From assembly GCA_025201805.1 (NCBI GenBank), contig MU619250.1, positions 272,425 through 336,424 on the forward strand: 64,000 nt of DNA. Reading direction: 5' to 3'. Both the position numbers and the translations under genes were made by a program. Origin of the DNA: Parasitella parasitica NRRL 2501 (taxonomy: Eukaryota; Fungi; Mucoromycota). Positions 1-64,000 of the stretch are shown here, piece after piece (position 1 is the first letter of the stretch; each line of letters begins with the position of its first letter). Under the pieces are notes generated by a model. It ran no database searches. It saw only the letters and a program-made list of their open reading frames with translations, and was not told where the DNA came from.

Positions 1-537
1 TTATCGAAGAGAACGTCATTATATTCAACAAGTAAGCACTGCAAAGCACTGAAGTTACGTTTCTCATGACAACCATCCTTTTCGACAGAAACTCGACACC
101 TTTGGTGATTGGAGACGATAATGAATTTGAAGTTGGATGTTGTTAGTGTCATCAATGACTCGTGCCATGGATACATTATGCTGATTACTTTTCTTTCTTC
201 AGATGTTGAAGGCTCACGTATTGGAAATAATAACATTGTGGAATCAAGGGCTCGTATTGTAGGCAGTACCTCTGTTGGAAACTACTGTGTTATCGGATCA
301 GCCTGTTCAACAGAGAGCAACGAAACCATTCCAGACCTCACGATTGTATACGGGGCACAGTCAAAAAGAAGAAATCAAAGTGAGCCATTAGCTGTAAAGT
401 ACAATCTCATTATATACGATAAAGCTTTATTAATTTATACAACGTAGACTCAAGCAACCCTTCATGCCAGGCATTTAGACTATCTACGTGAAGTACTACC
501 AAAATACAATCATCTGAAAAAACTGGAGTCATCATAA
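1..537 (+). CDS. DCTN6: Dynactin subunit 6 (p27), 5'-truncated by window edge, multi-exon
   Basis: Spliced translation IEENVIIFN..NSTPLVIGDDNEFEVGC..VEGSRIGNNNIVESRARI..GNYCVIG..TQATLHARHLDYLREVLPKYNHLKKLESS*. Left-handed beta-helix hexapeptide pattern plus the typical p27 C-terminus; GT-AG introns. Confidence 0.85.
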
Positions 538-566
538 AATACATATAAAATAAACCATTGTCATTT

Positions 567-2242
567 TTAGACAGTATCACACCATCCGTTCACTGGTAAA
601 CATGATAGATATTTACAATTGGGACAGATGGTAGACAAATCAGAAGAGGTATAAAAGATACGCAAGAACACAACGTAGAGTATGATGATGACAACAAGGG
701 CAGCGATTCTCGTAATCCAGGCAAATATGATGGTACGGCGGGATGCAGCTCTTCGATTAGGTGCAAGTAAGGCACCAAGCAATAATCCCATAATTAACCC
801 ACCAATGTGAGCAAAATTATCAAGACCAGGCAGCAATCCCAATACTAAAGAGATGATGATGACAAATAATAACTTTACAAGTTCTCGGCCTGGGTTACGG
901 ATATCTCTCCATTGAACAAGTAGTTCGATCACTGTGTAACCGATAATACCAAACAATGCACCTGAACATCCCATAGAAGCTGTTTCAAAGGGTCATTAGT
1001 AAAAATGGGCCGTTATAAATATATTTATATATATCGATCCATCACACTTACAAACAAGAGGTCCAGCAAGCACAGCGCTAAGGATAAAGCCCCAAATCCC
1101 CGAAACAATGTACAGAATAGCGTAGCGAATGACACCCAAAGAACGCTCAATCTCGCTGCCTGTCGAAAAATGTGTAACCAGATTCAAAAGAATATGAACG
1201 AAACCAGCATGAAGAAAGATGGGCGTAAAAAACCTAAATCCTTGACTGGGCGGTTGCCCATTGAAACCCCCAAATCCACAGACTTGCTCAATTGTACAGG
1301 TTGATTCCAGCGATCGATAGCAATTTCCCAATGTAAAACTGGCTGGGTACTGAGCAATGTCTCGCATACAAGGCACAAACTTGCTTCCCATGTTAATCAA
1401 TGCCTATGAAACTTACTATGTCAGATAATTTGTGTATGGGTGTCTCTACTTAAATTGCTAATTACCATGTAATTGGGCCCAATCATGGGATTAAATGGGT
1501 TGGTCTGGATGACACTGCCTGAGAGTGTGTTGTTCCTGATGAGTTCATATACAAAGACTCCAATCATAATCACACCAGTTACCCAAGTGAATATTGCAAA
1601 TCTGGATCCTCCGCCAAACAAGTGTTTGTATACTGTCCCTCTTTGTTTGTGTGGCATTGGCTGAGGAAAACCACGGTTGCTATTTCCAGCTTCCAAGTTG
1701 CTGTAGTCTTTCGCCTGCTGATATCCTTTTAGCTTACCCATGAAAATATCAACTCGACTTTGATCTACTGCTTGTGGTGTTGGTGTTGACGGTGGTCCAT
1801 TCATACTGTAATCAGATGATAAGTTGTTGCTATCGTTTTGATTTCTTGTTTCGTAAAGCTGTATCTCTTCTGGCTGTTCACTTGGTGGGACAAAGCCTTT
1901 GCTTAGCAGGGCCCCTGTGGCTGGGGGAGTGTTTGATGCGTTATTGTATTGATCCTCTGCACTAAATGTTGGTCCGTACACCTCTGTTTTATCATGACTG
2001 TAGTTATCAGCCTCATGTACTTGCCTTCCAAGAGGCGAAGGTGATAGTGGCAATGGTGCTGATGTATTTGACAAGGCAGGAGATTGATATGGAGATGATC
2101 CAAATGAAGAAGTATCGTCATATACAGGTGTTGGTATAATTGAGGGTGATTTCGCAGCAAACCCGACGTGAGGAGAATTGGATGATGGCGTTTCATTTTC
2201 ACGAAATGGGTTAAAATCCTGGCTATTATTGTTGTTGTTCAT
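567..2242 (-). CDS. Rhomboid family intramembrane serine protease, 3 exons
   Basis: NPFNPMIGP, QGFRFFTPIFLHAGFVHILLN, catalytic GCSG and FAHIGG motifs, and C-terminal CPNCKYLSCLPVNGWC typical of fungal secretory-pathway rhomboids. Confidence 0.92.
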
Positions 2243-3744
2243 TTTGGCTAATATCAGACAGGCAGTGCAAAAGAAGAAAAGGGATAATGATGGAAAATAC
2301 CAGCTATTTAAGTCAACTAGGCTTAGAGATACAAACTATCGGAGCATGGAAGACACAGAAGATCAGTTATTAATAATAGCTAAAAATACATGTAACGATT
2401 TTATAAGTTTCTGCCGCCATTTCTTACTAATAATAGCATAAAAATAGCATTTCTATTTGCTGGTTCAAAGCGTCTGGTTCCTGTAAATATCTATAATAAC
2501 CATGTTGCTGTCCTTGGGGACCATAAATAGTCATCCATATGTTAGCGTTCATATTTTGTGCGACAGTTTTAACGACACTATTATTGATCTGAAATAAATG
2601 ACAGAATTCAATGAGCTCATGGACTCTAGCTAGCCAAAAAACAAACACACACAAAACAAAAAAGACATGAGAGTACACCCAAGTTCAAAAAAAAACTGTA
2701 TATAAATTACTTCATATACGATAACGACATGAATATTGTGAATCAACAGGAGCTATACTTAATAAAGCTAAGGTTATTAGTTGCATCTCTTTTCAAAAAT
2801 GGAGCGTTAATGCTGCTCTTGCGTCCATTGACGTAATAATGAATTTTTCAAGCCAGTTCAAGACGAATTTGAATACTGTATATCATAAATTATAGCCAAG
2901 CAAACGATGTTATGCGTGTAGGAAGAATATCTTGTCTAAATCACTCAAGTTGCTAAACAAGTCAAGGTCTATCAAGATACGTAGTAACCGCCAAGAAAAG
3001 TGTGATGCTAATCTATATTTAAATTTAGTCAAAGATGCAAAGTTAACCATAAATAACATCGATGCAAGGTTTGCCAGCGACTCGATAGCGCATGTATGTA
3101 ACCTAATATGTTAACAATACTTGCTGCCAATATTGTTTATTAGACTAAAAGACTAAAAATTGATATGAACGTTTTAATGGTAGATAAATATTGAACGGGC
3201 CTGGCTACATTGCTACAGCTGTTTGGATAATCACCATTTTAGGTATTATTTATGCTAACTATGGGCAATAGCAGATCATATCATCCCTCTCATCCCGTTA
3301 TTCACTGTGGATTAATGAATAAAATCATTACGACCTCGTCAGTCGTAGAGTGGATCAACGACGCTCTTTTACCTTATGCCATATGTATCTTATCCGACGG
3401 ACTCTCTCTCTCTCTCTCTCTCTCAATAACCTGTTTTCCCTCTCAAGATGTACAGCGCCCTCACCAGAAAGTTGTAATTTACAAACACCATTTATACATG
3501 TATGTCGCCGATAATCCAGTTTTTAATTTTTCCATTCTTTTAATCTTTTACCGTTTATCAAGGCCATAACAAAACAACAATGCAATTATGATGAATCACA
3601 CTAGCTGAATAATACTGACACCACCCAAAGGAAAGTAGGATAGCTCTGAAACTAGGGAATGTCTGCAACAATAGCAGTTTTATCTATTTCAATCTTGAAA
3701 GAAACTCATGGCCTTAGCCGAGTCATAGCGCTCTACTATATATA

Positions 3745-4110
3745 TGAATCTTCTAGAGGGGTATTAAGTTGATTGATTCTATTTATTGCTTAAATCTGTT
3801 GATTGGGATAGTCTGACATCCTGTTGAATATTGTTGGGTTGTAATGTCAACCGGGATTGTCTGATTGTGCAATCCTTCTTTTTTTTCTTTTTTTTTTAGA
3901 AGAGCATTATAGACGCATCTGTATAGTATCGTACTTGCTCTCTTTCTAATAGAATCTTCTAGAGGGCTATAAGTTGATTGACCATGTCGATTGCTTAAGT
4001 CTGGTGATTGGGACAGCTCTGACATTTGTAGAATAATGTACGGCAATCATTAGGCTGTAGTTTCATCCGAGATTGTTTGATTGTGCAATCCTTCTTTCTG
4101 GAAAAGTATC
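3745..4110. repeat. Degenerate direct tandem duplication, ~210-bp period
   Basis: gaatcttctagaggg..taagttgattga..attgcttaa.tctg.tgattggga at ~3746 and ~3952; gattgt.tgattgtgcaatccttcttt at ~3855 and ~4072. Confidence 0.7.
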
Positions 4111-4231
4111 GTAGACTATTCTAGAAATGTATCGTTTTGGCTTTTTTCAAGATTGGTTCAAATGATTTTAAACATGGAACAACTTCGAGAATTATATGGC
4201 TTGTAAGATCAATATCAAAAGAAAAAAGCCC

Positions 4232-6322
4232 TCATTTTTCCTGCTTCTTCGTCTTCGTTTGTTTTCGCAAGTTATATGAAGAGTTTACAATATAATGTAG
4301 GGGGGGAGGAGAGTGTAATAATGGCTCGCCATTTGATTTTGTCAGTGCCCGTTTCTTTGTTTTAATAGCTGTCTTCTTTGCAATATTCTATTAGATGTGT
4401 TTATAAAAAGCAATCAGTTAATGTTTCCAAATCCATGGATCATATACTGTTTAATTTCACTTGTACCAAATTTCGTAAAATGGTAGGTAAGAATGACACT
4501 CTCTGTAAACTTTCAAATAGGTTTATAGATGATAGCTCAATCGAGCGGTAAGTTTGGGAATATGGAAGGTCCATCTTGTACGTTATTATATTTAATCCCC
4601 TCAATAATATTCCACAAACAACAAGTTGCTCCACCCCTTCTCTTATCAATGTGTTCAACATTCAAGCCATTTCTTTGCCTATCTTTACCATATCTGACTC
4701 GCTATTATTATTACAATTGGACTTAGAGGGGGGTTTGATTTCGGATACTCCTATATCGTATCTATCTTTGCTATGCTTTACAAATACCACAAAATCTGGT
4801 TTGTATTGAGAACTGCCATGTAAGAATCCGTTTGCCCTACATAAATGTATATTTGATAACCATATGTTTTGATCAGTATCCATTGTGGATGTACATAAAT
4901 TAGAATATACCATTGGCAAGACAATATTGGATCAGATCGGAACACAGAGTCAAATAATGCAGATATTATGTTATGAGCATATGAGTCTTCAACGTTGTTG
5001 TTAGGTGGGTTATCAATCATAATTAATGCGCTATTTCAAACATTAAATATATGATATACAAAGCAAGCATGTTTGGCAATAGGCGACTTACAGCCGATGT
5101 AAAATGTTTGCAGCAATCAATTCCAATTTGTCTTTGCTCTCTTGGGCCATGGCCAGAAATTTTATTGTTATAGTTTGAATCTCAAGCCAGTCTTTAGATC
5201 CAAGAGCAGCCTAAATGATTTATAAATGTCCAACGACCATAGGTAATACCATGAATAACAAAACATACCTGTACCAATTGATTGGCCCAGCCAATAATTT
5301 TTATATTGTCTATTACTGCTCTTTCAGACACATTCAGAACCTTTAATCAGGTTTAAAATTCTCTTTGATTTATCACTGAAAAATACATGTTAAAAGTGCG
5401 CAATTCTTTGAGCAGAAAAAAGTGTACTGTACCCCTCCAAGTCATCAGTGTCGTAAACATCCATATAATTTAAAATAGAATCATCAATGTTGTCGCCAGG
5501 TAGTGCCAAGTCAATGATAAGTTTTCCAAGTTAGATCGCGGTCCTACGATCATTTTAGCACAAGTTATGAGCAAATATCTGTTATTTATGATAAATATCG
5601 AAAAATAAAACTGTTTTTGCACGTTGAATTCAGTGCCCTATGCATTTAGTAAAACTGATTAGATCGAAATCATTTTGGCATTTTGATATTACTGTATCTC
5701 CTATACTTACAACAAATGCATATCCGACAGCTTTTTGGGGGATATCTGACACGATACTGCTTTAAAATTTCGTAAAGCATTTGTTACACCCACTGCTCTA
5801 CACCCTATATATCTGTTGAGGTAGTAGTTTCTTGAGTTCACTAATGATCTCCAGTCCATTTGAATGCTCTTCCTCCTCCAGGATATAGTTCAGTACTCTA
5901 TTTGGATGGTAGTCGTTGCTAATATCAGAACGAAGACCCTCATCCTCATTCTCTTCTTCTATCATTTCTTCAAACAATTCTTCTTCCTCCCCTATTGCCA
6001 TTCTTCTAAATAATAAATCAGAAATAACTAATAAATGATAACGACAGCTGTTTATAAGTTTACCTATCTCTTTTTTTTTNNNNNNNNNNTTTTTCGGAGA
6101 GGTTGTTCTTTAGGCTCTAGCTCAGATTTTCTTTTACTATAGTTATGATTTCCATCTTTATAATAAGGACTGTATTTTGGGATTTTCTTGTTTTTTCAAG
6201 AACGCATGAAAGCAATCAAGTTTCTGCTGTGTAGACTGTTCTGCGTATTCTTTTGTAAAGTTGTTATGAGCGTCAATCAAGGTCCATGAGGATTCTTTTG
6301 TTTTGTTAAAATAATCCGACAT
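4232..6322 (-). pseudogene. Intron-containing pseudogene of a PD-(D/E)xK restriction-endonuclease-like protein
   Basis: EDSYAHNIISALFDSVF..YKPDFVVFV..DIGVSEIKPP..SDMVKIGKEMA*MLNTL..VCGILLRG..YKMDL..Y. In-frame TGA at 4662-4664 and further stops near 5798 and 6158; start MSDYFNKTKESSW at 6322. Confidence 0.7.
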
Positions 6323-7378
6323 TATCCCTTTTTGATAAGTAAAGAAAGTAATTCACGGTCAATTTTTTTTTTATCAAGAGACAAACTACGGTGAAAAGAA
6401 ATCACTGTGGCGAAGCGAAGGTCGATTTTTTATGGGCTTCATTCTGATGGGGGGGGTGCACAGCGCGCGCGGGCTGTCTCACGACAATACTAATCAAAAA
6501 GTTTTGTTTTGGAAGGCTTTCATAAAGATCAAAAGCGGCTGGATTGGCAACATTTGATGGATTTATATGGCAATCCTAAATTCAACGTAGCAGAATTTCT
6601 TTGCAAATCTTCGATAATAGTTGTTGTATCTAATATTAAACGTCGCCAGTAATTCTATAATAGATAGAATCAATCATGAAATGACTTACACAAGAAAAAA
6701 TCTAGTTGGGTTCAACTTATCCTAAATGATGAAGCTAAACTTGATGACTCACGTTCAACACACTTGAAGTTTTGGAGAAGATACACTAAAGCTTATTTTG
6801 GTTTCCGAACTTCACATGCTTGCCGCACATAGTGAACATAAGGCATCTGTTGCTTCTATATTATGACCCTCCCTTCCGCATAAATGGCATGCATCTATTT
6901 TGAATCGCTCTTTATGAAAATCGCAAAATTTGTAAGCATACCGAAATTTATTGAAGCAGTGATTTTAAAGATAACGACAAAAAGTTTTGGAGCGCGTTTA
7001 GTAAGACGTAAATAGCTTGATTTGGGCATATTATGTTATCTTTTGTTAATGAATTAAACCTAGCGTTAGAAACATAGATATCGGAGCTTGTTAAAGTGGT
7101 AGTCTTTGCATGTAGATTTGCTGAAAAAAGAATTGTAATAAAGACCTTGCTAGATTTGTCGCCCTCGTGCAGATGCCAGAATTCAACCGGTAGCAGGATA
7201 AAATGAGTAGGTTATCTTGTGTAATTAAAATAGCTCCTAACATATTAAAGAGCTGAATCAATTTACGTTCTTCCATTTGAAAAAATGTGGATAACCTCTG
7301 TGATTATATAAATATGAAAAGCTGGTCTATTACTTAACCATTATTTTAATTGTCGCTATGCTAGCAGTACAAGCATTA

Positions 7379-9161
7379 TTAATACAAATCATCCTGGCTA
7401 CTATCACTACTACTACTACTTTCATCTAATCGCGAGCGCTGCCCTTTTGGATTATATCTGTTAACACTCTCAGAAAATAAAAGTGTTATGCTTTTCCTCA
7501 ACTAATTATCAATTAGCCTTTACGTTTAAATATCAATATTGTGTTTCTTACCGTTCTGATATGATTAGTCTGGAGCAAGTTTTCAAGTACATCTTTACTA
7601 CTGTTTGCTCTGTAACGTCTATCGTACACAAGATTTTTGACTTTCTGATACATATGAGTTTCGAAATGTTTAAATTCATGATAAATCAAAGCCTTTCTGT
7701 AGCATTCACTGCCGAGATAGTATGTTTCTGACTCTGATGCATCGTCTGAATAGAGCTTTATCGCAGTACTTGCTACTTTGTTTGCTCGACATGCTTCGCA
7801 TACAAGATCTGCAGTAGATGCTAAATGTTCAGTTTGCAACAGCCAATTGGGGTAGCTGTCAAGATCATCCTGTAGTCGGCATCATTACGATTGTGTGAGT
7901 GCACTGTTAAAACCTTATATTCGTATTTTTTACCTTAAAGTTGGGATACCAAACATCACTGGTGGCTATGGAATCTCTGTATCCTTTGACTCTCTTCATC
8001 ACAACATCTTTTGCTAACACGTATTTGGGTTGTGATGCTAGAATAGGTTTACGGTTAGATATTTAGCGCAGATCATCTCGTTTTCTTCATTTTGTCTCAC
8101 ATATATCAAAAACTGGGTTCAGTATGAGCTCGATCAGATACTGAATATAAACATCCATCTGCCGCTTAAACGACATTAGCTTCGCTTTGCTGAACTGGGC
8201 TAAAAAAATATATTGGTTTTAGTTGATGTAGCCACCACCATCTCTGAGCATTGAGTATAACTACCAGGAAGTTCTGCATGGGGAGCTTGATTTGTTACTC
8301 GTATGCCGTCAACAATATCATCATCGACGACAAACTCATCCTCAGTCTGATCCGAATCCTCCTCGTCTTCACTTGATGATACAGTTGTTCTGGAATTGAT
8401 GAATGTTTCGATTGGGCCACCACCCACTTTGTCGTATTGGGATAATTTGGACTTGCGATCTAAAGCAGATCTGTCAAATATAACCGTCTTGGCCATACAC
8501 TGCTTTAAATTACCTTTCAGTTTCTTTAAATTTTCGGTATATTTATGAACCCGTTTACCTCGAGTTCTCTCCTGCAGTATGTCTAGATTGTAAGCCATAT
8601 TACTATTTTTCATTCTGTCACTCATCATTAAAAGCCTGCCAATAACCTGATTTATCAAGAAAGTTCAAATCATCGTTTATATCATCATCTTGATGGTGGA
8701 AAGAGACGCATTAGATGTATCCCATGTAGTTTGCAAGTATCGGATTATACCTGAAGCGACGTTTATCACATGATCAGCTTCCATCTGGCTAAAATCCTGA
8801 GGTTTATCTTCTTCGTCACTGCTCTCTAGTATACGTCGCTTTAGTTTCTTTCTTCTCTTCGGCATAGCTTCCAAAACTGTATTTTCATCGCTGCCGATAT
8901 TCTCTTCATCGCTATCGAATATGACGGGCACTTTTTTCTTTTTAGGAAGAACTAGGGCATCAGGCTGATGTTCTTGGCTGCTATTCTGAAGGAGTGAGAT
9001 GAGGCTGTTTTTAGATTGACTACGGAAAATGGCCATTACTCTTTAATTTCTATATACTTGGAGGGCGTAAGCTTGGACGATTCTGGCTGCTGTTCCTGAC
9101 TAGACGATGTAAAGTAATTAAGCAGATTCTGCTGTTTCTTCATTGACCTTGTTTTTGTCAT
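7379..9161 (-). CDS. DUF4211/CCDC82-like protein, multi-exon
   Basis: Acidic/basic N-terminus, DDLNFLD..ILQERTRGKR, DEFVVDDDIVDG, C-terminal CEACRA..YYLGSECYRKALIYHEFKHF pattern. Confidence 0.7.
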
Positions 9162-9775
9162 TTTGAAACTTTATGGGAGAAAAAATGCAAATTGTGAAAA
9201 TTAAAAATCATCACACTGTATTTTTATATAGGCGGTAACGAGCCATTCACTAAAAACTGGCTTGTCTTCATTCATTTCCCAATAAACATTTAATCCGTTT
9301 ACATATAGTTAACCCTACTCTGACACATTCCTCTCTTTCCCAATTATGAGTTACACACTATTTTATTCCTCGAATTTAGAAAGATTTCCTGCCTCGAGGG
9401 GGTGTTGGCATATTATCATTTGATGGAGACATCATTCAGTCTTGCCATTTGTGCGTTGGCTACGGTCTACATTTAATGATCTAATTGCACTATTGTCAAG
9501 ATATAAATCGGCTGCAATGTATCATATTAAATAGTAATACAAGTAACAACTCGCATTCGATGGGTTAATTCATTAATCAAAGCAAAAAGAGAGTAGCGTA
9601 AACACTGGTAATTGCTCAGACTAAATCAGGCGCTGGTGTTACACTGAAGTGGTCCATTTGCCAAGATTATTGCCTAGTGTTTTCAGTCAGATGATCTCGT
9701 TTCTTGGTATAAATTCAGCCTAAAGCTACAAACTGAAAACTTTTTCCCTTTTTTTGGATACGATTTTATTGGAAA

Positions 9776-10486
9776 ATGAGTAATTTACGGTATAATCCTC
9801 ATCTGGAATTGCCTCCACCATCACCATCACCGCCACTACCACCACCACAACAACAACAACATCCTTCCTCTCCAAATTACCAGCAACTGCAGCAAGGATA
9901 TCAGCAGCAGCATATTCCCTCTGTTTATCCTAAATTACCTGCTCAGGACGAGCAGCCACCAAGCTACTCAGCTTCATCACCCAGTTATGCAAATATGCCA
10001 CAACCGCCTTACCCTCAATATATACCAAATCAGCAACCACAACCATACCCGTATCCTCAGTATCAACCACCTCCAAACACCCCTCCTGTCCCTCAAAACC
10101 AACAGCTCAACGGAGCAAGGCCTCCTGTAATGTTTTATGGCAGTATGGCACCACCTAATGTCAGCAACCCGCCTCAACAACAAGTGCCTTCACAACATAC
10201 AGTCCAGCCGGTCACATCGTTGAGGACAACATCTGATCTGGTACAATGTCCCCATTGCCAACAACTAGTTCAAACAGTTTTGGATTATGACTCTGGTTTA
10301 TGCACTGGTTTGTCAGTCGCAGGATTGTTTTTGGCTGGTTGTCATAGTGGAGGATGCCTGATTCCTTTTATTTTTCCATGGACAAAAGATGTCACTCATC
10401 ATTGCCCTTCATGCAAAGAGAAGATTGCAACATTCACAAGACTTGAAAGAGACACAAGAGTTACAGCACCACCCGCTGGTTTATAA
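9776..10486 (+). CDS. LITAF/SIMPLE-like zinc-ribbon protein, single exon
   Basis: Pro/Gln-rich N-terminus with PPSY motif, then CPHC - hydrophobic stretch - KDVTHHCPSC. Confidence 0.9.
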   Translation: MSNLRYNPHLELPPPSPSPPLPPPQQQQHPSSPNYQQLQQGYQQQHIPSVYPKLPAQDEQPPSYSASSPSYANMPQPPYPQYIPNQQPQPYPYPQYQPPPNTPPVPQNQQLNGARPPVMFYGSMAPPNVSNPPQQQVPSQHTVQPVTSLRTTSDLVQCPHCQQLVQTVLDYDSGLCTGLSVAGLFLAGCHSGGCLIPFIFPWTKDVTHHCPSCKEKIATFTRLERDTRVTAPPAGL

Positions 10487-10530
10487 TTTTGATCATGCTT
10501 ATTTATTTTCGTTTATACATACATAATTTT

Positions 10531-11814
10531 TTAAGCAGTTAAAACCTGATCAAATTCACCACTTTCAATCTAAAATAAAGACCCTTAGTTTTTATAACAT
10601 AAGCCAAGAGAAAATACCACCTACCATTTCCTTTACAATATCTAAACCACCCAGCAATTCGCCCTTGTAGAATAGCATAGGGAATGTTGGCCAATCTACA
10701 TGAGTTTTCATGCCTTGTCGAACATCATCATCTGATAAAATATCAAAATAGCCATATTTAACATGTCTATCTTTCAATAAAGCAACCATCTGTCTTGAAA
10801 ATCCGCAGCGAGGTTCGTCGGGTGTGCCTTTGATAAACACCATTACAGGCTGCTTTTCGATCAGTTCTTGAAGGCGAGTGCTGAGATCCTTTTCCTTGGG
10901 CAAAACGTCTCTAAATTCACCTGATTCGACCATTTCCTTGATAATGTCTAATCCTCCCATCAACTCTCCATTAACATAAACTTGAGGATAAGTTGGCCAA
11001 TCGGAATAAGCTTTCAAACCTGTAAATATTGTATTACTAATCGATCTGATTTGATAGACAGCATCTGAAAAATGTACCTTGACGAACGTCCTCATCTGCA
11101 AGAATATTGAACGAGCTATATTTGACCTCCTCTTTGCCTAGTATATCAACCAGTTGACGAGAGAATCCACAACGAGGCTACGCATTGTATTACTAATCAA
11201 TTCCAACAATCCGAAAGCAAATCTCTAACCTGTTGAGGAGTGCCTTTGATAAAAATCATCACAGGAGCGCTATTTACAAGAGCCTTGAGGCGAGCGTTCA
11301 AATCTTTGACGGGCTTTGCTCCATTATCGGTGCCAGCCGCTGAGGGACTAGCAAACTTGTTCAACACACCTTTGGCATGTTTATTAACGGCGTTTGTTAA
11401 TTCAGCAGCCTTTGCACCCTCGATTTTGTCAGCGATTTTGCCACCCTAGCCATCCAGATTTTTAATATTATACACAGGCAAACAAATCCAAGAATCAGCT
11501 TTTTACCTTGAGGACAATAAAAGTAGGGACAGCAGAAATCTCAAACGTTTCAGAGATATCAGGGTATTCTTCGGCCTCAATCTAAATTGCTCATAATCTG
11601 TTAGGCCTACTGGAGCACTCTTTGATATCGCCCACACACTTACCTTGAGGAACTGAAGAGCAGGGTATTTACCAGCAAGTTCGGCAAAAACTTCATTCAT
11701 TTGTTGACAGGGTTCTGCCCAAGAGGCCCAAAAGTTCAAGACATAGACAGTGTCTTTCTTGGAGAGAAAATCTCCAAATTGTTCATCAGAGCTGATATCT
11801 AACAAATTAGACAT
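10531..11814 (-). CDS. GRX3: Monothiol glutaredoxin Grx3/PICOT type (Trx + 2 Grx domains)
   Basis: Trx domain FWASWAEPC; two Grx domains each with KGTP..PRCGFS, WPT(Y/F)P and GGLDI. Confidence 0.93.
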
Positions 11815-12069
11815 GTCGTGTATTGCTATTAAAGTAAAAAGTGAGGGGTTGATCAAAAGAGAAACAAAAAGTGTAAAAAAAAAAAGAAAAAGATTTTTGT
11901 ATTAGATTATGATTGGAATACTGTACATTAACAATGTGATTGGTGATTTCGCAACAGATCAGAATCTGCTGTAATAATGATACAGGTTGAATGGCATATG
12001 TAGGAATTTAAACAAGCTTTGGTTGTAGGCGATGGAGTCCAAGCGAGAAAAGACACAATAACTCGCAAA

Positions 12070-12070
<1 letters not shown>

Positions 12071-12123
<53 letters not shown>
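12071..12123 (+). repeat. Poly(A) mononucleotide tract (~53 nt)
   Basis: Seen directly. Confidence 0.9.
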
Positions 12124-12124
<1 letters not shown>

Positions 12125-12503
12125 ACAATAGGAAATCTCTTTGATGATATTTCGTAAAATAATTTTGAAAAAATGGAATACAATAGAGTTCACCTTTCAG
12201 AGGGTCTGCCTCTAATCAGACATTGTAGCTTCAAAAATTAAAAACATTAGAGTGGATTGGTCGGTATAAATCATAGTAAAGGCATTCAAGCACTAGAAGC
12301 AGTTAGGCAAACTCGAGTAATCATTCATGGATGGTGTGGACATCTCCTAATTCAATGAAACTTTTGCAGCAAGCAACCCGTCGAAAAAAAAAAAAAAAGA
12401 ATTCCGAGCATAGCAACACGAATGATATCTTTTGTTTGAAATGTCTATTTACATCGCACTGATATGGATTTCTTTATTGCTTCAATTATTGATTAAATAT
12501 GTT

Positions 12504-12826
12504 CTATACAGAGGAAGCTGAACCCTTGACGCTTCTAACAATCTCGGCAACAGCAAAGTGCTTCTGTTTACTCAAAGGTCGGCAGGCTTCGATACGCACA
12601 ACATCACCCAGCTTGCAAACTTCTTTCTCGTCGTGGGCAAGGTAATTTTTATGTGTTTTGATAGTCTATTGCAATTCTGGATTAGCATATAAACAACCAG
12701 GGGTGAGCGAGCATTGCAAATTCATACCTTGAGCACGACAGGATGAAGCTTTTGGCTGGTAACCTTTACTTTGATAGTCTTTTGCATAGCGTTGCTAACA
12801 ACCATACCAATGAAGTTCTGTCTCAT
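12504..12826 (-). CDS. MRPS17: Mitochondrial ribosomal protein uS17m, 2 exons (absent from ORF track)
   Basis: Spliced [28 protein letters not shown]|[43 protein letters not shown] matches the bacterial-type S17 signature. Confidence 0.92.
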
Positions 12827-12996
12827 GTTTGCTGTTGTTGTTGTTTTTTTTTTTGATATGGAAGAGCAAGAATGAATGTTGATGGGTAGCAAATGTTAAT
12901 GAGCTGGAAAAAAAAAAAGTGACAGGGATATTGCTATCACCGGAAATTCGACATGTTGCAGAATCCTTCCTTGTTTGACCTCATTCACACCAGACC

Positions 12997-13413
12997 ATGC
13001 TCCCTACACTGATTCGATTTCATAAGGCACCTCCTATGCCTAAATTCTTCCAACAGGGCTTGACTTTAGATCATGTATGTATACTAACAGAACCCACACC
13101 ATTGCCTATTGACAGCAGCATACACACCTAGTTTTTACTACGAGGCCAAGTAATCTCTCTATACCGACAAATTGTACGCTGCACCAAAGGCATGGAAAAA
13201 AATGACGCCAAAGAGTTGATACAATGGGCTAGAGCCGATTTTGAACGCCATCGCAACGAGAAAAGTATTGTAAGTTAGCATCTGTCACAGACTCTGTATT
13301 GCAGCTGACACTGTGGACTCCAGGATCATATCAAATCACTGATTTCGTCGGGCAAACATCAAATGCATTCATTACAGAGTTCAGTTTCTTTGGCGCATAC
13401 ATCCAAACAATAA
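12997..13413 (+). CDS. LYRM2: LYR-motif protein 2-like (mitochondrial), 3 exons (absent from ORF track)
   Basis: Spliced ..LTLDH|FLLRGQVISLYRQIVR..ELIQWARADFERHRNEKSI|DHIKSLISSGKHQ..; LYR motif plus downstream F. Confidence 0.85.
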
Positions 13414-13426
13414 AAGCTTTATTTAA

Positions 13427-16360
13427 TCAAGAAACAACAATAGACCAGCCGCATTGTGTTACAGACACTTTGGGATCTTTGATTGTAACTGTTTGCTTCT
13501 GTTGATCGAATGCAAACTCACCATCGAAGGATTCGCCGTTTTGTGCAACTACCTTGACTCTAGACGGCTTCTTGGTTTGGCCCAAAATATGGACACGTTC
13601 AACGCGAACCTTCTCAATAGACTTTGCAAATGCCTTGGCTTCACCGCTAAAGGAATTCTCATGTAGATCTTTGCAGGTCAATTCATTATTAACAAAACTG
13701 AATTCACTGTGAGCGTATGCCCCATCTTGGAATGCGTAAGTCTCCTCATCATCCATATACAAACGGCCTTGAGCATTTCCTTGCTTGTCCTTGGCGATGA
13801 CTAATGTGAAGGGATCTAAGCGCATAGCAGGAGAACTACGGCGAATACGCTCACGACGAGGAATGATGCGGCCACCTTGGTAAAAGGCAGGGATGCTGTC
13901 TAAAGGAGCTTCGATAGCGTTCCAACCCAGCTTGGAAACTTGCTCGTGGGTTTTGGTATGATACCAAGGACCTTCACCAGGAAAGTAAACATCTGTGGCA
14001 ACTTGGCCTTCCTTTGTGATGGGTTTGACCAAGATGGAATCACCCACCATAAACTGATCATCCATAGTAAAAGCAGACTCATCGTTGGGAAATTCCATAA
14101 ATATGGGACGCATCATGGGTGTGCCGGTCTTGTAGGCTTCATAAAATAAGGTATACCAATGTGATAAAAGGGCATAACGCTCGCGTAAAGTATCGCGGGT
14201 GATGGACTTGTATGGCTCAGCTGACAAGTAAGGCTCACGGCGTTTGGTGTCGATATGAGCATGACCACGGAAGAAGGGTTGGTAAGTAGCAGCCTGGTAC
14301 CAACGAGCCAGCAGCTCGGGAGTGGGGTTTTCAAAGAAGCCAGGCACATCAGCACCAGAGAATGGGAGACCGCCCATGCTGTTGGCAAGGATCATTGGAT
14401 TAGTGTACTGGAGTGATTCCCAATTAGCAATGTTGTCACCGGTCCAAATGGGGCCAGCACGCTGTACACCAGCATAGTATCCACGAGCCAACACAAAAGG
14501 TCGCTTTTGAATCTCTGTGCGTTCACGAACACCATCAGCAGTAGCAATATGAGACAAGTAACCATACAAGTTGTGCAGTACACGGTTTTCCCATTTGCCA
14601 TCGTGGATCATTTCTTTTTGGATCGTAATTTCAGGTCCATTAAAGATGGAGGGTTCGTTCATGTCATTCCAAATATGGACATTTTCACGAGTTCCTTTAA
14701 ATTTGTCAAAGGCAAACTGCTTCTTCCACCAGTCGTAAGACTCTTTGTGAGTGAAATCAACCCAAGATGATTGACCTGGCCAGCACCACGCTTCGTAATC
14801 AGCTCCATCAGGCTTCTTGACAAACAGATCTTTGGATTTGGCTTCGTCGCAAATGTAGTAATTGTCTGCGCGCTTGATGTGAGGGTCAACAATAACCACT
14901 AGTTTGCGATTCTTGGCATCCAAAGTTTCTTCCATTCCAATTGCATTGGGAAATTTAGGCGTGTCCCACGTAAAGTACTTCTTTTCATCCGTATACTCGA
15001 TATCCAACCAAATGACGTCGTATGGCATGTCATTCTCGTCAAATTGCTTGTCTACTTCGAGCACGTCTCTCTGATTGATATAATTCCAGCGGCATTGATG
15101 GTACCCAACAGCAAACATTTGGGGCATGGCGGGGAAACCTGTCAATCTGCTGTATTGGCGAAGAATGTCCTTTGTTGAAGGGCCAAAGAACACAAATAGA
15201 TCAAGCACACCTGCTTCAGTCATCCAATGAGTGTGCGTTGAAATCTGCTCCTTTTTTGATCCTAAAACCTTTTGAGCAGATGCCTAGTCGTTGGTGNNNN
15301 NNNNNNNNNNNNNNNNNNNNNNNNNNNNNNNNNNNNNNNNNAAAGATGAGGTACACCCAAATCGTAAATAAGAAACGCACAATACCTTGGTGCCTTGAGA
15401 TTTTGATTTAACAATATCGATCCAAGTTTCAGCGGGGTTCATCCAAAAAATACCTGCGGATAGGCCTTGTCTATGAGCAATCATCAAAGGAACGGCACCA
15501 TAAAGAGCAGTGGGGCTATCCAATGCATATTCAAACACGTCGGTATTGTATAAGCGATAAGGATCTGTATAGGCATTCTCACCGCCACGAGTTTCTTTTA
15601 AAGCAAGACTGGAAGCATGCTCGGGGATGCCGTATACATTTGGAAAACCATGGAAACTGATATCCATGGCAATTGATTCAGGGCCGTTCGGCTTGGGGTC
15701 AGTCCAAGTTTTGAAGGTCTCTTCCCATAAATCCTTTTCCGATTCAGCTTCAACAGTGCTGACAGATCCATCTTCATTGCTCTTTTCAACCATCTTGGGT
15801 TTATGAGTGTCTTTGGTGCGCAAATGTTCAAAATGGAAAAACCCTCTGTCGTTCAAGCTAATGACAGGTTCATCGTCGACCAAGAATTCGACACGAACAG
15901 GCTCAGGATGAATCACAATTTTTCGCGTGTCGTCTATGCGCAAAACTACGGTGCCTTGGTCTGTCTTTTCTGAAGACACCATATCAACTAATTTGGGTTC
16001 TTGCACTAGAGTGTATTTGCCATGCTCATCGTAACGAGGCTTGATGGGCGCCTTTTCATTGATACGAACGCGTGCTGTATTGTCTTGAAGAATGTGCAAA
16101 TCCAAGGTTAGAGTGACATTGGTTTCGGTATTTCTAATGTCTGCATGAACTGTATTGTCTGATAATGAGATGGAGTCTTTGATCAAGCTATAAGGAGACG
16201 AATCCAAAGAAGCTGTGTCAGCGTAGGCTCTGTTACGGCGACAGAAACCAGACTGTGAACAGGTTTTGAAATCTTCAAACTTCATTGCATTTGCTAATGT
16301 AGTTGAGAAAACAGCCACTAAAACTAGTTTAGGTAGATAGCTGCCTAAGCTAACCTTCAT
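13427..16360 (-). CDS. ROT2: ER glucosidase II alpha subunit (GH31); spans N gap 15297-15341
   Basis: Signal peptide, FKTCSQSGFCRRNR, YDVIWLDIEY, WNDMNEPS catalytic motif, WTGDN, GADVPGFF. Confidence 0.95.
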
Positions 16361-17222
16361 ACTGTTGAAAAAATGCAAATAGTTGAGCAAAAAAAAAAGA
16401 ACAAGGAACTCAAATGTTGTAGTATGAGCGGTAATAAATAACGGTTTGTACGTCGAGAAATGTCATTGGCCGTAAACGAGCATTAATATAACAGTGCTTG
16501 CCACATTACTTGCTAATGCATTTACTCTTGCATCAATAGATCAAACAGGAGTGTGTAGAGACCTGATATGGATGGAAAAAGCTGGGATGATTGCATCGCG
16601 GATGAGGCTCTCCACCATTTTAATCTTGTTTGGGTTAATTGTGTTGTCATGTAAATCAGTGATTTTTTAACTTTTGTTAATGAACTGAGAAATGGGATTA
16701 TTTGTTTTTAGTCTATCAAGCATCATGCACGGAGGGGGAGGGGGGAGAGATTTCATAACACATGAACCAAATTTTACGCTAAAACTCAACATACTGTGAA
16801 TGCATTGAATATATTTCGCATAAATCAAATGGAATAATGCAAACGATCGCGCAAGTTTGCATGGCTCCACGTACATTTCCTATTTTCTCGAAAAGAAATG
16901 TTTTTCAATGCTACCAAACATAAATCTATTTGTGTGAGCTCATGTCGAAATATGACGTAGAGTTGCAAATATTGCGACCTGGTCATGGTTGTACTAGACA
17001 ATGCAGCACATTGGTCTCACTTGATTGACAAAGGTTCTGTATGATAAATGCCTGCAGGTATAGTATACGATTTAAGCGAATATCAAATGATATACATCGT
17101 TATGTGATGGTAACTCGTTCTTTACGTTAAACTTGTATTGGCTAAACGTCACATGAATTATACGAAAAATGCTATATAAATTTGTTCTCATCTGTTGCTT
17201 TCTTCTCTTTCCCATTCTCAAC

Positions 17223-18014
17223 ATGTCTCTGCCTGCATATGACACAGCAATAACCCCATATTCCCCTCCAGAAGAAGAAAAGAAAAACCATGTACCTATT
17301 CAGGAAATGGCCTGTAATATCCTTCAACAAGCTATTGATCTTATTCAGACACTTGAAGATGAACAATATACCCAGGCTTCCAAAGTTATGTTTGGAGGAA
17401 CCATAGGCAAGCACATTAGGCAAGGGAGCGATCAATTTTATTGAATTTGTGCATGATAATAATAATCGTAGATAGACATGTGTCTGACCATTTTAATTTA
17501 CTGTTTAAGCAATGCCAACCAACAACAGCTTCATCTGACTGGGTTGTGGATTATGATTTAAGAGCACGCAATGTACGTTTATACAAACCCACCGAAATTC
17601 ACATGATTTATATTGATCGGCATCAATTTACGTAGAATCCATCAGAGACAAATCGATCCATTGCTATTCAGAATATAGAGCAATTGAAATCAATCATAAA
17701 AGAGAATGATCACATTCTATTAGGACAGCAATTGACGTTACAGGCAACGATTGATGCGGCTGATGACAACAAGTATCGATTCTCATCTTCATTTGGAAGA
17801 GAATTATTCTATAGCTGCATACATGCCGTAAGTCAAGTTACTACTATGATTTTTATCTAAAACTGCATTATTAAGAAACAACATGCACCTGTGAATTTAG
17901 ATTCATCATTATGCTTCCATCAAAGCAATATGCATTGAACAGAATATATCAACTCCTCAAGATTTCGGAATAGCACCATCTACGTTACATGATCAAGAAT
18001 CCAACGACAAATGA
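17223..18014 (+). CDS. DinB/YfiT-like family protein, 4 exons
   Basis: Spliced GTIGKHIR|HVSDHF..VDYDLRARN..SSFGRELFYSCIHA|IHHYASIKAI..DFGIAPST; His-triad pattern of the DinB superfamily. Confidence 0.82.
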
Positions 18015-19387
18015 ATAAATGTGTAATGCAATTGTGTCCATAATAAAATTAGTCGGCTATTGATGCGCAAAAATATTATCTTGACATTTATGCAAAAAAA
18101 AAAAAAAAAAATAAGACTACAAAAACAAATATCTGAATGGAATGAAGGGTTGTTCTAGCTCTTTATGTAATATAGTGAATAGCTTGATTTTTTGATATTA
18201 TATACTTTTGATACTATTGTTGGTTATGCAATGCAATCATATCAAGTGCATTTTGCTAATAATTTGGTCTTTCACTTGTCAGTCAGTAAAAGGAGGTTTA
18301 TCTCCTAGTGACTATAAATGTACATGAATAAAATTAATATCCATAGCAGATGAAAAATGAAAACTTCATAAAAGTCAACTTTGATTTTCGTAAATTGATC
18401 TGCCATAAATTTAAGACAGGAGATCATGATAATGTACTCTAATTGAAGATTGGAGATTGTCTAGATGTGTTGTTAGACTTGTCGAAACAGGAGAATAAAG
18501 TCTCTGTTTCAAATCAAGAAGGTTATCTACTACACGGATCTGTTTAATTGACAAACATTAAGGTATGTCAGTTCAACGATAAACAGCTTCGTAGTACGAT
18601 AATACATCGTACTCTGTCAAGGATGGTGTTACTTGCAAATCGCTTTTATCGATTTTAAATAAGTCACCAAAAACTAATGTAGTTGCAAAAAGTATAAATT
18701 GTAGATGCAAAGTTGAATCTTCAATAGAGTAACCCCAAGTTTTCGTATCTCGTTAACACAACGTGTTATTTTACATTTGCGATCTTGCGGATTTCTACAG
18801 CTATCCGCATCATGGGAATTTAATGCTCTTGCAGTTCAGACCTTGGTAATTTAGCAAATAACAACGATATGTATTATAACAATGTCCAACAAAAAGAAAG
18901 GGTCGAAACTATTTGATTTCATAGCTTTCTGTTGCAATTTGTTCAAGGCCAAATCCAAATGCATTACAGAGACACTTGTAAAAAAAAAAAAAAAAAAAAA
19001 AAAACGACTCGTACTAACATTGCAGTCTTTTTCTTCCTTTATTCTTCATTAGTACCAATTTCAAAAGAAAAAACTTTAGAAAGTTCAAAAAGTCATCTGT
19101 TATATTACTCCAAACCATCGGGATGTTATACCTTCACATTGACGAGCTGTATTTAATGATGATTTTCTTAATTTGCAGCCGCGGTCAGTTGGAATGTAGC
19201 TTTTACCAAGTTTTAAAACGACCATTGTTACCTATATTCCTACATTTGAGGACCATAATATTCGTGTATTCACATCTAAACTGGATTCATTCATGAAAAT
19301 TGGTATTTAACACGACACACATAAAGCTGGTTGATCTACTTGCTTATTTGATGAACTCTTTATTTCAAATTTAAAAATTCACAAAGA

Positions 19388-20098
19388 ATGGTCAAGGTAT
19401 TTACTTCCTGGTTCCTTATTACAATAGCGCTATTATGCTTTGCAGCTGCCCCCATCATTGCAAAAAAACAGGTGCAGAAACATACACACACTACTCGTGC
19501 AGAGGTGATTGATAGCATTATGCTTACAGTAGCCAAGGAAGCAGGCAGGGTAAAAGGGGCAACTGTTACAAACGAATTAGGAGCAATTTTCAAGTTCATA
19601 GCCGGTAACCACCCCGCATCTATCAATGCTGTAAATGCTATTGTTCAAATGTCTCGAGATCCTCAAGCCAAAGTAGATGCTAGTCTGGGACAGACCATCT
19701 TTGGAAAATATCCCGAATACAAAGCTGCTGCCAATCAATTAGAAAAGCTGGTGAAATCTTCTGCTTCGAGTCAAACAGTTGCTGCATTTATACCCATTGC
19801 ATTAGCTAGACCTGAGCAAGTTAGCCTCGATGAGGCTGAAAAGTACATTAGGGAAGCAACAAAAGACAAGAATGCCAAACCAGCTGATGTTGCAAATTCC
19901 TTGTATGAACAACACCAAAAGCAGCCGCTGAATTTCGTCACCAAGACCAATTCGAAATGGGTGATTGACGCATCCATTGCTGCCATGTTGGTTGCAAGTG
20001 GCGGAGACATGATTGACACATCTACATTCAACGATCATTTAACCAAAAGTCATAATTATTATCTCAGGGACACAAATGATGTGGTCATTGTATTCTGA
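19388..20098 (+). CDS. Secreted Ala/Lys-rich protein of unknown function, single exon
   Basis: 236-aa ORF with N-terminal signal-peptide-like MVKVFTSWFLITIALLCFAAA; AATAAA just after the stop. Confidence 0.75.
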   Translation: MVKVFTSWFLITIALLCFAAAPIIAKKQVQKHTHTTRAEVIDSIMLTVAKEAGRVKGATVTNELGAIFKFIAGNHPASINAVNAIVQMSRDPQAKVDASLGQTIFGKYPEYKAAANQLEKLVKSSASSQTVAAFIPIALARPEQVSLDEAEKYIREATKDKNAKPADVANSLYEQHQKQPLNFVTKTNSKWVIDASIAAMLVASGGDMIDTSTFNDHLTKSHNYYLRDTNDVVIVF

Positions 20099-20216
20099 CG
20101 ATAACAATAATAAAACATAAATTTATTTATATAAATATATATAACCGTAAAGAAGAAAGAGAGATATTTGTTGGTATGTGTTTGAGTTGAAAAAAAAAAA
20201 AAAAAAAGAAATAAAA

Positions 20217-23200
20217 CTATTGACGAGAAGAGTTCATAAACTGAGGCATCCAAGAGGTACGCTTTTCGCGCTTGCTCTCATCCTGTGATTCAGGACTTAC
20301 GGCGCTCCCTCCGCCTCTCAGAGGTTTAGCAATTCTACCGAAATTTATACCAGACATGGCAGGCTGGTTGGACTTTTGAGTTCTGGCTTGTTCAAGTCTA
20401 TCTCTAACTGCTTGAAGCTGGGCATCAAACTTTTGATTCTGGTGTATCAGTTTCTCCTGCGCGTCTCCTAATAATGATTCTAAGCTTTGGATACGCTCAT
20501 TTCTAGCAATCAACTTTCGTTCAGCAATAGCTACTTCCTTTTTGAGAGAACTGTTTTGCTCAACAAGCTATTAAACTGGTTAATAAAATGCGTAAAGCTG
20601 ATATCGGATATTTCTGATGTCACTTGCCTGCTTTTGCACATTTGTCAGTTGCTCCAGATTACGTTCAAGGAAGGCCATCTTCTTTTGCTGTCCTTTATTG
20701 TTGCTGGCACGCAAGACATTGTTGTACTGTTCTCGAGTCTCATCAAGAGACATTTCTAATTCAACCACCTTTTCACAGCGGCCTTGAAGGTCTCTCATCA
20801 ACGCCTTCTTCATCATCTCAAAATCAGCCAATTGTTGAGCCATGGTCTTTCTCATACGTTCGAGATCTCTTTCTTTTTCAGTCATGTCTGATGGCTCTTT
20901 CACGGCTTGCTCTGAAAGAGCAGCCTAAAATGCTTGTTAGTTCATACTGTGATTGTTAAGCAAGCATGAGTAAGGCTTTTGTTTACCTGGAGTTTATCAT
21001 TAGCCGCCTTCAAATCATTCATGGCAGTTGTCAGCTTGGAGTGCTCGGATGCTTTCTTGTCTAGTTCTGATTTGAGCTCTTCAATCTCTCTTTGTTGACT
21101 TTCCTTCTTGGAAGCGTATTGATTCTCCAGTTTACCCTAGGTTATTACAAGTTAAGGATGTTGCTCAATGATTAACAGTTGGTTTATCTATTCACCTTCA
21201 ACGTGGTGATAGTTTCTGCGATATCTTCGTTCTTTTGAACTTGGGCTTCTTCCTCTGCAATTGTCTTGTCCAAAAGCTCCTCGTATTCTTGCTCTAGTGT
21301 AGCGAAACGACCTTCCAGATCAGACTTCTTCTTTTCAATGGCCCCCTTTTCTTCGGTCAACAAGTCAATTGTTTTTGTGTGCTGTTCAACCAAGATGCGA
21401 GAGTCAGACAGATCACGTCTAAGCGAGACCAACTCTTCTACTGACAAGCCATTTCCATCCAACTCCAATTTGACGAGAGCGTCTCTGATCTGACGCTCTT
21501 TTTCGTTCATTTCATTAGTAACATCGAAGCCAGACATGATCTGAGCCATTTTCTCGGCTTTCTTCTTTTCCTTGTCGCTTTGGACAACTTCCTTTTGCGC
21601 TAATCTCATCTCTACAAGGCTCTTCTTTAACTCTTCCAGCTCGGAAATCAATTCTTGGTTTGCCTCCTTGAGTGAATCGACAGTAATGGCATTCTCCTTG
21701 CTTTCATACGATATTTTTTGCAACTGCAAGCGCAGATTGTTCAGCTCGGAAGTCATTACCTGATTTTCTTGTGTGACAGACAGCTCTTGATCTTTGTAAT
21801 AGTTCATTTCTTCCTTGATGGAGTCCAGCAGCTTTTCGCGGTTGTTCAACTCGGTTTCCTTTTCTGTAATTTGATCCATCAACTCATTTTCACGGCGAAG
21901 GAACTCATCACGCTCATCCTTTTCCAAAACAAGGGCAGGAGTTGCAGGGCGCGAAAGATCATCGGGCTGTGGACTTCTGAAACCTGAAGGCAAAGATGAA
22001 GCAGTTGTGGCAGTAGCAAAATCACCCCTCGTGACTTTATCCATTGTCACCCATTTATCTTCAGGCACCGTCATGCCTGATCTCCAAACACTAACTTCAC
22101 CCTCCAACGCAGTGATGTAAGTTTTGAATGTAACTGTTTCCGTTTTCACCTTCTTCAAAAGCGCCTTTAGTTCAGCAGGACTAAGATCTGCATTGACCTT
22201 GGCCTTGTTCTTGATGGATTTGGCTCTCATACCGAAACGTAGAGTCGACAATGTCTCAGCCTCATTGTACGACGAGGGAGAGCAGTTGATAATAAGGGTT
22301 GTTCGGGAATTGCCACCTAGTGATTCTTGCAAGATACGAGTCAATTTAGAATCTCGATAAGGAACATGACTTGACTTTAGTTGTTGTTGTTGTTGTTGTT
22401 TTGAATGAAACAATTTTAGTTTCAAACTAATCAAATATTTACCACCCAAATGTTGCCTTACCTTTCCGTCAGTCAAAGAGTTGATGACCATTCCCAGTGC
22501 AGTCAGCGATTTGTTGATCTTTTTGGCTTCTTCCAAGGTCTGGCCAGAGGCGCCAGTTTTGCCTACTTTTTCAGAACCAGCTAGATCGACTAGATACAAT
22601 TTGCCGCTCTTTGCTGCTCCAGTATCGATGTTCTTTTGAGTGATTGTTATTACAACAATCGAGTGACTACGAGAACTCTCGGCGTTCATGTTGGTAGCCG
22701 AAACAACACGATTACTGCTGCCATTTCGCATCACTTCGTAAACATCCTCAGAGGATCCGACGTAAACCTCTAGCAAACCTTTGACATATACACCATGTGT
22801 TTTATCCTCGTGGATGGGCAGATTATCCATGGATGCTGGGAATCAAAGTTTGTTATACTCATGTGGATTTTTTTGGTTTCCATAAAGTTATACTTACGAT
22901 TCAGTAGATCTCTTACTTTTTCCATGTAAATTTCCATATAAGAAACCTTTACCGTGAATTCCAAGTTGCTTGGAGCAGCCATGATGCTGTCAAAGATTTG
23001 ACCAATGATACGAGGAATGATACCTCTTGTGTTTTCGTCGTCAATGTCAGCGCCCTGGTACCCATCAGCTCAAGATCGAAACAAAAGAGAAATCTTTATG
23101 CAAATACATACCATCATTGTGAATGTTTTTCCAGAACCAGTTTGGCCGTAAGCAAATACAGTGCCGTTGTAACCAGCAGTGACATCTGTAATAGGATGAG

Positions 23201-23530
23201 TAAGTAAATGGGTTGGTAAAAATTTGAATGCCGGAGAGCATTTGTTAAATATGTATTACCATCAACAATAGTTTTTATGGAATATTCAAATACATCCTTT
23301 TGAGGAGTATTCATACCAAACACTTTATCAAAGGCAAAGCTACCTTGGACATCTACGCCCTACAGCAAGTGAGTTAGGACGCAAACATATAGAACCAAAT
23401 ATACAGCACTTGCCTTCATCTGTAGTTGCGTTCCCTCGTCGTCGATTTCAATAATAGGAACACCTCCCTCCCTGATTTCAAGGGAGTTTTGAGGCCTAAA
23501 ACGACACACCACTTTGATGTTGTTTGACAT
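20217..23530 (-). CDS. Kinesin-1 heavy chain (conventional fungal kinesin)
   Basis: [49 protein letters not shown], coiled coil, tail RIAKPLRGG. Confidence 0.97.
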
Positions 23531-23749
23531 GTTTGAAAATAAATATAGAGAAATGAAAAGAAGAGAGAATTGTGCAATTTAACGGACCTGAAATTGTTAT
23601 ATGTAATTGTCTAGACAATTGGGACCTGTTTTAGTTGCAACACAAGGAACGCGCGCCCAACATTGTGTTTTGGTGGAGAATCAGATGTCCTGGCTGTGAG
23701 ACAATTCCATTTCGTTTCTCGCTTTTTTTTTTTTTATTTTGCTGACAAC

Positions 23750-24298
23750 ATGAATTCACAAAATTTGCCATCTTTATTGACTGCGCCGAACAAGACCTTA
23801 GCAGCTCCTCCGCCAACGTCGAGGCGATCATCCAGCAATAACAACAGTAGCAACAACACATCGGCCAGCAAGGGAAACGCTATCAATTCACCCTCGCCTC
23901 GCTCTCCTTCACTAGAACTTTCCGACTCTTTCTCGGTCCTTTCATCCATTTCGCCCATTGCAACTGCGACCACACACAACGTCGCATCCAAATTTGCCAT
24001 CAGTTCACATCACAGCGCAAAGTCTCCCACAGAGCAGCATGGCCCTTTCTTTTCTCCCTCTCAACTGAGTGCAGTCAAGCCCATCTGTTCAAATGCGACT
24101 ATCAAAGATTGGTCGTTTTTAGCATTAGAAAAATACCCAGCCACTCATAGTTTGTAAGTTGATTCGTTATAGTACAAAAAGCAAATGCTCAACACAATTT
24201 GCTAGACAAGAGGCGTATGACCTGGAAATAAACACATTGGGGCTGTCCATTGAACTTGGTTAGACATCTGTTAGGACTGTGCTACATGTTTTATAACT

Positions 24299-24329
<31 letters not shown>

Positions 24330-26480
24330 NNNNNNNNNNNNNNNNNNNNNNNNNNNNNNNNNNNNNNNNNNNNNNNNNNNNNNNNNNNNNNNNNNNNNNN
24401 NNNNNNNNNNNNNNNNNNNNNNNNNNNNNNNNNNNNNNNNNNNNNNNNNNNNNNNNNNNNNNNNNNNNNNNNNNNNNNNNNNNNNNNNNNNNNNNNNNNN
24501 NNNNNNNNNNNNNNNNNNNNNNNNNNNNNNNNNNNNNNNNNNNNNNNNNNNNNNNNNNNNNNNNNNNNNNNNNNNNNNNNNNNNNNNNNNNNNNNNNNNN
24601 NNNNNNNNNNNNNNNNNNNNNNNNNNNNNNNNNNNNNNNNNNNNNNNNNNNNNNNNNNNNNNNNNNNNNNNNNNNNNNNNNNNNNNNNNNNNNNNNNNNN
24701 NNNNNNNNNNNNNNNNNNNNNNNNNNNNNNNNNNNNNNNNNNNNNNNNNNNNNNNNNNNNNNNNNNNNNNNNNNNNNNNNNNNNNNNNNNNNNNNNNNNN
24801 NNNNNNNNNNNNNNNNNNNNNNNNNNNNNNNNNNNNNNNNNNNNNNNNNNNNNNNNNNNNNNNNNNNNNNNNNNNNNNNNNNNNNNNNNNNNNNNNNNNN
24901 NNNNNNNNNNNNNNNNNNNNNNNNNNNNNNNNNNNNNNNNNNNNNNNNNNNNNNNNNNNNNNNNNNNNNNNNNNNNNNNNNNNNNNNNNNNNNNNNNNNN
25001 NNNNNNNNNNNNNNNNNNNNNNNNNNNNNNNNNNNNNNNNNNNNNNNNNNNNNNNNNNNNNNNNNNNNNNNNNNNNNNNNNNNNNNNNNNNNNNNNNNNN
25101 NNNNNNNNNNNNNNNNNNNNNNNNNNNNNNNNNNNNNNNNNNNNNNNNNNNNNNNNNNNNNNNNNNNNNNNNNNCTTAATGCATTGCACTAGTTGTTTCA
25201 AGCGACATTGACGGATGTGATCGTAAAATGCACTTGATTTCGTTCAAGGAGTTATTCGAAATATTCAGCAAATCAATCCAGGTTGAAGAACGCATGTTGT
25301 TGTTTTACCTGATACTAGTCGAGAATGAATCATTCAGAGTATACGTGTTGTCTAGAACCGACCAGGAAACAATCGTAAGTTGATCCGTTAATGTACGAAA
25401 CCCGAGCAGGAGAAATTTTAAACGCCATCTAGTACTTGCCAATATTAAAATTGATATATGAATCAATGGAAGGAACCGCAAATTTCTCCCAAATCTACAT
25501 TTTGATGGTAATTCTGTTGATTCTTAGCCAAGACGACGTGAATAATGAAGCTATACAAAAAATTGTAAGTAGAATTTGTTTATCCTGCCATCCTCAGCAA
25601 CTGCACAAACTAATCTTTTACATCCAAGGTTGTACACAATGTCACTTGGTTTACAGAAAGACCCCTATTAAAATCAGTGTCGCTAGGTGGTTTGATGACG
25701 CTGGTACTCATCCGTACTTTGCAGCTAAATTTGTCTCATCAAAAGGATGTGTATCTGCATACAAACTGCTTGGCTATCCTGTCAAACATGTCCAACACAA
25801 TGTCTGATATGCACGCCTATGTTGCTCAAAGAATCATTAGGTAACAAGAAATGGCTTAATATCTTTCATATCACAGCTTGTAACATATTTTAGCTTATTT
25901 GAAATATTAGCGAGACGGTACTCCAAGCTGATTGAAAAGCACTCTGTAGATGTTGCAGTTTATGAAGACCTTTTGGTTCTCTTGCTAGAAATCATGAGTA
26001 CTACATTAACGCATCGCTTAAAACATAATTCTCAGTTAGTTTACGCACTTTTACAGAAGCGAGAGATTTTCACGCCCTTTCAAAAGCACCCTCGACTATC
26101 AGATCTTGTGCAGAACTTGGAACAAGTCATTGTCTATTTCAATACTCGTGTGTCTGAAGCCAACCTAAAAGCACCTTCCTCAAACGAAGTTTTAAGCTTG
26201 ATTGAACAAGCTTCCCGAACATGGTCAAATCAAAATTTGATAGTAAGTCTCCACCGTTGATGGAGAGGGGGGTTTTTTTTTACTGATTATATCTTAGTTG
26301 TTACCATATCTCAAGTTTCAGTACAAAGAAAAACAAGATTCATACGAGTTCTTTATACCATATATTTGGGCCTTGGTTCAACGACGAAACTTTATTTACT
26401 GGAGTGAGGAAAAAAGCCATGTACTTGAAAATTACCGCCTGATGAACGAAGAAATTGAGCTGCAGCAGCCTCCATCTTGA
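23750..26480 (+). CDS. DYM: Dymeclin-like protein, interrupted by N gap 24330-25174
   Basis: ISFKELF..LLFYLILVENESFRVYVLSRTD, IYILMVILLILSQD, DVYLHTNCLAILSNMS..MHAYVAQRII, LKHNSQLVYALL, LKFQY..FFIPYIW. Confidence 0.85.
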
Positions 26481-27933
26481 TGAACCTGTCAAATAAAAAC
26501 AGTGCAACGTATAGTTTATTAGACTTGAAATCCTATTATTATCACTTCATTACTGGAACCTGGATAATAGAAAAAAAGAATCATCGCCATACTACCAGTT
26601 GTTGAACACATGTGTAGTGTCAAATTATACAGCGTCCCCCATGAATATTCATATCCCAAAATTTGTAATAACGATTAGGTTTCCAAAAGTGCTATCAATC
26701 CTACTCTTACGTTCTGTAATTGTAAACTAAATGTTTCAATGCAGATTTCGCTTGTCAAAACAGATTTTGTTTTTGTCCCTACAGCATGTATTGTCGCCAT
26801 GAGGGTATGAAGAATGACTTTCTGAATGAGCTCCACACTTAATACTCTTTCTAACCAACCATAGTTCTTGGGACCACGCCAAATTAAGGTATCACTGAAA
26901 GATTTGCACTGTTAAACGAGCAGGCAAAGTATTAAAAGTCAGATTTTTTTTTGCTGATCCTTTCAGGCCTTCCAGAAACCCCTATGACCCCTCATGAAAA
27001 ATCAACTTTTTACGAAGATCCAATTTTATATCCCAAATACAGCAACCAAGTGGCCTACCTCTTAGAAGAAAAACTTTAATAAAAGCAATAAAAATCATCA
27101 CAAAGCTTTCAAAAGAAAATTTCATTATAAAAATATTTAATTAAAGGCGAAAAATGAATTTCTAGTTTAATAGTTTTAGTTTGTTATTCTCATAATAAAA
27201 CTTGTTTTTTGTTTTTACGATTTTGTAGAGCGCAATAAATAGCATATCTTGGAAATTTTTGTTTTTTGTTAGTTACTGATAACCTTCTTAAATGATGATA
27301 AAAACAAAAATTTGGATCTCGTTTTTGGTATATTTGGCCATTTTGGAAGATAAAAAATCGAATGTTTTAAAGCCCAGTTTAAGCAGCAATAGTCTTAAAA
27401 TTGAGGTTTTTTTTTGTTTTTTTTTTGGTAAATATCGACATATGATCCGCAGATTATGCACTCATCCTATACCACCTCCTCAGCGATCAACATGCCGTTG
27501 TCCAGGCTTACTCTGCTCGGCTATATTTACTTGCGTCATATCTTATACAATTCAATATAAATACTCATCTAATCTTTCTCAATAAAACATTCCAGAAATG
27601 ACCCCGAAGCACAAAAATTTACACATCTGTCATTGTGCTTCACACGATTGCACAGGCTGAAAAGACTTGGGCACCGTAGATTTATTCTTGCCTTGTCAAA
27701 TTTTCTCACTCCAGTGAAATTTTTCCCTTTTGATATTGTCACACTAAACTTTATTATAAAGTTTTTATTCCTGTTTAATAATGTAAGTTCAAAACCGTAG
27801 AAAAAAAATCATGAAAAAAAAAAACAAGACGAAAAAAGAGTGAGGTATTTGATACACGGGAAGAAAAAGGACTAAAAGGAAGACTATCTATATGTTACAT
27901 GGACCGTACATGTTGTTTTTTTTTTTTTGAAGT

Positions 27934-29617
<1,684 letters not shown>

Positions 29618-31236
29618 TTTTTGTTTTGTTTTTTTTTCAGGAAAAAAGAGAAACAAGAAGAAGAAAAAAAGAAAAAGGAGAGGATTAGTTAAAATGAAGG
29701 GGATTTTATAAAAAGTGTCGAAAAGAGCCCAGTTACACGAGATGTATTAATTCAGTTACGTTTCATTCCGGGGAAAGGTCAAAAGTATATAACCTGTTGC
29801 TGACAAAAGGACATGGATTATGTACAGTTGAAAAATGCTATTTTTTTTGTCTGTGGCTAGACAAGGGCTTTGACTTTTCTTCTTTTCATCTCGAGAATCA
29901 ACATGGTCAAGCTTTATGATCGAAATATCACACCGTTATTGTTTCATCCGAAAGCACCCTTTCGACTCTGATATGGTAATGTATATTTGTTTTTTTTTTA
30001 GAGCGGAGACCTGCTAACATTTACAAATCTTATATATCTGCCAGATTTGCTGAATTCGACTTTAGAAAGTACAAAGAGATGCAGTGTGGGCAATTGAAAG
30101 ACCAGCCTGGTAAATAGGCACAGTTTTTTACGTGATCATCGTAGGAAAGATGTGATATATACCTCTGTCCGATTTTTCTACAAAGCTAATGGAAAACGAT
30201 GGAACGCAATCATCTTCTCTGTCGTAAATCAAATTGATAAGCGTGATATATACCGCCTCTCGTATCACATTCCCTGCTTTTCGAAATATGTTCGAGTGGC
30301 TGAAGAAACGCAAAAGCTTCAAAAAGTAGCGAGCAGCTGGACCCTGAAATCCAAAGAAAAAAAAAGCATCCGAGTACGAACTTGGCCACATTCAACCGAT
30401 CATATTGCAATGCATTCAGACTTGTGCGTATTGCTTTGCTCGCTGAAAATTACAACCTACTGTATATTCTCCAAGAGAACATGCCTCCCAGCTTGAAGGA
30501 CGGTACTTGATATAGAGTTGGTTCAAGGAAAGAAGACAGAGCCAAAAAGTCTGATATGACTCCATTTGTTCATACCTTTTCTAGATTTTTCTCGAGAGAT
30601 CATATTATACTTGACTAGAGCCCGTTATTGATATTATATAGAGAATTGTAAACTATATCGCACTGATCGATAGTATGCCTAATTCCGATGAAAATGGATT
30701 TGCACCTCATCTCTTTTAGCAAAATCAACAAAAGACAATAGGCACCACATCCAAAAATCAAGCAAACGTTATGCTGACCAAGAGATATCGAATGGACATA
30801 CAGGATTTGCAAGAAATAATCTTCAAGGTCATCAAAGAAAAAAAAAATGGATATAAAGAGCGAGTTTTGACACACAATTATTAGCAAGATAGGATGAATA
30901 CTAGAGAATATACGCCCTTTATATCATAACGAAGTTTGTTTCCTGCTAAACATGATTGGTTCAGTAGTTTTATGCAAAAAAAAAAAAAAAAAAACTGATG
31001 ATAGAAAAAGAAAACTCTTTCTTTCCTTTCCCCCCCTCTCTCTCTCTCTGACATCTATTACGCTATATATATATTTTCTTTTCTTGGAATATCCCTGCTT
31101 ATATCATAAAATATATACAACTTTAGATCATTTAAAACGCAACGCACAATACCATCATATATAAATTCAAGGTAGTATGAAATCGATTAAAAGCACCCGT
31201 CGCGTACAGCATCAAACTGATCCATGCTATAGAACC

Positions 31237-33351
31237 ATGGAATTATGCACTCATCAAGTACAGTATAACGGTTTATGCGCCGTATGCGGTTCATTAATAG
31301 AAATGTAAGCCAAAAATCAAATCGAGTGTGGAGCTGATGGTATGACTATAGAGACTCGGATGATCCGTCTGGAGCAGCCATTGGCAACAGCAATGTTCGT
31401 ATGGGATATGACATGGTTGGACTGACAGTAAGCCGTGAAGTAAGTTTTGTGTGCAAAAAAAAAAAAAAAAAAAAATAGGCGCGCAACTGTCAAAACTGAT
31501 TTGGCCCAACATGTGTATTAGGAGGCAGAGAAATTGGAAGCCGAGAATGCGAGGAGGCTACTGAAAATTCGGAAATTATCCCTGATTTTGGATTTGGATC
31601 AAACAATCGTGCACGCTACTTGGGATAAACGACTGAAGGACGCACAGTTCAAGAAAGACGATAAAGATATCCGACAATTTACACTGCCAGGTAGCGATGT
31701 TGTATATTATATTAAGCTAAGGTACGTATGCAGCGTTGTTTGTAAAGAACATAGTGTGTACCCAGTTGCTCGACTAGGCCGGGATTGGCAGAGTTTTTAA
31801 ATCAAGTGGAAGAAATGTACGAATTACATATATATACCATGGGCACAAGGGCTTATGCAGAGGCAGTAGCAAAGGAGATTGATCCCAGTGGGTCAATATT
31901 CAAAGAAAGGATATTATCCAGAGATGAGAGTGGAAGTGAGTACTTTTGGATATATATTGGCTGTTCGCACTAAAGTCGCTCGAACGCGCTTGCAACAGGT
32001 ATCACACAGAAAAGACTGCAAAGACTATTTCCCTGTGACACTTCCATGGTGGTTGTACTGGACGATCGATCGGACGTTTGGAGCTTTTCGCCAAACTTGA
32101 TACGAATAAAACCATGTAAGTTTCCAACTGATTTGCAGTAGGTCTTTTGCTTATCAACGAATATAAGACGAGGTTTTTACGGGCACTGATGATATCAACG
32201 GCAGCAACCACCAGACGACACAGAAAGTGGCTGGTACGTCCGTCAGTTGACAAATTCAGACACATGTGTCTAATATTTCCCCCCCCCCTCCTCCGTTGTA
32301 GATCCTTTAAAAAACGATGACGACGATAACGAATTGAGCACGATTCTACAAGTAAAGTATTGCAAACCTCTCCCCCCAACCCCCAAACCCCAAAGGCCAA
32401 GTTATAGAATCGACGGCTAAAATTTGTGTTTGGTTACCTTTGTAGATCCTGACAACAGTTCACACGCGTTTTTATTCAATGTCTTCTGACGATAAAGAAG
32501 CAGATGTAACCCACATTATACCAAAGATGAAGAAGCAGGTGCTGCAAGGTGTCATTATCACATTTTCAGATGTAATATTGAACCCTGATTTGAAAGATCC
32601 CACACTATCATGGATATGGCAAATGGCCACCTCATTTGGCGCTACTTGCTCAGTCGATCTCACAGGTAAAACGACGCATTTGATTGCTATCTCCACCAGC
32701 AAAAACAAGGTGCATGCGGCGAGAGAATATGGGCATTGCAAGATTGTTACGCCTCTCTGGCTGTTGGACAGCACAGCGAGATGGAAGGTCCAGCCAGAAG
32801 AACGGTATGAACTCCAAGAATATCACACGCCGTCGCCGAAAACACCCACGGAAGACCAAGAGCCGGCCTTGCAGGACGGTCAAGAAGAACAAGAAGAAGA
32901 ATTAGTAGAAAATATCAATTGGGACGATGCAAATAGAGAAGTAGAAGATTTCATCAATGAGAGCGGAATCGATGATATTTGGGGTGACACTGATTCAGAC
33001 ACAGTAGACAGGTAATTTCTATATATATATATATAGGGGAAGTGCAATTCTAAATTATATTAATTAATGTCTAGTTCGTTGCCATCTTCTCCATTATCTG
33101 GATGGAAGCGAAAACGAGACAGTGGCGGAGAAAGTGGCGGAGATGGCTCTGATGATGATAATACGTTGTCGTTGAGTAGTGGGAGTATCTTGGCGGTTCG
33201 CAGGTTAAAAGCGAAAAGACGAGGTAAATCCCATCTGTTCAAAGTGACGCCGGCGCCTAGCTCTGTCTGCACCAGTGGAAACACAAGTGATAATGAGGAT
33301 AGCTCGCTGGAGGATTTTGCTGGTATCCTGGATAAAGCATTAGAATCATAA
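31237..33351 (+). CDS. FCP1: RNA polymerase II CTD phosphatase Fcp1-like
   Basis: CTHQVQYNGLCAVCG, LILDLDQTIVHA (DxDxT), YIKLRPG, YTMGTRAYA, RILSRDE, LDDRSDVW, BRCT domain (TTHLI..IVTPLWLLDS). Confidence 0.92.
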
Positions 33352-33603
33352 ACATAGCAACAATAGCCCTCTTGGCGTCATTGTCCATTTTGAATTAAAA
33401 GAAGGATCTTGTACTTCGATAAGCGCGGGAGGAGGGGTGGGGGGGGGGTAAATGGGAGGCTAAGCGTACATCAATTACCAGCCATTTCCATTTATAATCA
33501 GGATAAAACATGTCAAGCATTTGAGATAAAACCCCATCACTAGGAAATTTTATTTTTCTCTTTTCTTTTCTTCATCAATTTTTGAATACAAAAAAAAAAA
33601 ACA

Positions 33604-34169
33604 ATGCCGACAAGCGAAGAGAGAGAATCGCTTGTTAATCATCAGCATGACTCTCAAGGTCGTTTTGACTTGTCTGCGCAACAGCTGAGCGACTTGTTTG
33701 ACCCAAAGAACGAGGATTTGCTTAAAAAGCTTGGTGGTGTAGATGCCATTTGCAAAAAGATCCGAGTAGATGTCTCGGTTGGTCTTTCTGCGGACGAAGG
33801 TTCTGGTCAGTCTGATCAATCAGCTTTTCAAGATCGCCAAGCTCATTTCGGTAGAAATACTTTACCTGAGCCCAAGACAAAGACTTTTTTGCAGCTGCTA
33901 TGGGCTGCCTACAACGATAAAACACTTATCATGTTGAGGTATTTTTTTCTTTTTTTTTTTTTTTCTCTTTTGCTGGGTGAAATGACGTAGATATTAATCA
34001 TTGCCATTAACAATAACAACAACATGCATACAGCATTGCCTCTTTGGTATCATTGGCTGTTGGTATTTGGGAAGATTACTCTCCTCGCCATCCTGAAGAT
34101 GAACCCCGTGTTGGATGGTAACGTATACCAGATGACAAGTACAATGTCTCTTCACGTATTAATCAGCTC

Positions 34170-34203
<34 letters not shown>

Positions 34204-37022
34204 ATAGGGTCGAGGGCACTGCGATTATTGTAGCTGTGCTAGCCGTGATTCTAACAAATGCCGTAAACGATTATCAGAAAGAAGCTCAATTCAAGAAACT
34301 GAATGCCAAAAAAGAAGATCGAGTGGTCAAGGTGTTGCGAAGTGGCCGCGAGCAACAAATCAGTGTGTATGATGTCAACGTTGGCGATGTGCTGATGTTG
34401 GAACCTGGAGACATCATTCCAGTCGACGGCTTGTTTCTGGGAGGCCATAACATGGCTTGCGATGAGTCGTCTGCCACTGGTGAATCAGACACGATGAAGA
34501 AGAGGACGTACGGTAAGGGGGATTGTTTTATTCTGTCTGGCTCCAAGGTGCTGGAAGGCGTTGGTCGTGCTGTCATTGTTGCTGTAGGAGAAAACTCCTT
34601 CTTTGGCAAGACGATGATGTCAATGCGTGGTGAGGAAGCCGAGGGCACTCCTTTGCAGATGAAGCTGGACACACTGGCTGAACAGATTGCAAAGATGGGT
34701 TTCGCTGCTGCTATTTTGATGCTGCTGGCTCTCGTCATCAAGTATTTCGTCACTGCTGCTCTTGCACCAGAGTTCCCTCCTGCTGCTGATGTCGCTGCTG
34801 CCATGATCTCTATTGTAATTCAAGCAATAACCATCATCGTAGTCGCTGTGCCTGAAGGTCTACCGATGGCCGTCACCATGGCTCTGGCCTTTGCCACTAC
34901 GCAGATGCTTAAAGATAGTAATCTTGTCCGCGTCTTGGCAGCTTGTGAAACAATGGGTAACGCCACAGCGATCTGCTCGGACAAGACGGGAACTTTAACT
35001 CAGAACAAAATGACTGTAACTGAGGGCACTCTGGGCGAGGAATCCTTTGAGTCCCAAGATGCCGCCAAAGACTGGTCCAAGAAGGTCGACCGCAAGAAAG
35101 TGCTCTCTATTGTCTATGAAACTATCGCTCTTAACTCTACTGCGTTTGAAGGAAAAGATGAAAACGGCAACGCTGACTTTGTCGGCTCAAAGACGGAATG
35201 CGCTCTTTTAGGCCTCACCAAGCACTTGGGCAGTTCGTACGACGATCTGCGTCATGATGCTACCATCACCAAAGTATATCCCTTTGCCTCCAAGCGCAAG
35301 ACTATGACCACCATCTCTGAAATCAAGGAAAATTCTGCCACCTCTGCTACCGATGGCAACTACCGAGTCCATGTCAAAGGCGCATCTGAAATTGTACTCG
35401 AGTCTTGCAAATACTACATTGACAATAAAGGCGAAGCTCAAGAGCTGGACGAGAAAGCGTCCTCCAAGTTCAACGACATCATCTCTTCATATGCTGATAA
35501 AGCCCTCCGCACTATTGCCTTGGCTTATCGTGACATTTCCGAGTCCGAGTACAAAAAGGTGAGTGATGAGGAGCCTCCTCTCGAAGAGCTGACCTTGATT
35601 GGCATTGTTGGCATTATGGATCCTTTGCGTCCTGGCGTCGTTGAATCAGTCAGCGCGTTTAGGCAAGCCGGCGTCTTTGTTCGTATGATTACTGGCGATA
35701 ATTTGAATACTGCTAAAGCCATCGCTCGAAATGCTGGTATCTTGACAAAGGGCGGTGTTGCTATGACTGGTCCTGAATTGCGCGCCATGTCTGTTGAAGA
35801 GCAGCGCAAGGTGATTCCTCGCTTGCAAGTGTTGGCTCGTTCGTCTCCCACTGATAAGACCATTGTTGTAACCCGTCTTCAAGAGCAAGATCAAGTTGTG
35901 GGCATGACTGGCGACGGCACTAACGATGGACCTGCCTTAAAGTTGGCCGATGTCGGTTTCAGTATGGGCATTGCCGGCACCGAAGTTGCAAAGGAGGCTT
36001 CTGATATTATCCTGATGGACGACAACTTTAACTCTATATTGAAGGCTTTAATGTGGGGCCGTGCTGTGAATGATGGCGTTCGCAAGTTTTTGACCTTCCA
36101 GCTGACGGTCAACATTGCTGCTGTTGTCTTGTCTTTTATCTCTGCTATCGGCTCTGAAAATGCGGAGAGCATCCTAAGTGCTGTTCAGTTGCTGTGGGTC
36201 AACTTGATTATGGACACTTTGGCTGCTCTTGCCTTGGCTACTGAGCCTCCTACCGAGGATCTGCTTCATCGTAAGCCCATTAGCAAGTACGCCCATTTGA
36301 TCAACTACCGTATGGCCAAGATGATTCTGGGCCAGGCCATTTTCCAAATCATCATCAACTTGATTGCCATCTACGTGGGCCCCCGTATCTTCCATTTGGG
36401 CGACACTCCCTACGACCAAGAAGTTTTGCGCACCCTTGTCTTTAATATCTTTGTCTTTTTGCAAGTTTTCAATGAAATCAACTGCCGACGCATCGACAAC
36501 TCCATCAATGTCTTTAAGGACATATTTGACAACTGGATTTTCATTGCCGTCCAAGTCGCTGTTGTGCTGGGTCAATGGTTGATTGTCACGTTTGGTGGTA
36601 TTGCTTTCAAGACGGTGCCCTTGACTGGCCACCAATGGATTGTTACCGTCCTGATCGGCTCCTTGTCTATCCCTGTAGGCACCATCATCCGCTTGATTCC
36701 TGACTGTGGCTGCGAACGTCGTTTCAATGAAGAAGCAAAGCCTCTGGCCAGCTACTCGCGTATGACCTGGGAAGGTGCCATTGGTGATGTCCGTGATGAA
36801 TTGCGCGTCTACTCCTTGCTGCGTCGTAATCGCGGTAGTAAGTCGCGCGACATTCCTGCTCGTTCCAATACTCAACACTCGAATCCCGAAAGCATGGCCT
36901 TCAGCGCTCCCAATGCCAACTATGGCGCCACCAGCCATGGCAACAAGAACAGGTTCGCAGACCTCGTAAAGAATGCTCAAAAGTATCAACAGCAAAATGC
37001 GAATCACAATGACGGCAACTAA
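33604..37022 (+). CDS. PMC1: P2B-type Ca2+-ATPase (PMC1/PMCA-like)
   Basis: TGES, VAVPEGLP, ICSDKTGTLT, KGASE, TGDN, GDGTNDGPAL, QLLWVNLIMDT. Confidence 0.96.
34172..34201. repeat. (GT)n microsatellite in a PMC1 intron
   Basis: Seen directly; the source of the spurious CVCVCV translation. Confidence 0.9.
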
Positions 37023-38378
37023 ACTTTTTGCTTTTTTCTTGTATCTACTGTAATTTTATATGTCTCTATTACTATAAACAAGCCAATAAAAAAAATGGAA
37101 AAAAGGATTTGTTTTCATTAAAGCCAGGTTATGTTGTAAGAAATGTCGATATACAGCATGGAATTGAAACAATTATGCGCCTTTACCATGTCCCATGTCA
37201 TGTCAAAAACAATAAACCGCCGCTGTTATTTGCCAATGCCTGCATATTGTTATGTGCTTGACTAAAGCAAATAAATAGCTATCGCAATTGTCTATCTGCA
37301 GCGCATTTGCTTTTCTCAAAGGCCGTGCATATTCATGGAGAAAATACAAAATATAAAAATGCAATGGCCAAGATATGCTTCATTTTCTCATGCCGATCCG
37401 TAAGGCCTCCAAATCTTTGAGTTTTGACAAGATTAAACAAGCGTTTCTTTACAAAAATAATAATAATGAAAATGTGAACGCTAGTTTATTGATAGCAATA
37501 GCATTACTAGCTAAAGGACTACTTGACTTTTCTTCCTTTGGGATTTTTGTAATTATCAAGTCATTCATCACGAATTTTGGTACATACAAACTACTAGCAG
37601 CAGTGCAATTCAATTGAGCTTTTTCCCTTTCAGGAAGCCGACATGTTCCCATGTTTAACAATTTCGTAAAAAAAAAAAAAAAGCAGCTTTCGATAACTGA
37701 TTAGGTATTATACATGTGGGAAATTCAACATGACATCATTTGCAGGACACAAGTCGACTTGGGGGTTCGCACAGACTTGCGCAATATAAACAAACATTTG
37801 TCTGGAAATCAGGGCAAAACTGAGTTACGTGGATCACGGGTGTGCGCACCCGCAGCTTTATATCAACAGCAGCATATCGACCAATGGCTTGCCCTGTCTT
37901 TATCGATACATTTCAGGCTCACCAACAGTCATCACAGATTCTGGTCTTCTAGGGGGAGGGGTACATCCTGGTCTTAAATAAATGTCAATATTCACTTGCT
38001 TGGATGTTTTGAATGTAAAACAAAAGCAAGCATTTAGTGAGATAACGAAAAAGTTACGTTAAATAAATTAAAAAAAAAAAAAAAAGAATGTTTCAATTCA
38101 ATATACAAGGTCGAACAAGGTTTCGACAGTATCAGATCAATTATCTCGATTTACATGTTGAGAAAAAAACAAAAGTTCTTTATAGAACAAAGAAAACTCA
38201 AAAACTCAATATAACAGAGGGTTATGGATCTGCTAGAATGAAAAGAGTAAATATTTATATATTTTATTTATAATAAATAAGTGGTGTCATTGAGATGATG
38301 GGAGTTAACATCTCAAATATGGATGGAAAAAAAAATGGTTGTACTGCTATTAAATGATTGTTGTTGTTGGTTGTAAAT

Positions 38379-38713
38379 TTATAATCTATCGCGAGAGTAA
38401 CTATTGTATCCAAGAGAGATGTTAATATTGGCTCGACTGAAAAATACAAATGTAAAACAAGTACTTACGTCTTGGCGAACTTTTGGTTGACGGTCATGAA
38501 CTTGACTTGAGTGTCTTGATCAATGTTTTGCCAAGGGTAAGGGTTGTTGGTACGGTCCCAAACAACTTCAGGGCCTCTGGCGAGACGGGTGAGGTAGTAA
38601 CCAGCTAAACCACAAGCGGAACCAACAGTGATGTAGATGGGGATAATTTCATGCTTGTACCAGATAGACCAGAAAGACTTTTTGGCAGTGTTAGCAGCGG
38701 CACCAGCAACCAT
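38379..38713 (-). CDS. NDUFA4: NDUFA4/MLRQ-like respiratory subunit, 2 exons
   Basis: EIIPIYITVG..YYLTRLARGPEVVWDRTNNPYPWQ..QKFAKT|YSRDRL*. Confidence 0.9.
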
Positions 38714-39943
38714 TTTTTGTTTTTGTAGGACGAAAGAGAGGAAGAATAAGATATTTAGCTTGGTTGCCTGGATGTTTTGATTTATATAGGCCTTTAGATC
38801 TGATTTAAAATTCAGGTCCTTTCACCTTCCAGCCCCCCCCCCCACATTCAAATGTAATTGGTAACGTTAATTTTTTGAGCCTGAAAAATGAATCGAATTT
38901 TTTGATCTAAACAAGCCTGGCCTCGATACCCAATTGAAATGTTATTCCTTTGTCGACATTTTACCGACAAGCATGGTCCGTCTAAATTATTGGTTTGGGA
39001 TAGTTTGGATGGGGTTGATTATTATAAAGGATCTGTGGCCTTACCCAAGTATGAGTAGGAGTGTGCCGTCAAAAAAAAAAAAATCTATGCACATAGATTA
39101 TGCTGCTTACTGTAATCCAATTGACCGTCGATATGTTTGGACATATGCTCCTTTTTTTGTTTGTTTTTGTGCTTGATCAACTCAGATTGAAAATCTGATA
39201 AAAAAGAATCAAAGCCTCCCCTCCACTATTGAACCGAATCCGTGAAAAAGACGTTATAGGGACCCCCCCCAATTCTTTTGAAATAAAAAAAAAAAGCTGT
39301 TTTTATCAATGTCGCTTTAAGATGTGTTTACTTTGTATTTAGCCGCTTAAAATACTCTGCTAGATTTACCTCAACATTGGTGTAATAATATGCTTATGGC
39401 AAGTGCTCAGATTTGGTGTAACACCTTAATGGGATTGAAAGATGGTTACAAAAGTGCGCTGCTGAATTAAATACCAAATCACAAAAGTACCACAAGTGCC
39501 TTTAAAAAAATTAAACAAGAATGAACCTGTGCATTTTCTTTATATCCACAGGAAAAGAGTAGATGTTCAGCGCATAATCATTTAGCAGATGGAAATAATA
39601 GAAAAGCCGATGATGCCGCATGAGAAGAAACGAAGACAATTTGCAATGAGTCATATGAAATTGTAAAGTGCCTGAAAATTGTCATTTGCACTAGTTGATA
39701 TTGTTTTCAGAAAACAACAGGAACAAAGCCTTGGTCAAAATCTATATACATGAATGGTATCTCTGTTTGAAATTTACGATAGATGAAGTTGGAAAGACCA
39801 CATACGTACATAAAGAAGCATTATTATCAAGTGGAGAGACATGCATCTTTGGTACATTATGTGATCAAGCTTTTTGCTAATCCAGAATTAGCCCTGAGAA
39901 GCCTCTTTTAATGATACTAACAGTATACAGCGGCTCCACTCCC

Positions 39944-40110
39944 AAAGTTCGTTTTCCAAAGTGCTAAATTCGCTTTTGTCGTCGACTGAAATTTGCTTTT
40001 TTCGCAGCCGAAAATTCGCTTTTTGATTGGTCAAAGTTCGTTTTTGTAAATCATTCAAATTCGCTTTGGCATCGCCCAAAGTTCGTTTTTACATTTGAAA
40101 AGTTCGCTCT
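39944..40110. repeat. Subterminal array of 8 AAA(G)TTCG(C/T)TTT motifs, 21-23-bp period (mirrored at ~41582-41748)
   Basis: TTCG/TTTG cores at 39948, 39969, 39992, 40015, 40037, 40060, 40082 and 40103. Confidence 0.85.
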
Positions 40111-40131
40111 TAAAAAATTACAAGATATTGA

Positions 40132-40416
40132 CTAGAGTGATTTTTTATTAAAGCATTTTTCAAAATTATTAAGAGAATGATTGGCAGTGTTATAAAAGGC
40201 CTTTCTGCTGACACTTTCACTGGCTTCGACAATTCTGGTTTTCAAGTCTTGTGTTTCTGTAAATTCACTTTGCTTAACCGAATTCTTGATAATGGACCAG
40301 AAGTTTTCAACAGGATTGAGCTCAGGGGAATATGGGGGAAGATATATAGCTCTATAACCTCTCATTTCGATTAAGTTAGTGACACTATCTGAGGTATGGA
40401 TCGGCGCATTATCCAT
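40132..40416 (-). pseudogene. Tc1/IS630-type (DDE_3) transposase C-terminal fragment, left arm
   Basis: MDNAPIH...YLPPYSPELNPVENFWS; 34 residues between D and E; lacks the first Asp and the DNA-binding domain. Confidence 0.9.
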
Positions 40417-40561
40417 AGTAGAGGACGTCGTAGAGGACGTCGTCCTTTTTCAAGCTCAGTCTGCGTCGAAGTGGACGTCGTAGAGGACGTCGTAGAGGAC
40501 ATCGTCCTTTTTGTTTTTCTAAACAATTTATAATTCTTTACAAAAAAAAATTGGAACACTA

Positions 40562-40692
40562 ATGAACACCATAACACGCGAGAAAGCGATTTGTATGTTC
40601 TACTGCGAACCATACAGCAAGGCTCGTGCTATAGACCTTTTAAACGGAATTGAAAATATTGGTCTTGATGTTTGTTACAAAGATGATCCCAC
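40562..40692 (+). CDS. Small cargo ORF start (inward-facing); C-terminus lies in the unreliable loop
   Basis: MNTITREKAICMFYCEPYSKARAIDLLNGIENIGLDVCYKDDPT, with an identical copy at 41000-41130 on the minus strand. Confidence 0.5.
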
Positions 40693-41275
40693 AAAACCAA
40701 GCTTACACTCAACAAAAAACATTGACCAAAACCCACACAAAAACAAAACAGACAAAAATAAAAAAACAAAAAAGAAAAAAAAAAAATCAGAAAAAAAAAG
40801 ACAGTAGAAAAAAAGAAAGCATCAGAAAACACCGCAAAGCAAAAAAACTACCCAAAAACACAGGTTATAATAATCGACAAGAGCACAAAAGACTACATCA
40901 AACAAAGAGAAAAGTTCATGCGTGCTACTTTCAAGCAAAGATCGATACGGATGATACCCGTAAGAATAAAAAGATGCAGAGCAAAATAAAAGAGGCGCCG
41001 TGGGATCATCTTTGTAACAAACATCAAGACCAATATTTTCAATTCCGTTTAAAAGGTCTATAGCACGAGCCTTGCTGTATGGTTCGCAGTAGAACATACA
41101 AATCGCTTTCTCGCGTGTTATGGTGTTCATTAGTGTTCCAATTTTTTTTTGTAAAGAATTATAAATTGTTTAGAAAAACAAAAAGGACGATGTCCTCTAC
41201 GACGTCCTCTACGACGTCCACTTCGACGCAGACTGAGCTTGAAAAAGGACGACGTCCTCTACGACGTCCTCTACT

Positions 41276-41560
41276 ATGGATAATGCACCGATCCATACCT
41301 CAGATAGTGTCACTAACTTAATCGAAATGAGAGGTTATAGAGCTATATATCTTCCCCCATATTCCCCTGAGCTCAATCCTGTTGAAAACTTCTGGTCCAT
41401 TATCAAGAATTCGGTTAAGCAAAGTGAATTTACAGAAACACAAGACTTGAAAACCAGAATTGTCGAAGCCAGTGAAAGTGTCAGCAGAAAGGCCCTTTAT
41501 AACACTGCCAATCATTCTCTTAATAATTTTGAAAAATGCTTTAATAAAAAATCACTCTAG
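41276..41560 (+). pseudogene. Tc1/IS630-type (DDE_3) transposase C-terminal fragment, right arm
   Basis: Same 94-aa fragment as 40132-40416 except F/L at one site. Confidence 0.9.
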
Positions 41561-41942
41561 TCAATATCTTGTAATTTTTTAAGAGCGAACTTTTCAAATG
41601 TAAAAACGAACTTTGGGCGATGCCAAAGCGAATTTGAATGATTTACAAAAACGAACTTTGACCAATCAAAAAGCGAATTTTCGGCTGCGAAAAAAGCAAA
41701 TTTCAGTCGACGACAAAAGCGAATTTAGCACTTTGGAAAGCGAACTTCGGGAGTGGAGCCGCTGTAAAAACTGGTGTTTTATTTTTATTTTGTTTTTGTT
41801 TTTTTTTCTTTAGAAATGCAAATAAACAAATGGAGGGTAAGAAAGTGAAAAAGGCAAGAGTATATTGTATGTATTTGGAAAAGGAAAAAAGCAAAGAGAG
41901 ACAGGATTATCACTTTTTTTTTTTTTTTTTTTGATTGAAAAA

Positions 41943-44900
41943 TTAATTGTCAGAGGTTAGAGGCATTGGCAATGATAGCGATGGTGAAATGACAGCCTCA
42001 TTTACATGTAAACCAGTCTTGCGTCCTCTGTTACGGCTGTAGCCAGAAGCATAATGATGCTGTTGTTGATAGCTGCCTCTACCGCCTGCTGTAACTCTCC
42101 CCGCGCCCTTTGCTGGTGAGCCATCCGTCACAACAGACCATGGGCGAGCCGCTCCAAGTGCGCCACCGCCCCCCCGTTTACGATTTGAATTACCTCTACC
42201 ATTGGTTTGACAAATGCTAGGATATCTGGAATGTTTATGGCCATTTTTTGTATCGGTACTCAATGCGTGCTCATTGTTAAAAGGTCGGCGATGCTGCCAG
42301 GACAACGTAGGATAGTAGATGGGTTGCACATTTTCCGTTCCCGCCAGCGGATAAGGTACTGCATATTGATTACTGGATAAATAAGCTTGCTGAGGCTTGA
42401 GGTACACACCGATAGGACGGTGCTGCTGTTGGTGATGATGTTGAGATGGAGGACCTGATTCGAGAGGAGAGAAAAAGCACAGCTAGTCAATTATACAAAG
42501 CCATGTCATCAACATTCGCTATCAAAACTTACCTTCAGGTTCGACACTTTTAGAAGAATTAACGCTACCAGGACATGTTGGCTGACCAGGATATCGATAC
42601 ACTAATACAGGAAAATGCCTGTTTACATGCATTTTTCTTTGCTGCGGAGGATGTGATTTGGACAGTGCAGATGCTGTACTATTACTGTTGCTAGTTACAG
42701 TCGTTGCAGTCGTAGCGACGCTGATAGCCTCCTCCTCCTCCACTTGAATTGCAGTGTTAGTTTGCCCCATCAGGGTAATTTCCTCGTCAGATTCTTCCGT
42801 ATCCACCATGAAGCTCATATTAGCAGGTTTTCTAGCAGCAAGTTTATCGATGAAATCAGGGAATATGGGCGAAGACGAGTTCTTTAGCAAGTTTGTCAAC
42901 CGAGTCTTTTTCGAAAGGATGGCCTTTTTTCCTGGCTCGTGTTTTTTCAATATCTCGATCACAACTGGGTTTTCTTCATTGTCTTTGTGATGGCTACTTG
43001 CAGCCACTCTGTCTCTGCTACTTTTGGCGCTGGTAGCAGTATCTCTACGACCTCCTCGACTACTACCGCCGTTTTGAGTGTTTCGCCCAGATCGTTTTTG
43101 ATTGCTGAAATTTTCATCACGAGTCCAGCCACCACGATTAGGAGTGCGACCATTCATTATAGTTGCAGGCATGGAACCCCACTCTTCGTCCTCGTAATTC
43201 AACACTTCAACATGCTGTTTTTGCTGCGCTTGTTCAGACAACTCGGACTTTTGCTGGCATTCTCGCTTCATCTCCTCCTCTACCTCCTTGACTCTTTTCT
43301 CTCGGTTCGACATATCGATCGCATTTTTCTCGGCTACCGTCTCTTGCAGTCTGACAGCAAAAGAAACCCAATCGGCGGAGGTGTTTTTCTGCTCAGCAGC
43401 AGCTGCTGGATCGGTTCTGATCGCAGAGACGTATTTTTCCCATTTCTCGTCATCGTCTGTCACTGATTTACTTGGCTTACCCTCCCCCTTTTCTTTCTTG
43501 TCGCCGGCGCGAGTCGGTTTGGGCTCTTTCTTTACGATGGCAACTGGTTTCGTTTCCTTTTTGAGTATTTGCGTAGGTGCGGGCAAGTGTTCACGGGAGG
43601 GAGATGTTTTAGGTTCGCTGTTTACAGCAGCCGCAGTCGCAGTGGTCGTTGCCGGTTTAGGTGCTTGTTTATTGGCAGCTACCAAATTCCAAGGCTTACT
43701 GGTATCCGGGATCTTGAACGATAGTGGCACTGCCTTGGACGCTGTTGCTGGAGCTGCATGAACAGGAGCCGTTTTTAACGGCGATGATGGTGATGATGAG
43801 GATGGTGGTGGTGGTGGTGACGATGATGATGACGAGGATGTATTGCGTTTAGCTGTCGCTGGTGTCTCAGCAGATGTCTCTACAGTCGATTTATCAGCAG
43901 CAGGCTTTTTTAATATCGTCATTGTCTTCAATTCGCTTTGCTTGGCAGCCAATGCGTCTGCCTTTTGCTTGGCGCGTTCGGCAACAGCCTTGAATTCTGC
44001 CTCTTGCTCTTCTAATCGTTTCTTGGCGCGTTCCGCGGCAGTCAGCATGAGACTTTTCTGCACTGCAGTGATTTCCTCACCACTATCAGTTGTGGCGACG
44101 GTGATAGGGTCAGGTGTGATTTGCAACGGATTGCCGCTATTTTCTTCACGAGAGTGATCTGATCTGAAACTTTGATCTGATAAACGCCGAGATCTAGGAA
44201 GAAAACCGGCGTGGTGGTATGATCCGTTGTCATGCTTCCTGTCGTAGCTAGATCTTCTATTTCCGTAATGTGGTTGCTCCGTGTTGTCTCGTCGAGTGGA
44301 TAGCGGCTGGGCAGTTTTACTAGTCCATCTGTCATTTGTACCTGAAGCAGACAAATTGCGTCGTTCGTAAGTTCCCTCTGTGCTAGCGCGCCTACTGTTG
44401 TAGCTTGCATTATTGTATCGGGAACTATACCCGTGATCCTCAGAACGACGATAAGATTTGTAATGAGGGTGGGGATGCTGGTTATGGTGGCTTTGGTTGT
44501 GATGCTGGTGATCGCTGTTGTCATGATGGTGGTGATATTGCTGCTTTGCAGGGTAACTTCTATCGTAATCGTCCGTAAAACGCTCCGAAGGTAAAACCGG
44601 ATCTGCAGCCTTGGAAGCAGCAGCAGCAGCTGAAGACGGACGACTGCCTGTGCTGGAAGAATCGGATTCCACTCGAATCTTTGTACCATCTTCGAATTCG
44701 ACCACGTCCACAGAGAATTCGTCCAGATCCTCACTCACCATCTGCTCTGCATGTTAATGACCTTGACAACCCAACACTACTTTGACGGCTTCTTACCTCG
44801 TCCCATGATATGTGGTTTGGATCTGACGAAGCATACATCAAGTACTCATCCTAAGTTATACATTAGTGCATCAGAGCTAAAAAGAAGAAAAAAAGCTAGC

Positions 44901-45671
44901 TTGACTAAAAAAAAAAAAAAAAGAGTATAAATCTTACAATCAGTGATGGTTTCTCTATATCATATATAAATCGTGTGAGTCAATTCTATTGGTGTGTGAG
45001 AAATTACGGTATATGCAGCAAGTCTACTTACTGTTGGTTCCAGAAGCGGCTTCAGCAGCTGTGGGGAAATCAGTTGAAGGAGCTGGGGTCTGCGTAATAG
45101 TAGGAACCGCCCATGCTCTTGCAGTTGTGCTGGCATTAGTTACTGCTGCAGCAGCTGCAGGAATCAAGACAGGTGATGTAGCTGTGTCTGGTGATTTCTT
45201 GGTTTTATCAATGATAGCCTCTGCAACCGGCTTTTTCTCTGGTGGTTGCGCTGATGGCTCAATGTCTGTCTGTGCTACTTGCTGCTGCACCATTGAGGGT
45301 GAACTAGAAGCCGAGCCCCAGCCATGGGATGTGGCAGGTGAGGATGCAAGAGCGTCCGAACCTACAGCATGCTCTCTTCGCAAACTAGGAAGGTTTATTG
45401 GACGAGGCGCTGATACTTTGCTGGAGAGCAGCCTTTGACGGGCTTGCGAGTTACGGTTACCTTGACACAGAGGGTTTATTTAGAGAGTTTCTGTGTTGTT
45501 CAATGCGTCTTATTTACCTGTATTAGTGTTGCTGTTGCTGCCGCTTCCGATGCTGCTGCTGTTGTTGTTCAACATGATGGGACTCTTTGGCGTTGTCGTG
45601 TATTTCTTTGAAGGCGTGCTTATTGGACTGGGAGACGTAAATCTGACAGATGGAGTATCTCCAGAAGACAT
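41943..45671 (-). CDS. PRRC2/BAT2-like low-complexity protein, multi-exon
   Basis: APRPINLPSLRREH..GWGS, RAWA, DFPTAAE, VEFEDGTK, helical LMLTAAERAKKRLEEQE segment and RG-rich C-terminus, resembling the BAT2_N/PRRC2 architecture. Confidence 0.65.
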
Positions 45672-45842
45672 TTAGTGTGTTTGTGTGTGTACGCGTTTTT
45701 ATTTAAAGAGGGAATGAAAAAGGATAATTTTCGTTCATGAGGTTCAAGTGAAATATAGGAGTGTGGAAAATGTTTGCAACCAGTAGTCTCTTTTTTTTTT
45801 GTGATACATGATCCCACATGGTTGGAAATGTTGTCAAATTAA

Positions 45843-48076
45843 TCAGCGTTTTTTATTGCCACCTAATGCAACGCTTTTAGGTATATAGAAGCTCTGAAAG
45901 AAGCTGACTATGGATAGCAACCCAATGATATAGTAAATTAAATGTCTGTCAAACGGAAACTGGTTTCCATCCTTGATTGATTTTGACCAGAGATAGCCCC
46001 CAAAGCTTGGCCCTACATTAAACATAAAACATTAGACATTTTGCTTCATTTTAGCAAGAATGTGAATGCGTGTATTACCCAATGCTCGCACAAGAGACAG
46101 ACATGATTGGCAAATTCTAAAAGCGAAAAAGTTTTGAGTCGTCCAGCAAAATAGTCCAACGTCGCAGCCTGCACTTACCCATTCACTGTGCCCAAAATTT
46201 CTGGAGCAGCAGATGTGCTCACCTGTTACATGGTAAAAAAAAAATGGATGAGACGATGGCCATATTGCACACACACACACACCCCAACACAATGCACTTA
46301 CCATAATACCCATTCCTGTATATGCTGAACAAACACCTCCATATCGAATCAACATTAAAAGCAAATATCCGAGCCTGAATGTCCAGTCTGAACTTGGGTC
46401 ACCACCCGGATGATTGGAAGCAACCCATGCTCTCAATGTAGACAGCTCAGGGAACAAAAAGTAGACTGGCAAAAATAAGAGAAAAGCAAACCTGCACAGA
46501 TCCAATATCGAGTAATGTCTGGTTAATCTGGGATAGACGCCAAACTGGAAAATAAGCTGAATAACACCAAAGAATGACAGTGTCTTTGCGAAATCAGTTC
46601 TTGTGATACCGAGTCCACCAGCGTTGACAGGAGCCGTGAAATACAGTGGCAATACTTCCTCAAACACCATGGCATGGAAGCCAAATATACTATGTGTGTA
46701 TAAACAAATGAGATTATGGACATTTCACAGCGACTTTACTTACGAATACGCAATGATGACAGCAAAGGAGGTTCTAGTAACAAGACGCATGGATCCGCTC
46801 TTTGGTATCATCCTCTTTGCTGTTGCTTCATCCATAGTATTGTTGTTGTTGTTGTTGTTGTTGCCTGTCAAGAGAGCCGTACGCTCGTTTGGCTCGTTTT
46901 CAGCGTCCCATCGCTTGTTGGCTAGCACAGTAGGGTTGGATTCCTTCAAGTAGAAATAACCAACGACAAAACCAATCATGGAGCCACAAGCAGAGACAAA
47001 GCAGGGCAAAAAGTAGGGATAATATGTAAAGAAGGCTGAGCCGCCAAAGATGTCAGGGAACTGTTCAGCCGGTCTTGCAAGATAGCCACCGAGAACTGGC
47101 CCAGCTTTTGTAGAGAGAAGAAGGTTAATTAGGCAGCTCTACATCCCCCCCCAAACGAAACACTCACCGATCATGCCTGTGCCCCAACAGAAGCCAAAGA
47201 TTGAGAACGCTTTTGCTTTATTTGTATTGTCAGTGATCTCACTGACCATACTGCGTGCAACACCTGAATTGCCATTCATGATGCCACACAATGCTCTTGA
47301 CGCAATGGCCCACCAGAGAGTCTTGCTTAGACCAAACAAGCAGGAAGAAACTGAATTTCCAACCAACCCTACCAGCAGGACAGGCCGTCTGCCGTATCGA
47401 TCTGATATTCTACCCCACATAATCGCAGTGCAGAACTGCGCAACAAAGAACACGGATGCTGCGGAATGCATGTTAATAGTTATGCCAATGCGTAATGTGA
47501 TCCGAACTTACTAATCCATCCTGCGTAAGCGCCAATTTCCTTTTCATCATCAGACAGGTGAAAGTCCTTGATCTACAATATACAAGCAATTAGGGCTCCA
47601 TGCGTTTCCTCTCCCCTGTGCTTTAAAAGAGTGAGCTTTGTACTTACCATAAAGTAGATGAATGGGAACAAGATGGTCGATGTCAGCGGCTCGCTGAAGA
47701 GCAAGATGGAAATCACTAGCATTTGTACTTTTGGTAGGGGCGTGATCTGCTCGTTATCAGCGCCGTCGATAGAGCTTTGATCAGATGAGTTGTCGTCGTT
47801 CAGCAGATGGTCCCCGTCGGCACCAGGATGCTTGAGCGACGACGCATTGGTGTGATGAGACCCTCTTCGTGTGTCCATAATCTTTGGGATGGCAATGATT
47901 GGAGTTGTGTGACCCGTCGAATTAAAATTGCTCAAATTAGAGTTGATTGACTGATTATTGCCATGCGGATAAAAGTGATTGTATGCAGCGCTGTTGTGAG
48001 CATCGTCCTCTGGCTCGTACAGATAACTGGAGATGCTGTCTGTGTAGCTCTTGGAGAGTGTGTCCTGAGGATCCAT
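45843..48076 (-). CDS. MFS transporter (ZIFL/YCR023C-like), multi-exon
   Basis: TPLPKVQM..SEPLTSTILFPFIYFM, WGRISDRYGRRPVLL (motif A), GIMNGNSGVARSMVSEITD, YPYFLPC. Confidence 0.9.
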
Positions 48077-48355
48077 GACTTGATGTGTACAGAATTAAGA
48101 AATGAAAAAGACAAGGAAAGACAAGGAAGAAAAAAACGAAGAAGAAAGAGGGGAAAAAAAGGAGATCGATGTAGAGCACATTATATACGTACATGTAGGG
48201 AACAACAACGAAAACTGTATAGCAAAAAAGAAAAATAACCTCGTTTTGGGGTCACATTGAGTCAGAAATAAGCATGCATTCCAAACAACCTCCTCGACGC
48301 ATTTAACATTAAAATAGAATAATTTATTATATATAGTAGAAAAGCAGCAACTAAA

Positions 48356-49767
48356 TTAGTAAAAGCTGTAGACCAGCGCCATTGACATGGCAAACAAACC
48401 TCCATTTACTGCAGCTGTGGCGGTTGCACCAGACTGCATACTTCCTGACCCATTGCCGTTGCTGGCTCCACCGCTGCCGCCGCTTCCGCCAGCCTTGTTG
48501 GGTGCCGAGGGATTCTGGCCAACAGTAGGCACCATATTAGACTCCTGCATGCTTGCCGTACAACTCCAGGTATTTCCCTTGACAATGTTCTCTCCCTTGA
48601 GCTTGCGTTCAATTTCTGAGCATCCTAATTGTGACGAAGTCGTCTGAAGACGCATGCCGCCACGCACATCCTGGAGCACAGGCAGGTTGTAGACGTTGAA
48701 GCCGCCTGCCAAGTCGACGGTGCCATGGATCTCAGCCAGCTTGGGGAAGCCGTCGATGGATGCCAACTGTGTGTTGTTACCAATCGATAAAGCGCCGTCA
48801 ATGCGCGTCAGGTTCTTGAAGGAGGTCTCTGTCAGCTTGTTGTTGTTGGCAATAGTCATAGTCCCGCCGATAAACTCGACCCTGTCCAGGTTGAGTACAG
48901 TCAATTCATTTTCATGGAAGGACAGGTCGGATTTCACGTTTGCCAATGCAGGCATGTCGACTTGAGCCAGATTAAGAAAGGTAGCCATCTTGATGGTAGC
49001 CAATTGATTTGCCTATTATTATGGACATTCCAGTTAACTGTGTGAGAAATACCCTCAAATTCAGCGTTATAAATGACTTACTTCAAATGTCATGAGCTTG
49101 TTGTTTCCAAGCAAAAGCATGTCGCCCGTAACTTCCTTGACTGAATTAAAGTCAAATGACTTCATGTAGTTGTTGCTCAGAAGCGTAAAGGAGTCGAGCG
49201 TTTCAGGTCTGAATCCGTCCACCTTGGGAGCGCGCGTGTCTTCAATGCGCATCGATTTTACCTTGCTAAGGCCTGCAGGGAAGCTGATTGTTTCGAGAGC
49301 AGGTAACACAGCCATGGAAAATGTCGTTGCTTCCGTCAGTTTAGGGAGCTCGACCTTGTTTAAAATAGTATGATTTTCAATCTTGATGGTACCATCCACT
49401 TTTTGCAATTCAGGGGCGCTGAATTTCTCAAGATCCGCATTGCCATTTAATAGTAAATCACCGATAAGCTGCTCAACACCCTCCATCTTGAGTTGCGTAG
49501 CTGTCATGTGGTCAATGTCAATCGTGCCCTTGAAGATCTTGCACGTCTTGATGGTGTCCAGATCCGCTTGGGCCATGACTTTAAAGTTCTTTTCGCACCC
49601 TGCCTCCACCTTGACATCGTTGCTCGTCACAGCAGCAGCTATTGATGTCTCTTTGTTACACGCATGTTTAGTACATTTTCGCTTCACTTCAACTTACATT
49701 CCTCAGCAGCGAATGCTCCTGCCCAAAGCGTTGCCAATATAATAGTTGTCAATGAAAAACGAGCCAT
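48356..49767 (-). CDS. Ecm33/Pst1/Sps2-family GPI-anchored cell-wall protein
   Basis: Signal peptide, receptor-L-domain repeats (FPKLAEIHGTVDL, LPVLQDVRGGM), Gly/Ser linker and hydrophobic GPI-signal-like C-terminus. Confidence 0.88.
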
Positions 49768-50095
49768 TATGAATAATGTTTTTTTTTAAACAAGGAAATA
49801 TGGGCATCAAAATACTTTACTTTTTATACTCTATTGTTGAATGTACATGTTGTCCGTTTTGAAATGAAAAGAATGATATTTGCTATTGGATCAAATTACA
49901 ACATTTTACCCACGTGTGTGTTTATGTTTTCTTCTTTATCATCATCATCACAAGATGGATCCAGTGCAAAAAGAAAGGGTATTCTACGAAACGCTCTCTG
50001 GACGATAATGGCCCACTTTTTGTCTTCTTTTTTTTTCTTTCCTTTCCTTCTGCATACAACTCACGTCTATTTCGCAACTAAATAGTGACAATAAC

Positions 50096-50365
50096 ATGGC
50101 TGTATTTTTAAACTTGACCTGTGGAAATGAGCAGGACGATTATCAGCATCGTCATCATCAAGGCCATCACAGAGAAACAACTTCTACCCATGATTTAGCA
50201 GAAATGATACTGTACTCATTTGTTGATGATGCACCTACCGTTGCCGACTTGTTGTGGTCGAAACAACAACAGAGTCAAGGCGAATTTCTTGCGCTTACGG
50301 ATGAACAAGAATGGTCTCAATTGCCTGTGGTCGATTATTCAACTCACGAGCCTTGTTTTCCTTAA
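50096..50365 (+). CDS. Small hypothetical protein (89 aa)
   Basis: ATG in good context (ACATGG) after a pyrimidine-rich leader; no recognisable family. Confidence 0.35.
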   Translation: MAVFLNLTCGNEQDDYQHRHHQGHHRETTSTHDLAEMILYSFVDDAPTVADLLWSKQQQSQGEFLALTDEQEWSQLPVVDYSTHEPCFP

Positions 50366-51016
50366 CTCTTTTTACAGCCATGACAATTTTTGTGAAGGCT
50401 AGTTTGGCTATTCTTTACAAAGTCTTGGTCAAATTACAGTAATTACCGGACAATTTAGATATGTTTCATCTCTGAAGCCCTTGACAAACTAGTAAACTTT
50501 CGCAAATAAATAAATAAAAAAAACCCCCCTCCCCCATCATTCTTATTGTGCCTTTCATTTTTGGATATGATAGCTGAAGCGTTTAGGAGCGTCAGATGGT
50601 ATAGTTTTTTAAGAAATTGCTTTGCTTTTGTCTTTCTGAGCTCGCTTTTCTTGCTTCTGCTGCCTTTATCACTGAATATCTCGAAATTTCTTTTAGCTTG
50701 TTTCAGAAGATATCCAGTACTTGTACTTGTTTAAAATCATCGTATTCCGGAACATTTCATACATTCACCATTTTCACCATTTTCAGGGCATTTATAACGA
50801 GGGGATGATACCCACATTTGTACAATCCGCAATTCTCTATGGCCATCTTACCCGTTTGACATGGTTAAACACAGTCAAATCGTGGTATATGGTATGAACG
50901 ACACGCTTTCTTTAAATAGCACGTTTATATAATGGCAATGTGACAATAACGTTTGCTTTATTTATTTGAGATGTGAGGATGGAGGCAGCCCTTTTTTTTT
51001 TCTTTTTTTTTTTCTT

Positions 51017-52937
51017 TTACAATGCTCCAAGTACATCTATAAACTTATCATTTCTTCTGTGGTTGGAGGCTGCGTTGAAGCTCTGATTGCCATTCTGGAT
51101 CCCGTGTCTAAATCTATTTTGACTTTTGTTGTTCTTTAATTTGATCTTGATGGGAATTTGGAATACAGCAGCAGCAGCAGCAGCGGAAAAACTGTCATTC
51201 AGTGGAGGGTCAGTTTTGCTGTTGCACATATCCACGAAATTCATGTCAGTCTCTTCCAGCAGCTTGGCCGCACGCTCAAACTCAAATTGGATCCGATTCA
51301 GCCCTAGTTCACTGCATGATTGCCTATGTAGATGTTGAGAATGTTACGGAATATTGATTGTTCACCGTTCCAAGATCCTTACGCGACATTTTTATTCTGA
51401 ATGAATGGGTCCTGAACGACCATACTCTTTTTGAACCATTTGCGAGGGGGGTTTGGAACTTTGTTGGGAGCGTGACGAATCGACATGTGTGTGGTAAGGT
51501 TTTCTAGTTTGGAGGCCCATTTAAAAAAGGCAAGCATAACCTCACCTAGGTTGTCATGACAATATCCATCCCATTGGGTTTTGGCAAATCCTCGCTGCGC
51601 CGGTTCTTTGGGCATTTGATACTCGGATTCAGACACAACCTCGACACAATCGTGGTAACGGACTTGCTGATTTTCTACATAGTACCTCGTTTTGCCAAAC
51701 TTGCAATTTTTTCCATCACACACGTCAGAAGCACCCCTAAGCTCGTGCAGGTTGGGGATTATGGGGCAGCCGTAGTTGTGATTCATCAGATAGTATATCC
51801 CAAGAAGACAGTATGCATAGCTTGACAGGGTTCCACCTTGATCTATGATTTTGTAGAAATCCAACTGATTAAAATTCGTACAAGAAAGGGAGCTACGGAA
51901 ATGACAACTCACTGTCATTGATGTCTCTCTTTTTCACAAAGTACTTTAATGCGTATAGGAAAGGGCCCACACGTTTGTCCAGCTTTCTGTAATCGTCGAT
52001 CAACTGGCTGTTTTCCATGCCCAAAGAGCTAGACGCATTGATGTCGCAGTGGAGATTCGTCTCAGGGTCAGTGAATTTGCAGATGGGGACGCTTGCGTTT
52101 TGAATGGCAACAATGTCTATCATCCCAATTCTTTGCAACTCGTCTGCTAATGTGTGCATATTAAATACGCTGTTCTGCAGCCGTCGAAGGTTCTTCATAT
52201 TTTCCCGACCAGTATTGACGACTTGAGGAACGACAATAGCTAAATCCAAATCGCTGTCATCAGACGCCAAATGAGTTCTTGTAGACCTTTTTTTTTTGTT
52301 ATGCGGTTATTTTAAAGTTGGTATCCATGCAGCCATTAAATGTGCTTTACCCGAAATAATTCACTCTGAAGGACAAGTTAGGCCACGCATCCCGAATCAT
52401 TGCATTGATTTTGTTGATAACTGTGTTTCTGTCTCTCACCGTCTTTGGGGTCATTGCATTGTCCTATTTGTTTCAAATTAGTGCCGATTTTGCACAGACA
52501 TATTAGGGCACCACTCTAAATGTAACCTGATAAAACTTGAATAATTCGCTCTCCAACCGCAGACTGGCAGCCTTTTTGGCTTTGTGCTCATGCGAATCAA
52601 ACTTGTTGTGGTCAATCAGGAGAAACAAAGGGTCTGTAAAGCGGTATTCGTTGCATTCGTGCCCGTCAAAGCCATTGCGGTAGTAATCCTCTGCTTCCAC
52701 CAGGACAAAACAGCACGCAAAACGTCCGTAGAACGCGTTGAAGACGTACTCTGTTTCAAGACAGTAGTACATAAAGTAGCTAAAGCCACAAGCTCTCTCT
52801 ATTTCATCAAATTCGTCTGGATTTTCAAATCGCATGTCGTTTTCAAAGTCAAGCAGACGGACACATCGGTCTGGATTCCACTTTGCCTGCTGGTATAAAT
52901 CTTGTAAAATATTTAGGCAAAAGTTTAATGGAAGCAT
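51017..52937 (-). CDS. Cid1/PAPD-family terminal nucleotidyltransferase (non-canonical PAP/TUTase)
   Basis: Spliced NYFG|STRTHLASDDSDLDL, ASVPICKF..CDIN..LGMENSQLI, ALKYFVKKRDIND..GGTLSSYAY, VQDPFIQNKNVA. Confidence 0.9.
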
Positions 52938-53519
52938 CGTTTTCGTTTGGATCTTCTTGTGCTGTGTGAAATAAATTAATAGAGAGATAAGGCGAACTGC
53001 GTTATTACGGAAAAAGCACTGTTAGATTCAAGGTTTGAAACCCAATCAAGTAACACTCTATTTGTATCCAGCCTTTGACCTGAAATGATGCCATTTTAGC
53101 ATAAAGGGTCGTATGAAATTCAACAATCGCAGTTTCTTTGATAAATGAAATGAAAAATTCGCATCTTGTTGTACACAATGAAATAGCCGAAAAGCGTTAA
53201 TAAACAAAGCTGTATTCTGTTTGCTTTTGAGAATATGTGGATATGGCCAGAACGTTTAGGGTCAACTCGACTTACTAGAAGACAAGAGGCCAAAATTGGC
53301 TTTAGTGTTGTACATTTCTGCGATGAGGGGGGGGGGTGGATCTTTTTTTTTTCAAGAGATCCCAGTATTTACTCAAGTGTTGAATGCCATGGACCTTACA
53401 TGTCTATGATTCCTGTCAAATGTCAACATGATGGTATTCCCAACGTCACGCGTTTTCAAGTTACGCTGAAATGGTAAAAAACATCCCAAACTGCTTCTTG
53501 CTTTTGCTTTATCTTCTAC

Positions 53520-55716
53520 ATGTCTACTACCATCATCGATTTGAAAACTCAAAAATATGACCGTCAGCTTAGGTAGGTTTTATGTAGCCTGATTTGTGCG
53601 CTCTCATCTGATATCGAGTGCTTTAAACAGACTTTGGGCAGCAACAGGTCAACATGCTTTGGAGCACGCCCATATCTGTTTACTAAATGCAAGCTCTACT
53701 GGTTGCGAAATCATTAAAAATCTCGTTCTTCCTGGTAAGATGAGCTATTACTAATGAACTCTGAGCTTTTGTTGTTGTTTTCTTTTTATTTTTTAATCTT
53801 CTTTTGCGATCATAGGTGTCGGCAATGTGACAATCGTAGATGGCGACAAAACTGCATCAAAGGACATACGCAGCAATTTCTTTTTGGATTCCGAAAGCAT
53901 TGGACAATCCAAAGCCAAAGCCGCATCGGATTTGATCCAGGAATTAAATGAGGATGCCAATGTGAGATACGAGGAAAAGGTATGGGCGCTATGAAGCTAG
54001 AGAGCTTTGAGCAAGGATTGATATTTCTTTTTTGTCAATGTCTCTAGGATTCCAACGAATTGATCGAGAGCCAACCGGAATTCTTTGAGCCTTTTACAAT
54101 GATCATTGCAGTCAATTTACCAGAGAGTGACTTGATGAAACTGTCTACCTTATGTGCTGAATCAGGAAAGAGCTTGATAGCAGTAAAAAACAAGGGCCTT
54201 GTAGGCATGTTCACTATGCAAGCTCCAGAACACACAGGTACGTCGCTTGAGTCGAGCACCACATTTTTGCAAGTGCCTGATTTTGTGGGTTAGTCATCGA
54301 AGCGCACCCTGAAAACGCTCTTGACCTCCGCTTGTCATGCCCCTTCCAGCAACTGACCGACTACGTATCGACATTTGATCTGGATAAACTGGACCAAACC
54401 GACCACAGTCATGTTCCGTTCATTGTGGTTATATTAATATATGTGGAAGCATGGAAAGCAGAACATGACGGTCAAGCGCCACAGACCTACCAACAACGAC
54501 AGGAATTCCTCGAGAAATTAAGGGCGGCCATGCGAACACCGGACGAAGAGAATTTCGAAGAAGCCATTGCAAATGTCTGGAGACTTTCACCATCGAACCC
54601 TGTAAGCATATTGAAACCACTTGTCTCGCCGGAAAATGATCCACTGATGAATCTTTGACAGATTTCATCCGAGGTCCGTCAAATATTTGAGGACCCGTCT
54701 TGTCAGAGCGCACATGGCAACGTAAGTCTTTCCGCTGCTTTTTTGTAGGCGCATAAACTAAAACGATCAACCTTAAAAAAAGTCACCCTATTTTTGGATA
54801 TTGACCCGGGCAGTGCGGGAATTCGTTGAGAATGAAGGCGGGGGACAGCTTCCGTTGTCTGGTAAATTGCCCGACTTGAAGTCAGATACTTGCAACTACA
54901 TCAATCTGCAAAACGTGTAAGCAATCCTTTTGAATTTTTGCACATGTGTAAATAATCCATGTAATCTTAGTTACCGCGAAAAGGCTTTGTCTGATTTAAA
55001 TGCAATCAAAAAAAGAGTCAAGGCTTTGACTGAAGGCTCCGACACTCAAATCCCTGAGGAGACAGTTGAGCTCTTTTGTAAAAATGCAGCTCATATTAGA
55101 GTGATTCAGTACAAGCCCATGACAGAGAACCACATACAGCCTGATAAATTAGGTACGAAGCGCTCTTATCAGACCCAAGCCGTACTAAATCATATGTAAA
55201 CTCAGTCAACTTGATTAAGAATGAGGAAAACTTTTGCTATTGTTTCGTATACAAAGCAGCTGACAAATTCCAATCGGAATATGGCAGACCACCAGGTATG
55301 AATACGCCGAAAAAAACGCTCCAAATGAAACCAATGGGCTGACATTTTATACTGAAGCTTCTGATGCTGATTTTGACAAATTGAAGCACCAGGTACAATC
55401 ACTGATGGTAAGCATGGGTATCACGCCCACAGATGCAGAAGATCTTTTGTCAATCGATACTTTGGATAAAGTAATTACAAATTAGTAAGTTCACGCCCTG
55501 CTTGAAACCCCCCCCCCCTTCCCGCCTCCCTTCCAGATTAACATTGCAATTGGTAGCTTGCGATTCGGCGATTTAGAAACTGCCAACATGGCAGCTCTCG
55601 TGGGTGGGCTAGCGGCTCAAGAAGCGATCAAGCTGATAACTCGTCAATACATTCCACTCAACAATACCTGCGTTTTCAATGGAATTACATCTACCAGCAG
55701 TGTGTTTGAACTATAA
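53520..55716 (+). CDS. NAE1: NEDD8-activating enzyme E1 regulatory subunit
   Basis: KYDRQLR|[19 protein letters not shown]|[50 protein letters not shown]. Confidence 0.95.
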
Positions 55717-55989
55717 CAGGAAGAAAAAGAGAGAATAAATTTTTACAGTTTATAAAAGAGGAAGAGCAATAAGAAAAAAAAAAGAAACAAATGCTATAAT
55801 GAAATCACCTACAACAACTACAAAAAAAAGAAAACAAAAAAAAGGGTGTCTACTAATAGAATTAAAAAAGAGGAATGAAATACAAAAATACACTTAGAGA
55901 TGACACTCTAACGTAAAACCCTCTTTTTCTTTTTTTTTTTTTTCCAGTTATTTCTGATGCGTGCTGTGTAAAGTTAAAATCTGTGGGTG

Positions 55990-57697
55990 TTAAACAATGG
56001 CGGTCTCCATGCGAGCAGCAACACAAGCAGTAAGAGCAGCACCAACACCACTGCCATCTCTGGCAAGACCAAGACGAATAGTCTTGCGAATGTCAGCAAT
56101 CTCGGGCATCATTTCAGTGAGAGCTTCGTACATTCGAAGTTCAAAAGAGGGATAGAATTCATAAAGAGAGCCGTCAATACCAATATCGCAGCCATCAGCT
56201 TCAATACCACAGTGCTTGACAATGGCGGCAATGGAAGTGGCAGCCAGACGTGCAGCACGCTTACCGACAAGCTCGCAAATCTTCTTGATAAAACGAGCTT
56301 CAGTGGTAGTGACATCGTGCAAATTGAGGTTGGTATCCAAGATTTCCTTTGTGTTTGCAAAGTCGGCAGAGTTGTCAGACTCGATATTTGACATAAAGGC
56401 AGTTTCGAAAGACCAGTGTCTGGAAATCTCCTTGGACCATGCAAGCGAAGTGTTCTCATCACGCTTGAGCAAGAGCTCACGGTCAATCATATCAGTCAGT
56501 ACATTGCGAGTGATCTCACCGAGATACATGCCAGAAATCATCTTTTCATAGAGCTGAGCATGAGGATTGATAGATTCACGGTCCAGCTTGTTATCGAAAC
56601 GAGTCAAGGGAAGCATTTTGCGTTCATTATCAAAGGCGCCGAATTCCATGTTGATAATCATTTCGTCAGCAGTGGCCTTGGAGCCCTTCCACTTGGAGAT
56701 CTTGTCAAACTTTTCAATGTAAGCGCCGTTGGCACCAGTGCCCAAGATGAGACCAGCCAATGTCGAAGGCTTATTGTATGCATTTGACAAGAGGGTGCCT
56801 ACAGTATCGTTGACAAGAGCAGAGACCTTGACGGGAACATGCTTTCTCAACAGAGCGTCTTGCAACAACAAGACGGGATCCTTGCCCACAGCACCGGTAC
56901 AGGCAAAACCCTTGGTCCAAGTAGTTAGGACGCCACGATTGATCTGATATTGATAAGAGATGCTGTCAAATTAAAAGTCATCGTATTTCCTTTTTCAGCC
57001 AACTTACTCGAGACTGAAGGACAGGGAAGGAGAATGTATAACCCAAGTTGAGCTCGACTTCTTGGTCCTCGAGGCCTTGCTCTGTCAAGAAGGTATCGAC
57101 GCACTCGGCAATATAATCTATCAATATCAAAGGGAAAAAAAATAATAATAATAATAAAAAAAGCCATGTTAATTCGGAGTTCTCCAAGGTTTCATTTTGA
57201 TGATAATATAGTGTGATTGTTGGTTTTGGGGGGGGGGGGGAAGTCAATGGAAAATTAACGTACCACACAAGTTACGCATAGGACCAGTCTTCAACTCTTC
57301 GGATACTCTGGATTTAGACGATACTGTCTTGTATTTGCCTTGACCCTCCAGCGTAACAAGGACAACTCTCAGGTTGGTTCCGCCCAGATCAAGAGCAAGG
57401 AAATGTCCCTCCTCCTTGCCTAACAAAAAACAGCACACTTTTTAATGGACAATGCCGCCCAAAGTCCAATTGAAACTAACCTGTCAAACGGCCTTCAACA
57501 TAGGAAGGAATCATGGCAACGGTAGCACCCTCCTTCTGGAGACCCTTATCCATCTCTGTTATAAAGTGATCGCGAATTTGGTTGAGGTAGGCGGAATTAA
57601 CAGTGAATTGATCAATGATATCGCGCATGTAGGCTTCTTGCTCGGGTGTCCCGCCGAGCTCCGTAACTTCGTGAGCTTGAGGTGCTTTTGTAGACAT
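55990..57697 (-). CDS. Hexokinase
   Basis: MIPSYV, FLALDLGGTNLRV, LGYTFSFP, WTKGF, VNDTVGTL, ILGTGANGAY, INMEFGAFD, DGSGVGAA. Confidence 0.96.
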
Positions 57698-58539
57698 TTT
57701 TACCAGGTAATTTTTTATATTCGCGNNNNNNNNNNNNNNNNNNNNNNNNNNNNNNNNNNNNNNNNNNNNNNNNNNNNNNNNNNNNNNNNNNNNNNNNNNN
57801 NATGTCAATCAAATTGAATGCCAAGCGATGAAAAATTGGCGAATGTTGTTTGAGACACAATGATTTACCGCATGATATGGTATCAGTTGTGCCGTGTACT
57901 GATTATCCATATTATCCATTATATATGATTACGAAAGAAACACACTTGTACTACAGCTTCCTGAAGCCATGATAGGAGGAAGAGAAGCCACTTTTTAATG
58001 CGCCTCAAATGCTGGCCCCCCAAATAAATATGGACCTAAATCCTTGATCACCCAGATCTCTCATATAAACGTTTGTATTAAAACCAAGCTGAATACATGT
58101 TTTTTTTTGGTGGAGGATACATGGTAGCCCGGGCCTTTTTCGTATTGATTGTGCAGGCGAAAGTTCATTTCGTATGATTTTGGCCGTAGCCTGCATATAT
58201 TAATATTTTTGTGTCCAAAAAAAAAGCATCGAGATACCCCGTATCTATCGGTTTTACTTGAAGAGCTAGAGCATTATATACTATATGGCTGAAAGACTCT
58301 GCATTCTAATGTTTCATTCAGCACATATGATGTAGGCCGCCAGTAACTCTATTCAATGAAACGATACTATTAATATCGACCACCTTCACAAACAGCCCAA
58401 TCAACAAATGGGTTGAATTTTCTTTTTTTTTTTTTTTATTAAAGAAATATATACATGTCAAGTAAAGCCAAATAATTCAGCTTGAATTATATTAGTCTTT
58501 TAAAAAGGAAAAAAATATAACGCAGTTTAGTAATTAAAT

Positions 58540-59780
58540 TCAGAGGTAGTTGATGACAGATTCAGCAGGAACTTCAGCGTTAGGAAGGCCATTGGGATTC
58601 TTTTCCTGCCACTGCCATAGAGAAGCGCAGGCTTCTTCTAATGATTTCTCTGCCTTCCAGTTGAGCTCCTTGTTAGCCTTGGTAGGGTCAGCAGTTAGAT
58701 CAGGAACATCACCAGCACGGCGCCCGGCAATCGTGTAAGGCAGATCTCTTCCAACAGCAGCTATAAAAGCTTTGACCATTTCCAAGACTGTAGAGCCGAC
58801 ACCAGTTCCCAAATTATACTCCACACAGCCAGGATTAGTCTCGAGCTTCTTCAGAGCGGCCAGATGCCCTGTAGCCAAATCAACCACATGAATGTAATCT
58901 CTATATTGGAGGATTAAATCCACTATCCCATCCTATTTCACAGCCATAAACTTTACCTGATACATGTACCATCACGAGTGGGATAATCACTGCCAAAGAC
59001 AGACAAGTGATCAAGCTTACCGACAGCGACCTGAGCAAAGTAAGGCATCAAATTATTAGGAACACCAGTAGGATTCTCGCCCAAATCACCAGAGGGATGT
59101 GCACCTGCAGGGTTGAAGTAACGAAGAAGAGCGGCATTCCAGCCCTCTTCAGCGGTGCAGAGGTCGCGAATGATGTGTTCAACAAAGAGTTTGGTGCGGC
59201 CGTAAGGGCTTTTGGCGTCCTAAAAAAAGAAACAAGGTCAGCTTTATATTTAGAGGATCAAGCATCTTACTAAAGCAGCTTACTGTAGGGCTGGTTTCAG
59301 GGATGGGAATAACGGGGGGTTCACCGTAAACAGTTGCAGAAGACGAAAATACAATGTTCTTGATATTTGCTTCTTTCATAGCTTGCAGCAAGACGATAGT
59401 GCCAGTGATATTATTGTAGTAATAATCGAGGGGGATTCTGGTGGATTCGCCAACTGCCTTGAGGCCGGCAAAGTGGATGACAGATCCGATGGAATGACGC
59501 CTAAAGACTTCCAAAAGTGCCTTCTTGTCGAGAATGTCAGCCTTGTAGAAATGAGGCCTCTTCTTGGCAATCAACTCGATGCGATTAACAGCTTCATAAG
59601 AGGCATTGCAAAGATTATCGTAAATAACCACCTCTTTGCCAGCATTCAATAATTCGATAACGGTATGAGAACCTAAAAAGCATAAATGATGTTTATTACG
59701 ATTGCCTTTTTGGATACCGTGAATGAGAATTTACCAATGTAACCAGCACCACCAGTAACGAGAACAGCTTTTTGACTCAT
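58540..59780 (-). CDS. galE: UDP-glucose 4-epimerase (stand-alone, no mutarotase fusion)
   Basis: [11 protein letters not shown]|[44 protein letters not shown]. Confidence 0.96.
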
Positions 59781-60572
59781 GTTGTTTATGTTTGTAGTTT
59801 GTTTTTTCAACTCTTTGAAGGTATAAGGGGGATGAAAAAAAAAAAAAATAGAACAGGTAAATGAAAACTCGGGGTGTTTATATACCTTTGGATGTGTTGC
59901 TTGGCAACACAGCGCTTTCGGTCTCAGGTGGCAGGTTTCTTATGTAATCCGTGGACTCTTTCCAAACAAAGCAAATGCCATTTTTCATATCCCATTTCAT
60001 GGAGCACCTCTGATAATCATCTATCAAGTGTCAATGAGTATTACATGCCCATCTCTTTGAAGCTTTCTGCAGTAAAAGTCTGCACTAAGCGTGTGGCTGA
60101 ATCAATCAAAATCCACCACATAGCTTTGTGTAGCGTCTAAAAAGTTAAAAATAAAAAACGTGTATTGCAGGAAACTGGCGTAATACATTACATCCTAGAC
60201 ATTTGTCATTTTCATTGGTGACAAAATGACCAAGTGGCATTTTCCCCTGAGATAAAACAGTGTATCATGCTGGAAGATACGTAACTAATGGTTATTTGCT
60301 GTTCTATTTAGATGACTGTATACCCGCTATTACCCAAGACTTGTTTGTATATAATACTGCTTCTTTTCTTTGCCAGTGCACGGCTTAAATGTTCTTTATT
60401 TGGTAAAGTGTTTTATTAAGTAAGCAGCCATTTACAACGGAGATACTGACAGGTTCTGGATCTTCGGTTCCGTCTTGATTAAATAATCAACTATACTCCA
60501 ATGAAATGTATTAAATGTGGTAATTTTTTTTTTTTTTTTTTTTTTTTTTTTNNNNNNNNNNNNNNNNNNNNT

Positions 60573-63500
60573 TCAAACTGTTGATAACTCATTGCGATGT
60601 TGTTCTGCTAAAGATAATATCGACATGATGCTGTTTTGGTGTTCGACTGTCAAATCCTTGGTTAAATGGGCGTATAAATCAGGCTTGTTCTGCTGTACGT
60701 CTATATTTAAACAGGGCTGGTATTAGTGCCAATGCAAGCCATCTATGTGTATAAATATACATACCTCGGAAGATTTGTTCAAAACATTCATAAGGATCAA
60801 TCTCATCTAGTGGCGATTTGTACGAGATTTCTTCTTGGATCTCATCATCTGAACCCTCACCATTTTCCTGGATCTTTTGACTTGCCAAGAATTCCAAATA
60901 CTCGGCGTCCTCATCTTGGACATCACCATCTTTCAATTGCGTAAGTTTCCTATTGGTATTTGTATACATTGAGCTTCATTGGTCTACCTTCATCCTCCTC
61001 TTCATCGACTTCTTCATCTTCCTCTGCATCGTCCTGTTCTTGGTCTTCCTGCTCTTCTTCCTCATCATCTTGCTCACCCTCAGCAGCCTCTTCGCCTTGG
61101 GCGTCATTGTCATCTTCGTCATCCCCTCCTTCTTCGTCTTCTTCATCATCAGAATCCCCCTGGAGGGTTGTTTCTAGACTTTGTCGATCTGTGTAATCCG
61201 AGAAATTAAATGTCCATAAAAAATATATTATATAATCAGAACTTACGTTCAATGGCAACAGGCAAACTTTCAAATACGACAGACAAACTGGTCAAGATTT
61301 GGGGCCATCCAGATTGCAGAGAAACCGGTATACTGTCTGTTGGTAATGCCAATAAAGAGCACAGCGTAACAATGGCCAACTTCTTATCATGGACTCTATA
61401 TTCGGTGCAATGAACATCAAACAGAACTGATGCGCTCTGAATAAATACGAACCTTGAAAACTTGTCTAGGTTTGAAAACCATAGCGAGAAGAATCCTTGG
61501 CTCCATTGGTTTTGTTCCAGCACTTGTATTGTCAGAACAGGATTGTAATACAAGCAGTTGAGAACCTAGAAAACCGCTTTAAAAAAAAATGCTGCTATGG
61601 ATTCAGGTTTCGCCAGACACTTACAACTTCGATGCAGTAAACCTTGTATTCGGTTGATTTCATCTGTCCAGAAGTGATGTATGGAAACACCAAGTTCAAA
61701 AACGGTGCTATAAACTGAATCATTTTGCTGTTAGATGCCGTATCCATTCCAGACTTTTGTAAAGCAATTTACCACATCAACAGCTCCACGACAATGCAGC
61801 AATACAGACTCCATCAACTTGCAACCACATATACGGTCCTTTTCGTCCTGCTCGTCGCTTTTCATAACCCAATTAATCATATCAAATATCATCTGCTTCA
61901 CTTGCTCATTGGAAGTCAAGACGTCGTTACCATAGGCAACGAAATTATCCAACGAAGGCAGCATCCCCTGCAGGTATTGGCATCCTGATTCCTTGAATGA
62001 CCCATAGATTAATTCGAAGACCCCCCACATGGTAGGAGTTACAGTCTTTAAAGAGAATGTACATGATTCGATAATCTCGTATATTTCGTCGTAAAGATCA
62101 AATATGCGATGTTCCAATGTGTAAGTGATTACCGGCAGCAATGTGTGTTCTAGTTGCTGCAGAATGTCAGGAGTGCTTTCCAAGCTTAAGATTAGTGTTT
62201 CGATAGTTTTAAGCACACTCATAGCAGCCATTATCTTTTCGCCTGATTCGTCCGCGTTGCCGTCTTCGTATCCTCCACTGGATTGAGCGACTTCTTCCAT
62301 GATCCGCAAAAATGAATCGCGCAGTTGGGTACAGAGCTGGACTGCAAATGGAGTCAATTGCGTTGCAAATACTTCCACAAAGTTCTCCATTACGTTCGAA
62401 AGCTTATCAATGTCGACTTTGTTTGTCAGCTTGAGTAACTCTTGCATGATGAATGGCAGGCTGGGAATCATGGCTTCGTATACTGCAATGTTTCATAAGC
62501 AACGTGAACATTCATTTGCTACTTGAGGCATACATACCGCTTTCGTGTCTGATCATGTGCTGAAGGGCCAAAGCAGCTTGAACTCTGACTGGAAGCTCGG
62601 GATCTTGCAAACAAGCTAGGACATTTTGATACAAGATAGCAAGGTTCTAAAGGGAGGGGGGGGGGAAGATATTTTTTTCAATGAGCCCAGCATCAAGTGT
62701 GTACTTGTTGAATATCGTGTACCTGTTCGCTTGAGAAATCCAGATCGCTGAAATGTCTTGTAATATCGCATGCCTAACAAAGACGATGATTAGATATACA
62801 GTGCAACGCAGATATGTTTTATTGTCGCCTACTCTTGCACGTAAATACGGGAATCGACTGTTGAATTCGGGAAACACATGAGTTACAAAGAAGGTCTCCA
62901 TCATATCTGCCACCTCTGGTGAACTGGTCAAGATAATTGGAGCCAAGGCGCCAATCATACACAAAGCGCCGTCTTTATCTCGGCCATTCTTTTGATCCTC
63001 GGGCGTCTCCATGTAGCTGTTCAAAACTCCATTTATAAAACCCAAAATGTTCATAAAACTGTGCTTTTTACGATTGCTAGCTAAATCAATCAATAATGTA
63101 GTCGCATTATGCTGAGCTGAACGAATATCCTCGAAAGGATCTAATATGGCCATGTTTAAAAAACTGAATAAGCTTCTTTTTTCTTTGGCTACTTTACCAA
63201 TCTTTTTATGGACATAGTCCACTGCATCTTCAGTCCAAAGTTGATAGTCTTCATTAGAAAAGCATAGCTGTGGGAATAAGAATTGAGAAACCAGTGTTTC
63301 TGTATGAGGCTTGATGATTTGCCATGTAATTTTGTGCTTGATGCTGTCGTCGAAAAAGGCTGCTGACAAGGCCAAGCACCTGTTGGACAACCAGTGTTCA
63401 TTTTTTATCCAGCCATCAATTTGTTTCAAGTAGGTTTGTAAAATATTGGGTGCAAAGTTGGCAACAAATGATTTAGCAAAAGCAGTGTATTTTGTCAAGG

Positions 63501-64000
63501 TGGCAGGTAGCAAGGCAGGATTACCATACTTGCTAAATAGCTGATTAAGGCAGCAGTAGGCCCATTTTTTTGTCTTCCACCAAACGAACTTTTCCCTTTC
63601 TTCCAGATCAACCGGCTGAATCTCGTTGGGAATCTTCTTGTCTACCAATTGAAGGAACACTGTGCCCCAGCCAACAAGTGATGAGTGGTCTTGCAGGCAT
63701 TTCGGCAAGTCGACATGAATACTGGAGTGGTATATCTTTAGGGAAAGTTTCAGCATTTCGGCGGCTTCAGCTGTTTCTAGTTGCAGAAGTTTATTGCAAA
63801 TCTGCTGGATTGAGGGAAATGTGAGTTTGATAATTTGCTGCAAAGGCTCTCTTCGCTCGGTTGATTTCCATCTAATTGCGCACATGTTGGTACTTTCTTC
63901 TCTCATTGATCTTTTTTACACTTACTGATACACTTTGACTACCTCTCGAAGAGCAACTAAACCAACGTAAACAATCCGGATGTCATCTGAAGTAAGAAAC
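60573..64000 (-). CDS. Importin-7/8 (Nmd5/Sxm1-like), 5'-truncated by window edge
   Basis: [59 protein letters not shown], long acidic C-terminal tract. Confidence 0.92.

Follow-up and report, generated by a model that had tools for sequence, protein, structure and literature searches.

The window, 64,000 nucleotides of Parasitella parasitica NRRL 2501 (contig MU619250.1, positions 272,425 to 336,424), contains an intergenic palindromic element of 1837 bp, measured between the flanking TAs, that is probably a dead, single-copy, non-autonomous fold-back derivative of a Tc1-type lineage with mirrored ends, in which a second gene, ORF2, has taken the place of a working transposase. A repeat search returns the element as a single inverted repeat with arms at 39926..40692 and 41000..41766, each of 767 nt including the flanking TA (765 bp plus TA), 99% complementary and spaced 307 nt apart. 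Base-by-base comparison finds exactly four arm mismatches, all transitions (39944/41748, 39952/41740, 40197/41495 and 40405/41287), reproducing to the base the count made in an earlier sequence-only reading, and over these outer 767 bp the halves are 99.5% identical. Chance cannot account for an inverted repeat so long and so nearly identical. TA is the target dinucleotide of Tc1/mariner elements, and sequence and arm comparison place it on both sides (39926..39927 and 41765..41766) as a putative target duplication. Beyond it, as also reported before, the flanks are unrelated, with matches at 3 of 14 positions, and arm identity ends just as sharply at the inner side. MITEs are shorter than about 800 bp and of high copy number, and this element, at 1837 bp and one copy, does not belong with them.

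Each arm begins on the outside with a Tc1-type end of about 205 bp carrying about eight subterminal repeats, and both ends are of the 3' type (left 39928..40131, minus strand; right 41561..41764, plus strand), as assigned by repeat families and by alignment of the ends and arms. The left terminus begins CAGCGGCTCCAC and continues into about eight subterminal copies of a AAAGTTCG/AAATTCGC motif; the right terminal region has two derived substitutions in the outermost repeat, a putative binding site. Next come two outward-reading ORFs of 94 aa, at 40132..40416 (minus) and 41276..41560 (plus), which match Pfam DDE_3 (PF13358, E 5.5e-17) over profile positions 85-145 of 146, bearing out the claim that each arm holds the D34E half of a transposase. 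The second D is residue 2 and the E residue 37 of this stump, with 34 residues between them (DD34E). It lacks the first D and the DNA-binding part, so no complete DD34E transposase is present in the element, which is non-autonomous because only the last 94 residues are left. Inside the stumps lie the junctions and ORF2 upstream regions (40417..40561 and 41131..41275), delimited by repeat search and comparison with Rhizopus, with 12-nt tandem units and a 74-bp duplication that is absent from the Rhizopus copies. The arms end with ORF2 codons 1-44, up to the conserved CYKDDPT motif, identified from the ORFs and the ORF2 family: the left copy (40562..40692, plus) stops at the inner edge of the identical arm and the right copy (41000..41130, minus) mirrors it. 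The inward-reading starts of a non-transposase ORF noted earlier are thus present in both arms, at 40562 (plus) and 41130 (minus), and can now be described more closely as the N-terminus of a conserved Mucorales family. A non-autonomous, TA-flanked Tc1/IS630-type derivative with two 3'-type ends, one end having been mirrored, is in this respect what the first description proposed and what the anatomy supports. Two other derivations were rejected. Had the element arisen by internal deletion, the inner arm would be its 5' end, yet the inner arm contains no end motifs. Nor do the arms represent two independent insertions in opposite orientation, since 276 bp outside the transposase are also common to both and the centre consists of one sequence and its mirror image.

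On the evidence of alignment, the 307-bp spacer is not a foreign loop but belongs to the palindrome as its diverged centre. Its left half (40693..40851, plus), which covers the remainder of ORF2 exon 1 and the start of the intron, aligns ungapped and in register with Rhizopus ORF2 at 70% identity (z 12.5), and its right half (40851..40999, minus), a mirror copy of the same ORF2 segment, aligns likewise at 53% identity (z 11.5). Measured from the edges of the arms, homology to Rhizopus extends for 159 and 149 nt, so that the two halves together fill the 307 bp, and both are ORF2-like as protein (28.0 and 21.5 bits, compared with at most 10.9 in 200 shuffles). Because both halves carry on in register over the following ~150 nt of Rhizopus ORF2, the complete palindrome measures about 2 x 920 bp, and foreign or filler DNA is rejected as the source of the centre. 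This homology is visible only through the Rhizopus sequence; direct self-comparison of the centre gives no palindromic signal (24.8% identity in register). The centre differs from its Rhizopus homologue by 30-47%, compared with about 10% for the arms, a three- to four-fold excess that a simple neutral history does not predict and for which an extra assumption is therefore needed. Its mutation bias follows one chromosomal strand: in each half, A has been gained and T lost on the plus strand. The left half is enriched in A, and a repeat family was rejected as the origin of the A-rich sequence, its genome-wide matches being plain poly(A) tracts. The right half lies within an open ORF of 102 aa (40822..41130, minus) and resembles the Rhizopus tail less than it does those of short ORF2 proteins in other genera; it could alternatively be an older, duplicated short copy.

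The intact counterpart of this build is found in Rhizopus. Elements of R. stolonifer (L077) and R. delemar (L080) have, after a TA, a terminus identical to the left end at 30 of 30 positions, the same stump/12-mer junction, and a full ORF2 inside inverted arms of 146 bp, and they are colinear with the left arm and centre up to 40829. They occupy another locus in Rhizopus, and the window element is single copy in its own genome. Since junction and terminus recur in Rhizopus, the build with two 3' ends was inherited. In an independent, gap-free Gilbertella contig ORF2 units also lie in a palindrome, with arms of about 3.2 kb by the tool's figures. These counterparts bear on whether the palindrome is real, as an assembler that traversed one transposon end twice could have produced it. 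The assembly is scaffolded and gapped, probably from short reads, with N gaps of 10 to ~1600 nt, and on another contig a copy of the right junction adjoins a gap; it is the assembler that determines how the four differences are phased and which way round the centre lies. We nevertheless regard such an artefact as very improbable, given that the same mirrored build occurs in independent assemblies of Rhizopus and Gilbertella, that the asymmetric centre consists of differently diverged homologues of one sequence, and that the four differences are arm-specific, comparison by eye with Rhizopus and other family copies suggesting two derived changes in each arm.

The Parasitella genome itself holds relatives of the element but no close one. 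In the 32.8-Mb assembly there is one copy each of the whole element, the inner arms and the centre, and a genome-wide search with the arms for an autonomous parent and further foldback copies found none, the best DNA match being 69-72% identical. At the protein level the closest transposase genes reach 65-72% identity, and they are broken or interrupted by gaps; none of eight loci checked has an intact transposase adjoining matching termini. The ends at C74, C2 and C61 align with that of the window element, sharing the terminal GGTGGAGCC.CTG followed by TA and the subterminal repeats, and members of the family encode a DDE_3 transposase. Further mirror-image Tc1 derivatives, in which one end has been duplicated in reverse to form the other, lie at C46, C25, C66 and C85. 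A short N-terminal ORF2 faces a full-length ORF2 at eight (C56, C15, C29, C209, C3, C326, C37 and C170, the last two interrupted), and C22 has two short copies only. Compared with the other mirror-image Tc1 elements of this genome, the window copy is a complete palindrome that has lost almost all its cargo. Its ORFs are not on record as identical proteins in other assemblies.

These data speak to the age of the element, which had been read as young and still open to mobilisation in trans. An ordinary autonomous Tc1 element might have given rise to it as a one-off foldback, during or immediately before insertion here, and the few differences between the arms (4 of 767 positions), the TA on both sides within unrelated flanks and the intactness of the outermost 30 nt on the left are as expected of such an origin. 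However, the stump/ORF2 junction is shared with elements of Rhizopus in which both ends are likewise of this kind, the genome contains no close parent, the centre is heavily diverged, and no intact transposase with such termini was found at the loci checked, so we consider a recent one-off origin unlikely. Given the inherited build and the divergence of the centre, the element is not simply young, and mobilisation in trans finds no partner among transposases that are distant and damaged.

The gene that recurs in these elements belongs to a family of 55 representatives at E <= 0.001, all the named ones being from Mucorales. Full-length members combine a winged-helix domain with a serine-recombinase-like domain, the latter assignment coming chiefly from a predicted structure. 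In the AF2 model of P0030 (mean pLDDT 80.6) the top 13 VIA matches are all catalytic domains of the serine-recombinase family (Z 7.0-9.8, rmsd 2.6-4.4, 90-141 residues aligned, model residues ~203-362), and in Foldseek the matches to Sin, gamma-delta, Tn3 and TP901-1 have probabilities of 0.93-0.99. The catalytic Arg-x-Ser is present as G-Y-x-R-K-S in six of the seven aligned sequences that cover the region, and alignment of model residue 206 with resolvase residue 1 puts R213 and S215 on residues 8 and 10. The D-R-x-x-R motif is absent, the family having L-D-x-A-G-L-T-T-N without the arginines; ORF2 relatives match no Pfam family, including Resolvase (PF00239) at E <= 0.1, and profile matches to PDB resolvases reach E 0.09-0.9 only. 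For these reasons we call the predicted full-length protein recombinase-like and do not assign it to the serine recombinases. The window element itself lacks this domain, retaining on each side ORF2 codons 1-44 and about 50 degenerate codons. A literature search on serine recombinases, Mucorales and transposons returned no paper, and we found no published description of a winged-helix, serine-recombinase-like protein as the second gene of a Tc1-type lineage with mirrored ends.

Parts of this organisation are known from other systems. The Tc7 and CeleTc-type elements of C. elegans are likewise non-autonomous, with long inverted arms, Tc1-family outer termini and TA targets, and their origin is not explained by simple internal deletion (PMC3814204). 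The arms described here differ in that they also include the C-terminal remnant of a transposase and the 5' portion of another gene, and the element is single copy with no autonomous partner found. Mariner elements carrying Fanzor1 also place Tc1/mariner termini and TA flanks around a gene that is not a transposase (PMC3627910), whereas the cargo here is a winged-helix, serine-recombinase-like gene and not a TnpB/Fanzor homologue, and both ends are the same 3' end. In full-length ORF2 the DNA-binding part precedes the catalytic domain, an inverted order that is also described for IS607 TnpA (PMC4058570, PMC6188088), and the catalytic domain of an IS607-like TnpA is among the matches to the predicted ORF2 structure (Z 7.1). 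IS607 elements are described as having neither terminal inverted repeats nor target duplication; the ORF2 elements, in contrast, have Tc1-type ends and TA flanks, and ORF2 has neither a Pfam Resolvase match nor the D-R-x-x-R arginines.

A palindrome of this kind may also act at the RNA level, and the element had been proposed as a source of hairpin RNA that silences its own transposase family. Any transcript running through the element would fold into a stem of 767 bp, and a neighbouring minus-strand gene, which ends at 41943, is directed towards the element and stops about 180 nt short of its right end, so that read-through could provide such a transcript. There is precedent in Mucor lusitanicus, in which Mariner copies give rise to small RNAs and one subfamily depends on RNAi for its repression (PMC9963178). 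The possible targets argue otherwise: among the loci compared no other transposase gene has an exact match to the arms of at least 21 nt, the longest being 20 nt, and exact matches of 28-32 nt occur only in two short end relics (C61 and C34), which would be the sole targets in trans. That the palindrome now serves as a hairpin-RNA or small-RNA locus is therefore, in our judgement, quite unlikely, and silencing of its family, like its mobilisation in trans, is unsupported by the sequence comparisons.

We favour instead the descent of the window copy from the mirrored-end lineage, for which the following course may be suggested. The ancestral build, still intact in Rhizopus, would have had the same 3' Tc1 end and transposase stump in both arms, bracketing one ORF2. 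A break in ORF2 intron 1 would then have set the inner limit of a segment, starting at the Tc1 end, that was copied backwards onto itself, by a hairpin or template switch at the break followed by TA integration or by formation in place, giving the complete palindrome with two identical 3'-type ends and removing ORF2 beyond exon 1 from this copy. The present identity of the arms could mean that they were last homogenised recently or that pairing has protected them, and the cause of the greater divergence of the centre is a step that we infer. A more far-reaching interpretation, which we hold to be improbable, is of an undescribed class of hybrid transposon in Mucorales, with Tc1-type ends both derived from one end, mobilised in trans and carrying a serine-recombinase-like gene of IS607 domain order, with the gene's own 5' region forming part of the arms. 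The mirrored ends would be built time and again by the recombinase-like protein or by hairpins at breaks in the gene, and the strand-specific decay of the centre would be the footprint of a DNA hairpin in vivo.

By itself the window copy is an ordinary dead transposon relic between genes. It offers a compact example of how mirroring of a transposon end yields a two-ended element, and it ties this mirrored build to a lineage that different genera of Mucorales have in common, whose recurrent second gene is identified as a winged-helix, predicted serine-recombinase-like protein. If hairpin extrusion is the true cause, the strand-tied mutation pattern of the centre would be rare natural evidence of the decay of a long palindrome in a eukaryote.

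A repeat search finds a single long inverted repeat in the window, with arms at 39926-40692 and 41000-41766 and 307 nt between them. Base-by-base comparison of the arms gives four mismatches (39944, 39952, 40197 and 40405), all transitions, and their identity stops sharply on the outer and inner sides, with TA abutting both ends and the flanks unrelated; the sequence-only reading had described these arms, transitions and TA-bounded ends exactly. At the differing positions, comparison by eye with Rhizopus and family copies suggests two derived changes per arm. Outermost in each arm is a terminal repeat of ~205 bp, starting CAGCGGCTCCAC and carrying ~8 copies of a 12-15-nt subterminal motif. After it comes an outward-reading ORF of 94 codons, a transposase stump that aligns with positions 85-145 of the 146 in the Pfam DDE_3 profile (E 5.5e-17); it keeps the second D and the E, 34 residues apart, and lacks the first D and all that precedes it. 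Next is a junction with 12-nt tandem units, where a region (40417-40520 and 41172-41275) holds, relative to Rhizopus copies, a 74-bp duplication composed of 12-nt units, with short G+C palindromes and then a T run; innermost are the ATG and 44 codons of a second, inward-reading ORF (ORF2).

Self-comparison reveals no symmetry within the 307-bp spacer. The left arm and spacer are colinear by BLAST with Rhizopus ORF2 up to 40829, and both halves of the centre, read from the arm edge inward, give an ungapped, in-register alignment to one Rhizopus segment that runs from late exon 1 into early intron 1, the left half at 70% identity (z 12.5) and the right half at 53% (z 11.5). The in-register signal reaches 159 nt inward from the left arm edge and 149 nt from the right, enough together to fill the 307 bp; as protein, too, both halves are ORF2-like, at 28.0 and 21.5 bits where shuffled sequences score at most 9.2 and 10.9. 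Since both halves align in register to the same ORF2 segment and so fill the spacer, the alignments identify the element as a complete palindrome of ~2 x 920 bp, turning round inside ORF2 intron 1. Such a turning point would be the signature of fold-back copying at a break, through which the body of ORF2 would have been lost. Searched genome-wide as a repeat family, the centre matches only poly(A)/poly(T) tracts, of which the genome has many uninterrupted examples of ~60-90 nt or more (loci L014-L023, and window 40739-40818).

The closest relative of ORF2 is a protein (P0003) encoded on Rhizopus stolonifer contig L077, where the 30 nt after a TA are the same as in the left terminus of the window's element. 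The terminal repeat there is shortened; beyond it lie 14 codons of the transposase stump, the stump/12-mer junction as in the window's element, and a complete, intron-containing ORF2. Contig L080 of R. delemar, 1638 bp long, matches L077 at 100% over 1463 bp and carries an inverted second arm at its far end, giving an element of ~1.8 kb with 146-bp arms that end ~35 bp short of the ORF2 ATG. Because the Rhizopus element has both, the build with two 3'-type ends and the stump/ORF2 junction are older than the window's copy. With 82-92% identity assumed for the rest of the arm, a match at 30 of 30 terminal bases would be expected ~1-2% of the time, which suggests that the terminus is under constraint. 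The identity between the assemblies labelled Rhizopus stolonifer (L077 5553-7015) and Rhizopus delemar (L080 1-1463), repeated over 902 bp in a Logan contig (L081), could reflect very recent transfer, contamination or mislabelling.

The centre has diverged from Rhizopus far more than the arms, in which the first 131 nt of ORF2 are 90% identical. Expressed on the window's plus strand, the substitution bias is the same in both halves, and thus tracks the chromosomal strand, not the orientation of the ORF. Where the Rhizopus homologue has A, 0 of 70 positions have changed in the left half and 1 of 35 in the right; the corresponding figures are 26 of 35 and 47 of 70 for T, and 14 of 23 and 13 of 22 for G. 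T is gained nowhere, and 30 of 47 changes (left) and 36 of 70 (right) are to A. In one reading, the centre, being unpaired, may have had its minus strand exposed as single-stranded DNA, either through a hairpin on one replication template or through an R-loop formed by minus-sense read-through; of the bases, thymine is the chemically inert one, and A is what the new strand tends to receive where a base has been lost. Alternatively, the arms may have been overwritten from a less diverged source. Neither half shows an edge-to-centre gradient of divergence.

ORF2 belongs to a family with 55 representative proteins in an exhaustive search, with named relatives in Rhizopus, Gilbertella, Sporodiniella, Benjaminiella and Hesseltinella, full-length members of ~300-420 aa and no match to a Pfam family; spliced relatives entered our comparisons only as database proteins, with no exons joined. 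Searched as protein, the window's 102-aa ORF at 40822-41130(-) finds relatives at other loci of the genome, the best at E 3e-20, and most of these form convergent inverted pairs. A search of this genome with a full-length member, P0030, shows that the usual layout pairs a short N-terminal copy with a full-length gene that it faces (C56, C15, C29, C209, C3 and C326, and C37 and C170 with an interrupted gene), while C22, like the window, has two short copies only. Many representatives (P0001, P0002, P0004, P0005 and others) are likewise short, ~54-130 aa, and contain the N-terminal domain, in several cases with a Y-H-Q-Y-P-x-L-L-K-like tail; these short copies may be a conserved small gene, not debris. 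The gap-free Gilbertella persicaria contig L079 contains a palindrome at ~6470-13010. Its arms are reported as 3244 nt long with 99% complementarity and a 210-nt spacer, although their actual outer limit is nearer 6470/13010; each contains a fragment of a transposase, a short gene for the ORF2 N-terminus and, convergent with it, the C-terminal part of ORF2, and the outer edges look unlike Tc1 termini.

We searched structures with an AlphaFold model of P0030 (mean pLDDT 80.6). Every one of the best 13 matches to residues 203-362 is a serine-recombinase-family catalytic domain (Z 7.0-9.8, rmsd 2.6-4.4 Å over 90-141 aligned residues), and Foldseek matches Sin, gamma-delta, Tn3 and TP901-1 with probabilities of 0.93-0.99; the family profile finds resolvases in the PDB weakly (E 0.09-0.9) but in register. 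For residues 85-177 the resemblance is to an RFX winged helix (Z 6.0-6.4), and the protein shares the order of IS607 transposases, described as having the DNA-binding part first (PMC4058570). The ORF2 R-K-S motif coincides with the catalytic Arg and Ser positions of serine recombinases but the D-R-x-x-R arginines are absent from the family alignment, and we therefore call the predicted protein serine-recombinase-like without classing it as a member. None of this domain is left in the window's element.

The 32.8-Mb assembly (450 contigs, the window being on C14) contains N runs of 10 to ~1600 nt, and is therefore scaffolded, probably from short reads; it holds no second copy of the whole element, its inner arms or its centre. 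Other loci match the arms' outer 491 bp at only 69-72% (C74, C2, C87), and a solo end relic on C61 matches at 79-91%; the terminal sequence and subterminal motifs shared by these copies and the element make them one family. The nearest transposase genes lie on C74 (72% protein identity, running into a gap) and C87 (65%, apparently frameshifted), and the C2 copy is a derivative of the ordinary internal-deletion kind. On C88 (L032, C88:123666-126938; element ~1258-3062) there is a canonical Tc1-like element flanked by TA, with ~200-bp terminal repeats and an uninterrupted 441-aa DDE_3 transposase ORF; it may be active, and its subterminal repeats differ from those of the window's element. At the eight loci checked, no intact transposase adjoins a terminus like that of the window's element, and the assembly therefore offers no candidate partner for the proposed mobilisation in trans, unless its gaps conceal one. 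RNAi acts on Mariner copies in Mucor lusitanicus (PMC9963178). The suggestion that the hairpin silences its own transposase family finds no living family here to silence: among the fetched loci the longest exact match of the arms to any other transposase gene is 20 nt, and matches of 28-32 nt are confined to two end relics.

The element has ordinary neighbours: a P-type ATPase-like ORF identified by eye (34173-37022, plus strand), a B12D/NDUFA4-type complex I subunit gene (38465-38713, minus strand; PF06522, E 8e-19) and a gene of low complexity that matches no Pfam family (41943-44741, minus strand), whose 3' end lies ~180 nt from the element's right end and points into it. At C28:71914-72018 (L070 ~1466-1565), inside an apparent intron of an XPG/FEN1-like gene (by eye), a T run is followed by 20 N and by 63 nt 97% identical to window 41746-41808, spanning the right arm's last bases (with an arm-specific G), TA and ~43 nt of right flank; a minus-sense transcript reading into the element may have left a truncated retrocopy here, or the stretch may be a mis-assembly beside the gap.

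Many inverted Tc1 copy pairs whose outer edges are transposon ends occur in this genome. Many Tc1-like transposase genes are paired in this way at distances of 2-8 kb, their arms 469-2151 bp long and 99-100% identical (L061, C46:210854-217180; L062, C25; L059, C66; L060, C85; also C128, C29, C30 and C38), each L061 arm holding a complete element plus ~500 bp of inner flank, with the transposon end as its outer edge; several subfamilies are seemingly a lone inverted pair. Long-armed and foldback Tc1/mariner derivatives (PMC3814204) and Tc1/mariner shells with other genes (PMC3627910) are already known, and we found no paper on serine-recombinase-like genes in Mucorales transposons. What appears to be new here is the recombinase-like identity of the ORF2 cargo family, the demonstration that the window's copy is a complete palindrome, and the strand-specific decay of its centre.
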